From Histomonas meleagridis 2922-C6/04-290x (taxonomy: Eukaryota > Protista > Parabasalia): a stretch of 64,000 nt of DNA. The DNA is taken from the NCBI GenBank assembly GCA_020184695.1, contig JAANOX010000153.1, positions 682,001-746,000 on the forward strand. Reading direction: 5' to 3'. The notes under the pieces are model-generated. The model had not been told where the DNA came from. It was given only the letters and a program-made list of their open reading frames with translations, and ran no database searches. This document shows, in pieces, positions 1-64,000 of the stretch; position 1 is the stretch's first letter; each line of letters opens with the position of its first letter. Both the position numbers and the translations under genes were made by a program.

Positions 1-522
1 TTTATCAAAATAATATACATTTTGATATTTGATTTAATATTGGAAATAATTTCTATTAGTGAATAATGACCTCATTGGCAATAGTTTCATGCATGAAAAC
101 GAATAAACATCGATTGCAATCACAAATAATTCATGGAACATTAAATTTTCGCAACCGCAAGGAATATTTCAGTTTTTCTGGCACAAGTCAAAGAAAAAAT
201 TGAATGTATCCAAATTGAATAAACCGAAATTATCGCTTCAATTGTAAACCGTGATTAACGGTTACCAACACAAAAAACGACGGTAGATCACGGTTGTATT
301 CGTCAGTTTGCCAATACACAAAATGAATTGAAATAAAAAAGAACAATTGTTTTTTTCTCATGTTTTTGTATTTTTCAATTAGGAGAACATTAATTTTTTC
401 AAAACACATCCATTACAACATTACAATCGAAAAAATTAAATTTTCTATCTTATCATTTTTCTCAAAATTGAATTTCTTTTTGGTTATCATTTCTACAATA
501 TTATTTTATATGAAAAAAGGAT

Positions 523-3500
523 TTATTGAGGAACATTTGCGAGCGTTTCTTTCACTCTTTGTACCTTTATGGCATCACCATTACATACAACTGTTACGAA
601 TTCTTCAGCGTTTGGCAATTGCTTTAAAATATTGAACAAAATTTGCAAGACTCTTTGTAGTATACCCGAATCATCTTCAGCTATTCCACCGATTTCTTCT
701 CTTGGCGCAGCGAACAATTTGATTGCCACCGAAGCGAACAAGTCCATTGGCTGACAATTTGTTTTCTCTGCCAACCAAACGTAAAAGTTCATCATATCCA
801 AATTAACTGTTTGATCTTCGACTGCAGGCATATGATTTAAACAAGGAACGAGGAATTGTTGAATAGGGAACTCATCACCTAAAACATTTCGACGTATTTC
901 ACCAATCAAAGCAACAACGTTATCAAGAAATGACAAATAAGAAACGGATTTTTTATGTTTCTGCTTAATTTTTGTGAATAAAATTTGTATTAATTGTCCT
1001 GTATATTGTTTAAGAAATTCTGGCGCACCAGTTGTGAATTGATTTAATACATATACACATTCATCATTATTCCTTTGTAACCCTGTGACTGCTATTTGGA
1101 ATATCTTTTGTAATATGTCAACAGGTAATTGAGTTGCACAATCTTCAACAAATTGTCCAAGTGTTTGAATTGCAAATGAAATGAAATCGGATTTCTTGCT
1201 TTCTAACATTTGTAATAATACTGGTACGAATTTTCCAAGTAGTTCAGGCGCTTTAGGTCCAAATGATGCTATCATTTCATTAAACATTTTAACAATTGGA
1301 TAAAACAATTCTTCATTATATTTGAACTCATCTTCTTGACATATTAATTTCCCATTAAAGAAATCTTGTAAAACTTCACAAAGAACATTAAAGTTTTGAC
1401 CTAAAGAATATGCACCAAATGCTCGAACAATTTCAGCTAAAACATTAAAACTTTCGCCTGCTGTTTCTAATTCGTTTGTAGTTTTAATCATATTTAATGC
1501 AATTTCCGAAAATATTAATGCAATTTGTGAATGATCAATATCAGTTTTAGCTATAGCTTCAATGAAATAAACCATTGCTTTACATGTTATATCCATTGCA
1601 TCTTGTGAAGCCAATTTTGCTTGAAGTTGTATTTCATTTATTACGTCACCAATAATTGGAGCTAATATTGATGGAAATTCATATGAAATTGATGCAAGTA
1701 ATGAAAGTGCTAATGCAGGAATTGCATACGGCGAAATTTTATCTTTATTATCTTCTTCAATTTCTAAGTAAAATGTAGCTTCACCAGTCGATTCTAATTG
1801 TTGGAATCGAAAATATTCCGCTACAAATTGTGGCCCAAGATCCTTAGCGCCAATTTGTAATAAAACTGGAATTATCTGTGGTAGTAATGCTTCGATTTTT
1901 GATGAATGAAATTGTACAATTCTACCAAATGCTTGTAAAGCAAGAATTTGTAATGATTCTTGTTCATTTACCATAAAAGGAGCAATAAATTGAGCAAATT
2001 GTAATGCATGTGGAGCAAATAATTCTCTACATGTAATTGCTAAATGTGATAAACAATCTATTGATGGTTCAGCAAGATATTGTTTATCAGTATTAAATAT
2101 AAATTGATTCATTAATTGAAATACTTCTTCGAAATGTTGTTGAATTAATGACTTTGAATGAATACATAACTCTGATAAACATGGGAATAATATTTGTTGG
2201 ACTGATTCAGGAGAATTTGCTAACCATGTAATAAGTAATTTATATGCATCTTCAAATATAGGATCAGTATTCGATGAATACTCAAAAAGTTTCGTTAATG
2301 CTAGAATCATATCTTGTGAATATTCGATAGTTAAGCTTTTAAGTATAGATGTTGCCAATTCTTCAAAGTATTCATCTATTTCTTTGAAATATTCTTCAGA
2401 TAATTCACTAATTGCATATGCTGCGGAATCACGTACTAAACGTGTTTGATCTAAACAACTTTGTGCAAATAATGGTACGATATATGAAAATTGTTCAGAA
2501 ATATCTTCCGATTTAAAACTAATTAAATGCCCAAATGATAATATTATACCTGGACGCGTATTAGGATTAGAATATAACTCATCTGTGGCATTAATAAGTG
2601 TATTAAGGAAAAATTCATCAAAAGTAAAGGCTTCACAAATGTCTTCAAAGACATCAACGCCAGAAAGTGAAAGCTGGTCTTGTGGATTAAAAAGTGCGGC
2701 CGATAGACGGAAAAACCGTTGAATGATCTCTGGAACGATTTCGGTGGAGCTTAATTCTTGTGATGCTCCTGGAGCTCCAATAGCTGATCCAACCATTTTT
2801 GCTAAGAAAGGTTGTGCTTCAATAGGTACTTCAGGATTACCTACAAGTGGAAGTATTTGATCAATTATTGATGCTGGATCTGCATATTCTGCATCATTCT
2901 CAAATGAATCATAGATCTTACGATCAAAATAAGCTAGCATATATTGATTTCCAAAACATTGTGGAATAACAGCTAACATTTGATTCCAAACTTGTGCCAT
3001 GAAAAAACGAACTTCTTGCTCTTGCGAAAGAAGTCCATTCCCAATTCGGAAGGCAAGGTCAAGAGCTGGAATAGGAGATGGAAGATTTAATCCTTGTCTG
3101 ATGAGAGAGATGAAAAATTGCGTAAATTGTGGAAGTTCATCTAGATCTAAACTTTTTACCAACATAAGAGATGAAACAAGCAAGTTTTGATTTCCTGATT
3201 CTAATGAACGATTTGCAAATTCTAAAATTAATTGTTGTGATTGAATTGTTTTAAGTTTAGAAATTACTTGTTTGATGTTTTTTTGAAGATCTGGGTTTGT
3301 TTCATTTTGCAAAACTTGTAATAATTGTTGAACCATTGCAGTTTTTGTTTGGTCATTAATCATTTGGTTATGCACAATGACTGCACGACGAAGTGCAATA
3401 GCAGCATTTTTTCTACAAAACAGATCATAATTATTTGATAAAATTGTTAATAATGATTGAATTGATTGAGGATCTTGGTAAATTTTCTCTGCTAGTTGTG

Positions 3501-3582
3501 TTGCTTGGGCAATTGCTGTATTGTCTATACCAGCTTTAATAACATTATAAATTTCTAGAATTTGATTTAAATATGGATCCAT
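523..3582 (-). CDS. Importin-beta/karyopherin family HEAT-repeat protein (importin-4/Kap123-like)
   Basis: Intact 1019 aa ORF, helical HEAT-like repeats throughout, N-terminal IBN_N-like segment (CRKNAAIALRR) and HEAT motifs such as VRDSAAYAISELSE. Confidence 0.8.
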   Translation of the reverse strand: MDPYLNQILEIYNVIKAGIDNTAIAQATQLAEKIYQDPQSIQSLLTILSNNYDLFCRKNAAIALRRAVIVHNQMINDQTKTAMVQQLLQVLQNETNPDLQKNIKQVISKLKTIQSQQLILEFANRSLESGNQNLLVSSLMLVKSLDLDELPQFTQFFISLIRQGLNLPSPIPALDLAFRIGNGLLSQEQEVRFFMAQVWNQMLAVIPQCFGNQYMLAYFDRKIYDSFENDAEYADPASIIDQILPLVGNPEVPIEAQPFLAKMVGSAIGAPGASQELSSTEIVPEIIQRFFRLSAALFNPQDQLSLSGVDVFEDICEAFTFDEFFLNTLINATDELYSNPNTRPGIILSFGHLISFKSEDISEQFSYIVPLFAQSCLDQTRLVRDSAAYAISELSEEYFKEIDEYFEELATSILKSLTIEYSQDMILALTKLFEYSSNTDPIFEDAYKLLITWLANSPESVQQILFPCLSELCIHSKSLIQQHFEEVFQLMNQFIFNTDKQYLAEPSIDCLSHLAITCRELFAPHALQFAQFIAPFMVNEQESLQILALQAFGRIVQFHSSKIEALLPQIIPVLLQIGAKDLGPQFVAEYFRFQQLESTGEATFYLEIEEDNKDKISPYAIPALALSLLASISYEFPSILAPIIGDVINEIQLQAKLASQDAMDITCKAMVYFIEAIAKTDIDHSQIALIFSEIALNMIKTTNELETAGESFNVLAEIVRAFGAYSLGQNFNVLCEVLQDFFNGKLICQEDEFKYNEELFYPIVKMFNEMIASFGPKAPELLGKFVPVLLQMLESKKSDFISFAIQTLGQFVEDCATQLPVDILQKIFQIAVTGLQRNNDECVYVLNQFTTGAPEFLKQYTGQLIQILFTKIKQKHKKSVSYLSFLDNVVALIGEIRRNVLGDEFPIQQFLVPCLNHMPAVEDQTVNLDMMNFYVWLAEKTNCQPMDLFASVAIKLFAAPREEIGGIAEDDSGILQRVLQILFNILKQLPNAEEFVTVVCNGDAIKVQRVKETLANVPQ

Positions 3583-4013
3583 TTTTTTCTCTATTTTTGA
3601 CCGTGGTCATGCTGGAAACTTAGCTTAAAAAAAGTAAATTATCCTCATGAAATAGTAAAAACAATTTCTTACAACAGAATTACAGGTTAATATCAATACT
3701 TTAAAAAAAAATTAAAAAATCATAAAAATGATGAAAAATTAATTTCAAGAGAAAATAATTTTTAATGCTTAAACAACAAAGTAATTATACCAAAAATCAA
3801 TGTGGATTCGAGTGAATACACATAGAAGGAAATTTAATTGTAAATTTTGAAATTAATTTCTTTTCTCAAAAAAATAACCATCAACAATCTATATAACTTA
3901 ATTACTTTTTTTTTATTTTCCAATCAAGTTATATAAAATAATTTTTAAATTTCTAATGAAATAAATTATGTTAAACGATAAACAAAAGGAAAGCGTAATA
4001 AAATGTAATTTGT

Positions 4014-4826
4014 TTAATCAATTGGTAAAGAAAGTAAGTGTTCGACTTCTTTTGTGTTTTGATCGGCATTCTTCAATACATCTAAAAATGACTGGATATC
4101 ATGGATTGCCTTATTGAGGGCGCTCTTGGATGAATCCTTAAGAGATATTTTAGCGAGTGCTGCTTGAATTTGTCTTCCGATTAATTTGTCTTTCATCTTT
4201 ATATCTGATGATTGGCATATGTCATTCATGAATTTGAGAAGATTTATGAGCTCACGTATAGCTGCTTGGAGGGATCCTCGACTTCCGGATGAGGCTAAAC
4301 GCGAAAGTCCGAGTTGTTCCTCTGCTGATGCATCTATGACGTATTCAATTGGTGTGGAAACAATGATTCCATTAGATGTTTTGATAGAGAAAACATCGAT
4401 CTTTGGTGGGTTGGATGGCTTCATCCAAATGTGGATAAAAGATGCGCCTTCTGGAATAACACTTGGGCAATCAATTTGTCTCTGACTAAATGTGTAATAT
4501 CCAAGGAGTTCTTCATTTCTGAAAAGTAATTCGTGTTCTCTGTGCATTTTTTCGCGAAGTGCTTCATCAATGGATGATGTTTTTGATGGAACGCATGGAA
4601 AACTATCGTAAACAATTGCTTCGTTATCGGTTACTTCACCATAAAGAACTCCAATCGCTTCACGTTCTTCGCCTCTAAGTAGTGGTTGTTGTTTGTTTGA
4701 AAGTGATCGCTCAAATGCATCAGCAATTGAAAAAATTACAAGTGGGTGGATTTTAACAAGTGAAATAGGAGGCTTGCTGATTTCTGTATCAGTGAATAAG
4801 ATGCTATTTCTGGATGTTGTATACAT
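4014..4826 (-). CDS. MPN/Mov34-domain protein, eIF3 subunit F-like (non-catalytic)
   Basis: VKIHPLVIFSIADAFER...AIGVLYG...DSFPCVP matches the MPN-minus fold of eIF3f/Rpn8/CSN6; the SIxDxFER and C-terminal GRQI pattern favour eIF3f. Confidence 0.7.
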   Translation of the reverse strand: MYTTSRNSILFTDTEISKPPISLVKIHPLVIFSIADAFERSLSNKQQPLLRGEEREAIGVLYGEVTDNEAIVYDSFPCVPSKTSSIDEALREKMHREHELLFRNEELLGYYTFSQRQIDCPSVIPEGASFIHIWMKPSNPPKIDVFSIKTSNGIIVSTPIEYVIDASAEEQLGLSRLASSGSRGSLQAAIRELINLLKFMNDICQSSDIKMKDKLIGRQIQAALAKISLKDSSKSALNKAIHDIQSFLDVLKNADQNTKEVEHLLSLPID

Positions 4827-5189
4827 ATATAAGCGAGTGGCCGAGAAATAACCGTAATAATTCTGTTGAACCGCCGCCGATAAGCCAAAAATAAACTAAG
4901 GAAACAAAATTTAAAACAATTTCTTCAAAAAAATGATAATTATTATTTGTTGTATACTTCCATCAACGGATAAAAATCAGAAAGTCCATACTTGGCGTTA
5001 GTAATGCCAGTCTTTAAAAGGACTTATGATTTAAGAATATGCTTTTATAATGTTAACATTAATTTCATAATTTTTTGCTTGAGAGATACATAACATCAAA
5101 AATTATTCACCAATTTTCTGTAATGATCTATTTCTTTAGAATTGTTATCACTATAAAATACAAAAAACAAGAAATAACACCACAATAGT

Positions 5190-6554
5190 TTAATCAGTAT
5201 TAAGAAATCCTTTGAACATATTATATATTATTTCAAACAATTGGTTTTCCATATCCCCTTCGGATGTATCGCTAAAAGCTTCATGTATTTTATCAACTTC
5301 TTCCGGGTTATTCCCTATGTAAGAAGCGATATTTGAAAATGCTTTTACTACCATTTCATTATGTTTTGGAGCCAAATCATTTTTTATGAATTCCACGAAC
5401 TCATAAAACATATTAATTTTTGTGTGTTCAAAGAATGCATTCCAAAGCAATTGTATCACATTACCGCTAATACAAATTAGATTCAATGATCTAATGATTA
5501 TGTTTTTCCTATTTCTAAATGATAACGAATAATAATTACTAATAATTTTTATAAAAGAATCACTATCTAATACCAATAGAAAATCATCATATGAATAACC
5601 CATTATATAAAAAAGAATATGAATAAATTGACATATACTTGATTCTCCGAAATTTTCAATTTTTGTAACAAGTTCAATAATTTGTTTTGTTGCTTGCTTC
5701 ATTTCAGCATTATCTGTCTCACAATAATTACGAACAATTGACAACAAGTAAAACATTTCTAAACCACGTGGAAGTGCAAGTTGAAATAATTCGAAGATAT
5801 TTATCGATGTAAAAAATTGATAAACAAGAAAAGTGTCAGCATCAAACGTGATGTGGTAAAGATATTTAAGTGTGTACAGAACAAATGGTGTATTATAATG
5901 AAGAATACACGTTATACATTTGACTGTAATTGGGATACAAAACTCAATAAGAAAATTTGGATATTTTTCTTGAACATACTCATAATTTTTGAAAAATGAA
6001 ACTAAAAATCTCAAACAACCTGTAAGAGCTTCAAGTGACCGAACGTCTTGTGCGGATTTTTCACAGTAATAGTCAATGTTCTTGGGTAAAAGCCAAACTA
6101 TCGAATTTTTATCATTTATCTGTGAAATGAGAAAATCGGGATAGATAGTAAAAACTTTGGCATAAATGCGAAGAATCGATCTAACAATTGGAAAATCATC
6201 TACATCAGAACCAAGAATTTTAAGAAAAGTGCTAAATAATTCATCTGAAAGAATCCCATCAAGATATTTGTTTTCTTCGCATATTGCCCATCGGTAAGGC
6301 TTAAGGAGAGGTTCCTTGTATGCATATTTATCTGATTGAAGATTTTCCATTAATAATTCAATAATTAATTTGTCAGAACAAAGTGAAAACTCTTTGTTTT
6401 TTGCCTGCTTCTCAAGAAGTGAAATTCCAACCATATAAGTCTCATAGCGTGATGACAACAATTTTTGATAAACAATATGAAAATCTTCCGTATCATAATG
6501 TTGAAGTATTGAAGTGTTACCAAAATTTCTCTTTGATGCTTTGTAACCGATCAT
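5190..6554 (-). CDS. Hypothetical alpha-helical (ARM/HEAT-like) protein
   Basis: Intact 454 aa ORF with amphipathic helical composition; no diagnostic motif recognised. Confidence 0.55.
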   Translation of the reverse strand: MIGYKASKRNFGNTSILQHYDTEDFHIVYQKLLSSRYETYMVGISLLEKQAKNKEFSLCSDKLIIELLMENLQSDKYAYKEPLLKPYRWAICEENKYLDGILSDELFSTFLKILGSDVDDFPIVRSILRIYAKVFTIYPDFLISQINDKNSIVWLLPKNIDYYCEKSAQDVRSLEALTGCLRFLVSFFKNYEYVQEKYPNFLIEFCIPITVKCITCILHYNTPFVLYTLKYLYHITFDADTFLVYQFFTSINIFELFQLALPRGLEMFYLLSIVRNYCETDNAEMKQATKQIIELVTKIENFGESSICQFIHILFYIMGYSYDDFLLVLDSDSFIKIISNYYSLSFRNRKNIIIRSLNLICISGNVIQLLWNAFFEHTKINMFYEFVEFIKNDLAPKHNEMVVKAFSNIASYIGNNPEEVDKIHEAFSDTSEGDMENQLFEIIYNMFKGFLNTD

Positions 6555-6735
6555 AAAATGAATTTCTTGGCAAGTGAACTTCTCTGTGAAGCAGAAAAGT
6601 TAAAACCGTTATGAAATTAACGGTCAAATGAATACTTAAACGGTCATTTCGAACGAGGCTATTTTTTGACATTTTATCATAATGTAAACTATTCAATGTT
6701 TTTTGACTAACCGTTTATTTGAACGCAAGTTATTG

Positions 6736-7476
6736 ATGAATGGCGAACCTGACGCACAGCTCTATGTTCCAGATAATCCTCAAGAAAAAGCAGATAATGA
6801 CTCACTTTCTTTTCAGTTTCATATTAATGTAAAGTGGATTCCAATTGTTTTTTCTATTATTTTAATTATTATGATAATTGTAAATTATGCAATGTTTGAT
6901 ATAGAAAAAGGTGAATGGCCAACTATTTCTAGAACAGCTAGTGTATTTCCAATGAATCGTATTTTTGCAGTATGCATGTCATGTTCAGGATTTATCATAT
7001 TCTTTTACTGCAATGGAGTTGTTGATCACCTTCAATTAAGTGGCTTTTCGTCTGCCAAATATTTCAAAATTGCGGCAGTAGCTGTCCCAGTATTTCTAAT
7101 TGCAATAGGTAATTGTGGCATGAATGATAATCTTACAGCTCACAATACACTTGCAGGTATAGGGTTTTTAACATTTCTTGTTTTCCCTGTTTTAATATTT
7201 TTTGGGCATCATAAAATTGGAATCTTGAGATACAAAATTCCCAAAATTGTTCTAGCAATTTTGACATTTGTTTGTCTAATTCCTTTTGTATCGCTTGTAG
7301 GACATGACAGGCATTCTAAAGCTGCGCATGCGCTCACTGTGTTTGAGTTCATCACTTTGTTCTTGCTGTTCATTCTTTTCCTTTTGAATATTATTGAATT
7401 CAACGAAATAAAAGTTGATTTCAAGTTTGGTGAATCGGAATTTGACACTTCAGATTTAACCAAAAATCTTGTTTAA
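6736..7476 (+). CDS. Frag1/DRAM/Sfk1-family multi-pass membrane protein
   Basis: About six hydrophobic segments; WPTISRTA and AHNTLAGIGF motifs typical of the family; first ATG at 6736 (the ORF track starts at a TTG). Confidence 0.7.
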   Translation: MNGEPDAQLYVPDNPQEKADNDSLSFQFHINVKWIPIVFSIILIIMIIVNYAMFDIEKGEWPTISRTASVFPMNRIFAVCMSCSGFIIFFYCNGVVDHLQLSGFSSAKYFKIAAVAVPVFLIAIGNCGMNDNLTAHNTLAGIGFLTFLVFPVLIFFGHHKIGILRYKIPKIVLAILTFVCLIPFVSLVGHDRHSKAAHALTVFEFITLFLLFILFLLNIIEFNEIKVDFKFGESEFDTSDLTKNLV

Positions 7477-7559
7477 TAAATAGTACTATATTAATAAATT
7501 ATTATGATGTAAAATAAAAAATAATTCTTCTTTTGTTCAATGAGTAATTTTATTATTCC

Positions 7560-7940
7560 TATTTAATATTTGGAAATTATTTACATTATTTAAAATTGCA
7601 TTTATGTGGGCAGCTTTTAATAATCGTTTTACTATTTCTGTGTAACCCTTTACAGATGCAAGTGTAGGCGCTGTATTAAATAATTTAAATAATTTGCAAA
7701 TATTATATTTTGAAATCCAAAATTATTAAAGTAAATATAAAATAAAACAAATAAATATTTTTAGCATTGATATCAATTCTTTTTTGTTCAAGAAGTAATT
7801 TAACTATTTCTATATGACCTTTTTCTGATGCTTCAATAAGTGTTGTTTCAAATAATTCCCAAATATTATATTGAAATAAGAAATTATTAAAATAAATATA
7901 AAATAAAACACATAAATATCTTTTGCATTAATATCAATTG
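7560..7940 (-). pseudogene. Orphan fragment of the interrupted ankyrin-repeat family (about 2.5 repeats with two inserts)
   Basis: Minus strand reads IDINAKD-[71 nt]-TTLIEASEKGHIEIVKLLLEQKRIDINAKN-[82 nt]-TAPTLASVKGYTEIVKRLL; no start codon or DUF3447 part; lies between two convergent genes. Confidence 0.85.
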
Positions 7941-7973
7941 ATAATTTAAATAAACTTATTTACGACAGATTTA

Positions 7974-9199
7974 TTATACATATTTATCTATTTCTTTCTC
8001 CAAATCGAATATTGATTCGAATATTCTCTTTCCCTCTGCATTCATCACTCGATGTTTCTTATCAAACAGCATCACTTGTTCGTTCTTCAATCCGATTCCA
8101 TTGTAAGCCAAAACGTCAGTTGGTCGATTTCCGAATCCGAACACAATCGGGTTCACGTTGTCTGGGAACAGCGACTGCAAGTTCTTCAGCGCAGGTATCT
8201 TGAACTCGTGTGGCTTTCGCTTAAATTCTCGTTTGAATGCCTTAAATAGTCGATCGGGACAAGTGATCAATGGGCCATCAGGAATCGAAACCCCATTTTG
8301 CTGAATCTTTTGCAACATTTTCCGCGTTAGTGGTGCTTCCCCAATTGGCCTTGAGCTTAAATATATAAATACAAATCCGCGTTTGGCTAAATGGGAATAT
8401 AATTGTACAAGACCAGGATGTGTCCAATCCTTACCAACGGCTGGTAAGAAATGACCTAAAATATCAGAACTGGTAACTGTTCCATCAACATCTGAAACAA
8501 TAAATTTGGTGTTAGTGTTAAATAGGAAAAGTGACGCGGTGACCGTTTTCGGACCTTGAATAAGAGACGAGACTGTGAAGGTGATGACGTTCTTGTTGGG
8601 GTTAAGAAGATGTCTAATGCCTGCAAGAAGAACAGGTGATGGTGTGGGATCAATTTCGATTGAGGTAACTTCTGGATCATCGGTTATGGATTGTGACTTA
8701 GTGGATTGTGAAAGATCAATGGAACCTAATGCAGTGGAAATAGGAAGTGGATCTGGGTCTTCATAAAGAAAACATGCTTCTGTGTCAACAGATGAATCAC
8801 GTGTAAGGATTTGAAAATCAAGTTCTTCTGAGGAATTAACAACACGAGCAGGTTCAGATTGTGAGAGAACTGAGCGAATATCTTTAGGCTTGATGGTAAC
8901 GTTTGATGTTGACTTCATTGGATATGAGATTGATGTAGGATTGGCTTTAATTTGTTGAGATTCAAAAAATACACCCCTACCACGAAGATCAACACACATA
9001 AAAAATGGTGCAGTTTGGTCGTTAATTGAGATTGATATAATTTTACCTGTATGATGAAAAAGACCTAATTTTCCAAAGCGCAAGTGCCATGGCGATGACC
9101 TAAGAGTTCCATCTGGATGCTCAATTACGATTATGTCTAAAGCACCTGAAAGAGTGGATGGGTTGTATTTTATCATTTTTTCAAGATTTGGGTTTCCAT
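7974..9199 (-). CDS. PAH1: Lipin/Pah1 phosphatidate phosphatase
   Basis: NLIP motif NPSTLSGALDIIVIEHPDG..SSPWHLRFGK; HAD motif IVSDVDGTVT and GFGNRPTD. In-frame ATG at 9176; the Inr-adjacent ATG at 9199 needs one extra A in an A6 run. Confidence 0.92.
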
Positions 9200-9209
9200 A
9201 CAAAAATAC

Positions 9210-9215
9210 AAGTGA
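9210..9215 (-). promoter_or_regulatory. Trichomonad initiator (Inr) element TCACTT
   Basis: TCACTT lies 11 nt upstream of the ATG at 9199, matching the parabasalid Inr consensus TCAYTW and its usual spacing. Confidence 0.55.
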
Positions 9216-9385
9216 AAATTGTGGGAAATAACCGTCATTTCGGAATTATTTTTATTTGACCAGATATTAATACAAAACATGCGGATTAGTAAACACCTCA
9301 AATCCATAAATTAGGGTGCCCTGCCACTTTCAACATTTCTTTGAAATTTTTCCGTTATTTTTTTGGGGTGCTCCAAATATTTGAA

Positions 9386-10347
9386 ATGAATGATTTGGAT
9401 CAACTTCTCAGCCTTGAACCAGCAGAATTAATGGATCTTTTCAAAAAAGGAGATACAATAAATGAAATTGTTGTTAGTCAATTATTAGACAAATTAAATG
9501 AGATTAATGCAGAGTTACCAAATGTTCTTTTACTTCATGCTCCAATAACAATATGTGGTGATATTCATGGTCAATTATTTGATTTAGGGAATTTATTTTT
9601 AGCTGGAGGTGATATCAAAGATACACAATATCTTTTTATGGGTGATTATGTTGACCGTGGCTATCAATCTATTCAAACATTTCTTTATCTTGCCTTCCTT
9701 AAAGTCAAATATCCTCAACAAATTCATTTATTACGTGGAAATCATGAAGCACGTTCTGTTAATTTCGCTCATGGACTTAGTGATAGCTCTCTTAAGTTAT
9801 ACAACACTCATACAGTCTACAAGCTATTAAACGAGAGCTTTGATTTACTTCCATGTTGTGCCGTCATTGATCAGCGGGTCTTTTCAGTTCACGGTGGCAT
9901 CAGTCGCCATGCGCCATCGCTTATGAACATTCAGTTATGCGATCGATTTCGTGAAATTCCATCTGCAGAATTTGATGAAGTTACAGACAATGATCGAATT
10001 CTTATTGATCTTTATTGGTCAGATCCGAGTGATGATGTAGAAGAGTATGCGCGCGGTCCGCGTGGTGCAGGATCACTTTATGGGCGAAAGGCGTTCGATC
10101 GCTTTATGCATTTTAATCATTTAAATCTATTGACGCGTTCGCACCAAATGGCGAAGAAGGCTTCCATTATTACTTCGGGGATCGACTTCTTCTTGTTTGG
10201 TCAGCGCCGAATTACATGTACACGACGAACAGCAAAGCGACAGTTCTTAAACTTGACGAACATCACAATCGTCGACTTGTTGGATTTGAAGCACACGAAG
10301 ACAGCGCCATTATGCCCGACACGACCACACTTTCATACTTTGTCTAA
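9386..10347 (+). pseudogene. PPP-family Ser/Thr phosphatase, frameshifted paralogue/copy of 19034..19996
   Basis: GDIHG, GDYVDRG, RGNHE and WSDP motifs; one base missing near 10152 (GCGAAG versus GCAGAAG) shifts the C-terminus. Confidence 0.85.
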
Positions 10348-10627
10348 ACATTGTCATGAAACACATTTTAATAAACAAATTTCATGAAAATATAAACAAT
10401 TTAAAACATAAAATAATTTTAATAATTTTTTGTTCTCATTCTCATTTCTTGAATACAATAATTGATTTTAAATATATGAATATCACCATATAAAGATATT
10501 AAGGAAATGTAATCATAAATTTCATATATATTTACAAAAATAACTGATTTAAGTTAGAATGATGAAATATTATTATGAATTAAAAAAGAATAAAAAAAAT
10601 ATTTAATATTTAATATATATAAAATAT

Positions 10628-11800
10628 TTATTGAATTAATTTTAAAATAAAATCCCGAATGTGATTGATGTTAGTTGAACTGCGTTCAAGAATTTCTTCA
10701 ACAATTTGATAACTTATTTTATTGATGTCAACATATTCACTCAAATATTTGTTTCGCGTGTTTTTCGGCAGTACGAAGATGTAATATAACATAAACAAGT
10801 GAATCGTGCGTATCATTATGTGTTGAAGAATATTTTATTATATCTTCGAAGTCTTGACTTGAAACTTTATAAATTGTTTCATTCGAATAAATTTCATTCA
10901 AATGATTCGATATAAATTTAATAACAAAATTCTTTTTCTTCTTTCATCGGAAAAATATTTAAATATTCGACACAATTATAAACTGTGATGTTGCGTTCAA
11001 GAGAAAAGTTAAAATTATTCGAAATTTCGTCGATTTCTAAATATTTACAAATAATACCAAAGAAATATTCGTTCTCTTCACTAACTTCAACACATTGTAA
11101 ATGAAGATATTCGATAATTAATTCAATCGGACCTTCAATGTTCGGAAGATTAATGAAATTATTTCGACTTTCTGAGATTTTACGTGATAAAAATGATCCA
11201 ATGCTACGAATAATTCCATAACGACGTCCAAAATAAATCAAATAAAAATCATAAAGTTCTTTCATAGAAAAAATATTTAGAAGTTCTTCTCGTGGAACTT
11301 CAAAAACATTTTTCTTGACTGGTAATAATGTTTGAAGTTGATATTGATTTAATGTTTTTAGTCACATGTGTAATATTAAATTGATTGTTAGTACAAAAAA
11401 TATATGAACCTTGACTTTTGACTCCTGGAAAAATTAACTGATGAAAATTATAAATACCTAACGTAGAAAGTAGATCTTGAAACCGTTGATCAAGATTCAG
11501 TGATTGATCTCCAAACATTAAATAAACACTTTGAATGTCTTGAATGTTATCACGTGTAGTAACTTTAAGTTGTCGTTGTCCAACATTAATAATATCTTTA
11601 GTAACACGTTCAAATGATGCCGAATTATCTTCAAATTGAATTAACGATGTTTGAAAGTCAAAAAGATCTTCTTTATATTTAAAACGAAAAATATGAAGAA
11701 GAAGAATCTTACCATATTTACTGAATGTTTCAAATATATCTTTTTTCGTGCTATATTTCGGTAAATTTTCAACAAGTGCATAACATTTTTTTGGTGGCAT
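10628..11800 (-). pseudogene. Frameshifted copy of the RRM protein gene 17583..18752
   Basis: Same sequence broken into three ORFs by single-base homopolymer insertions. Confidence 0.85.
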
Positions 11801-11925
11801 CTTAGAAAAACTGTCATAATTAACGGTTCCTTCATTCTTATTGATTTTTTATTTGATTTGATAAATGAAAAAAAATTCAGAAAATTTTTTTAAAAAAAGA
11901 AATGACGTTGAAATAAATATATGTT

Positions 11926-12471
11926 TTAATTCATTTTATATAATGAACTTGAAAGTTCTTGTTTGCACCGTATAAGAAAATAACTTTGTGGAAGACCTCC
12001 AGCATCCCAAACTTCAATATTAGTTTCATTGGGAACCCAAGTTTCAAGTCGATGTTCAATTTCACTCTTAAATTGTTGGTCGTTATATTGAACTGACATC
12101 ATGGCACGTTTCGCTGTGTTTAATCGTTGAATATTCTTTTTGATATTTAATTTGGCCAAGCAATGGAAGTGATAATGCTTTGTTTTTGACTTCGTGCTCG
12201 TTCCATATTTTTCAGCGTTCCGACGTTCTATAATTTTTATGATGTTTCTGTTGAAATAATGTAAGCTTTTTCTTCACTTTTCAGAAACATTAATTTGATG
12301 AATCAAATTATATAAAACTGTTTCTTTCTCTTCAAGATATTCGTCATATTCTTCTTCTGTATTAAAATCTTCAAGTTTTAAATTATATACTTGTGATACT
12401 TTCCGATTCATTGCAATTTCTGATTGATTTAAAATATTTCCTTCTCTTTTGTTTGTTTTTGTTTTGTTCAT
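11926..12471 (-). pseudogene. Frameshifted copy of the MAT1-like gene 16918..17457
   Basis: Matches the intact copy but has at least six extra A bases in A-runs between about 12130 and 12285. Confidence 0.85.
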
Positions 12472-12655
12472 TTTGTCACTTTTATTATTTCAATCAATAA
12501 ACGGTCGTTGTTCTCACATTTATTCAAAATGAATTTTATTCTTCTTTTTATATACACACAAACAAAATTAAAATTTTATTTGAATATTTATTATTTAACA
12601 ATCATAAAAAGGAATTATGAACTCTCCATCAAAATTATTATTTTAGAATAACAAA

Positions 12656-13609
12656 TTACTTTTCGAAGGCATAATTAAAGTACGGATGTTCCAATGCTTC
12701 TTTAGCTGTAATTCTTTTCTTTGGATCTATTACTAACATTTTAGACAACAAGTCGAGTGCTTCTGGAACAAAAAGATGTGCATTATCGTCTGTTTTCCAA
12801 TGGTCCCAGTTCTTCTTTTTCTGTGCTGTTAGTTTCGGTACTAAGTGTTGCGGGATTCTTAATTTATAATCATTCGCAAATTGAAATAATTCATCGCTTC
12901 CACATACTTGAGCAATGTTAAGCAACAACTCGTCAGGATCTCGTCCTCTAAAAAATGGCATCTTTCGAAAGAGAAAAGTTGCAAATGTGCAACCAAGTCC
13001 CCATATGTCAACACTAAAGTCATAATAATTATAGTTAAGAAGTAGCTCGGGAGCTTTGTAGTTGCGTGTAGCTACACGTACGGGGTATGCCGTTTGTGGA
13101 GAATAATATGCGGCTAATCCCCAATCAATTACGCGTAGCTTTTTGCTGTTGGCATCAATCATAATGTTCCCCGGCTTGATGTCGCGATGCATAATCCCAT
13201 GTGAATGTGCATGATCAAGAGCTTTAAGAATTTGATACATGTATAAAGATAAATCATGGGTTGTAAGTTGGATTATAAATTGTTTAAAATCAGTTGTAAA
13301 AACATACTCCATAACCAACGTGATAAATAAAGATTCGGGATCTTGAACTACATCATAAAGTTTGGTAACAAATGGACATTTTCGCAGAGCTATAAGTACT
13401 TTGATCTCGCGGTTGATCTTAGCAATTTTAACAGGTCGTAGAACTTTAAGAACGCATAATATACCATCTTTTCTAATTCCAGAAAAAACAGTACTATACT
13501 TTCCACGTCCAATCCTTCCAATTAACTCATAATCGTCAATGTTACCAAGTTTGTAGTTGATTGTTTCTTCTTGCTCTTGTTCATTTGTGCTTGACCTGTT
13601 CTGGATCAT
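12656..13609 (-). CDS. CSNK2A: Casein kinase II alpha (CK2 catalytic subunit)
   Basis: GRGKYS, HRDIKPGNIM, IDWGLA, YPVRVATRNYKAPELL and FFRGRD motifs are characteristic of CK2 alpha; first ATG at 13609. Confidence 0.9.
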   Translation of the reverse strand: MIQNRSSTNEQEQEETINYKLGNIDDYELIGRIGRGKYSTVFSGIRKDGILCVLKVLRPVKIAKINREIKVLIALRKCPFVTKLYDVVQDPESLFITLVMEYVFTTDFKQFIIQLTTHDLSLYMYQILKALDHAHSHGIMHRDIKPGNIMIDANSKKLRVIDWGLAAYYSPQTAYPVRVATRNYKAPELLLNYNYYDFSVDIWGLGCTFATFLFRKMPFFRGRDPDELLLNIAQVCGSDELFQFANDYKLRIPQHLVPKLTAQKKKNWDHWKTDDNAHLFVPEALDLLSKMLVIDPKKRITAKEALEHPYFNYAFEK

Positions 13610-14029
13610 TTGGTGGAAGAAGGTATCCAAACAAACCTCTCAAATTTTCTTTTTCACTGCGTTCGTTCGGTGTTTGTCAGAAATTTGAAACAAACCGCCA
13701 AAACTGAAATCCTTCAAAAATGATGTGCGTAGGCTTTTGTCTATATGTTTCTTTTATAATTTTGGTTTGATGAACTTATATAATTTCAACTAAGATTTTA
13801 TTCATTTATGGAATTTGATTAAAATCTTCTGTAAAAATCTTTTTTTTTTGCTCAATTTTTTAGTTTTCATCATTTCAATAAATTTTATTTTAATAAATCA
13901 ATGAATTTTCTGTTTGAATTACAACACATAAACTTTTTGACGTAATTTCTATAAATCATTTTCTTAATTAATATTTTCATTAACTACAAAAAAAAATTAA
14001 TTCCAAACGATGACATTTTTAATAATAAT

Positions 14030-15574
14030 TCATTCAAACGTTAATTTTATTTCTTTTACCATATTACAAAAGTATTCAGTAAAAGTCGCGTCGATTTTCA
14101 GGTTGTTACCTTTTCCTATTTTAATTGCCAAGTCTTGTGCGCAGCATTTAACTTTATCCTCAAGGTTATCCAACTCATTCCTATCGAAAGGCGTCTTAAA
14201 GTGCGTTCTAAATAATCTTTCGTGATCTTTTAACTTCACTTCGGTTTTAATTTCTTTAATCGTTTGATATATAATCAAGTTCGCCAGCATGAAGAATATC
14301 TTTTCGTCTCTTTGTGATGGAGAAGATCGCGTGAATGTTAATGTCGCAAATTTCCGACAATATAATTGGAATGCGTTTTTAGATGAATCAAAGATTTTGT
14401 TGAAGATGTATAACCCTTCAGACCTCCCGAATATGAATTTTCGACATTGGAGATTTTCTTCGAACTTTTCAGGTGTCATTTCGAATGATATTATTTTCGG
14501 TTTAAAGAAATTTGTTTCTGTTTTGAATGAAATTTCTTGTTTTAGCATTACAAATGCGGTTTCCTTAAAATCTTTAATCGTCTTATGTGGAATGTCCACT
14601 TTACTACCTAAACAATCATGACAAATAGCACTTATAATATTGATGTCGACTTCAGTTATTGGTATTTGATTAGTTTTCGTGAAAATCAAATCATTCATTT
14701 TGGGTAATGGAAAAGTGTCACTGTTGAATTTGGTGAAACATTCGTAAACAAAATCCTTATGCTTGTCTCGGATCTCATTATATAACTTGTTGAAGTCTTC
14801 TTCCTTGGGTGGCATCTTCTTTCGGATTTCTGACGTGAATTTGGGAGAGACATTTAATAACGAAAATACACGATAGAGAAAAATGTCAAAGATGGCGTTG
14901 GAAACACGGCCTGATTGTTTCGTGGTGATGATGAGACCTTTGGCTGTAGCAATTTGATAATTAGACATATATGGAACACTAATCTTGAAACTTTCTTTGA
15001 AGATTTTAACAAGAGAATCAAAGGTAAGACGTACATGTGATTGGGAAATTTTTCCGAAAAATGTGTCTATCAGTTTTTCTTGGAAGAAATATGAATATTT
15101 GAGAAAATGTCCAACAAGAAGATATGAGTTAGGATCATCATTAAAGGCATTGATGAAGTCGAAAGCTGCACCAACATATTCTTCGTAGGCAAAGTTAGAA
15201 AAAATCGTTGGGAATGTTGAATTCAAAAAATAGTTTGTAATGACACTGCAACCTGGATACGCTTTTTGTACGGCTGCAAAAAAGTTTGTGTTCTTGACGA
15301 TAGAATTTTTATCCTTAGAATTAATAGAAAGAAGTTTATCTAAATTATTCTTAAGCTGCGCCGATTTTTCGGGAGAACGGTTTAAATAGGTAAAAATATT
15401 TGGCTCTGGAAGTTCATTGCATCCAATTTTGAGTAATATAATATCAAGAAATCCATTAATCTTGCAGCAAATATTAAATGCCTTGAACTTTTCAAAGACA
15501 TGATCAACATAGAAGTTAAAGTATTCATTAGAGTCAAAAGCGTAATATCCTTTTAGGTCTTGATTTTCCTCCAT
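14030..15574 (-). CDS. Hypothetical protein (514 aa)
   Basis: Intact long ORF with ATG start; no motif recognised. Confidence 0.65.
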   Translation of the reverse strand: MEENQDLKGYYAFDSNEYFNFYVDHVFEKFKAFNICCKINGFLDIILLKIGCNELPEPNIFTYLNRSPEKSAQLKNNLDKLLSINSKDKNSIVKNTNFFAAVQKAYPGCSVITNYFLNSTFPTIFSNFAYEEYVGAAFDFINAFNDDPNSYLLVGHFLKYSYFFQEKLIDTFFGKISQSHVRLTFDSLVKIFKESFKISVPYMSNYQIATAKGLIITTKQSGRVSNAIFDIFLYRVFSLLNVSPKFTSEIRKKMPPKEEDFNKLYNEIRDKHKDFVYECFTKFNSDTFPLPKMNDLIFTKTNQIPITEVDINIISAICHDCLGSKVDIPHKTIKDFKETAFVMLKQEISFKTETNFFKPKIISFEMTPEKFEENLQCRKFIFGRSEGLYIFNKIFDSSKNAFQLYCRKFATLTFTRSSPSQRDEKIFFMLANLIIYQTIKEIKTEVKLKDHERLFRTHFKTPFDRNELDNLEDKVKCCAQDLAIKIGKGNNLKIDATFTEYFCNMVKEIKLTFE

Positions 15575-15747
15575 TCTTCCAGTCGATTTGACTAGAATTT
15601 ACTTTTTGTGAATTCAAATGTTTATTTAACCGATTTTGCGGCAAATTTTCCAAAATAAAAATAAAAAAAATTGCATAAAAAAAGATATTGACAAAAAATT
15701 CAGAATAGATGCTGTTACAAATCAAGTTTATATTTATATATCTATAT

Positions 15748-16503
15748 TAATGATGAATATGAAACTAAAATTAAACAAAGAGATGAACGAAATCAAAGAG
15801 TTGAAGAAGCGAAACGAAATATTTTAACCATTGAAAGAAAACTTTCATCAATTATTGAGTTTAATAATAATATTGATGATTCTACACATAATAAAATGAT
15901 TGAATTACGACAAGAAAGTGATGAACTTCATAAACGACATATCGAACTTCTTTCTAAACGAATTGAATTATTAAGTAAATTAAAAAGATCGCTTAAAAAG
16001 CCACGACGAAAACGAATTCTTAATGAGATTGAAACGTTAGATATCAATAAAATTGAACATCAATTACAAGAATCACAAAAAGAAAAGGAAGAATCGACCG
16101 AACTTTATAATGAAATTTCACGAAACATTGAAGAAATTGAAGAGAAACATCAACAAATTAATGTTGATATAACAGAACTCGAAGAGAATATTATTAAATT
16201 AAAGAAAGTTGAAGAACGAACGAATAAAATGATCAATACACATAAGAAAGCTTTTAGAACGAATCACAGGAAGGATCTCACTTCTTCATCAACGCCAAGA
16301 AGAAACGATTCAACAACAACGCGACATTGGGACAATTCCAGAGAATGAGATCAAAGAAATCGAAGAATTACGAACATCCGAATTATTACGTCAACTAAGT
16401 ATTGTTAATGAAAACTCAAAGAGATATCGCCATGTTAATAAGAAAGCCATTGAACAACATCGATCATTTAGCACACAACAAAATGAATTACAAAAGCGCC
16501 AAG
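15748..16503 (+). pseudogene. Internal fragment of SMC3 (direct copy of 22432..23183)
   Basis: 756 nt versus 752 nt; differs by four extra homopolymer bases and one substitution; no promoter or start context. Confidence 0.95.
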
Positions 16504-16810
16504 CATTTTAATTTTATTATGGATTTTGTTTTCAAAAAGGAATGAATTCTTTATAGATGAATTATTTAGAAATCATTCAAACAAAGGAAGAATAAATTAA
16601 TAAAAATATTTCAAACATTATAAAAATATTTATTAATTCTATCAATCAAATGAATTTACAAGAATCATATTATTTAATTGATAGAAAAATTAAATGAAAT
16701 TTAATTGATGAAAATGAGAACGAAAATATTTGGTTAAAGTATTTTGTTCATTATAAAATTAATTTAATTTATTATAAATCAAACGAAAATTTTTCGAAAA
16801 ATTATGAATA
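16504..16810 (+). pseudogene. Degenerate N-terminal fragment of the DUF3447-ankyrin family
   Basis: Reads NYLEIIQTKEE*INKNISNIIKIF and QESYYLIDRKIK*NLI...KYFVHY...FSKNYE, aligning to KYLEVIQAKEEESKSYTKIIEIF and QESLHLIEKMIEQNLI...KHFAH...FLENYE at 52.4-52.7 kb. Confidence 0.7.
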
Positions 16811-16917
16811 ACAATCAAAGAATAATTTAAATGATATATAAAAAGAAGAATAAAATTCATTTTGAATAAATGTGAGAACAACGACCGTTTATTGATTGAA
16901 ATAATAAAAGTGACAAA

Positions 16918-17457
16918 ATGAACAAAACAAAAACAAACAAAAGAGAAGGAAATATTTTAAATCAATCAGAAATTGCAATGAATCGGAAAGTATCACAAGT
17001 ATATAATTTAAAACTTGAAGATTTTAATACAGAAGAAGAATATGACGAATATCTTGAAGAGAAAGAAACAGTTTTATATAATTTGATTCATCAAATTAAT
17101 GTTTCTGAAAGTGAAGAAAAGCTTACATTATTTCAACAGAAACATCATAAAATTATAGAACGTCGGAACGCTGAAAATATGGAACGAGCACGAAGTCAAA
17201 ACAAAGCATTATCACTTCCATTGCTTGGCCAAATTAAATATCAAAAGAATATTCAACGATTAAACACAGCGAAACGTGCCATGATGTCAGTTCAATATAA
17301 CGACCAACAATTTAAGAGTGAAATTGAACATCGACTTGAAACTTGGGTTCCCAATGAAACTAATATTGAAGTTTGGGATGCTGGAGGTCTTCCACAAAGT
17401 TATTTTCTTATACGGTGCAAACAAGAACTTTCAAGTTCATTATATAAAATGAATTAA
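16918..17457 (+). CDS. MAT1/Tfb3-like CDK-activating kinase assembly factor (central domain, no RING)
   Basis: RKVSQVYNLKLEDFNTEEEYDEYLEEKETVLYNLIHQINV matches the MAT1 centre-domain signature. Confidence 0.75.
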   Translation: MNKTKTNKREGNILNQSEIAMNRKVSQVYNLKLEDFNTEEEYDEYLEEKETVLYNLIHQINVSESEEKLTLFQQKHHKIIERRNAENMERARSQNKALSLPLLGQIKYQKNIQRLNTAKRAMMSVQYNDQQFKSEIEHRLETWVPNETNIEVWDAGGLPQSYFLIRCKQELSSSLYKMN

Positions 17458-17582
17458 AACATATATTTATTTCAACGTCATTTCTTTTTTTAAAAAAATT
17501 TTCTGAATTTTTTTTCATTTATCAAATCAAATAAAAAATCAATAAGAATGAAGGAACCGTTAATTATGACAGTTTTTCTAAG

Positions 17583-18752
17583 ATGCCACCAAAAAAATGT
17601 TATGCACTTGTTGAAAATTTACCGAAATATAGCACGAAAAAAGATATATTTGAAACATTCAGTAAATATGGTAAGATTCTTCTTCTTCATATTTTTCGTT
17701 TTAAATATAAAGAAGATCTTTTTGACTTTCAAACATCGTTAATTCAATTTGAAGATAATTCGGCATCATTTGAACGTGTTACTAAAGATATTATTAATGT
17801 TGGACAACGACAACTTAAAGTTACTACACGTGATAACATTCAAGACATTCAAAGTGTTTATTTAATGTTTGGAGATCAATCACTGAATCTTGATCAACGG
17901 TTTCAAGATCTACTTTCTACGTTAGGTATTTATAATTTTCATCAGTTAATTTTTCCAGGAGTCAAAAGTCAAGGTTCATATATTTTTTGTACTAACAATC
18001 AATTTAATATTACACATGTGACTAAAACATTAAATCAATATCAACTTCAAACATTATTACCAGTCAAGAAAAAATGTTTTGAAGTTCCACGAGAAGAACT
18101 TCTAAATATTTTTTCTATGAAAGAACTTTATGATTTTTATTTGATTTATTTTGGACGTCGTTATGGAATTATTCGTAGCATTGGATCATTTTTATCACGT
18201 AAAATCTCAGAAAGTCGAAATAATTTCATTAATCTTCCGAACATTGAAGGTCCGATTGAATTAATTATCGAATATCTTCATTTACAATGTGTTGAAGTTA
18301 GTGAAGAGAACGAATATTTCTTTGGTATTATTTGTAAATATTTAGAAATCGACGAAATTTCGAATAATTTTAACTTTTCTCTTGAACGCAACATCACAGT
18401 TTATAATTGTGTCGAATATTTAAATATTTTTCCGATGAAAGAAGAAAAAGAATTTGTTATTAAATTTATATCGAATCATTTGAATGAAATTTATTCGAAT
18501 GAAACAATTTATAAAGTTTCAAGTCAAGACTTCGAAGATATAATAAAATATTCTTCAACACATAATGATACGCACGATTCACTTGTTTATGTTATATTAC
18601 ATCTTCGTACTGACGAAAACACGCGAAACAAATATTTGAGTGAATATGTTGACATCAATAAAATAAGTTATCAAATTGTTGAAGAAATTCTTGAACGCAG
18701 TTCAACTAACATCAATCACATTCGGGATTTTATTGTCAAATTAATTCAATAA
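17583..18752 (+). CDS. RRM-containing protein with a C-terminal BTB/BACK-like helical region
   Basis: RNP2-like LVENLP, KYGKI and RNP1-like SLIQFED; the helical C-terminal half resembles trichomonad BTB/BACK-like expansions. Confidence 0.65.
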   Translation: MPPKKCYALVENLPKYSTKKDIFETFSKYGKILLLHIFRFKYKEDLFDFQTSLIQFEDNSASFERVTKDIINVGQRQLKVTTRDNIQDIQSVYLMFGDQSLNLDQRFQDLLSTLGIYNFHQLIFPGVKSQGSYIFCTNNQFNITHVTKTLNQYQLQTLLPVKKKCFEVPREELLNIFSMKELYDFYLIYFGRRYGIIRSIGSFLSRKISESRNNFINLPNIEGPIELIIEYLHLQCVEVSEENEYFFGIICKYLEIDEISNNFNFSLERNITVYNCVEYLNIFPMKEEKEFVIKFISNHLNEIYSNETIYKVSSQDFEDIIKYSSTHNDTHDSLVYVILHLRTDENTRNKYLSEYVDINKISYQIVEEILERSSTNINHIRDFIVKLIQ

Positions 18753-19033
18753 ATATTTTATATATATTAAATATTAAATATTTTTTTTATTCTTTTTTAA
18801 TTCATAATAATATTTCATCATTCTAACTTAAATCAGTTATTTTTGTAAATATATATGAAATTTATGATTACATTTCCTTAATATCTTTATATGGTGATAT
18901 TCATATATTTAAAATCAATTATTGTATTCAAGAAATGAGAATGAGAACAAAAAATTATTAAAGTTATTTTTTGTTTTTAAATTGTTTATATTTTCATGAA
19001 ATTTGTTTATTAAAATGTGTTTCATGACAATGT

Positions 19034-19996
19034 TTAGACAAAGTATGAAAGTGTGGTCGTGTCGGGCATAATGGCGCTGTCTTCGTGTGCTTCAAATCCA
19101 ACAAGTCGACGATTGTGATGTTCGTCAAGTTTAAGAACTGTCGCTTTGCTGTTCGTCGTGTACATGTAATTCGGCGCTGACCAAACAAGAAGAAGTCGAT
19201 CCCCGAAGTAATAATGGAAGCCTTCTTCTGCCATTTGGTGCGAACGCGTCAATAGATTTAAATGATTAAAATGCATAAAGCGATCGAACGCCTTTCGCCC
19301 ATAAAGTGATCCTGCACCACGCGGACCGCGCGCATACTCTTCTACATCATCACTCGGATCTGACCAATAAAGATCAATAAGAATTCGATCATTGTCTGTA
19401 ACTTCATCAAATTCTGCAGATGGAATTTCACGAAATCGATCGCATAACTGAATGTTCATAAGCGATGGCGCATGGCGACTGATGCCACCGTGAACTGAAA
19501 AGACCCGCTGATCAATGACGGCACAACATGGAAGTAAATCAAAGCTCTCGTTTAATAGCTTGTAGACTGTTTGGCTATTATAAAGTTTGAGCGAATTGTC
19601 GCTTAAACCATGAACAAAATTAACAGAACGTGCTTCATGATTTCCACGTAATAAATGAATTTGTTGGGGATATTTGACTTTAAGGAAGGCAAGATAAAGA
19701 AATGTTTGAATAGATTGATAGCCACGATCAACATAATCACCCATAAAAAGATATTGTGTATCTTTGATATCACCTCCAGCTAAAAATAAATTCCCTAAAT
19801 CAAATAATTGACCATGAATATCACCACATATTGTTATTGGAGAATGAAGTAAAAGAACATTTGGTAACTCTGCATTAATCTCATTTAATTTGTCTAATAA
19901 TTGACTAACAACAATTTCATTAATTGTGTCCCCTTTTTTAAAAAAGTCCATTAATTCTGCTGGTTCAAGACTGAGAAGTTGATCCAAATCATTCAT
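19034..19996 (-). CDS. PP2A/PP4/PP6-type Ser/Thr protein phosphatase catalytic subunit
   Basis: GDIHG, GDYVDRG, RGNHE, HGG, WSDP, RSHQ and WSAPNY motifs all present; ATG at 19996. Confidence 0.93.
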   Translation of the reverse strand: MNDLDQLLSLEPAELMDFFKKGDTINEIVVSQLLDKLNEINAELPNVLLLHSPITICGDIHGQLFDLGNLFLAGGDIKDTQYLFMGDYVDRGYQSIQTFLYLAFLKVKYPQQIHLLRGNHEARSVNFVHGLSDNSLKLYNSQTVYKLLNESFDLLPCCAVIDQRVFSVHGGISRHAPSLMNIQLCDRFREIPSAEFDEVTDNDRILIDLYWSDPSDDVEEYARGPRGAGSLYGRKAFDRFMHFNHLNLLTRSHQMAEEGFHYYFGDRLLLVWSAPNYMYTTNSKATVLKLDEHHNRRLVGFEAHEDSAIMPDTTTLSYFV

Positions 19997-20314
19997 TCCA
20001 ATTATTCGGAGCACCCCAAAAAAATAACGAAGAACGATAACAAAAAGAAAAAATCCAATTTTCCGAATAAATCAGAGTGCGAAAAGGAAGTTTCTATCAT
20101 AACTATGCTCGCCATTGTATAAAATATTCATGAAATAATAATAAAGTAAAAATATTAATTATAGTCAAATTTTTAGAAGTTGTCATTCAACGATTGATGA
20201 ATGGGGGAGTTTTCACTTTTTGAATCTTATTCGATCGTTACAAGAAAGTTGAATCCCGCCATTCAAAAGATGTACGTTTAAAGTTTACCAGATTTGGCGC
20301 TCCTACAAAGTTCA

Positions 20315-23300
20315 ATGAACATTAAGAGGGTAATTGTTCATGGATTTAAATCATATGATGATACAGTTGTGTTTGGGCCTTTTTCTCCTGGAACAAATGC
20401 TCTTGTTGGTTTGAATGGAACAGGTAAATCAAATTTCTATTCAGCAATTAGTTTTGTTTTACTTGATGAATATGCCCACATCAGAATTTCTGATAGGAAA
20501 GCTTTACTTCATGAAGGGCAAGGTCAAAATGCGATGACAGCTTATGTTGAAATAGTTTTCGATAATAAAAATCGAATAATTTCAATTGACAATGATGAAG
20601 TATCAATTCGAAGAAGTATTGGTCTCAAAAAAGATGAATACTTTATTGATAGAAAAAATTCAACTAGACAAGATGTTCATAATTTATTAGAAAGTTGCGG
20701 ATTCTCACCATCAAGTGGTTATTACATAGTCAGGCAAGGCAAAGTTAGTTCCCTTGCAATGATGAAAGATTCAGATCGTTTAGAACTTTTAATGGAAATT
20801 GCTGGAACTAAATTTTATGATCAACAACGTGATGACTCGCTCAAATTAATTGCTGAATCACATGGAAGAATAGAGAAGATAAAAGAATCATTAGAATACA
20901 TTGACGATAGACTGAAACAATTAGAAGATGAAAAGAAAGAACTTGAAGAAAATGAAAAACTTGAACGAGAAAAACGCGCAATTGAATTCTTAATACAAAG
21001 AAGAGAAATCAGTTCGATTGAGGATGAATTACAAGAAAAAGAAGCAGAAAGAGAAATTGAAAATAATTCAGCAGAAACATATAAAGAAGATTTCGAACGA
21101 GTTCATAACGAAATCAAAGAAAAACAAAATGAACTTCAAGACTTAAAATCAACAGAGAAAATCCTTATTTCAGACAAAGAAAAATTAGAATTAAGGAAAA
21201 ACAATGCAATTCGATCACAAACAAGAGCCGAATTTAAGTTTAATCAATTACAAGAAAAACTTGAAAACTCTGATAGACTTAAAAACGAATTACAAATGAA
21301 ACTTGATAAAGTTGAACAATCAATAGCATCAACGAATAATGAATATGAAGCAGTTAATTCTGAATTTACAGAAGTCGCTAATAAAAAAGCATCAGTTGAT
21401 GGAGAACTTGAAGGTTTACAACAAGTCATTGGAGGAAAAATCAAAGATCCGACTTCAACGCAAAGTGAATTATCAAGAGCAAAATCGATATTTAATACAC
21501 TTGAAAGAGAAGCGCATTCACTTCATACCGAAATCGAACAAATTCAAGAAAAATTAGGAAACTATGATGCACAAAAATCGAAACTTATAAATGATATTAA
21601 CGAATGTAAACAACAACAAATAAAAGCAAAAGAAAATCAAAACATATGTATGAATAAGAGAAAAGAGTTATGGAAAAAAGAAGATCGTCTTAAACGTGAA
21701 TCTAAGAAAGTACAACAACAAATCGAAAAATATCATCAAAAATTATCACGCGTTATGCCACCAGATGTAAGTCAAGCGATTACTTCTATTAAAGAATTAA
21801 ATCAAGAAGGTGTTTATTCACCAATATATGATTTAATAACATGTGATGAAGAATTATTAACAGCAATTAATGTTGTAGCTAAATCAAGACTTTATAATAT
21901 CGTTGTCGAAAATGATGAAATTGCAGATTCATTAATTAAATTCCTTCTTAAGAATGAATTTGGACGGATATCATTTCTATCATTAAATATATTAAAACAA
22001 ATGGATTTCGAACCACCAGAAGGAGTCGTTACATTAATATCTAAATTAAATTATGATGAGAAATTTGAACCTGCAATATATAAAGTGTTTGGTAAAACTG
22101 CATTAGCAAATAATCTTAGAGAAGCGACTGAAATTGCAGCAAGATATAATATAAGTTGCGTAACTTTGGAAGGAGATTTCGTTAGTGCAAATGGTCCTAT
22201 GACTGGTGGTTCAAGAACACAAAAGAAATCGCCATTATCTATTTCGAATTATCTTGAAAAGAAAGAAGAAAAAGGAAGAAGATTAAAAGAAGAAATCAAT
22301 GAAGCACAAGCAGAACTAAAAGAAATAGATAAAGAATTACAATATTATAATAATCAATTAAATGAATTAAAATATAAAAAATTGGATTTAGAAGGAGAAA
22401 AGAATAAACTTATTTCAATGATAGGTTTTACTAATGATGAATATGAAACTAAAATTAAACAAAGAGATGAACGAAATCAAAGAGTTGAAGAAGCGAAACG
22501 AAATATTTTAACCATTGAAAGAAAACTTTCATCAATTATTGAGTTTAATAATAATATTGATGATTCTACACATAATAAAATGATTGAATTACGACAAGAA
22601 AGTGATGAACTTCATAAACGACATATCGAACTTCTTTCTAAACGAATTGAATTATTAAGTAAATTAAAAGATCGCTTAAAGCCACGACGAAAACGAATTC
22701 TTAATGAGATTGAAACGTTAGATATCAATAAAATTGAACATCAATTACAAGAATCACAAAAAGAAAAGGAAGAATCGACCGAACTTTATAATGAAATTTC
22801 ACGAAACATTGAAGAAATTGAAGAGAAACATCAACAAATTAATGTTGATATAACAGAACTCGAAGAGAATATTATTAAATTAAAGAAAGTTGAAGAACGA
22901 ACGAATAAAATGATCAATACACATAAGAAAGCTTTAGAACGAATCACAGGAAGGATCTCACTTCTTCATCAACGCCAAGAAGAAACGATTCAACAACAAC
23001 GCGACATTGGGACAATTCCAGAGAATGAGATCAAAGAAATCGAAGAATTACGAACATCCGAATTATTACGTCAACTAAGTATTGTTAATGAAAACTCAAA
23101 GAGATATCGCCATGTTAATAAGAAAGCCATTGAACAACATCGATCATTTAGCACACAACAAAATGAATTACAAAAGCGTCAAGAAGAATTGATACAAAGT
23201 GAAGATGCCATCACAAGTTTAATTGCCAAACTTGATCAACGGAAAGATGAAGCTATTGCTAGTACATTTTCACAACTTTCTACGAATTTCTCTAAAGTTT

Positions 23301-23746
23301 TTTCAGAACTTGAACCGACCGCGCAAGCACAATTAGTACTTCAACGAGATGAAGAAAGTGGCTTCTATACAGGAATTGCGATCCATGTTCAATTTAATAC
23401 AGAGAATGAAGTCTCAACATTGGATCAATTAAGTGGAGGTCAAAAGACATTAGTTGCATTATCATTAGTATTTGCTATTCAAAAGTTTTCGCCTGCGCCA
23501 TTTTATTTGTTTGATGAAGTAGATTCAGCATTAGATGATAAATATCGAAAAACAGTCTCAGAAATGATTCATAAATTATCACATCCAGACGAAGGTAATG
23601 GAGCACAAATTATATTTACTACATTTAAGAAAGAATTATTGGAAGAATGTGATAAATATTTCGGAATTAAAATGACGCGAGGCCATAGTACAGTTTTAGC
23701 GATCACACAAGAAGAAGCAGAACGAATTATATCAGAAGAAGTTTAA
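20315..23746 (+). CDS. SMC3: Cohesin subunit SMC3
   Basis: GFKSY, Walker A GLNGTGKSN, ALLHEG, RRSIGLKKDEY, hinge TLEGD, LSGGQK and FDEVD motifs with long coiled coils; ATG at 20315. Confidence 0.95.
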   Translation: MNIKRVIVHGFKSYDDTVVFGPFSPGTNALVGLNGTGKSNFYSAISFVLLDEYAHIRISDRKALLHEGQGQNAMTAYVEIVFDNKNRIISIDNDEVSIRRSIGLKKDEYFIDRKNSTRQDVHNLLESCGFSPSSGYYIVRQGKVSSLAMMKDSDRLELLMEIAGTKFYDQQRDDSLKLIAESHGRIEKIKESLEYIDDRLKQLEDEKKELEENEKLEREKRAIEFLIQRREISSIEDELQEKEAEREIENNSAETYKEDFERVHNEIKEKQNELQDLKSTEKILISDKEKLELRKNNAIRSQTRAEFKFNQLQEKLENSDRLKNELQMKLDKVEQSIASTNNEYEAVNSEFTEVANKKASVDGELEGLQQVIGGKIKDPTSTQSELSRAKSIFNTLEREAHSLHTEIEQIQEKLGNYDAQKSKLINDINECKQQQIKAKENQNICMNKRKELWKKEDRLKRESKKVQQQIEKYHQKLSRVMPPDVSQAITSIKELNQEGVYSPIYDLITCDEELLTAINVVAKSRLYNIVVENDEIADSLIKFLLKNEFGRISFLSLNILKQMDFEPPEGVVTLISKLNYDEKFEPAIYKVFGKTALANNLREATEIAARYNISCVTLEGDFVSANGPMTGGSRTQKKSPLSISNYLEKKEEKGRRLKEEINEAQAELKEIDKELQYYNNQLNELKYKKLDLEGEKNKLISMIGFTNDEYETKIKQRDERNQRVEEAKRNILTIERKLSSIIEFNNNIDDSTHNKMIELRQESDELHKRHIELLSKRIELLSKLKDRLKPRRKRILNEIETLDINKIEHQLQESQKEKEESTELYNEISRNIEEIEEKHQQINVDITELEENIIKLKKVEERTNKMINTHKKALERITGRISLLHQRQEETIQQQRDIGTIPENEIKEIEELRTSELLRQLSIVNENSKRYRHVNKKAIEQHRSFSTQQNELQKRQEELIQSEDAITSLIAKLDQRKDEAIASTFSQLSTNFSKVFSELEPTAQAQLVLQRDEESGFYTGIAIHVQFNTENEVSTLDQLSGGQKTLVALSLVFAIQKFSPAPFYLFDEVDSALDDKYRKTVSEMIHKLSHPDEGNGAQIIFTTFKKELLEECDKYFGIKMTRGHSTVLAITQEEAERIISEEV

Positions 23747-23984
23747 AATAAATTTATTCGATAAACATTTTGTCAATTTTTAACAGAACATTGTATTTTT
23801 GTAATAGTTATTTTCAATATTTTTGAGTGTTTATATTTATAAATGAAATAAAAAGCAGTACGATACTAATATATAAATTTAATAAGTGAATTCTTTATTC
23901 TTTAAACTAAATTTCGTATGTTATCTCACTTTGAGAACATTAAAAACATTGATTTTAAAACAACTCCGAGTATTGGAATTACCA

Positions 23985-24089
23985 TTAAAACTTGAACAAA
24001 TTATTTTTAATTTAACGCAAGATAACATTGAAATAACTGTCAAAGAAACAATGAACATAATTGATTTAAATTTCCCATATTCATTATAC
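23985..24089 (+). pseudogene. Short fragment homologous to the extreme N-terminus of the DUF3447-ankyrin family
   Basis: LEQIIFNLTQDNIEITVKETMNIIDLN versus LEHVIFSLKDENIELSVQETMKISDIN (ORF 52612..52878): 15/27 identities by manual alignment. Confidence 0.7.
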
Positions 24090-24224
24090 AAAATCAATCA
24101 TGACTCTGTCAAAATGTTTGGAAAGTTTACAAAATGTGACACGTTGGACAGAATTTAATTATAAACGTGCACGACGATAGGAACGGCTGCATCAACAGCG
24201 CATCAAGAGTAATTAAAATTGGCC

Positions 24225-27200
24225 ATGGATTCCCAAGCGAAGAGCCAGGCAACTGTGACAATGAATAGAACTCATGCATCTCCTGCAGAAGAATGTAATG
24301 CCGCGTTAAAAGCAAATTGTATTGATGATAAAGAAATTTCACAATCGGGAATTCGCGAAATAGGCACAGCTGTAATCAGGCTAAATGAATGTAAAATGCT
24401 ACATCTTGTTGACGAAAACGAAATTATGCATTTTCTTCAAATACAAAATCAAATTTTATTAAAATCAAAGGATTTTCCAATAGATCTTGTTGAAATTTCA
24501 CTTAAATTTCTTGGTGCTCCTGATATGCCGTTACGTATTTATAATGATGAATGGATTACAAATATTATCAAAAAACTTCATGAGTTTTGTTTCTCAACTC
24601 TTTTTGTTGAAAGCAAAGAACCATCAAAATTACATCGTTTATTACCTTTGTTAACACAATTATCCAAAATCGTACAACAAATTACATTTACAGATTCAAT
24701 CATTGTTGATTTAATATCAATTGCAATTCCATCGTATTTACTTCAAGAATCATCACCATCCTTACAGACAGCTGCTTGTTCCTTAATGACGTCCATCTTT
24801 AAACGCTATTCTCAATTTCGTCAATATTTAATTGAAGAAATATTTTCTTCTATTAAAAAACATCATGGGACGCCCAAAATTTTAATATTTTCCAACAATA
24901 CACGTAAATATATTCAACCCATTACCCGAATAATATTAGAATTTGTTCAATCAATTACAAGTTTTCCATGTGATACTGAAAATGTTGTCAAAGAACTTAT
25001 GAAAGAAATCATTGAATATTTTTTTGTTAATTCACTTAATAATAATACATTTTATCATTTGTTTGAACAATTCATTGAAGATCTTGGGACATGTTTAACA
25101 CATCCATTTTATCCATCATCAGAACAATTTTTAAAGACTTCATTAGAATACTTTTTCCAAAGAATGACTAAAGATAGTAAAACTTCACGAATCTCAATTA
25201 AGTTATCATGCATTTCATTAACATCAATTACATTATGTTCACATAAAAGTAAAGAAGAAACAGAAGTAACTATACCTATAAGTGTTCTACACTCAATTAG
25301 TGATTTTCGAAAAGAACAAATCGATGATATTATTAATACAGAAAATAGTCATTTAACTTATGTTGATAATAATTATATATTAATGAAAATTAATCCAACA
25401 TTTCCATCAAATCTTTTTGAAAAAATTTTATCTCGATTTATAATTTGTTTATTTTTAACGCAATCATTTAAATATTCAAATACATCAAATACTGCATTAC
25501 CATTTCATATATCACAATGGTCATTAGAAGAAATGACAATTGAAGAAACAAATAATTATTTATTATGGTGGCGTGGGACTTTTCCAGAGAATGTTTTTGT
25601 TGAATTATCGATTGACATAACAGAGAAATTATATATAAATGATATCTCAAAACATTCAATGTTTGAAAATGTACATTTATTAATTCAACATTTACTTCGC
25701 GGATTATCTAATAAGAATTCATCAATTAGATCGAATTTATTACGAGGGTTTTCATCAATAATTGAAATTGAGCCAACACTTTTATATCATCCATTATTAG
25801 TCTCACAAATCCAAAATGCATTTTTAGATCCGACAGCATCAATTCGAGATGCAGTTCTTGAAATTATTACAAATTATATATCACAAAATGAACAATATTC
25901 ATCGCCATATTTTAATGTAGTCCTTAATTGTTTAGCTGATTCTTCACCGATGGTAGTTAAAAGAGCATTAACGACAATATCGAAATTTACAAATTCTGCA
26001 GATGATAATAATATTTCATCATTATGTTATTTCTTAAGTTTAAAACTTCAAGATCCATTACCGAATGTCGCAAATTCAGCCAAATCTTCATTTATTCAAG
26101 CGTTTTTTGGTAATGCGAAAGATAAAGGACGAGTATTAATTCAAGTTATAAGTAAATATTCAGAACGTCCTAAATGGTTTCCAATATTTTTCAAAGAAAT
26201 ATTCCTTAAATATCATCAAGAAATTAAAGATATAATACAAGAAATAGTTGACATAGTTTGTATTGAAACTACATATCAAAGTGTATTTTTGTTACGAGAA
26301 TTTTCTGAAATATTCCCAATGATTTGTTCGAATTATCATGAACGATTATTTTCACTTTTCATTTCTTGTCAAGATAATCAAATATTAAATATATTACCAT
26401 ATGTCCTGATAGCTATAATACCTGAAATACAAACTCCGAATTTAACTATGATTGGATTAACACTTAAACCAATGGAACAAATAATATGTTCAAAACCTTC
26501 AAATATTGTACGACCAGTAATCGAATTATGTTCCAAAATAATACAAAACATTTTTCCTGATTCAACAATCCTTTCTAATATTCAAAATCAATTTAGTAAA
26601 TTCTTACGAAATAATATCCGAAACATTAATTCTTTAAATAATCCTGAAATGGAGACATTAACGAATCAAATTACAAGAGCGTTATTTGTATCAGGTTGTA
26701 TTTATCGATATTATGGAGCAGAAGACAAAGAATTTGGTAAAGCTTTATGGGGTATCGTTACTAATTATTTTCGATCAAAAATACCAAAAATCCGAACTAT
26801 AGTATTACAATGTGCATGTGATATTTGTATTCGAAGTAGTGATTTCATTAAAAATGCTAAAGGTATAGTAACAGCAGCATTCCAATTAGGGCCGCCAGAA
26901 AGTATTTCTGCGTTAATATTTCTAAAAAGTCTTTTAATCGAAGAATCACAAGCAGAAGATAATACAGCAATTGATGAAATACGACCTTTATATTCATCAA
27001 ATCTTCATCAAACTTTCATGAAGCAAATACAACAATCATTTTTCTCTATCGATTCTAATATTCGTACAGCAGCGTTAGAGTTAACACGTGTTTCGTTACT
27101 TTATGGAATGACTGATCCACATAATTTAATACCTTATGTAATAACAATGCTATGTTCTAAAGAGCAATGTAATTTAGCAAAAGAAGTGTTGAAAGAAATA

Positions 27201-27923
27201 ATGAATAATTATTCAGATGCTTTATTAAATCGTATTAATGATGGAATTAAATTATGTTTCCAATATGTTGAAATAATTACAAATAATAACTTAAACTTAT
27301 ATAATTTGGATGACATTATATATCATTTTGGTGATTTATATCCAATTTTAAATGATTCATTACGAAAGTCATTTTTGGATATAATAATTCACATTTGTAA
27401 AGATTCAATTACTTCAGGAGTGAACCCAATGTTCTTTAAATGGCTTATGAACTCTGTTATGAATATTCCATTTTCTTTAGCTAAAGAGCCAATATATTTG
27501 ATACAACAATTGAACCAAAATACATCAATGATAATCACGTCGGTATTTTCGGACGCAAGAAGTGTTATATCAGAAGCTGGTGAATCAAGTGATGAGGAAA
27601 TAATAGTAAATAGTGACCCGTCAACTTGGTACGCATCAATTCTGTTACTAAGAACTAAGCATTGGTTACTAAAGAAGTATCAAATTAATATCAAAAAATT
27701 GGATAAATTAAAGGATAAAATACCCGTAAAAGTGGCACTGATTCAAAATATCGATATGTCAAATGTGCCAATACCATTAAATCAAACATTGAGTGATTCA
27801 ATGTTGGATTTATTTGCGTGTTTCCAATCTGCTATGAGAATGGAGAGATCACTTGCAAAGAAGTCTGAGGAAAAGAAAGAGAAAACAAAAAAGTCAAAAC
27901 GTAAATCAAATGAAAGTGAGTAA
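24225..27923 (+). CDS. SCC2: Cohesin loader Scc2/NIPBL-like HEAT protein
   Basis: Cohesin_HEAT-like segment (DPTASIRDAVLEII...DSSPMVVKRAL) and Nipped-B C-terminal-like segment (LLYGMTDPHNLIPYVITM); the exact N-terminus is uncertain. Confidence 0.78.
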   Translation: MDSQAKSQATVTMNRTHASPAEECNAALKANCIDDKEISQSGIREIGTAVIRLNECKMLHLVDENEIMHFLQIQNQILLKSKDFPIDLVEISLKFLGAPDMPLRIYNDEWITNIIKKLHEFCFSTLFVESKEPSKLHRLLPLLTQLSKIVQQITFTDSIIVDLISIAIPSYLLQESSPSLQTAACSLMTSIFKRYSQFRQYLIEEIFSSIKKHHGTPKILIFSNNTRKYIQPITRIILEFVQSITSFPCDTENVVKELMKEIIEYFFVNSLNNNTFYHLFEQFIEDLGTCLTHPFYPSSEQFLKTSLEYFFQRMTKDSKTSRISIKLSCISLTSITLCSHKSKEETEVTIPISVLHSISDFRKEQIDDIINTENSHLTYVDNNYILMKINPTFPSNLFEKILSRFIICLFLTQSFKYSNTSNTALPFHISQWSLEEMTIEETNNYLLWWRGTFPENVFVELSIDITEKLYINDISKHSMFENVHLLIQHLLRGLSNKNSSIRSNLLRGFSSIIEIEPTLLYHPLLVSQIQNAFLDPTASIRDAVLEIITNYISQNEQYSSPYFNVVLNCLADSSPMVVKRALTTISKFTNSADDNNISSLCYFLSLKLQDPLPNVANSAKSSFIQAFFGNAKDKGRVLIQVISKYSERPKWFPIFFKEIFLKYHQEIKDIIQEIVDIVCIETTYQSVFLLREFSEIFPMICSNYHERLFSLFISCQDNQILNILPYVLIAIIPEIQTPNLTMIGLTLKPMEQIICSKPSNIVRPVIELCSKIIQNIFPDSTILSNIQNQFSKFLRNNIRNINSLNNPEMETLTNQITRALFVSGCIYRYYGAEDKEFGKALWGIVTNYFRSKIPKIRTIVLQCACDICIRSSDFIKNAKGIVTAAFQLGPPESISALIFLKSLLIEESQAEDNTAIDEIRPLYSSNLHQTFMKQIQQSFFSIDSNIRTAALELTRVSLLYGMTDPHNLIPYVITMLCSKEQCNLAKEVLKEIMNNYSDALLNRINDGIKLCFQYVEIITNNNLNLYNLDDIIYHFGDLYPILNDSLRKSFLDIIIHICKDSITSGVNPMFFKWLMNSVMNIPFSLAKEPIYLIQQLNQNTSMIITSVFSDARSVISEAGESSDEEIIVNSDPSTWYASILLLRTKHWLLKKYQINIKKLDKLKDKIPVKVALIQNIDMSNVPIPLNQTLSDSMLDLFACFQSAMRMERSLAKKSEEKKEKTKKSKRKSNESE

Positions 27924-28034
27924 AATTTTTGTATATTTTTTTTTAAGAAAAATGCACCGGCGTATTCAAGAAAAGTATTAATTTATTGTGTTGAATAAAT
28001 TCTCAAAAGTTTTGAAGAGTGAAAAAAATTTATT

Positions 28035-28122
28035 ACATCGGCATCTTCAGCTTAGGAAGAGTTATTTCGCATTTGTTGCTGAAGTGATTACTATGTAAAA
28101 CGTCCGGCTGAGGTGTCGGTGT
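28035..28122 (+). ncRNA. Candidate structured RNA with a box C/D-like arrangement
   Basis: 16-bp stem 28035-28051 with 28107-28122 (three G-U pairs, one bulge); AGGAAGA at 28054, CTGA at 28079, GTGATTA at 28084, CTGA at 28108; no guide target identified. Confidence 0.3.
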
Positions 28123-28502
28123 TAGATAGTTTGGAGTCATGAAACAGTTGGTGCAACAAATATCAAATAATGAATTTAACGAAATGTTTTATATGTGACT
28201 CGTCAGTTATGTATAGCCAAAGGATTTATTGTATTGGCGATTTTGATATCCTTTCTGGGTATAAATGCTTAAATTGATTGTCAAATTTGTAACTTGGAAT
28301 AGGCAATCAAAGTAATCGACGAATTGCTTTTGAGTTACAATTTTTTATGGAGTTTATTGGAAAAATTCCATTATCGAATATTACATAATAAGAAGAGGAT
28401 AAGTGAAAAAAAAACTCATTCACATTTTTAAATATTCACATGTTTTAACAATGCTTTTTAATTAAGAATTCAGTTTAAGTTTATATATATATTTACTAAC
28501 TC

Positions 28503-29199
28503 CTAAATCTGAGAGATAAATTTTTCTTCTATAAAATCATCTGCAAATGGATTTTCTTCAATATTATTTGCTGTTGATACATTATGAAATGAGTTTTGGA
28601 TTTCAACATCATTTTGTTCGATATTTTCTGTCTCTTGTTCTTCACTTAAATGTTTCTTATGCTTGATTTTATTTAAAAGAATAACAAGTAATGTTATAAT
28701 TAGAATTGCAACGACTGCAGAGCAAACAGAAATGATAATTACATTTTGATTTTCATTTGTTTGAAATTCATTTGAATATAAAATTGTAAAGAAATAAGAA
28801 TAAATACTATAATAAGTCGAATAGCAAATGATTGTGTAATTATAATAAATGAATCCTGTTTCAATATATGTATGTGATGAATTAATATATGAAAATGTAT
28901 TTGAATTTATTTGTGAATAATAAATGATGATTTTTGTGTGATAGAATATAAATATGTTAAAGTGCTTATAAAAGTTAATGAAGAATTTATCAAAAATGAT
29001 TTGGTAAATGTATTTGTATGTATTCTTTGATTGTACATCCATCTTGAACCACTAATAATTCGATTCCATTTGCAATTGTTTGTGGAAATAATATCATTTT
29101 GCATTCGATATTTTTAGATGCTGATTTATATATACAGATATTTGTTATATCCCAATTAGTAAGTGGAACAGCATCATAATTGATATTCGTTGCATATCG
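28503..29199 (-). pseudogene. 5'-truncated, frameshifted paralogue of the fimbrillin-like surface protein 53424..55154
   Basis: NWDITNIC...IECKMILFPQTIANGI...IQI matches the intact gene at 29/49 residues; stalk remnant, transmembrane helix and NPFADDFIEE tail follow in different frames. Confidence 0.85.
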
Positions 29200-29712
29200 A
29201 TATGTTCAATGATTATCTTCAAAAAATTCAAGAAAAGGAAGAAGAAATAGGTAAAAACATTCTGAAAATCTTGAAAATATTAGGTGAATATAAATAATAA
29301 AGGTACCATAAATTTAGATAATTTTTTGTTTAAAAATATTCTTTAGAAATTATTTTGGATAGCATTAATGATTGCAACTGTAATATATCTTTTTTTCAAA
29401 ATCATAGTATTTTCACAAAAATGAAATAGAGCACAATGTACAATATTAAACAAAAAATCCTCTATACTTAGACTGATGGATCTATCATCTATCATCACCG
29501 AAACAATAAAATAAAATAAAAGAACCTCAGACAGAAGATAAAAACCGGTTGAATTTCATTGAAAACTTTTACGTCAAGTCAAATAACGGTGCTCACGGGC
29601 CACCCCAAATATGAGTTATTATTTCAATGGTTTTTATGCGGTTACTCCAACAAAATCAAACCGTCAGAACATCTTCTCAATTAACGTTACTCAAAATTTG
29701 AATAAATTGACC

Positions 29713-29718
29713 TCATTT
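29713..29718 (+). promoter_or_regulatory. Inr element TCATTT
   Basis: Lies just upstream of the ATG at 29725. Confidence 0.55.
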
Positions 29719-29724
29719 ATCAAT

Positions 29725-30690
29725 ATGCAGCTTCACCTCCGCGTTATAGAAGCCCAGGATATTGCTAAAATGGATGCCTACAAATCGGATCCTTATTGCG
29801 TAATCAACCTTACAAGCTCAAATGACACTCGTCGTACTCGTACTATCGAAAATACATTAAACCCAAGGTGGAATGAAGAATTCCATTTCAACGTACCAAA
29901 CCCAAGCATGTCAGCTCTTAAGATTCTAATGAGAGATAAGGATCTTATCAAAGATGATGACATGGCCACATTGGAAATTCAACTTTGTGCACTTCCTGTT
30001 GGTCAAGTCATTGATCAATGGTACAACATGATCCCAGTACGCCGTGTTAAGAAAGGTGGTCGTATTCATCTTGTTTTACATCTTGCACCAACCGGCGCTC
30101 CTCCATTCCAACCAACAGTAGCTCGTCCACCAATGCAAACACAGCCAATGATGCACCCACAACCCATGATGCAACAACCAATGATGGCACCACCAATGCA
30201 ACAGCCAATGATGCCACCTCCACAAAATCCAATGATGCCACCTCCACAAAATCCAATGATGCCACCTCCACAAAATCCAATGATGCCACCACGTCCAATG
30301 CCACCTCCACAACCGATGGCACCACCACCACAGCCAATGGCACCACCACCACAACCAATGATGCCACCACCACAGCCAATGGGACCTCCACCACCACGTC
30401 CAATGGGTCCACCACCTCCATATCCAATGGGTCCACCACCACCACCACAACCAATGGCACCACCTCCATATCCAATGGGACCACCTCCACCACGCCCAAT
30501 GATGCCACCACCAGCACCAGCGCCAGTTCAAGTTGGAGGATTTGTTCAAGTTGCTCCAGCTATGCAGCCAGTTATTATCCCGACACCACCACCTGGCGTT
30601 GCACTCCCACCACGTCCACTTGGTATGTCCGATAAGAAATACAGGAAGATGTGCAAGAAGTTCCTCAAGCACAATGGATATCGCTATTAA
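29725..30690 (+). CDS. C2-domain protein with a proline/methionine-rich (XYPPX-like) tail
   Basis: MQLHLRVIEAQDIAKMD..KSDPYC...TRTIENTLNPRWNEEF...DKD is a canonical C2 domain; Pro-rich repeats follow. Confidence 0.9.
   Translation: MQLHLRVIEAQDIAKMDAYKSDPYCVINLTSSNDTRRTRTIENTLNPRWNEEFHFNVPNPSMSALKILMRDKDLIKDDDMATLEIQLCALPVGQVIDQWYNMIPVRRVKKGGRIHLVLHLAPTGAPPFQPTVARPPMQTQPMMHPQPMMQQPMMAPPMQQPMMPPPQNPMMPPPQNPMMPPPQNPMMPPRPMPPPQPMAPPPQPMAPPPQPMMPPPQPMGPPPPRPMGPPPPYPMGPPPPPQPMAPPPYPMGPPPPRPMMPPPAPAPVQVGGFVQVAPAMQPVIIPTPPPGVALPPRPLGMSDKKYRKMCKKFLKHNGYRY
30208..30279 (+). repeat. Three exact 24-nt coding tandem repeats (MMPPPQNP) within a longer degenerate Pro-rich array
   Basis: ATGATGCCACCTCCACAAAATCCA x3. 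Confidence 0.9.
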
Positions 30691-30915
30691 GCTAAACAAG
30701 AAAAAAATTTTTAGTCAGTTTTGGTAAACATTAAATATCATTTACTCTCAAAATTTTTATTTTATTAATTTTGAATTATGTAAACCATTGAAATTCTGTG
30801 GAAATTGCAGCAAATTATTTAAATCGCAGAGCATAAGCTGAACCAAGAAACGCTTTTACGGATGTGATATCTTCATCTGTGCTAAAAAACATTTGAAATT
30901 TTAATCAAATTATAT

Positions 30916-32001
30916 TTAATCAGACAAAATTGTATAAATGTTTCCTTTGTTATCACTAACAAGTGCATGCAAATGAGTTGCAGTTGTAAGATGTGTAAAA
31001 ATTGCTGCAACTACATCAATCTTTTTTCCCATCTGGAAACCTTCGAAAGAAGTCGACCGATCCTTCAGCGATTGGTTAAACAGCTTTTTGTGCTGCATTA
31101 CTGCTTCATTATCTATTTGCCAAATGAATACAGCGCCGCCTTTTTCGCTTGTTGCCATCATATATTGTTTGTCAGGCGATATCGACAGCTTTAGCTGCGC
31201 CTCATCAGAATAGTGACCAAGATATTTACAGATAACGGAGAAATTTTCCATAGAATAAAGTCTTATTCTGGAATCATTTGATGCAATTAATAATCTGTCA
31301 TCATCAATAAAATTGATAGATGTAATCTTTTTCCCAATCCTCATCTTTTTGTGTCGAGGGCCAGCAATAAATTGTGTAATATATGAAACATCTGCTTGAT
31401 TATAAAAATAACAAAATCCATTAAAGCACCCAACAACAACTGTTTCGCCATTAGGAGAAAAGGCCGCTGCAGTTGGTGGTGAATTAAAGTGAATTGTGTT
31501 AATTATTGAATTTTTTTTAATATCCCATATGTATGCTGACATACCAAATGTGCATGAAATAAATACACTAGAATCACCTGGTTTAAAACATACAAATGTG
31601 ACTGCATCATCATGTTGAAATGTACCTAAACATGAATTTTCTGTAGGATGCCATAATTTTACTGTAGAATCCAGAGATGCACTAAGAAGAAAATTATCAT
31701 CTGACCAAGAGAGATGGACTATATCTGATGAATGTCCAGAATATCCATGAATTGCTTTGATATATGGTTCATTATTTGAAACCTCATAAATTACAATTCT
31801 TTTGTCTTCTCCAGCACTAGATGTATATTTACCATCTGGAGAAGAGCATAAACACCATATTGCTCCTTCATGTGGATGAATAAAAGATTCAATTCTTGTT
31901 CGTTTGAACGCATATTCTTTTTTTTGCCTAATGAATGGACTGAAATTAATGCTTGAAGGAATATAAATTTGTTTTTTTTGTGATTGCTCTGATTTCTTCA
32001 T
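30916..32001 (-). CDS. WD40-repeat protein (WDR44-like)
   Basis: GH..DIVHLSWS..NFLLSASLDSTVKLWHP...CLGTFQHDDAVT pattern of WDR44-type propellers. Confidence 0.8.
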   Translation of the reverse strand: MKKSEQSQKKQIYIPSSINFSPFIRQKKEYAFKRTRIESFIHPHEGAIWCLCSSPDGKYTSSAGEDKRIVIYEVSNNEPYIKAIHGYSGHSSDIVHLSWSDDNFLLSASLDSTVKLWHPTENSCLGTFQHDDAVTFVCFKPGDSSVFISCTFGMSAYIWDIKKNSIINTIHFNSPPTAAAFSPNGETVVVGCFNGFCYFYNQADVSYITQFIAGPRHKKMRIGKKITSINFIDDDRLLIASNDSRIRLYSMENFSVICKYLGHYSDEAQLKLSISPDKQYMMATSEKGGAVFIWQIDNEAVMQHKKLFNQSLKDRSTSFEGFQMGKKIDVVAAIFTHLTTATHLHALVSDNKGNIYTILSD

Positions 32002-32552
32002 TCTGGCAACCTGGATTTTTCAAAACTTACGATTGGTTTTGTCCACTCAAATTTTCTTTATCGTCAATTCAAATCAGAAAAATGAACATCCGGTAAAAAA
32101 ATCATTAAAACCGCGATACAAAAACATTTTTATAAATATTCCTCTGGATAATTGAATATAATTTTATTAATATAATATATATTTGAATTTGTAAAAAAAT
32201 AAATTAACGTTTAATAAGTTTTTATGAAAGAATTTGGAATTTGTTCGGATGGTCGATTAACGGTCAAATTATTTGGCAGAAAAATTGAATCATAACTTAT
32301 CCGAAAAATTGATTTTAACCATCATTGAACGAATCCTAGATCAAAATCAAATTTCCTACAAACGATTCATTCTATTTCAACATCAAATGTTTAAAAAATT
32401 AGTCCATATAAAGAACAATAAAAAAACGAAAACATAAAAATAAAAATGGCAATGTCAATGTTAAAGTTGAAACTTTTAAATACAACAAAACGAAAAATTT
32501 TATATTTAATAATACATCAAACATTTATTTATATAATTTATGGGAAATTTCC

Positions 32553-34339
32553 TTATTCAATATTATTTATTTCTGCTCTATAATGATTAACTTCTTTTAA
32601 CAACTTTAACAAAAGAGCTCTTTTTTCTGGCGAGCTTCCATTCTTATTAATGTCATCCAATAATTTTTTAAGTTGAACTTCACTTAAGTTTTCATTATGG
32701 TATATGTAATTTAAATTATTATTTTTTATGTAATGAAATTTTTGAAATGAAAAATCGAAATTTTGTTTTGATTTATTATTAAAATCATAAGAACCTTTTT
32801 CGAATCCTTCAATTATTACGCCAATAGTAAATTGTTTAAAAGTATTTAATGCTTCTTCATATTCATTTTTATGGTTATGTTTCATTTTAATATATTCTTT
32901 CCATTTTGAAAATGTTCAGTTTTAACATTAATTGCCCATTGTTTAATAGCAGACGAAACCAGAAAAAACAATTTTCTATTAATTAAATATCTTTTTTTCC
33001 ATATCATTAAATAAAACATTAAAATGTTTTCATTATGTAATGAGTTTAACATTTTAAATTTTTTATTTTTTTCATGCATTAAAACAAATGCATGAAATGA
33101 TTTTACATATAAACAAATATTCCTAAACTTAAGTGCAACTTTTATTGATTCTTTATAAGACATTTTAATTTTATAGTTACAATACCAATGATTAAAGTAT
33201 CGATTCATTTTTAATGTTTCTAATTTGTTTTTCATGTTTAATATTTGTGTTCTTTCATATACATTTATATTATAGTTATTATACCATTTATAAAAAGTAA
33301 AATTTAAAAGATAATTTTCGAATTCGAATTTCTTTTGTTTTATTTCATTATTAAATTTTAAGTTATTATTCCATTCATAAAAATACTTTTCGATATATAT
33401 AATTTCCAAATTCTCTTTAAGAAGTAAAAATTGTTCATTTAATGAATTAATTCGTTGTAAACTTATAAACCATTTTTCATAAAATTTCTTTAATAAAATT
33501 TTATCTTTAATTTGTTTTAATAATATTTCTTTGTTTGTTATTGTTAACATTTTTGTATTAAATTGGTTTTTATTTGCATTGAATTGATAAGAATTCTTAA
33601 TAATTTGTTTTAACTGTTTGTTTTGGTGAATCATATATTTCCATTTGCTAAAGAAAAAATTTGTTTTTTGCGTCTTTCTTCTTCTTTGAAAATATCTGAT
33701 CAATCTCTTAAAATGTAATTGAAGTCGCCAGTGCTTAATTGAATAATGCAGAAAATAGAATTGTTGAATTTCTTTTATCTTTGTTATGGCTTCTTTGGTA
33801 AATTTACTTGATTCTGTATATATTCGAAATGCATGAAATGTTTTAGCAAGCAATTTCACATTGTTTTCACACATATCATTATATTGCTTTTTCAAAGAAA
33901 GATAATTGAGCCATATATGTAGGAATTGGCTCTTGTATAATTTTCTCCTTAATTTCAAGATTTTGATAATTGCCTTCTTGTGTTGGGCTTTATGAAACAC
34001 CGTATTTTGCCAGCTTAAAAAATTCTTCTTAACTTGTATTTTATTTCCAATTATATGGAGCTTATTGATTAAATTAAATCTGACTTTCCATTTGAAAAAA
34101 GCTTTTTTCTGGTAAACCATAATTACGCGACGAAGAAAAATTATACGAGAAATACGAATTTGGTTCGAAAATATGGCTCGTTTTTTCCATTGAATTAATA
34201 ATGGACGAAGATGATTGATTTTATAAAAAGTTAAAGCCTTTATTTCATTACAATTTTGTTCTTTTCCTTTTTCTTTTTTCGAGGATTTGTAAAAAATTGG
34301 ATGTGTCTCAAATTCGATTTGAAACGAAGGATCATCCAT
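32553..34339 (-). CDS. Sfi1-like centrin-binding repeat protein, split by a one-base frameshift at 32882-32885
   Basis: Recurrent (F/Y)xxW(K/R) repeats in a basic helical protein; the two ORFs overlap at ATGA after an A4 run; likely ATG at 34339. Confidence 0.6.
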
Positions 34340-34505
34340 CGAAAAACGTTTAGAGATTTTTCGGTGTTTGGTAACCGTTGACGATAAAAAAGTTGGACAG
34401 AAATTTGAAAATGATGATGTTGATTTTTCAGAAAACGACGATGTTTTTGCATTGAATTTCCGGGCGGTTGTAACAAGATTTTTGAAAAAATTTATCAAAA
34501 CCATC

Positions 34506-35216
34506 ATGATGTCTGGGAAAAGTCATTCACTAAAGCACACAAGATCTGCGAATAAAAGCCCATTTGCAAGATTTTTGCGACACCCAAATTCGACAGTGAC
34601 AATAAAAAATATGACTCTTTCTGATATTCCAACACAAGCAACAAAGATATTCATTGTTATTAAACAAGGACGTAACAGACAAAATACACGTCCCACAAAC
34701 ATCGTTAAAAACGCAGTTCAATGGGATGAGGACTTGACTATTGAATGTAGGATTCCTTCAAAACCACCTTCCAAAAAAGGTGATTTATTACGATTTTCTT
34801 TTCGTCTTGAAGATAAGTCTGTTCACAAGCATGTCAGGTATGGCTTTTGTGAATTTGATTTAACAAATCTTCAAAATGATATACCTTTTACTTTTTCATC
34901 CATACTCGAAGACTGTCACTACCATACCTCTTTCCAATGCGATATTCAAGCACATCTGAATAAGACCATTGAAGAAATTCCTGAACTTCCATTCCAAGAA
35001 GTTCGTCGAGTTCACACATCAGATTCTATGCCACTTGACCTAAAGCCTCACAGTAATGGTTCATGTTCATCACAAGATGATGATATCGAACATGATTATC
35101 ATGCCCAACGAGATAACATGATTTTTGTTCTTCCATTCCAGGTAAATCCTGCTAAAATGGAAGACCTTAAAAAGCAAGTCGATGATGTCATTAACAACCT
35201 CATCAGTGCGTATTGA
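34506..35216 (+). CDS. NT-type C2 (EEIG1/EHBP1 N-terminal) domain protein
   Basis: VQWDEDLTIECRI...LRFSFR...YGFCEFDL is consistent with NT-C2; ATG at 34506, head-to-head with the Sfi1-like gene. Confidence 0.65.
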   Translation: MMSGKSHSLKHTRSANKSPFARFLRHPNSTVTIKNMTLSDIPTQATKIFIVIKQGRNRQNTRPTNIVKNAVQWDEDLTIECRIPSKPPSKKGDLLRFSFRLEDKSVHKHVRYGFCEFDLTNLQNDIPFTFSSILEDCHYHTSFQCDIQAHLNKTIEEIPELPFQEVRRVHTSDSMPLDLKPHSNGSCSSQDDDIEHDYHAQRDNMIFVLPFQVNPAKMEDLKKQVDDVINNLISAY

Positions 35217-35935
35217 TCACAAACAACAAAAAATTTTGTAGAAATACATATTTTATTAGAACAAATAAATTTTGTTTCGATTAAGTATAATATTGAATAA
35301 AATGTGCAATAATGTCATAGCATAGCGATGATATTTTTTATAAAAATCTTCATCACAGCCACTTTTAAGTATATTTCTATTGAAATCGATCAAAACCGCT
35401 CTGATTGCCATTTTTATGTCGTACTTTCAAATTGTGTATAAAGTTCAGAAAACACTTCGGGGTGATTATTGTTTTTGTGGAGGTTTAGTTTTCGAAGAAG
35501 ACATAGGCTATTGCATTGGGGGTGTCTTTGATTAGAAGAGAATTCACTGTGAAATCTCTGGAAATTGATAATTTCTCAATAACATCGGAGTCTATGTCAA
35601 AACTTGATATATTTTATTCAAAATCTTGATTAAAAACCACTCACATGAATGAACATGGGTTGCTTTTTGTCACTAAATGCCCAAATAAAATAATTTTCGA
35701 GAAAACAAGTATTTTTCAAATCGTTAAATTGATCTTTCATTCTATAAACATTAGATAGATTTAAATAAAAACCTAAACAAATTTTTAGATTTTTTGAGAC
35801 CTAAAAGAGTTGATTTTATCAAAGTTTAGCATAAACTTTTCCTTGGACAAATTTTTTTGTTTACAAGAAAAGTGTAATAAATGATTTGAAGATGTTGGCG
35901 AACGTTAAAAATATTATCCAGTCAAAACCGCTTAA

Positions 35936-35941
35936 TCATTT
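35936..35941 (+). promoter_or_regulatory. Inr element TCATTT
   Basis: Lies 5 nt upstream of the V-ATPase D ATG. Confidence 0.55.
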
Positions 35942-35946
35942 CCAAA

Positions 35947-36693
35947 ATGACGATGGTTCTTAATGTTGTACCTACACGTATGGAACTTCAAAATTTGAAG
36001 TCCAAATGCACTGCTGCTGTTCGAGGACATGATCTTTTAAAAAAGAAGAGTGATGCATTAACACTTAAATTTCGATCACTTCTTCGTGATATTCGTGAAA
36101 CAAAATTACAAGTTGGTGAACTTGCCAAAGAGGCTCTTTTTGCATTTACCGAAGTTAAGTTTGTTGCCAGTGATATTAGTCCCACAGTTATTCAAAGTGT
36201 TACAAACATGCCACAAATGCTTTTTATGACCATTGATAATATTGCAGGTGTTCGAGTTCCAAATTTCCAAAGAGTAAACACAGGTAATGATGTCAATACA
36301 TTAGTTGGTTTATCTCGTGGTGGTCAACAAATTCAAAAAGCACGTGAAGCATTTTCGAATCTTCTTGATGCGCTCATTCGATTATCCATGCTTCAAACGT
36401 CATTTGGTATCATTGATGAAGTTCTCAAAATCACAAATCGTCGAGTTAATGCCATGGAATATGTTATCATTCCTCGCTACCAAAACACCATTGCATTTGT
36501 TAACGACGGACTTGAAGAGGAAGAACGTGAATCGTTTTATCGTCTCAAGAAAGTTCAACAGAAAAGGAAAGAAATGGCCGAACAAGAAGAAGTGCAACGT
36601 TTGGCTCGATTTGCGAAGGACGCCGAGCCACAAGAGCAACAAGAAGTTAATTTGTTTGATGATTCTACCGATAGCTCCGATCTCTTATTTTAA
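35947..36693 (+). CDS. VMA8: V-type H+-ATPase subunit D
   Basis: PTRM, GHDLLKKKSDAL, NIAGV and ITNRRVNAMEYVIIP...ERESFYRLKKVQ motifs. Confidence 0.95.
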   Translation: MTMVLNVVPTRMELQNLKSKCTAAVRGHDLLKKKSDALTLKFRSLLRDIRETKLQVGELAKEALFAFTEVKFVASDISPTVIQSVTNMPQMLFMTIDNIAGVRVPNFQRVNTGNDVNTLVGLSRGGQQIQKAREAFSNLLDALIRLSMLQTSFGIIDEVLKITNRRVNAMEYVIIPRYQNTIAFVNDGLEEEERESFYRLKKVQQKRKEMAEQEEVQRLARFAKDAEPQEQQEVNLFDDSTDSSDLLF

Positions 36694-36740
36694 ATAAAAT
36701 GAAATTATTGATCATTTCATTGAATACATATTATATTTAT

Positions 36741-37715
36741 TCATTTATCAAAAATCTGCACTCGCTCGGTCTTGTTAAATTTGTTGAATATGAAGCCTTT
36801 CTTAATGTTTAGCCGCCATTTCATACATTGATGTGAACAAGCAGTTTGTTTGTATCCGACTTTTTGCGCAGCAAGTCGAAATGCTCGAAATGATGGACGA
36901 CTACATTTGTTTCGGCCATGAGGAAAATGAAAAACTGGAGGATTCCGTTGGTATGAAATGGAGTAATCGAATTTACCCATTTGATCATACATATAATTAT
37001 CCCATTTACAAAATCCTATCACATAATCTGGCATCTTAGAGATGTTAAATTTATTTTGTTCTTTCGCAAATAGAAATATATCCCCGCCTTTAGATTTATA
37101 TAAATCTGGCATTTTCATAAAGCGTTCTTCAAGTTCTGAATATGGCGTTTCGAAAAATGATTCGTTTTCTACTTGGATGTCAAGGCGTGCGATACCGAGA
37201 TATGTGTTATTCTTAAACTTTCTGACGATGGTTTTGGTGGTTTCATACCATCGATCTGGAATAACTATATCTGAATTAATAAATGCAACATATTCCGTGG
37301 TTGCCATTTGAACACCTGTAAGAAACCAATCACGAATTAATGGATTTCCATTATACCCTGTTTCTAATGGTTTATCAATTAATTTGACATTGGATGGATA
37401 TTGCTTTTTTATGGTTTCGTTCAATTCACTTGTAAAAATAACAACTTTTACATCAGGAAAACGAGTCCATGAATTGACCGCATATAAATGAAGTTTATGC
37501 TTATATCGAGTTGCATAGTATGGAGATGGAATCGTAAAAAAGGTTAAAAATTTATGGACTGATACATCAAACGAAAGTTGACTTGTTTTATCACTGAATT
37601 CTACAAAACAAGTGATAGTAAACATCAATAACAACAATAGTGTGTAATAGTTTTTCGTTTTTGGTTGGTAATATCTCCAGGAAAAATCGAACTTTTCATG
37701 TACTCCTCTTCCCAT
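36741..37715 (-). CDS. Type II membrane protein, probable GT-A glycosyltransferase-like
   Basis: N-terminal signal-anchor and YVAFINSDIV (DxD-like) motif. Confidence 0.55.
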   Translation of the reverse strand: MGRGVHEKFDFSWRYYQPKTKNYYTLLLLLMFTITCFVEFSDKTSQLSFDVSVHKFLTFFTIPSPYYATRYKHKLHLYAVNSWTRFPDVKVVIFTSELNETIKKQYPSNVKLIDKPLETGYNGNPLIRDWFLTGVQMATTEYVAFINSDIVIPDRWYETTKTIVRKFKNNTYLGIARLDIQVENESFFETPYSELEERFMKMPDLYKSKGGDIFLFAKEQNKFNISKMPDYVIGFCKWDNYMYDQMGKFDYSISYQRNPPVFHFPHGRNKCSRPSFRAFRLAAQKVGYKQTACSHQCMKWRLNIKKGFIFNKFNKTERVQIFDK

Positions 37716-38018
37716 TGTCCGGCTGCTTGTTCAGTGCCGGAGCGATTAAAACGTATTGAAATCCTGAACTATTTGAACGCCAACAAGAGGTTTTTGATAT
37801 GGCTGGGTTGGCCAACTTTAAGCGTTCAATATTGAATGCGTTTTGATTCAAAATTGAGTGGAAGAAAGTGGGTTAAATTTGTGCTTGAATATTCGAATAA
37901 AAAATTGGTTTGATCCCATTTGCCGAATTGTGCTTCAAACATCAAGTCATAGCATTCGCAGATTAAAAAACGATATGCGTAACTGTGCATGTCACACTTG
38001 AGCAGTATAGGTTATTAA

Positions 38019-38503
38019 TGCATCTCTAACGCCTCCTGCACAACCAACTGCCTTGCCCCAGTTGCTAAGACATTCAACGACGCCTTCGGCATCAAGAACG
38101 GTTTCATGACCACAGTCCATTCATACAAAAACGATCAAGTCGTTACCGATGTTATGCACAAGGATCTCCGCCGCGCACGTGCCGCCTGCATGAACATCAT
38201 CCCAACATCCACTGGTTCTGCCATCGCCCTCCCATGTGTTGTCAAGGCACTCCCATCAAAGTCTATGGAAGGTCTCTCACTCCGTGTTCCAACAATCACT
38301 GGCTCACTCGTCGATGTCACAATGAATGTTAAGAAGGAAGTCACAAAGGAAGAAGTTAACGAATTTCTTAAGAAGGTTGCGAATTTGAACAACTTAAGGG
38401 AATCATGAAGTTCTCAATGGAACCACTCGTTTCATTCGATATCATCGATGAGCCACACTCATCAATTGTTGATGGTTTCTTAACAATGGTCCTTCCAAAC
38501 CCA
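38019..38503 (+). pseudogene. GAPDH: GAPDH catalytic-domain fragment
   Basis: CISNASCTTNCLAP, DLRRARAA..NIIPTSTG and RVPT.TGSLVD motifs; no NAD-binding domain or start codon; one-base deletion near 38380; SYKNDQ and VSFDII changes at usually conserved sites. Confidence 0.9.
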
Positions 38504-39007
38504 GATTATCAGAAATATGAGTTTGTAATCTTCAAACAGTTGGTTGTGTCTTTTTTGTACTAAACAGTTTGGTGTATTGTCGGTTTTAAGCCTTTATTGA
38601 AGTTGTTCTGCCAAATTTTACATGAAAGCCCGAAGTTCTTCACTATAATCATCAAATTCTGTCATAACCGATAGGTAAATCCAACGGCAAACAACTGTTT
38701 TCGTAATTTAGTGTTTAAGAACTTCGAAAACAAAACAAGAAAAACCCAATTAATCAATTCACAAACAAGGGATTAACCAAAAGAACCAATCAATTATAAT
38801 TAACATGTTATATTCCATTGAAGAATTTCCACAATGAAAAAATCATTGAAGATCGAACCATACATTAATGAACCAAATTTACTTGTGGTTTGAAGTATTT
38901 AGAGGATTGCATGATGAAATTTGAATTTTAAAAGCAATTAAAAATATTTTGATAAGTTACATTTAATAAACTTGTTGTGATCATTTTTGGAAAGAGCAGG
39001 CACGTTA

Positions 39008-39784
39008 TCACTCCAATGGATGCGATGCAGATGCAGCCAACGATACCATGGCATTTCCGTTATTTACATCCATTTCAGTTACATCTTTTTCGTTTTTCTC
39101 CAACTCAGAAAGGATTGGAGAAGGAATTAATGTTTTATCATAAGCACCTTTTCTTTGATTCTTCTCGCGATATGCGCCTAATTCTTTAATAGCTTGGCCT
39201 ACAAAATTTTGGCAATTTTGTGACAGTAAATTGTAGTCATCACTTGTCCACGAGTATCTAGATTGTACTTTACCCAAAAGCTGACCAACAGTCATTGGAT
39301 TTTTGACGTGACATTCAAAGAATTCTGTTCCTTTTGATTTGCTTCGATACGCTATGTATTGTTCTTTTGTAACTACTGCAAATCTAAGACCATTTTCTTC
39401 TTCATTTAAGTAATAAACACGACTATGATATTCTCCTGCACGATGTTTATCATAAGTCCCAAATTCGATCAATACTCCGATGTCCGGATTTAATGAATAA
39501 TACGTAAATATGCTTGCATGAAAAAATAAACATGTGTTTGCTTTTAATTGTGCACGAATGGGACGAATGGCGTTCGAGATGTTATGACCTTCTTCCCATA
39601 TAATCGGTTCCAATGCTATATCTACCATGTTTACAAAAAGATTTAAACATTGTTCACGATCATGTGGTAAATTAGGATCTGGGTAATTTGGATCTTTAGA
39701 ACCTGATTCATATGATGCATTGTATAATGTACCGCTTACACCATAACCAATTTTTTGGAAAATTGTTTTTGCAATTGATTGCAT
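39008..39784 (-). CDS. PPPDE/DeSI-like permuted papain-fold peptidase
   Basis: Upstream His (LFFHASI) and DYNLLSQNCQNFV catalytic-Cys motif in permuted order. Confidence 0.55.
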   Translation of the reverse strand: MQSIAKTIFQKIGYGVSGTLYNASYESGSKDPNYPDPNLPHDREQCLNLFVNMVDIALEPIIWEEGHNISNAIRPIRAQLKANTCLFFHASIFTYYSLNPDIGVLIEFGTYDKHRAGEYHSRVYYLNEEENGLRFAVVTKEQYIAYRSKSKGTEFFECHVKNPMTVGQLLGKVQSRYSWTSDDYNLLSQNCQNFVGQAIKELGAYREKNQRKGAYDKTLIPSPILSELEKNEKDVTEMDVNNGNAMVSLAASASHPLE

Positions 39785-40145
39785 ATATAAAAAAATGCCA
39801 AAAACCGATAAAAAGTACGATAGATTTGTTTTCTGGCTTTTACTGTTGATTATAATCGTACCTCACAACCACAATATGGCCATATAGTGAATTCACTTTC
39901 TTTTATGTTTTGGATGAAAACATTATTACCCTCACTTAATTTAAAACATTATCGTTAAAAATAAAGTGTGCATCGCATGTGTTTAGAACCTTTTGTTTAT
40001 AAGACATTAACACCTCTTTTTAATGAAAAAATTAGACAAAGTTTTATCGTTTTGATTTGAACTTTTCTGTACGTTACTTCTCAATGTTATAAAATGTGAT
40101 GAAACCGTTTATTCTGTTGCCGAAAAAAGTTAAGTGAAAGAACGT

Positions 40146-41153
40146 TTAGAATCCATTACGGAACACGTCTGTTGACGCTGATTTATGATGTCCATACATG
40201 CCATAGTTAGGTTGGAACATATTCCTTGGTGGCTGTTGGTTTTGTTGACCAAGTTGTTCGCGGAGAGATGTGCCTGAATTACTTGGCATGTGAGATATCA
40301 TATCTTTTAGCTGTGAACGTGCATCTTGCTGTGGCTGTTGTTGTACTCTGTTGTTATTCATTCCAGCACCATTAAATGGATCGAAGTTGTACATGTTTTG
40401 ATTTTGTGGTTGACGCATTTGTTGTGGTTGGAACTGCTGCTGTTGGAATTGTTGTGGTTGGAACTGCTGTTGTTGAGGTGCAAAAATTTGATGCGGTGTT
40501 TGTTGTGGCTGATTGTAATATTGGTTTTGATTGAAGATTTGTTGCTGTGGAGTATATTGAGGTTGCTGTTGTTGCTGAGGTTGAGGTTGCATCAAATCGA
40601 ACAGTGGTTGGTTCTGAGGAGCAAGCTGAGAACGATTATTTGATGGAGACGTTGATAAGTCAAATAAATTTGTATTTTGAACCATCTGTGGTTGTGAAAC
40701 AGAACGAGAAACGCTTTGCTGTTCAGGAACGTGCTTCCTGTGTCTTTTGTGGTGACCATTTTTGAGTGCCTCAGCAGGTGGAATAGCGTTTGGATCGACC
40801 CATTTCTTTAATTCATACTTCATACGTATGAATTTAGTGAGGCCTTCTAAGTCATCTGTTGCAGGTCTTGGGTAATTAGCTGGAAGTCGAGCTTCCCAGT
40901 ATCTATTTGATACTTCGTTTCCAATTGACTCCATAACTGTAGCTTGTTCATCAGTCCATGAATCAAGGGTACATGATCTTACGAAAGTGATGTGTGTCCC
41001 AAGATTTCTATGTCTTCCGCTACAATTTATGCATATGAAAATCCCTAAAGTGGATGATGCCCATCTTGGATCTTTAGCGTGGCAATCTGCACAGTATGCA
41101 TTTTCTGGTCTATTCATTGCTGCTTGGACTCTCTTCTTTGCTTCAGCAGACAT
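40146..41153 (-). CDS. ArfGAP (SMAP-like) with a Gln-rich C-terminus
   Basis: CADC-x16-CINCSGRHR zinc finger, SCTLDSW and GNEVSN motifs. Confidence 0.93.
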
Positions 41154-41812
41154 CTAAAAAATGCGGTCAAATAGCCTTTCAATCTATTTATGAGAAACGG
41201 AAAATAACGTCTGAAAAAGTGGATACTTTACAAATGAAAACGATAAGATGGTTGAACATCTATAAATTTATAAAAACTTTTACTAGACATCAATAAAATT
41301 ATACTCACTTCATCGGATATATTTTCTATGCCACCTATGTATTTGTGGATACCGATGAAAATAAGCTAATTAAACCTATATTTCAGCAAGCAAATGGTTT
41401 TTCTTAATGGAATTTTTGAATGAAAAATGATCGGCTATTATCAAAACTGGAAGTTACAACCTTCTGGGTAAAATTTGTGCAAATTTTTTCATCATTAAGT
41501 CCAATTGTTAACCATAAATAATTTGTATTAACTTTACTTTTAGCATAAGTTGCCATTCGAATTAAGTCTATATATTCATTACTAAATGAAATTGCTAAAT
41601 AAAGTGGTTGCAGAAAGGTTCATAAACACTTCAGTTTTTGAATATAAATCCGATGATTTTCCATTCATTCGATTTTATCGTTGGGTTACAAACTTTGCAA
41701 TTAAATCCGACAAAGTAAACATTAATTGCTGCTGAAGTGTATAAATTTCCTTTACATTAAAAGTTTAAAATGAGAAAAAAAAAAAAACGCAATGAAAATT
41801 CAATGTTTTACA

Positions 41813-44305
41813 TTAATAATATGCATCATCATCGTCATCAGAATCCGCTATATTACCATGTATCCAAGCTCCTTTCTTATTATTTCTCGCCTCATTTTCG
41901 ATATTTTCGAACTCGTCCATTATTCCCTTAAATTGTTCGTCCAAATCCTCTACTGCGTATGATCTCACGATACCCTCATCCAACAGCACCGCGTTCATTG
42001 AGCCGCTATTAATATTACTTTGGTCGGTGAGCAAGATGTTTGGCATTCCGTCGTCGTACATCAGATGTGCGTAAAGTTGCGCGTCTTCAACTTTAGACCA
42101 AATGAATTCCATTGCGCTATTGTTGTAATCCTCGTCAATTCTAAATGGCTTTAATCCTGCCAATCTCACTGGCATCGCTTGTGGTGGTATTTTACTTATT
42201 GAGTCAGGTAATACTCTTAAGTCTTTGATATTAACTTCATCATTTATAGCCAATTCGAGGAATTCTATTTCTATTTCATCGCCTTTAACTTCTAATACTT
42301 TCCCTCTATATAATTTGTTCTCATATATTGCCGCTACTAAGTCGCCACGCATTACTTTACCTAATGTAATCTTTGCTTGTTTTAATCCTTCGTTAATTAT
42401 CTTTAATTCATTGGATTGTACTTGTATAATGATAGTGATAGGATCTAAGATATCAATGACTATTACACTATATACTTTGTTCGGTTCAAGTAATTTAACT
42501 TCATTAAGTTTTAATGACCATATTCCAACTTTGTTTGCCTTCGCCTTTTCTTCTGCTGCTTCCATTTCGCGTCGATTCATACATTTACTAATCGATGGCT
42601 TATGGATTTCAGTATAACCTTTCTCTAATAATTTCGATTCAAGACTATAAGTGTTATTACCTTCGACAATATTAATATTACCGATGAAACATCCGACTTT
42701 ATCGACAGATTGTACATGTAATTCGATATCGCGTTGTAAAAATGTGTTATTACAATATTCTAATGCTTCTGATCCAATACGTTCTTGTGTATCAGGTGCG
42801 ACTAATCCTTGTAAATTAACTCGGATAATACAATGTTGTTCTGGTATTAAAACAACAACACGTGTCGGTGTTACAAAGTATTCGATAACGCCATGATTAT
42901 TCTTTCGTTCAACATAATGTAAAAATGGTATTGAGCGTTGTTTCGAATGCTTATTTGATAAGTCATTAATTTGTGAATTTGGTTTGCTGCCACTATGGAT
43001 TCCAAGTTTCTTAGATTTAGCTGTTTGTTCAGCACGTAACATTCCATCAATTCGATCTGATGGTTTGTTATTCTTCGATGTTAAACATGAAGCATAACCA
43101 TGTTCAATTAATACTTCATTGATACAATCATTGCCTATATATACTGTGGCATATGGACGTTCTTCAACTGTATAATCAATGACACATTGGACATCTTTGC
43201 CAATTAATGTATGACGTAATAATTCTCGCGCTTCTAAGCCATATGGCTCTGATGTCGAGGATGGATTAAATTGTGGTACACGACAACAACTTAACCAAAT
43301 GCGGCGAATGGTATTTCCATCATTAACTTCAATGCTACTCGAACCTTTGATAGATACAACACGACCATCAACTCGGGTCGTACGTAATGTCTTAGTGTCA
43401 AAGTTCTTCCATAAGTTCTTCTTGGATTCTTTGGCGCGAAGTTCGGCTTTACGAATTTCTTCCGAATTTGGAATTAATACAGAAGTCTGATTGTTCATTT
43501 GTGCTAAGCCATCGGATACTAAAAAGACAGAGATGTCCCCATTGGGATGGAGAATCCTTCCAATGAAGTTACCCATCTCTTTATTGTATTGATATAATGT
43601 TATCTTAACTGTACGCTCAAGAAGACGTGCTTCACTAAAGGCTTTGGCTTCAGGGCCAAATAACTCTGGTGCGCCGCGTTTGGCCGAAGGTGTACGAATA
43701 CCTGCTAATTGAAGTGTGATATATTCAAGATTTGGAAAGAGCCAGACATTAAAGGTGGAGCCGTTGATGACTGATGAAACCATACCTTCGAATTCTTTTT
43801 GGGCTATTAGCTTTTGAGGAACATATTCTTTGGGAAGTGATCTGACAAATCCTTGTTCAGCCCAAATTCCAATTTTGGAATCTTTGGCAGATTGTTCAGC
43901 AAATTTTAAGTTAGAGACATAGTCATCTTCTTCTTTTTGTTGGTTTCGAACTTTTGCAAATCCACTTTCAACTAGAGCAAGTCCAAGGTCTTTATTTCCA
44001 CTGTCAAATAAGGAAACGCGTGCAATTGTTACTGGTAATAAACCATAGTTTGGATGATGACGCTTTAAATCAACGTGTCCTTTGATTGGACTATATATGA
44101 TTCTTTTACCTATTGTTAATTTTCTTGTGAAATCATATGCAGGCCATCCATTTGGTTCATCTTGAATTCTTCCATCAATTGACCCAATTTTTGGTGATTG
44201 AACACATTCAAGTGAAATAGCACCAATTGGTGATCCTGGTTGTTCAATCATTTTAACGGCAAGTGTGTCGCCTGAAATAACACCTACGACAAAGCCACGG
44301 GGCAT
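41813..44305 (-). CDS. SND1: Tudor staphylococcal nuclease (Tudor-SN/p100)
   Basis: Four SNase-like repeats (VISGDT, LAGIRTP, GLEARE, LQGLVAP), a Tudor-like segment (YRGKV) and a final SN repeat ending KGAW.HG; ATG at 44305. Confidence 0.92.
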   Translation of the reverse strand: MPRGFVVGVISGDTLAVKMIEQPGSPIGAISLECVQSPKIGSIDGRIQDEPNGWPAYDFTRKLTIGKRIIYSPIKGHVDLKRHHPNYGLLPVTIARVSLFDSGNKDLGLALVESGFAKVRNQQKEEDDYVSNLKFAEQSAKDSKIGIWAEQGFVRSLPKEYVPQKLIAQKEFEGMVSSVINGSTFNVWLFPNLEYITLQLAGIRTPSAKRGAPELFGPEAKAFSEARLLERTVKITLYQYNKEMGNFIGRILHPNGDISVFLVSDGLAQMNNQTSVLIPNSEEIRKAELRAKESKKNLWKNFDTKTLRTTRVDGRVVSIKGSSSIEVNDGNTIRRIWLSCCRVPQFNPSSTSEPYGLEARELLRHTLIGKDVQCVIDYTVEERPYATVYIGNDCINEVLIEHGYASCLTSKNNKPSDRIDGMLRAEQTAKSKKLGIHSGSKPNSQINDLSNKHSKQRSIPFLHYVERKNNHGVIEYFVTPTRVVVLIPEQHCIIRVNLQGLVAPDTQERIGSEALEYCNNTFLQRDIELHVQSVDKVGCFIGNINIVEGNNTYSLESKLLEKGYTEIHKPSISKCMNRREMEAAEEKAKANKVGIWSLKLNEVKLLEPNKVYSVIVIDILDPITIIIQVQSNELKIINEGLKQAKITLGKVMRGDLVAAIYENKLYRGKVLEVKGDEIEIEFLELAINDEVNIKDLRVLPDSISKIPPQAMPVRLAGLKPFRIDEDYNNSAMEFIWSKVEDAQLYAHLMYDDGMPNILLTDQSNINSGSMNAVLLDEGIVRSYAVEDLDEQFKGIMDEFENIENEARNNKKGAWIHGNIADSDDDDDAYY

Positions 44306-44797
44306 TTCTTCAAGTGAACTTTTTGATATGGCTTCCAACCGCTAACCAAATAAATGTCAAATGACTGACATGTTATCTAAAATTTTCTGGGGTTAATGTT
44401 CATTCGTGCAATAGATGAGAATCATTTGTTAAATCTCAAAGATATAAAAATCAAATTTCTTTAATCTAGTGCTTAATTTTTTTGAGAATTTACTGAAATG
44501 TGTATCTATTATAAATAATTAACAATAATTATCAAAAAAGAAAACATTGAAATATAATTAAAATTATAATTTATTATTTGTGATGATCACAGATATATTA
44601 AACGAAATTGATTCATAAAACGAAAATATTTATTATATGTAAATAAAATAGAGTATAAATCAACATTATTGATAAAGCAAGTTTATTATATCCACACAAA
44701 CCCCAAACCCAAAATTTTTGACAAGTTGATTTTCAAAAAGTTGGAACAAATAATGATAATGTGTTACGGTATTTCGTGTTTTTTAAAAGTTAAATGA

Positions 44798-46380
44798 TTA
44801 AACAATTTCATTTTCATCAGTTCCAAAAAACATTGATAAAAAATCAATATTTCCTGTTTCGACAATAATCTGAAGTGCTGTTCGAAAGGATTATAATTAA
44901 TACCAAATAAAATTTTTAGACGCTATTCGATATAAAAATTATACATTTTCAATATTTATATCAATATCTTTGTGATTAAGTAATAACTCGACAATTTCAG
45001 GATAATTATTCAATACAGAAATAATGAGTGCTGTACAAAATAATTTAAATAATTTCCAAATATTATTTTGAAATATCAAATTATTAAAATAAATTTTAAA
45101 TAAAACAAATAAATATCTTTAGCATTAATATCAATTCCGTCTTGTTCAAGAAGTAATTTAACTATTTCTATATGACCATTATAAGATGCTTTAATAAGTG
45201 CTGTTTTGAATATTTGAAATAATTTTCAAATATTATTTTGAATTTTTAAATTATTGATACCAATATTAAATAAAACAAATAAATATCTTTAGCATTAATA
45301 TCAATTCCGTCTTGTTCAAGAAGTAATTTAACTATTTCTATATGACCATTATAAGATGCTTTAATAAGTGCTGTATCAAATAATTTAAATAATTTCCAAA
45401 TATTATTTTGAAATATCAATTTATTACAATAAATACTAAATAAAACAAATAAATATTTTTAGCATTAATATCAATTCCTTCTTGTTCAAGAAGTAATTTG
45501 ACTATTTCTATATGACCTTTTCCAGATGCAATAATGAGTGCTGTTCTAAATAAACTAAATAAATTCCAAATATTCTTATGAAAGTTTGGATAAATGAGAT
45601 AAACATTTTTTGCATTGATGTAAATACCATTATTCTCAAGAATTGATTTGACAATTTCAATATTTCCAGTATTACAAGCATTCATAAATTCTATTTTAAT
45701 ATTTTGTAATCAATGTCAATAAAAAATTTGAAACATAAAATAATTAAAAAAAAATATTTCGAAAATATAACATAAGAATATCTTAGAATAAATTTCGATA
45801 TTTTCATGTTCAAAAAATGATAAAACAAACTCAATTATTTGATTTTGAAAAGATTCTATTGTAAGGGTTTTAAATTTGAGAATTAAACATCCTTCATATC
45901 ATTATCATAGTTCTGATTTTCATTAAGTAATTTTAAAATAAAATCATATTCATTGTGTGAATTGTTAGTAGATGTATTATTTCTTATATTAAAATATCAA
46001 GATAATAAAATAAACATTAAAAAAATTGAATAATCACTACAATTAGAATAAATATTTGTTTCAAGAAACAATTTAATTGTATCTATTATATTACTCATTG
46101 ATATTTCTTTAAATAATTTACCAAAAATAAGTAAATTAAACAAATATTTTCTTCATTAAAATCATATTTCTCTAGTTCAAGTAAATTTTTGACGATTTCA
46201 ACAAATCCATAGGTTATTATACTTACAAAGATTGTAGATAATAATTTTAAGAAACCTTAGTATACATATCATTTTCATGATCAATTTCTTCTTGTTTATA
46301 TAATTTAATTCCGTTTAAAATCCCTTTCAAAAGCTTTTCCAGAAATTCTGATTTAAATTATATGTGGGAACTTCATACAT
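44798..46380 (-). pseudogene. Ankyrin-repeat gene or fragment with five clear inserts (60, 80, 80, 80, 63 nt) and a degenerate 5' part; functional status unresolved
   Basis: TALxxASxxGHIEIVKLLLEQxGIDINAKD units at 170-nt period. The region 45690-46380 holds decayed units (GFVEIVKNLLELEKYDFNEEN, LKLLNENQNYDNDMKDV*). Terminal stop at 44798. Confidence 0.7.
45035..45454 (-). repeat. 170-bp tandem units (90 nt ankyrin coding plus 80 nt insert)
   Basis: Thr codons start at 45374, 45204 and 45034. Confidence 0.95.
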
Positions 46381-46410
46381 TATGTAGAAATAAGAAATTA
46401 TTAAGAAAAA

Positions 46411-48825
46411 CTATCTAAAGACAAAATTAATTTTTGTATTATTCTTATTAATTCTTTCTTTTTCAGATATAATTTTCGCAGCTTCATTTTTTCTTTTTGA
46501 TGCAATTCTATATGCTGTTTCAAATTTTATAAATAATTTCCAAATATTATTTTGAATTTTTAAATTATTGAAATAAATTTTATATAAAACAAATAAATAT
46601 TTTTAGCATTAATATCAATTCCGTCTTGTTCAAGAAGTAATTTAACTATTTCTGTATGACCATTTTCAGAAGCATATATAAGTGCTGTACAAAATAATTT
46701 AAATATTTTCCAAATATTATTTTGATATATAAAATTATTAAAATAAATATCAAATAAAACAAATAAATATCTTTAGCATTAACATCAATTCCTTTTTGTT
46801 CAAGAAGTAATTTAACTATTTCTGTATGACCTTTTGAAGATGCTAAAATAAGTGCTGTTTTAAATAATTAAAATAATTTCCAAATATTATTTTGAAATAT
46901 CAAATTATTAAAATAAATTTTATATAAAACATATAAATATCTTTAGCATTAATATCAATTCCTTCTTGTTCAAGAAGGAATTTGACTATTTCTGTATGAC
47001 CATTATAAGATGCCAAAATAAGTGCTGTATTAAATATTTTAAATAATTTCCAAATATTATTTTGAAATCCAAAATTATTAAAATAGATTTTAAGTAAAAC
47101 ATATAAATATCTTTAGTATTAATATCAATCCTCTTTTTGTTTAAGAAGTAATTTAATCGCTTTTATTTGATAATTTTTGATTGCATAATATAATGCATTT
47201 TTAAATAATAGATATAATCTCCTTATTTTTTTTGAAAAATATTATAGATTTAAAACAAAGATATTTAGCATTAACATCGATTCCGTCTTTTTCAAGAAGT
47301 AACTTTAAAATATTAATGTAACCTTTAATTGATGCCCAAATAAGAGCTGTTTTAAAAAACTTAGTAAAATTCCATGAAAAATATATAAATTTCGAATTTA
47401 TTTAATATATATTAAACAAAACAATTAAACATCTTTGATATTTACATTTATTTCTTTATGTTCAAGAAGTAATTTAACAATATCAATTAAGTTATTTTTT
47501 GTTGCGTATATAAGAGGATTCATAATTATTTCATTTTAATCCCATATATAATTTTAAAATATTGAATATTAAAAATAAAAATAGTTAAAATCAATATAAA
47601 TATCATTCTTTTTAAGAATGTATTCAACAAGTTCATTATTACATGACAAAACTGAATATAATAAAATATATTTCGGTAATTTACTTTCTTCAAGAAAGTA
47701 TTTAACAATAAATATATTACCAATTTTTGCTGATTCATAAATAATATCATCAGTAATTGTTAATCCTTCTTTTTCAAGATAAGAAAATAACTCATAATTA
47801 CTTGATTGAATACATATCTTCCCTAATTCTTCAAAATTATTAATATTAACAACTTTATTTTCATATAAATATTTAAAGACATCATTTTGAAAAAATTCAA
47901 TTGCTGTTTCATATGCATCTTCGAATGATGAATGAGATTGCTCACATAAATGAATGATTTCTAAATTCCCACCTGCAATTGCATATTTACCTGTTGTTTC
48001 TACTTTTGCTCCATTTACAAGTAAATATTTAAAACATTTAACTGCTGAAAAAAATGCAGCATAATCAATTAATGTAACATTCTTTTGGTTAATGAATGTA
48101 TGAATTTCATATAATGATGGTTCAATTGTCTGATTAAAAGCAAAATCATTTTGTGATGATAATTTTTGAAGTTTATCAAGTTCATCATTTCGAATTATTT
48201 TTGCAATTTTATTTGGATTTGCTCCTTTTATTATTAATTCTATATGAGGTCCATAGTTGTATAATATTTTATCATGAAATGGATATTCATCTCGATAAAT
48301 ATGAAATTTAATTACATTAATAAGTTCGCTATAACAAACAAATTGTTTTTTGGTTGCTTTATCATAATTTCCATAGTTTTGCCTTCTTAAATCAAAAGGT
48401 TTCTGATTTTGATTTCCAATATAGTGTGCAAAATACATATTATTTTTTTCAATTCCAATTAGCGGTGAAATCATTTCATTTATAATCATCATTTCAAAAA
48501 GATAATATGATTCTTGTGATTGTTCATTAGAGAGAATTGTTGAAAAAGTAGAAATTAATTTAGAATCAAAATTAAACAACTCTTTTTCTTTCGACTCTAG
48601 TTCTTGTAAGAATTGTAAATAAACAAGAGATTCTCTCCCACGTGAGGCAAACAATTTATATATTAAATGACAAATCACGTAGTTAAATGAAACAGAATTT
48701 TTGGTATCAAAATAACTAATTAATTTTTGATTAATTTTTTTGTAATTAAATTTGTTTAATTTCATTAACTTTTTTTGTATAACAGTGAGCCATTCGATAT
48801 CTTTTCTTGGTTTGATTTGTTCCAT
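46411..48825 (-). CDS. DUF3447 plus ankyrin-repeat protein interrupted by seven intron-like inserts
   Basis: Open 418 aa N-terminal ORF (IIRNDE, TLIDYAAFFSAVKCFKYL, YAIAGGNLEIIHLCE) followed by ankyrin units separated by inserts of 60, 80, 61, 80, 80, 80 and 80 nt; capping segment and TAG at 46411; one extra A near 47135. Confidence 0.7.
46519..47108 (-). repeat. 170-bp tandem units (90 nt ankyrin coding plus 80 nt insert)
   Basis: Thr codons start at 47028, 46858, 46688 and 46518. Confidence 0.95.
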
Positions 48826-49144
48826 TTTGAATTTTTACGATATATTTTTTGCAATTACCAAAAATGGAAGTTTGACCGTACACGATACAGAACGATGGAG
48901 CAAATGACTGATTTACAATTAAACTTTTGTGAAATACGATCATATTCAACAGAATAAACCGAATTTTGAATATATCGTACACATCGTATCCAAGTCAGAC
49001 AAAACCACATTCAAAACGTAACTTCTTTCAAAGGCATAAACATTTGCAGACATAACTTTGCTTCAATGTCAAAATATCATTTCAAGTGATTGGAAACAGT
49101 TCAAATGGTTCAATACCTCAAAAGCAGTTAAAAATCCAAACTCT

Positions 49145-50818
49145 TTAGTGTTGTTCTTCTTCTTGTGCTGCACGTTCAGCAACGAAAAGTGATGGGAAAC
49201 GTGCCATCACGGCAATTGGGCACCAGATGTGTTCCCTGTGCAAGTACTCGCCGAGCTTATGGCAGTGGTGTTCGTATCCGGCGCCGATACCGAACATTGG
49301 CGGGTGTACGAACTTTCCGTTTGTGGTCCAGTTCTTTCCTTCGATCGAGAACGGAAGGTTGTCCTTAGGCAATGGGTAGCCAACGCCGTCGGTAGAGAAG
49401 ATCCACCTTTGTACTCTTGGCTGCTTTCTTAAGTCGTCTGGTGTGTACTTCTCTTTCTCTTCTACATAAGGTGTGACACATCTCTTATATGCATCAACTG
49501 CAGCGTTGACAACTGGATCTGTTGGATATGTGACCCAACTCATGTAGTCTTGTTTGTTATCTGCTGCAACGCCCTTGTGGCTGACTCCTGTGTACATTGG
49601 AATTGTTATGTTGACTTCGCATCCTGCTTCGCGTGCGCGCTTGACGCTCTTAAGTGATTCGATCTCTTGGATGGCCATGTCTGCGTCTTCGCCTTTGGTG
49701 TAACGACGGTCAAAGCGGAATGTGAATTTGGCTGGAACTGCGCAATCAGATGGAGTCTCAAGTTTGCACCATGAGGCTGTACGTGTGCCCTTGCCAAGGA
49801 ATTTGTGGTCTTTGAAGCCATTCTTCGCTTGTTCGGCTGCTTCGGCAATGATCATTGAGCCGTATTCAAGTGGATTGATACCCATGTGTGGCATTGATCC
49901 GTGGCAGCTCTTACCAATGACTTCGACTTGGACTTGGCAACGACCGCGTTGGCCAATGTAGATACCGCATGGACCAAGATCGAGATCACCTGTACCTTCT
50001 GTAATGACAACACAATCTGGGACTTGGCTGTGTTGGAGATTTTGCTTGCGCATGATGTGCATTGGTGCACCACCATCGTTGTCTTCTTCGGCAATTGTTG
50101 CGATGGATACGATCTTGGCACCTTTAAGTGAACCTAATTCACGCGTTTCAATAAGGATCTTTGTGGCAAATACTTGTGAAACAACACCTTGAAGTTGATC
50201 GGCTGAACCACGACCAAATAAAAGTTGATCCCATTTGTCCTTTGGTGGAATGTAGTTAAGTTCACGACGCATATGTTCTTCGTTGACTTTGCTGGCATCC
50301 TTTAAACCATCAAAACAATCAATACCTTCACCAAGTTCTTCATGCCAGTTATCACGAAGTGGATAAACAGTATCACTATGACCATCGAGGAAAATAACAC
50401 GCTTCTTATCTTCTGGTGTATCATCATCTGGATCAGTGACTGTCCAAACAAGGCTACCAAATGCATCATAGTCAACATCCTTTTCATCAAGAACGGCTCC
50501 AAGTTCAACGATGCGTTTCTTTAAGTAGTCTAGACGTTGAGTTTCATGATTGGATGTTCCGCATAATTTATCCTCCTCATAGTAATCAGCTGGAATACGG
50601 ATGATTTCTGCAAGAAGTTTTAATGCTTCTGGGGCGTAAAGTTTTGCAAGTTCGTATACCTTTTTATCGAGTTCTGTAAGTTCTTTTGGATCTTCCCAAT
50701 GGAAGTCTTTAATATCGAAATCTTCTTCGTCTCCTTTGTGGTTCCTTGCTTTGTAGATGGCAACACCAGTAGCAACAGTTGCAGCTGCAACAGCTGTAGC
50801 AACAACAGCCTTACGCAT
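49145..50818 (-). CDS. M20-family metallohydrolase, YgeY-like, with an N-terminal hydrophobic extension
   Basis: DGHSDTV, GRGSADQ, EED.DG, GQRGR, SCHGSMP, FLGKGT, FDRR and WIFSTDGV motifs match the YgeY subfamily pattern. Confidence 0.8.
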   Translation of the reverse strand: MRKAVVATAVAAATVATGVAIYKARNHKGDEEDFDIKDFHWEDPKELTELDKKVYELAKLYAPEALKLLAEIIRIPADYYEEDKLCGTSNHETQRLDYLKKRIVELGAVLDEKDVDYDAFGSLVWTVTDPDDDTPEDKKRVIFLDGHSDTVYPLRDNWHEELGEGIDCFDGLKDASKVNEEHMRRELNYIPPKDKWDQLLFGRGSADQLQGVVSQVFATKILIETRELGSLKGAKIVSIATIAEEDNDGGAPMHIMRKQNLQHSQVPDCVVITEGTGDLDLGPCGIYIGQRGRCQVQVEVIGKSCHGSMPHMGINPLEYGSMIIAEAAEQAKNGFKDHKFLGKGTRTASWCKLETPSDCAVPAKFTFRFDRRYTKGEDADMAIQEIESLKSVKRAREAGCEVNITIPMYTGVSHKGVAADNKQDYMSWVTYPTDPVVNAAVDAYKRCVTPYVEEKEKYTPDDLRKQPRVQRWIFSTDGVGYPLPKDNLPFSIEGKNWTTNGKFVHPPMFGIGAGYEHHCHKLGEYLHREHIWCPIAVMARFPSLFVAERAAQEEEQH

Positions 50819-51420
50819 TGTAAAGTGGCTAGAACGATGCTATAGTTCAATTTTGAGTTAAAAAAACCGTCGAAAATGGGGTAATTTTTGTTCGGATGAA
50901 TTCAAAAAGTGGGATATAAACAGAAATTATGTTTTCTTTGTGAAGTGACCACTTATGGAAGTTAGGGTCGGTTAATCCTCTCAATAAAAATAAACGTGCA
51001 TTTGAGCTTGATTCAAAACTGTAAGGACGATTAAATTTTTGTCAATTGTTGTGATATTGTTAGGAATATAATCGTTTATTAATGGATGAACCTTAAAGCT
51101 TTAAGATTGGTTTCTTCTTGAAAAAAGTCATATATCAGTGAGATCAGAGAACTTTTATCCATAATGTTTCTAAATATTTTTTTGTTGATTTTGTTTGAAT
51201 GATTATTCAAATAATTTGTTGAATTAAAAAAGTAAAAACTAATTTTTACCTATATTATAGCATAATACAGTATAAGAAACAAAGTGATAATTCTGATTAA
51301 AATGCATTAAAGAATCAGATATTTTACTTTTTTAAATGTTTTTATTTTTATGGTGATAGAGTTTAAAAATTGAAGTTTTGATATTTAGATCTATCATTTC
51401 AATCAAAGTTTCTACACCTT

Positions 51421-52878
51421 TCAGATGGAATGATTTTTCATTGTTAAACTTGCTTCCTGGGAAGATTGAAGTAATTGTGCGATTTCATTATGTTCATACT
51501 TTAATGCATAGGTTAATGCAGTATTAAATAAATTAAAAAATCACCAAACGAAATAAATAAATAAATTGAAAATCATTAAAATTGACTTTGAACACAATAC
51601 ATAAACATCTTTTTCATCAATGTCAATTTCCTTTTGTTACCAGACATTGTTGCAGATATAAGTGGTGTTCGAAACGATTTAAATAATTTCCAAACATCAA
51701 ATTATTAAAATAAATATAAAATTAAATAAACAAATAGTTTTTGCATCAATATTAACTCCTTTTTGTTCAAGAACGTATTTAATAAGCTCAATATTTTTCG
51801 AATGTATGGCATTCAGTACAATATCATTTGGAATTGGATATTTTTGGAGAAAATATTTAACAAGATATAAGTTACCACCCATTACAGCGCTATTGATAAT
51901 CGGATCATCAATTTTTAAATAATTATCTTCCAAAAACGTAAGAATTTCATAATTCCCATTAGAGATACAGGAAGATCCCAATATATTTTCCCTTAATATT
52001 GGTGACCTTATATGTTGATAACTTTCAACCAAATTTTCCAATTTATTCTCAAAAAGATAACATTTTGATGGAATTTAATTGCTGCTTCATGCGCATTTGA
52101 ATGTTGAATGATTTTTTTCACATAAATGAATAATTTCTTCATTTCCACCAGCAACTGCGTATTTGCAAATTTGTATTTTTTAAATCAGAACCATTAATAA
52201 GTAAATATTTAAAACATTTAACTGCAGAAAAAAATGCTGCATAGTCAATTAATGTAACTTCCCATTGGTTAATAAAAGAACGTCTTTCATAAAGTGATGG
52301 CTTAATTTTTTGATTAAAATCAAAATCTTTTTGTGATGATATTTCTTGAAGTTTTTCAACATCATCATTTCGAATTATTTTCGAGATTTCACTTGGATTA
52401 TGTCCCTCTTCAATCAATCTTTTGTGGAGTTCCAATTGAAAGTTCTTCATAATTTTCCAAAAATTGATCGGAGCCAATCGTTCTTTTTTGATTTTCTTCT
52501 TCGGTTTGAAGGTGCGCAAAATGCTTTGAAGGAAATTTTTTGGTGATATTAGCTTCAATTAAATTTTGTTCAATCATTTTCTCAATTAAGTGTAAAGATT
52601 CTTGATCTGTATTATAGATACCGAACAAAAATTTCAATGATTTTTGTATAACTTTTGCTTTCTTCTTCTTTGGCTTGAATTACTTCCAAATATTTTAAAC
52701 ATGTATTAGCTGATGTTATTTGTGCAATAAATGCATGGTAAACTAAGATGGAAATTATGAGATTAAATAAATATGAACAATTAATATCGGATATTTTCAT
52801 GGTTTCTTGAACTGATAACTCAATATTTTCATCTTTTAGACTGAATATTACGTGTTCGAGTGTCTTGAGCACTTCCAT
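51421..52878 (-). pseudogene. Frameshifted DUF3447-ankyrin paralogue with two inserts (67 and 84 nt)
   Basis: Homologous to 46411..48825 but split into four or more ORFs by single-base indels; one ankyrin unit has an internal deletion near 51625. Confidence 0.85.
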
Positions 52879-53423
52879 TTGGTAAGTGAAGTGAAAAGAG
52901 ATTTCGTTTCAAATATCTGACGATAAATTACACGAAAAAAAAAATAATTCAATACATATGATCGTTTGCCATATCTTCAAAATGTTCTATGACCTCACAA
53001 AACTCATTTTCTAGTAAATCAGGTGCAGCAAACTTGTTTCAGGTTTGCCAACTTTGGTTTTGCTCTTGATTCAATTAAAAAACATTTCAAATCGGCGTTT
53101 CATTTAATTATAATTAATAATGTTAGGTACCAAAGAAATTTCTCTGTTCCATCTCTCTACTTCTGTTTCATTGGCGATAACGCTTTCACATATGTCATTC
53201 AGCATGATACTGTTAGTGGCAAAAATCCGCGGACAAAAGATAGACAAACCAAATGATCAGGAAACTGTTTTCCACAGAAAAAAGCCATCGTCATTCTGAA
53301 ATTTCCATCGTTTGAGAACAGTTAGCAATAGCCACTTTTTGAGTTCTCTGCTTTACGAGTCCAGACCAAAACATTTCATTAAACATAAGTCGGAAACAAG
53401 TTTTCGTAAAACTATTTAAGTCA

Positions 53424-55154
53424 CTAGATGCGTACACGATTATCTTCCATAAAATCATCTGCAAATGGGTCATCTAAAATATGATTCAATTTAGTTGCAG
53501 TGTAATCATTCGTTGTTTCAGTTTCTACTCCATATTCCGCGTCGACACTTTCGGCCATTTCTGTTTGCTGTATTTTGTTTCTTTGGTGACGAATATATAA
53601 AATGACAACTAAACATATGATCAGAACAACTACAACTATACATACGACTACGATTATTATTGTAGCTGTATTATTATTATTTTCGTATGTATTGTTGTCT
53701 ATTGGCATAATCATATAAAATTGTGAATATATTGGATAATACGTTGGATATTTAACAACAATATATTGATAAACTATGAGTAATGTGTTGGTATATGAAT
53801 AAGTTGAGTTATAATTCATTAATGTAAATGTATCAGATAACATCTGTGTCATACTATGAGTCTCTTCAAATACAATAGAATATGTTATAGTTATGGAATA
53901 CGTATATTGTTCATTAAACTTTAATGTTTCTGTAAATGTATTTGACATAGAAAATGTATATGAATTTGAAAATGTATTTGATATTGTAAATGTATTCGAT
54001 TCAGTAAATGTATGCGAAAATGTGTTTGATTCTGTGAATGTATTAGATAATGTAAATGTGTTTGAGTATGTATTTGATTGTGTGAACGTGTTTGATAAGG
54101 TAAATGTGTTAGAAAATGAATTCGATTTAGTGAATGTATTTGACTGAGTAAATGTATTTGACTGTGAAAACGTATTTGTATTTGAAAATGTATTTGATTG
54201 TGTAAAAGTATTCGAAAATGTATTTGATGATGTAAATGTATGAGAAAATGTATTTGACTTCGTAAAAGTTAAAGTTATCAAATCCATAGTAATATCGCAT
54301 TCATATATATAGCCAGAATCCAAAGAAGCAATTTGAATTACTTCATCTACAGAATGTCCATATCGGACAACAGATAACGTTATTCCATTTGCTAATTCTT
54401 GTGGAAATAATGTCATTTTACATTCAATGGTTTGAGATATTGTATTAGCAGTGCAAATATTTGTAATGTTCCAATTATTAATAATAGATGCATCTGAATT
54501 AACAGCCGCTCTTCCATCATTGTAATAATTTCCATCATGCTTTAAACCACTAATATATAAAGTATACTCTGAAAGCGTCTGTGATGTGATTTGTGTTGTG
54601 TCAAATTGAATTGTTAAATACAAACGAGCCATTTTCCGAGAAAGTGATACAGTTACTGTGTTTGTATTGGATTGAATTGTGCTTGATTGACCAAACATGA
54701 AATCTAAAGCTTTCATTGTTGCTTCGCCATTTTGACGTGTGTCAGTTATTAGTGCAGTAGGATAGAAGCAAGTAATAACATAATATGTCCCTCCAGAGAA
54801 AGTCACTCCTCCTGAAAACATACTATTTTTAAACAAACCATTTGAAGAAGAGGTATACCATACATTACCAGTAAAGGCTATACCATCACCTACAACATCT
54901 ACTCGCATTTGATCATTTGCTTCCCATTTACTATCTGTTGCAAGAGGTTTTCTTAAATGATTATTTAAAGGACGATCATTATTTGCCTGAAAAAATGCAT
55001 TAGAGAGTTTAGATGATTTGATGCTATTGCCAGACAATACTGACCAGCTTACATCAAATTGGGCAGATAAGCTTTGCATTTGAGATTTGTGATAAGATGA
55101 TTGAGACAATGCTTGTGCTAAAAACGGGAGAATCATTATTTTGACAAAAGTCAT
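53424..55154 (-). CDS. Type I membrane surface protein: signal peptide, fimbrillin-like domain, Ser/Thr-rich stalk, transmembrane helix, PFADDF tail
   Basis: Intact 576 aa ORF; motif order WEANDQMRV, NVWYT..G.F, CFYP, DFMFG, VSLSRKMARL, ISGL..DG, LFPQ, SGYIY resembles Bacteroidetes Mfa-like fimbrillins. Confidence 0.75.
   Translation of the reverse strand: MTFVKIMILPFLAQALSQSSYHKSQMQSLSAQFDVSWSVLSGNSIKSSKLSNAFFQANNDRPLNNHLRKPLATDSKWEANDQMRVDVVGDGIAFTGNVWYTSSSNGLFKNSMFSGGVTFSGGTYYVITCFYPTALITDTRQNGEATMKALDFMFGQSSTIQSNTNTVTVSLSRKMARLYLTIQFDTTQITSQTLSEYTLYISGLKHDGNYYNDGRAAVNSDASIINNWNITNICTANTISQTIECKMTLFPQELANGITLSVVRYGHSVDEVIQIASLDSGYIYECDITMDLITLTFTKSNTFSHTFTSSNTFSNTFTQSNTFSNTNTFSQSNTFTQSNTFTKSNSFSNTFTLSNTFTQSNTYSNTFTLSNTFTESNTFSHTFTESNTFTISNTFSNSYTFSMSNTFTETLKFNEQYTYSITITYSIVFEETHSMTQMLSDTFTLMNYNSTYSYTNTLLIVYQYIVVKYPTYYPIYSQFYMIMPIDNNTYENNNNTATIIIVVVCIVVVVLIICLVVILYIRHQRNKIQQTEMAESVDAEYGVETETTNDYTATKLNHILDDPFADDFMEDNRVRI
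53930..54270 (-). repeat. Coding tandem repeat of an 18-nt-like unit (SNTFT[Q/E/L/K])
   Basis: About 18 degenerate SNTF/SHTF hexapeptides. Confidence 0.9.
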
Positions 55155-55666
55155 AAAAATAAATCATACAAAAGCGGCTCTAATCGAAAAAAACGGATTG
55201 AATACACATTGTTTTTGTTCAAATGAACTAATTGAACAATTGACAGGTAAATCATTCTGAAAATTCAATGATCGAGGAAGTTAATTTGAACAAACTTGAC
55301 TGGCGGTTATTAATGTCATCTTTCAAAGACCATATGAAGAGTGGAATTATTGTTTCTTGGGAAATATTTACTCAGCCATATCTTATTATATAAATTCTAC
55401 AAATTCAATGGAAGCAAAAACAGTCAAAACTAAATCATCATCAATAAGTTCAAATGAAAATTTATTAGGAGTATTCATGAGAAATTCCTCACACGGCGTG
55501 AGCATCATCGATCAAATTTTATACAAGGAGATGTTGGTTTACATCAAAAAAGACCGAAAATAATAAGCTTTGATTTTCATTTTGACTAAAACCAATTGAA
55601 AAAAATATAATCAAATTTGCCAAAAAAAATTATATTAAATAAAAAATTTAATACACAAACATTGAT

Positions 55667-56962
55667 CTAATTCCGTTTTTTGAAGTTTCTTGTTTTTATG
55701 CTCTGGTGGATGAAAAACAAGATGTATCCAACGAACTCTATGGCACATATTATTTCCAAAATGTAATCTTTCAAGAAATTCGATGAATTGCCAACTGCTT
55801 CATTTTTAACATTCTGTACAGCCTCCAGAACGTTGTCTATGTCAATATTTGGAACAACGGTTTTCTTGGCATAATTGATTGCATCAGATTTAATGTTGTT
55901 CATTTGGATAGCAATGTCATGGGCAATGTCAGTGAGGTTATACGAAGTTCTTTTCAATAGATCATTGACCATTCTTTTCATTTCTGGGAGCTCTTTTGAA
56001 ACAATCTTCGCGAACAATAAAATTGCTTGAAGTTGCATTCGTACCTTCGGTGCAAGTAAGGTGTTGATGGTTTCTGCTGATATTGAAAGCTTTGAACGAT
56101 TAACAGTTTCTCCAATCACAAAGAATGAATTGGAAAAATCTTCAGATGGACGCCGGTCGAATTTGCCATTGGATTTTTTGATCTTGTCGATGTATACCTT
56201 CGAGATTGGCATCAGCGCCAAGCGGCGTTGAGACTTTTTCTCTTTTTGCGTAAAGTATGCGTTTCTGAGATATTTGCGGTTTACGATAGAAGACTCATCG
56301 TTCGGCGGTTGTTGGGGTGGACTCAAAAGATCAACTTTAACATTGAAGAGGCGATTATCAGAACAGGTTTCATTGTTCGAAGCAAATAGCGAAAAGTATC
56401 CTTTTTCAACGAGATTTGAAATTTTGCTTGTTGTGCAAATTTTGTATTCTTTGCTATTTGTTGGTTTCGAATCAACAGTTATTGTGTCGTTAACTTTCTT
56501 AATACGAATTTGAGTTTTGCTGGTTGTGGAAATGTGACAAACTGGAGAAAGTGTAGATATTTTAATTGGATCTCCAGCTCCATTGATTAAATAAACATTG
56601 TTTCCTGGAATTCCTGGATTAATCCAAAGTGCTATACCGTGGAATCCAAGTAATTCTTCTGTGCATAATTCTTGTGTGTAAAAGAAAAGAAATCCATTAC
56701 CACTTTTAGCAGTTGAAATTATTTCAGCTTCAAAAACCCAATTCTTTGCGTAAGTTGGGAGTCTTTGACAAATTCCACCACTTACATAAGGATATTTTAA
56801 TGTCATTTGAAGATAATTTTTAATATTGATACAAGAACCCCTGAGAGACCAATTTCCAATTTCATTATTTCCATTATCAGTAAATATGAATGGTGGAACT
56901 AAGCTATAATTTAATGAAAGAGAATAAGTAATGAAGCAGAATAAAACAAAGTTCATATGCAA
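55667..56962 (-). CDS. L-type lectin cargo receptor (ERGIC-53/VIP36-like)
   Basis: Signal peptide, NWSLRGS, G.GF.FFYT..., F.GIALWI, GYFSLFAS, coiled coil, C-terminal transmembrane helix and KKxx (KKRN) end. Confidence 0.8.
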   Translation of the reverse strand: MHMNFVLFCFITYSLSLNYSLVPPFIFTDNGNNEIGNWSLRGSCINIKNYLQMTLKYPYVSGGICQRLPTYAKNWVFEAEIISTAKSGNGFLFFYTQELCTEELLGFHGIALWINPGIPGNNVYLINGAGDPIKISTLSPVCHISTTSKTQIRIKKVNDTITVDSKPTNSKEYKICTTSKISNLVEKGYFSLFASNNETCSDNRLFNVKVDLLSPPQQPPNDESSIVNRKYLRNAYFTQKEKKSQRRLALMPISKVYIDKIKKSNGKFDRRPSEDFSNSFFVIGETVNRSKLSISAETINTLLAPKVRMQLQAILLFAKIVSKELPEMKRMVNDLLKRTSYNLTDIAHDIAIQMNNIKSDAINYAKKTVVPNIDIDNVLEAVQNVKNEAVGNSSNFLKDYILEIICAIEFVGYILFFIHQSIKTRNFKKRN

Positions 56963-57439
56963 AAAGTGCTACAATTCAGGGTGCCCTTCGGAAATAAAAA
57001 AATGTTTGAGGATGTCAAATTTATTAATATCTGTAATTTTCGTAAATTAAAAAAGAAATAGAAAGTAATAGACGGGCATATAATTATTCGCAAACCCCAT
57101 CATCTGAAACTAGAATATTTTTGGAAGATATATCAGTGAAGATTCAAAATTCTAAACGAAAAATTGAAGATATTTGTCTTCGCCAAAGTGTGTGAAATTC
57201 TATACCTCATTGTTTTTACACATTAAAAGAGGATTATAAAAGGTAATTCATGAAATAATATTTTGACTGAAAACGTGTCTTACCTGGGAAATTTGAATAC
57301 AATATGATCGTTTACCCATTTTCCGTGCAATTTAAAAGTTGAAAATTCAATGAACATTTTTATTTGATATTTTCAAAGGAAAATACGTTCCAATATTCAA
57401 AAAGTTGTAATATTTCAAATAAACCTCTTTTTAGCCCAA

Positions 57440-58540
57440 ATGGCGTACAGAACCAACGATATAGAGCGAATCGATAAACATGTACTACAAAGATACGAAG
57501 TGCTCCACAAAATTGGCAAGGGAGCATATGGCGTTGTATGGAAAGTTATGGACAAAGTTACCCACAACATTGTTGCTTTGAAAAAAATTTTTGGCGCATT
57601 TCGTAATGCAACAGATGCGCAAAGAACATACCGCGAAATAACCTTTTTAAGGCAAGTTACACCACACCCTAATATTGTCAATATTCTTAATGTATACAAA
57701 GCTGTTAATAATCTTGACTTATATGTCATTTTTGAACTTTTAGAAAGTGACGTTCATAGTGTTATTCGAGCCAACATCTTACAAGATGTTCATAAGCGTT
57801 ACATTACATATCAACTTCTTGTTGCCATTAAATACCTTCATTCTCGACATCTTATCCATCGAGACCTCAAGCCATCCAATCTCTTAATCAACTCAGACTC
57901 ATCAGTTAAGCTTTGTGATTTTGGATTAGCCCGAACATTATCAGAAGGGAATATTGGACAAGCAGTTCTCACTGAGTATGTTTCCACCCGTTGGTACAGA
58001 GCCCCTGAGCTTATTATAGGTTCTAATAACTACAACGAGGGCGTTGACATGTGGGCAATAGGTTGCATTGTTGCCGAGCTCTATAGCGGGCGACCGTTAT
58101 TTCCGGGCACATCCACACTTGATCAAATGGAGAAAGTTGTAGCACTTACAGGGCCTCCTAGTCAATCAGACATCAAATCCATGCGATCTGACTTTGCCGA
58201 AACAATGATATCAAATCTCACATATACACAACCTCATATAACACTCCATCAGAAGCTTCCATTAGCCGACGCAGACACAATAGACTTCATTCAGAAGCTT
58301 CTTGTGTTTAACCCAGACTTAAGAATGAATGTTGAACAAGCAATTAATCACCCATTTGTGGCACAGTTTAGAAACCCAGAGCTGGAAGCGCTCACTGGCG
58401 AACCAATAAAGCTCAGCTTATCAGACAATAAGAGATACATGGTGAAAGACTACAGAAACAGACTTTACCACGAAGTGTTGACCAAACTAACTGGAGAACC
58501 AGCACACTTACCAGAAAAAGTGCCATCAACATACCATTAG
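57440..58540 (+). CDS. MAP kinase, ERK7/MAPK15-like
   Basis: GKGAYGVVWK, FRNATDAQRTYREI, HRDLKPSN and TEY activation loop. Confidence 0.9.
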   Translation: MAYRTNDIERIDKHVLQRYEVLHKIGKGAYGVVWKVMDKVTHNIVALKKIFGAFRNATDAQRTYREITFLRQVTPHPNIVNILNVYKAVNNLDLYVIFELLESDVHSVIRANILQDVHKRYITYQLLVAIKYLHSRHLIHRDLKPSNLLINSDSSVKLCDFGLARTLSEGNIGQAVLTEYVSTRWYRAPELIIGSNNYNEGVDMWAIGCIVAELYSGRPLFPGTSTLDQMEKVVALTGPPSQSDIKSMRSDFAETMISNLTYTQPHITLHQKLPLADADTIDFIQKLLVFNPDLRMNVEQAINHPFVAQFRNPELEALTGEPIKLSLSDNKRYMVKDYRNRLYHEVLTKLTGEPAHLPEKVPSTYH

Positions 58541-59254
58541 ATATAAATATTTCGTAATGTGGCGATTTGAAATATTAAAATTTGATTTGATTATTAAAGA
58601 AATTGTATTAACATTTTTGATGTTGCCAAATTTGACCTCTCCATGTTTGTATCATTCAATCCAAAGCAAAATTCTTTTTGATGAAACTGTTTAATCATTG
58701 AAGCTAGTGCATTTACAACACATCGTATTGCAAAACATTTATAAATGTTTGATTTTTTAAACCATTCCATTCCTGTACTGATTGTTTTCCAGTATTATTT
58801 CCTCTATTCGTAATTAAATATGCAAACTTTCAATGAATACCAAAAAATACCTCATATTCAGTATAAGATTTCAATTTAACAAATAAATGTCATTCATAAA
58901 TTGATTACCCTTATCAAGGGTAAACTAATATTTGATTTAATCTATAAAAAAAGGAAAAAAATGGAAATCAGAAGAATGACATAAATGTTTTCCAACAGTT
59001 CTAAGGCGCATATTCTAAAAAAATATTTGGAATAATGCGGAATTTTTATGTATTCTTGAATGGAAAAGTTATAACTTAACACAAACGATAAAAACACATT
59101 TTTCATATGTGTCACTTTTTACATTTGGAAGATACGTTATGACAAATGGCGGCTAAAAATTGCTTTTTCTTACAGGGCGCTCTGTTTTCAGTGAGTTTTA
59201 CGGTTAGTTTTACAAAGATCGTATCGTTGATGAAACTTTTTAATTGATTAAAAA

Positions 59255-62200
59255 ATGGAAGACTATAATGAAGCAAACATTTCAACAATCTTGGATGCTT
59301 GTTTAAACATGAGTACAAATCAATTGCAGCAACAAATAGAAAGCATTTTTACGACAACTTATGGACTAGATTATTTATTTGATGATAAAAAACAAAACCT
59401 TCTTCATATTCTTGCAGCAAACGCAAGTTTTACAAAATGGGATGTTCTATTACAAGGATTCGTATATTTAGATATGACAGATTCACAATTAAGAACACCA
59501 TTATTCATTGCAATTCAAAATAAAAATCAAATAGCAATTTCTGCACTAATAGAAAATATGGCATCGCCGCTTGTTGAAGATGAGAATGGTATAAATTCGA
59601 TTCAATTAGCGTGTCAAACGAATTATGCAGAAGGACTCAAAATATTATTCAATAATTACCCTACCTTGCAATATTCAATAGATAACTGTGTTAAGGTTGC
59701 TAGGCTTTGCATACAAAACAATTCTATAGATGCTTTTAAAATATTTATTGAATATCTTCCCGCTTCATCCACCAACACAATAGACGAAGAAGGTCTTGGC
59801 ATCATTCATCATGTTGTTCTTAGTGACAAATTAGACTTCCTAAAAGCAATTGTTGCTCACAATAAAAAAATGAAAGAAAAAATATTTGATCTTGACCTTA
59901 AAGCAATTGTAAACAAAACAGAGAAGTCACCGATCGAACTTGCGAAGTCGGCACAAGTTGTTGAATTGTTATATGCAAATAATGCATCTGTTAAAAAAGC
60001 ATCTACAACACTCATTAACGATGTTGTTAAGCGCTCTACGCAATGGATGGTTACCGGTAAGTGCTTTTCACCATCAGAATTGCATAAAGCTGCAGCAGAA
60101 AATAATGTCAATTTCATCAAAAATTATACTGGAAAGTTTGCAGATGTTGTTGACTCTTTCCAAATGACTCCTCTCATTTACGCGATAAATGAAAATAGTT
60201 TAGCAGCAATATCAGCATTACTTGACATTGGAGCCAATCCCAATTTTTTCACAGGAACCACAACAGCATTTCACTATTGTGCCTTGCTAGGTAATGCGTC
60301 TGCATTTTCTCTTCTGATAGATCATTCGAGTCCAGATTTATCAAAAAGAGATTCACGTGGTCGAACTGTTCTATTATGTGCTTTGACTAACAAAAATCCT
60401 ATGATCATTCGTTCCATCGTTAAGCCCAAACCCGATATCAGTGAGGATTCCCTTGAGATTTCATCCCTTCTGATTTCGCATGACGATTCAGTTTCTGAGG
60501 CACTTTTTGACTTAGTTTACACCGACGAACCGTTTACAAACGGTCAACTTCAAAATGGGAAGTCGTTACTCTGGAATGCACTCAATACTAATCACTTACA
60601 ACTTACGAAAGCAATGGTGAGGAAGCAAAAAGGCAAAAAGGTCATCGAATATGAACCTGATTATGAAGAATGTTTTCATATCATTATTCAAAAAGGTTAT
60701 GAAGATATATTTAAATCTTTTATCGAACAAGAAATATTAACAGGAATTCAAAACACTAAATATTTGCTATTTGATACATTAACAAATAAAACAAACGCAA
60801 TACGAGTTAAACTTTTGGAATTAATTCCAAATATATCAAATTCAATCGATCAAATGGGAAATAATTTTTTGCATCATTCAGCAATTTATAATCAAACAGA
60901 AAGTATTAAATCGAGTGTAACTGATCTTAAAATTGATGTTAACTCAAAGAATGCACTTGGTGAAACATCATTACATTTGTTAATGCAAAATTCTTCCGAA
61001 AAATTTGAAGAAAACTTTAAATTCCTTATTGAAAATGGCGCTAATATAGAAGCACTTAATTCTAAAAATCAAAATATTTTACATTCATCTGTTGAACACA
61101 ACAATTTGGAGACATTACAAAAGTTAATTCCTTTGTTAGATGACGCGCAATTCAAAAAGTTTCTTTCTCAAAAAGATATCGACGATCAAACTCCACTCGA
61201 ACTTTCATCAAAACATTTTGAATATAACTGTTCACATTTTCTATCAAAATTCCAACAGTTACCAATTTTCACATCACATGTCACTGTTAAAGAAATAGTT
61301 CAACATCATGAAAAAGGTTATTCACCAAATGTTTTTGATATTAATGGAACTCCATTAATTAGCTATGTGATCAAGCAAAAAGATTTAAAGCCTGATGAAA
61401 TTACAGCATGCGTTAAACAGTTAATAAATTATAAAGCTAATCCATCATTAGAAGATTCAAATAATCTTTCACCAATTCATCATGCTATACTTACAGGAAA
61501 CATTGACGTAGTTAAAATATTGGTTGAAAATGGAGCAAATCTTTTAATTGAGCCTATTGTCACAATCTTTTCAAAGGAAAATGAACAAAAAGAAATTGCT
61601 GATTATCTAAAAATACCAGAAAAACGCGCAAGTGCAATATATGAATTACTTTCAATTCAAGATAATGCTGTACCTATTTTAGGATGTATTTCTAAGAATG
61701 AAAAATTGTTTGGTAATGATTTAGAAACACAAAAGTACATGTATGAAGTTAAATACATGCATCGTTTACTTACCTTATTCCGTCAAAGATTCCAAAAAAT
61801 ATTTGCTGGCTTAAAGACTTCCACAACAATTGGTCCATTTCTATTATATTTCGCTGATGCATTTCTACCATTACTTGAAATCGCTTCTTCTTATACAGTT
61901 ACTATATCAAACATTAGAGCTTCCAAAACTTTAGCACCTGTACTTAGTCAACATAGTGGTCATCAAAAGCTCAGCTTTGATGATGCAATGATTGTTCCAA
62001 CACAACAATTTACTTATTATCCTGAATTAATCAAAGCAATTATTAGCGCAACGGATTCGGGGCACCCCGATTTTCCTCTCTTGCAAAAAGCTCATATAAA
62101 GTTCTCAAATATTGGCAGAACGATCACAGAGAAGAAGCTTATCACTGAGTCACAAAAAGAGCTTCGATCGATTCGTTTGAAGACTACCATCAAAGACAAG

Positions 62201-62938
62201 AGCACACCATTTATCTTAAATGATGTTCTTTTATGTCGTGGTCAATTTGAGAAGAAATCTTATAATAAGCCAAAATTTGCCGAAAACGAAGGATCAATCA
62301 TATCTACGTCAGCTAGCTGGGGATTAAAGACCTACCAAATGCAAACAGGATCAATCCATATAACACATTTTAGACCATTTGGAAGTAGTATGGATAGTTT
62401 CTTCAGTAATCCAAAAATCGCAATCATTTTGTTCCAAAAGACAATTCTCTTTGGTATCCAAAAGACCAGTGACAAGTTCAAGCTCAAGTTTTCATGTAGG
62501 ACATCTGAAGTATTATGGGATTTCGCATCTGAATATGGAATGGAATCCGTGATGTTATATGCACCCTTTGGAAGTCTGTTGCTTAAGTTTTCGCCACCAA
62601 AGGGCTCATCGGCAAACTTCGAAAGAAATAGATGGCGATCTGACATTGACAAACTTCAAACCACAAATGAGGCAGACTTAGAGTCCAACGACGGAGTTGA
62701 GTTTTGTTATGTTTCTTGGGTTGGGGAAGAAACGAAATGTGTTCATTCACATACGTTTGTTGTCCATTGTTCGGATAAAAACGAAGCGAAAACGAAAATA
62801 ATCGAAAGCCTGGCGAAAGAAGGAATAAAAATAATGAAAAAATCGGGAAGTGATAATTTGTTAATCAATTTCGACTTCCAAACTGTCAAAGTTAACAAAG
62901 GCCAAAAATTGGAAGTAATCAGTGACTTGTTTGTGTAA
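59255..62938 (+). CDS. Ankyrin-repeat protein with a C-terminal DH (RhoGEF)/PH-like region; ankyrins uninterrupted
   Basis: Multiple ankyrin repeats (DVNSKNALGETSLH, NPSLEDSNNLSPIHHA) then a DH-like segment (RASAIYELL...IVPTQQFTYYPELIKAI...HPD...L). Confidence 0.8.
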   Translation: MEDYNEANISTILDACLNMSTNQLQQQIESIFTTTYGLDYLFDDKKQNLLHILAANASFTKWDVLLQGFVYLDMTDSQLRTPLFIAIQNKNQIAISALIENMASPLVEDENGINSIQLACQTNYAEGLKILFNNYPTLQYSIDNCVKVARLCIQNNSIDAFKIFIEYLPASSTNTIDEEGLGIIHHVVLSDKLDFLKAIVAHNKKMKEKIFDLDLKAIVNKTEKSPIELAKSAQVVELLYANNASVKKASTTLINDVVKRSTQWMVTGKCFSPSELHKAAAENNVNFIKNYTGKFADVVDSFQMTPLIYAINENSLAAISALLDIGANPNFFTGTTTAFHYCALLGNASAFSLLIDHSSPDLSKRDSRGRTVLLCALTNKNPMIIRSIVKPKPDISEDSLEISSLLISHDDSVSEALFDLVYTDEPFTNGQLQNGKSLLWNALNTNHLQLTKAMVRKQKGKKVIEYEPDYEECFHIIIQKGYEDIFKSFIEQEILTGIQNTKYLLFDTLTNKTNAIRVKLLELIPNISNSIDQMGNNFLHHSAIYNQTESIKSSVTDLKIDVNSKNALGETSLHLLMQNSSEKFEENFKFLIENGANIEALNSKNQNILHSSVEHNNLETLQKLIPLLDDAQFKKFLSQKDIDDQTPLELSSKHFEYNCSHFLSKFQQLPIFTSHVTVKEIVQHHEKGYSPNVFDINGTPLISYVIKQKDLKPDEITACVKQLINYKANPSLEDSNNLSPIHHAILTGNIDVVKILVENGANLLIEPIVTIFSKENEQKEIADYLKIPEKRASAIYELLSIQDNAVPILGCISKNEKLFGNDLETQKYMYEVKYMHRLLTLFRQRFQKIFAGLKTSTTIGPFLLYFADAFLPLLEIASSYTVTISNIRASKTLAPVLSQHSGHQKLSFDDAMIVPTQQFTYYPELIKAIISATDSGHPDFPLLQKAHIKFSNIGRTITEKKLITESQKELRSIRLKTTIKDKSTPFILNDVLLCRGQFEKKSYNKPKFAENEGSIISTSASWGLKTYQMQTGSIHITHFRPFGSSMDSFFSNPKIAIILFQKTILFGIQKTSDKFKLKFSCRTSEVLWDFASEYGMESVMLYAPFGSLLLKFSPPKGSSANFERNRWRSDIDKLQTTNEADLESNDGVEFCYVSWVGEETKCVHSHTFVVHCSDKNEAKTKIIESLAKEGIKIMKKSGSDNLLINFDFQTVKVNKGQKLEVISDLFV

Positions 62939-63200
62939 ATGTTGTTTTCTATACGTTGATTTATTAAACATTTTGTTATCGTTAATTTCACAATTTTATT
63001 TCATTTCATATTATTTTTATAAAAAGATAATTATCATTGAGCATATTCAAATTGTTTCTGTTTTTCATATAATGAATTAAATAAAATAATTTCTTAATAT
63101 TTAACGTATTAATTCGATATTTTAAATTTATTTTTAACACAAAAAGAATTTGCATTATCCATTAAAACTTATCAAAACACAAAATGATTTTCATCAAATC

Positions 63201-63998
63201 TTAACAAGAAGCGGCAGTCAAATGCAACGCGCAGAATTTTTTGTTCAGCCAAACCTGCGCAGTTCCTCCGTCGCCCCAATCGAATTTTGCTGCTTCCGAG
63301 TGCTCCATTTCCATCAGCAGCACTTCGTCCTGCGGCTGCATCACATCCTGCACGAATTTCGGGTATCCGCCCAAATAAGTTCCGTTCTCTCTGTCGAGTG
63401 GAACCTGATTTGGGAACACCAGCGCCATCTGCTGCAGCTGTTCCAACGTTGGAAAGCCAGTGAATTGCTGAGGCGCATTATTGCATTCATCGACGAGATA
63501 CAGTTCCCATTCGTTTAATTCGGGATGCAAATCCCGCATATTCTCTGATGATTTTATTGTCATTGTGTCTTTGCGCCAACCAGTGATTGTTCGCGGCTCA
63601 TTAAACACACGCGAAGGATTATCATTTGCGTATTGTAACTCATTTGGTTTCGCAATTATTATTTGATTGTACTCATACCAACATTCGTTGTTGGGACAGC
63701 CATAGCATATGATAACACAATCGTGATCATTAGCTGGGAAATAACTTTTGATTTCATCTGGAAGAGTTCCAATGTACAAAGAAAAGATTAACGCAAATGG
63801 CTGCTCACACCCGCCACATGTCGGGATGAATGGTTTTATATATGGAACACGTCCTCCAAATTTGGTGACACGAGGATCAGTAGAATCGGAATTGGTAACA
63901 ATAGGATAGTAACATGGAACTCGTGTGGACTCAATAAGTGATCGTATTTGATTTAGTTTGGCTTTGTATTGTAAAACAGCAGTGGTATCTTCTTGGAA
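63201..63998 (-). CDS. DUF1963/YwqG-family protein, 5'-partial (frame open to the window edge)
   Basis: TKFGGRVPY..PTCGGC.QP, LGGYPKFVQD and WGDGGTAQVW motifs; no stop between 63998 and 63204. Confidence 0.75.
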   Translation of the reverse strand, partial: FQEDTTAVLQYKAKLNQIRSLIESTRVPCYYPIVTNSDSTDPRVTKFGGRVPYIKPFIPTCGGCEQPFALIFSLYIGTLPDEIKSYFPANDHDCVIICYGCPNNECWYEYNQIIIAKPNELQYANDNPSRVFNEPRTITGWRKDTMTIKSSENMRDLHPELNEWELYLVDECNNAPQQFTGFPTLEQLQQMALVFPNQVPLDRENGTYLGGYPKFVQDVMQPQDEVLLMEMEHSEAAKFDWGDGGTAQVWLNKKFCALHLTAASC

Positions 63999-64000
63999 AA

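Follow-up and report, generated by a model that had tools for sequence, protein, structure and literature searches.

Histomonas meleagridis, a gut parasite and the cause of blackhead disease of poultry, carries a gene whose product has an extracellular head homologous to the subunits of Bacteroidales type V pili. The gene lies in the window studied here, a stretch of 64,000 nucleotides of the parasite genome (all positions are counted from its first letter); it is resident in this eukaryotic genome, and its composition is fully host-adapted. Taken as a whole, we consider it likely that the gene encodes a fimbrillin-headed type I membrane surface protein that arose by transfer from Bacteroidales and fusion to a chassis, displays a single head, and probably combines ligand binding with an endocytic tail. 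The features on which this reading is based are listed below, each with its strand and the evidence used to place it.

53424..55154, minus strand: complete coding sequence, 576 codons plus stop (open reading frame [ORF] list and translation)
55104..55154, minus strand: signal peptide, residues 1-17, hydrophobic core ILPFLAQAL (read from sequence)
54942..55103, minus strand: N-terminal pre-region, residues 18-71 (aligned to the VAAxVxAxI strand and [TS][RK] site of bacterial relatives)
54264..54941, minus strand: fimbrillin-like (Pfam Mfa_like_1) head, residues 72-297 (Pfam, phmmer, AlphaFold, Foldseek)
53895..54263, minus strand: hexapeptide-repeat stalk (SNTF[ST] type), residues 298-420 (Tandem Repeats Finder, motif counts)
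53664..53894, minus strand: Tyr/Thr/Ile-rich juxtamembrane linker, residues 421-497 (composition)
53592..53663, minus strand: single transmembrane (TM) helix, residues about 498-521 (hydropathy, AlphaFold)
53427..53591, minus strand: acidic cytoplasmic tail, residues 522-576 (pattern search)
28503..29200, minus strand: decayed second copy of the fimbrillin-headed gene (three-frame translation, BLASTP, ORF list)

An intact gene with a modular product

The ORF at 53424-55154 is intact and translates into 576 amino acids without an internal stop, a length far above chance in DNA of about 30% GC. Since two metagenomic relatives, P0001 and P0002, both begin in the alignment at the equivalent of Met7, this residue (nt 55136) may be an alternative, and possibly the true, start; the ESM Atlas entry of the protein likewise runs from residue 7 on. 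A collection of 15 billion proteins that does include the products of two neighboring genes has no entry for either translation (576 or 570 aa), and the deposited annotation thus seems to lack an exact model of the gene.

A first-pass annotation, made from the letters alone, had described a signal peptide, a beta-rich domain of ~230 aa, about 18 SNTFT repeats, a Tyr/Thr-rich linker, a TM helix, and a PFADDF tail, all of which were recovered. The N terminus is hydrophobic through AQALS, which ends it at about residue 17, and the beta-rich domain covers residues of about 72 to 297 (~226 aa). Tandem Repeats Finder counted 18.6 copies of an 18-nt period at 53931-54241, and 13 units fit the loose pattern [SN][NS][TS][FY][ST], with (H/N)TFT variants besides. 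The 77 residues of the linker (421-497) include 12 Tyr and 12 Thr and were modeled as low-confidence beta-hairpins. One TM helix is predicted at about residues 498-521 (Kyte-Doolittle peak of 4.07; AlphaFold helix 496-538, pLDDT 75-81), and the tail carries DPFADDF at residues 562-568 (nt 53451-53471), which includes DxF and FxDxF motifs of the adaptor-binding type.

The head is a member of the fimbrillin family

The central proposal of the first-pass annotation, that the beta-rich domain is a fimbrillin, was borne out by profile, structure, and alignment. The head matched Pfam Mfa_like_1 (PF13149) across profile positions 3-238 of 246, with an E value of 1.2e-16 and a score of 61.9 bits, well over the gathering score of 27, and phmmer matched it to PDB entry 3ufi at an E value of 4e-8. 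AlphaFold returned an all-beta model (pTM 0.74, pLDDT 60-95) with two consecutive predicted beta-sandwich (transthyretin-like) domains, an NTD and a CTD. The best Foldseek match of this model was 4k4k (E value of 2.4e-12, target TM score of 0.69), followed by 3ufi, 3sy6, Mfa2, Mfa4, Mfa3, and FimA, and the best 33 PDB matches were structures of the Bacteroidales type V pilin superfamily only. In addition, the structural neighbors of the head in the Atlas were without exception Mfa_like_1 proteins of Bacteroidota.

The order of fimbrillin motifs proposed in the annotation was found again in the bacterial alignment (W..GD, AYYP, DF(L/M)F, H.M.RL, SG..H.G, W, FPQ, Y.Y). Twelve columns are invariant when the protist-type and bacterial relatives are aligned (invariant residues include W77, D81, P132, D151, M175, G203, G208, G214, P251, Q252, and Y284), and the core motifs common to the head and its bacterial relatives are W..GD.IG, AYYP, DFLF, H.M.RL, SG..H.G.F, FPQ, and Y.Y. 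The head shares sequence family, two-beta-sandwich fold, and core motifs with Bacteroidales Mfa_like_1 pilins such as BACUNI_00621 (4k4k) and BACOVA_04980 (3ufi), and Mfa2, Mfa3, Mfa4, and FimA of Porphyromonas gingivalis are more distant kin. A search by entry and locus tag found no paper classing the nearest PDB entries as tip, stalk, or anchor pilins.

A eukaryotic signal peptide and a shared chassis frame the head

The signal peptide is of the eukaryotic type; the lipobox cysteine is absent, and the first Cys is not met before residue 128. Accordingly, no Cys precedes the conserved Trp of the head, whereas the bacterial relatives that were matched to the N terminus have the lipoprotein Cys.

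Below the head, the first stalk unit is modeled as the last beta-strand of the head (strand 296-307, block-mean pLDDT of 75-87 in the domain model), and the remainder of the stalk is unstructured in the full-length AlphaFold model (pLDDT 25-35). The description of the stalk as mucin-like was not upheld: it is rich in Thr, Ser, Asn, and Phe and proline-free, and disorder is predicted at low confidence. A form of the repeat region (53895-54263) shorter by 126 nt was also seen in contigs.

A profile search matched the C-terminal 20-47% of the query in H. meleagridis LRR_5/BspA-like, "bacterial Ig-like," and cellulase-family proteins. Together, the SNTF[ST] stalk, the Tyr-rich linker, the TM helix, and the tail with its [DN]PFAxDF motif form an H. 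meleagridis module that also stands under BspA-like, Ig-like, and glycosidase heads. Because the same stalk, TM helix, and tail carry other heads in this genome, the earlier proposal that a fimbrillin had been grafted onto a protist chassis is supported. The tail motif, as [DN]PFA[DAK]DF, is kept in P0001, in the decayed copy, and in the BspA-like- and Ig-like-headed proteins, and two tail classes occur among the H. meleagridis proteins that share the chassis. We also considered whether the stalk could be an amplified S-x-T-I-T strand from the pilin C terminus; as unrelated heads bear the same repeat, the likeness between SNTF[ST] and S-x-T-I-T may instead be a micro-homology at which the fusion happened.

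The gene resides in the parasite genome

The gene is located on an H. meleagridis contig of 3,384,422 bp with eukaryotic genes on both sides; flanking genes encode SMC, Nipped-B, Tudor-SN, a protein kinase, DUF3447 ankyrins, and an ERGIC-53-like lectin. No fimbrial gene cluster is present at the locus, where the neighbors are the ERGIC-53-like lectin, kinase, and ankyrin genes. An M20 peptidase gene is another neighbor. Public DNA runs yield contigs that agree with the locus without a single mismatch.

Given that the relatives of the head are otherwise exclusively bacterial, one could suppose that a Bacteroidales gene was joined to protist DNA during assembly, as contamination or as a chimera. 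Against this stand the eukaryotic flanks on both sides of a 3.38-Mb contig and one mismatch-free DNA-run contig that leads from position 54932, inside the head, through the lectin gene to beyond 57600. Composition is host-like throughout, with a GC3 of 0.21 in the gene and 0.19 in the head, compared to 0.13-0.39 in neighboring genes and 0.30-0.75 in the bacterial relatives. Furthermore, the lipobox is absent, a single ORF runs on from the head into the protist-specific chassis, and the same window holds a frame-shifted sister copy. Contamination is thus effectively refuted already, and we give it next to no probability.

Relatives, phylogeny, and a small family in the genome

An exhaustive phmmer search of 1.84 billion representative proteins yielded only nine matches, two with the protist architecture and seven from bacteria, the latter with a lipobox. 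The two protist-type matches, P0001 and P0002, are the only such relatives and come from two short ENA metagenome contigs; P0001 (559 aa) is 43% identical and has the same full architecture, including DPFAADF. Identity of the head to any bacterial relative is about 20-32%. Word-index protein searches with the region 1-300 or the head alone found nothing; they missed even P0001, so that the empty result reflects low sensitivity and not absence. No relative was found in JGI metagenomes scanned with the protist alignment. The search for genome loci was run with a bacterial-only alignment and gave 42 matches, every one in a gut Bacteroidales genome or in a bin that most likely contains contaminating gut Bacteroidales sequence. 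One bacterial relative, P0004, adjoins a second Mfa_like_1 gene.

In the phylogenetic tree, which also includes 39 Bacteroidales sequences, the three protist-type sequences form one clade (support 100/98) with a long stem of 1.37. The lateral transfer suggested by the first-pass annotation is supported by this result, with gut Bacteroidales as the non-protist relatives and the protist sequences in a single clade. The clade joins an unresolved Bacteroidales polytomy, in which no single donor family is singled out.

A second copy of the gene lies 25 kb away in the same window (28503-29200, minus strand) and has decayed. On three-frame translation, what is left of the C-terminal half of the head (...NWDITNIC...CKMILFPQ...) and the chassis lie in different frames, separated by a frameshift. 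The copy also has one HTNTFT unit and an open remainder of 179 aa that comprises the linker, TM helix, and an NPFADDF tail. BLASTP aligned the copy to the C-terminal part of the intact gene, linker region included, at an E value of 4e-10 and 35% identity. A further gene of the same genome, g8743.t1 (490 aa), carries the Blast2GO label "fimbrillin family protein" in Table S2 of Palmieri et al. 2021 (PMC8529796), the main text of which does not mention fimbrillins. It is a different gene; compared by label and TM prediction only, it carries an automatic label of a similar kind and predicted TM segments near its C terminus, and is presumably a paralogue. Entry g5042 of Table S2 (570 aa, "bacterial Ig-like domain protein") was considered as a possible record of the gene itself and discarded, since its TM positions do not fit.

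The decayed paralogue 25 kb away and the lack of the exact gene model in public protein sets could also be expected if the intact copy were a transfer relic, untranscribed or decaying and functionless today. Exact-match contigs from three presumed RNA runs covered the gene at a depth of 2-14, near the background of 3-5 in nearby intergenic DNA, compared to 73-202 over the neighboring lectin gene; the public runs are contigs of uncertain type from few samples, and silence cannot be read from such depths. On the other hand, 576 codons remain unbroken in AT-rich DNA with all modules intact, and the architecture and tail motif are shared with P0001 at only 43% identity, implying long-term purifying selection. 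A functionless relic therefore appears unlikely, and we favor a functional surface protein.

Strand exchange and pilus polymerization

In bacteria, the type V pilus mechanism depends on a cut in the beta1-beta2 loop, and the free C terminus of Mfa1 is essential for its donor-strand function (PMC13655056). We compared both ends of the head with the bacterial proteins. At the C-terminal side, ITLTF and SNTFSHTF are the counterpart of the bacterial GLxV and SxTIxxW strands and are modeled as strand. This donor-strand counterpart is internal, with about 270 further residues following it, including the TM helix: unlike the free end of bacterial pilins, the C-terminal strand continues into a 200-aa stalk, the TM helix, and the cytoplasmic tail. 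Because the donor-strand position continues into the stalk, canonical pilus polymerization by the H. meleagridis head is unlikely.

At the N-terminal side, the pre-region may resemble that of bacterial type V pilins, with a candidate beta1-like strand and then a basic residue before the conserved Trp. Candidate counterparts of the pilin "anchor strand" beta1 are SNAFFQAN and DVSWSV, followed by an extended loop of Ser, Asn, and basic residues that includes R69-K70 (nt 54945-54950). In both the window protein and P0001, the R-K pair stands 9 and 8 residues ahead of the invariant Trp, and all bacterial relatives matched across the loop have [TS][RK] 6-9 residues before it. The loop exceeds the bacterial one by ~6 residues with the MAFFT placement of beta1, or by ~26 with the alternative DVSWSV of the model, in a region with pLDDT below 60; AlphaFold gave the pre-region a pLDDT of 32-57, and confidence is low over the N-terminal 55 residues.

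The retained basic residue may leave room for some surviving pilin-type strand exchange. In this scenario, a Lys/Arg-specific protease of bacteria or of the parasite would cut the beta1-beta2 loop, and the opened groove would accept a donor strand, either from type V pilins of Bacteroidales, so that bacteria are captured, or from a second molecule of the protist protein. The pilus mechanism requires exactly such a cut (PMC13655056), the loop is polar, extended, and predicted to be disordered, and so should be accessible, and bacterial Mfa_like_1 modules are often N-terminal to cargo domains, like accept-only tip or adaptor pilins. However, P0002 lacks a basic residue in the loop, such that retention rests on two sequences, the N-terminal region is poorly modeled, and the C terminus that must be free in Mfa1 is fused here to 270 further residues. 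We regard retained strand exchange as improbable, and slightly more so its extension, in which the head, opened by Arg/Lys-specific proteases in the cecum, would lock onto the donor strands of Bacteroidales type V pili and the DPF/FxDxF tail would endocytose the tethered bacteria. If that were true, a stolen pilus subunit would plug a eukaryote into bacterial pili, as prey capture or microbiota docking, and, as H. meleagridis depends on bacteria, pilus docking would offer a molecular handle on this dependence. Most likely, the protein is tethered by its own TM helix and works as a single displayed head, not as a polymerizing pilin.

Discussion

The design of the protein is known from trichomonad BspA-like and Pmp-like proteins (Handrich et al. 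2019, PMC6701047; Noel et al. 2010, PMC2843621), which share with it a bacterial-type head, a eukaryotic single TM domain (TMD), and a short, acidic tail in which endocytic motifs occur. The trichomonad heads are thought to have been laterally acquired, with the bacterial C-terminal anchoring part swapped for a eukaryotic TMD and tail (PMC6701047; PMC2843621), and such proteins raise adhesion (PMC6701047). By hydropathy, Pfam, and modeling, the same layout of signal peptide, bacterial-family head, single C-terminal TMD, and short tail is present here, and BspA-like LRR heads ride the very same stalk, TM helix, and tail in H. meleagridis. The two systems differ in the fold of the head, a pilin here and an LRR or beta-helix in trichomonad BspA and Pmp, and in that adhesion was tested for BspA and Pmp, while the H. 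meleagridis head is known here from sequence and model. The tail motifs DPF and FADDF look to be of the kind recognized by endocytic adaptors, and DxF and FxDxF are among the endocytic motifs for which the tails of trichomonad BspA and Pmp were screened (PMC6701047).

We infer that the histomonad lineage received the fimbrillin gene once, long ago, by lateral transfer from a gut bacterium of the Bacteroidales, after which the head would have been fused to the chassis, duplicated into a small family, and occasionally lost through gene death. In place of the bacterial lipoprotein signal, the protein now carries a eukaryotic signal peptide. By analogy to bacterial fimbrial tip and adhesin modules and to trichomonad BspA and Pmp, the probable task of the head is to bind a ligand presented by bacteria, mucus, or host cells, and that of the tail to link the protein to adaptor-mediated endocytosis or recycling, in line with a putative role as an adhesin or endocytic receptor. 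A different use of the head, as a Bacteroidales-like antigen that blends the parasite into the cecal microbiota or diverts host antibody, would suit a multicopy, diverging family with gene birth and death, as expected of immune-exposed proteins, and fimbrillin is an abundant type of surface antigen in the co-resident gut Bacteroidales. Nevertheless, there is no sign of expression switching, and shared epitopes are unlikely at about 20-25% identity to bacterial relatives, making such mimicry very improbable compared with ligand binding.

Type V pili have been described as unique to Bacteroidia (PMC13655056), and a literature search found no paper reporting eukaryotic type V pilin domains or a fimbrillin head in a protist; the only earlier trace of a eukaryotic fimbrillin is the automatic label in a supplementary table (PMC8529796). 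Unlike bacterial type V pilins, the H. meleagridis protein is encoded by a eukaryote and is devoid of lipobox, lipid anchor, and fimbrial operon. For pilus biology, this amounts to a natural experiment in which the pilin fold has long been kept without lipidation, operon, or free donor strand. Fimbrillin would be the third bacterial adhesin fold, after BspA and Pmp, that parabasalids have refitted onto their own anchor and tail. The case further shows how such refitting works: different heads are joined to one reusable chassis, with the stalk repeat as the joint. The growth of H. meleagridis needs bacteria, and we know of no licensed treatment for the disease that it causes. A surface family derived from the fimbriae of its bacterial neighbors is therefore a candidate for contact between the parasite and the microbiota or the host, and a possible antigen.

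Layout of the fimbrillin-headed gene

The fimbrillin-headed gene is a single uninterrupted ORF, and the part list of the first-pass annotation, from signal peptide to PFADDF tail, held up in full. The features are the following.

53424-55154, minus: complete ORF of 576 codons, no interruption
Residues up to ~17, minus: hydrophobic N-terminus, last residues AQALS (sequence)
Residues 18-71, minus: polar stretch (sequence)
Residues 72-297, minus: beta-rich head (Pfam Mfa_like_1 match)
Residues 298-420, minus: stalk of SNTF[ST]-type hexapeptides (Tandem Repeats Finder and motif pattern)
Residues 421-497, minus: Tyr/Thr/Ile-rich linker (composition)
Residues ~498-521, minus: single, strongly hydrophobic helix (hydropathy and model)
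C-terminal 55 residues, minus: acidic tail with DPFADDF (motif pattern)
28503-29200, minus: decayed copy of the gene, 25 kb from the intact one (frame-by-frame translation)

Tandem Repeats Finder gave the stalk a period of 18 nt and 18.6 copies; a loose SNTFT-like pattern fits 13 units, and further variant units are present. The equivalent of Met7 is the first residue in P0001 and P0002, two metagenomic relatives with protist-type heads, and in the ESM Atlas record, which suggests that the true start may be nt 55136. The Met7 form of the window protein is in the ESM Atlas; the 576-aa and 570-aa (Met7) translations are both absent from a 15-billion-protein public collection in which the neighboring kinase and M20 peptidase, the two genes looked up, are present. 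The deposited annotation seems to have no model of this gene, or a different one.

A fimbrillin domain forms the head

Profile and model together identify the head as a fimbrillin domain. Pfam Mfa_like_1 (PF13149, "Fimbrillin-like") covers residues 72-297 (profile positions 3-238 of 246) with 61.9 bits (E, 1.2e-16; gathering cutoff, 27 bits), and no other fimbrillin family or other domain scored in the Pfam search of the protein. The sole phmmer match among PDB sequences was 3ufi, which is BACOVA_04980 of Bacteroides ovatus (E, 4e-8). When residues 40-300 were searched exhaustively with phmmer, nine of 1.84 billion cluster representatives matched: two with protist architecture and seven bacterial proteins starting with a lipoprotein signal and a lipobox cysteine. 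The fimbrillin motif order given in the first-pass annotation proved to be real, since its residues are invariant in the alignment with relatives: the Trp of W..GD, the proline of AYYP, the Asp of DFLF, the Met of H.M.RL, the glycines of SG..H.G...G, the P-Q of FPQ, and the Tyr of Y.Y. An AlphaFold model of residues 18-320, based on a 42-sequence alignment, reached a pTM of 0.74, with pLDDT values of 60-95 between residues ~72 and ~310. Its best 33 Foldseek PDB matches were all Bacteroidales type V pilin-superfamily structures, with 4k4k (E, 2.4e-12; TM, 0.69), 3ufi, 3sy6, 4h40, and 3t2l ranking first and Porphyromonas gingivalis Mfa2, Mfa4, Mfa3, and FimA next. The structural neighbors of the ESM Atlas model were solely Bacteroidota Mfa_like_1 clusters.

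The gene resides in the Histomonas meleagridis genome

The fimbrillin-headed gene is a eukaryotic gene of H. meleagridis. The window carries genes for SMC, Nipped-B, Tudor-SN, a protein kinase, an ankyrin-RhoGEF protein, and DUF3447 ankyrins, and an ERGIC-53-type lectin gene lies directly upstream. The neighboring kinase and M20 peptidase are NCBI proteins on a 3,384,422-bp contig, one cluster mate being named Histomonas meleagridis; the genome has 28.7% GC, and its largest contig, from the virulent strain, is 3,384,422 bp (PMC8529796). GC3 is 0.21 for the whole gene and 0.19 for the head alone, compared to 0.13-0.39 in eight neighboring genes and 0.30-0.75 in bacterial relatives. An error-free DNA-run contig extends from 54932, inside the head, through the lectin gene and past 57600. 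Given the eukaryotic neighbors, the host-like GC3, and this contig, bacterial contamination or chimerism was dismissed, with practically no chance left to it.

The lectin neighbor (55667-56962, minus) is a legume-lectin-like membrane protein of the ERGIC-53/VIP36 type. At 52000-52373, summed DNA-run contig depth is 310,000-876,000 versus ~627 for single-copy sequence, and the DUF3447-type ankyrin piece there therefore belongs to a repeat with hundreds of copies or more. In the ORF at 29611-30690 (plus), the C-terminal two thirds contain a long Pro/Met/Gln-rich repeat of PPPQPM-type units, and long opposite-strand ORFs at 30047-30699 look like mirror artifacts of it.

Stalk, anchor, and tail form a shared chassis

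We searched with a profile built from three full-length protist-type sequences. In H. meleagridis, it matched leucine-rich repeat (Pfam LRR_5, i.e., BspA-like) proteins and others annotated as "bacterial Ig-like domain," "Ig domain-containing," and "cellulase family glycosylhydrolase"; outside this species, it matched a Tritrichomonas foetus Pmp-like protein. The match of these differently headed proteins was confined to the C-terminal 20-47% of the query, and SNTF-type units, a Tyr-rich linker, and a TM helix are present at their C termini. Each H. meleagridis chassis protein (P0038-P0061) has one of two tail classes, either ...[DN]PFA[DK]DF...I, as in the fimbrillin-headed gene, or a C-terminal ...ED[DEN][QNK]W[LIM]. 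In these proteins, stalk, anchor, and tail make up a reusable protist chassis. The design is that of trichomonad BspA and Pmp proteins, in which a TMD and endocytic motifs, DxF and FxDxF among them, have taken the place of the prokaryotic C-terminal parts of bacterial-type heads (Handrich et al.; PMC6701047); the DPF of the window protein fits DxF, and FADDF fits FxDxF.

In the full-length model, the TM helix is confident, the tail is disordered, and residues 296-492 lack confident structure (pLDDT, 24-42). The earlier description of the stalk as "mucin-like" is thus unproven, as its repeat contains no proline and the whole protein has only four N-x-S/T sequons; the stalk could plausibly be an extended Thr/Ser-rich spacer that is probably O-glycosylated. 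At 54091-54218, 126 nt of the repeat, equal to seven hexapeptide units, are missing from a DNA-run contig (depth, 696) and a putative RNA-run contig (depth, 4), which have 12 other letters in between. Variation in repeat length is one explanation; a paralogue or a collapsed assembly is the other.

Remnants of pilus assembly

In type V pili, subunits are exported as lipoproteins and held by an N-terminal anchor strand. An Arg-specific protease cleaves the beta1-beta2 loop, and polymerization follows as the donor strands at the free C terminus of one subunit fill the groove of the next (PMC13655056). The window protein has no lipobox. A strand resembling beta1 is present, and R69-K70, a basic pair, lies 9 and 8 residues ahead of the invariant Trp; [TS][RK] lies 6-9 residues ahead of this Trp in all bacterial relatives whose match reaches the loop, and R-K is kept in P0001 and missing in P0002. 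This region is poorly modeled, and its beta1-beta2 loop is ~6 residues longer than in bacteria with the MAFFT beta1, or ~26 with the model's alternative strand. The bacterial terminal strands GLxV and SxTIxxW correspond to ITLTF and SNTFSHTF, and the model makes the first stalk repeat the final strand of the head (pLDDT, 75-87). Beyond it the chain runs on for ~270 residues to the TM helix, and residual strand-exchange activity, to which these remnants might still lend themselves, seems distinctly unlikely. No fimbrial operon was found at the locus. With the fold and profile of Mfa_like_1 present and the lipoprotein, free donor strand, and operon absent, the window protein is therefore a pilin homologue rather than a canonical pilus subunit. 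Many bacterial Mfa_like_1 modules stand N-terminal to cargo (for example, Fib_succ_major, peptidases, nucleases, CBMs, and pectinesterase), so the module already serves as a display or attachment piece in bacteria.

Family and history

P0001 (559 aa; 2-kb ENA metagenome contig, 31% GC) is 43% identical overall to the window protein and has every module, including DPFAADF close to the C terminus; in P0002 (327 aa), the head is followed by the first stalk units, where the sequence ends. In the decayed copy, one frame encodes a remnant of the C-terminal half of the head (...NWDITNIC...CKMILFPQ...) and another a single HTNTFT unit. The remaining frame is open for 179 aa, covers the Tyr-rich linker, TM helix, and NPFADDF tail, and shares 35% identity with the C terminus of the intact gene.

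A maximum-likelihood tree places the three protist-type heads in one clade (100/98), whose long stem joins a polytomy of 39 Bacteroidales sequences (Muribaculaceae, Prevotellaceae, Bacteroidaceae, Porphyromonadaceae, Odoribacteraceae, and Rikenellaceae). Most simply, a gut Bacteroidales bacterium, placed to order only, would have donated the gene in a single old transfer; the gene would then have ameliorated, become fused to the chassis, and been duplicated, with some copies dying. Three genome-contig loci (L024, L031, L044) in bins labeled Senegalimassilia, Lachnospiraceae, and Agathobaculum carry Mfa_like_1 genes nearly identical to those of Segatella/Prevotella, which most likely reflects contaminated bins rather than transfer to Actinomycetota or Bacillota.

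Expression and proposed function

In three 2023 runs guessed as RNA, the lectin gene is covered by gene-sized contigs at depths of 73-202 and is probably well expressed. Exact-match contigs over the fimbrillin-headed gene have depths of 2-14, versus 3-5 for intergenic pieces, and higher-depth stalk pieces carry 5-14 mismatches and belong to paralogues. These contigs therefore show neither transcription nor silence of the gene; we regard a silent relic as unlikely.

Our literature search found no paper discussing a eukaryotic protein with a type V pilin head. The text of the genome paper makes no mention of fimbrillins, and its Table S2 lists g8743.t1 as a "fimbrillin family protein," an automatic BLAST label (PMC8529796). 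The general pattern of refitted bacterial-type heads is already known in parabasalids from BspA and Pmp. With its architecture and origin established, the window protein is most likely a single-pass surface protein that holds its pilin-fold head away from the membrane. Mimicry is very improbable as its role. By analogy with the adhesion role of the bacterial family and with the BspA and Pmp precedents, the ligand of the head would lie on bacteria, mucus, or host cells, and the [DN]PF/FxDxF tail would drive internalization or recycling.
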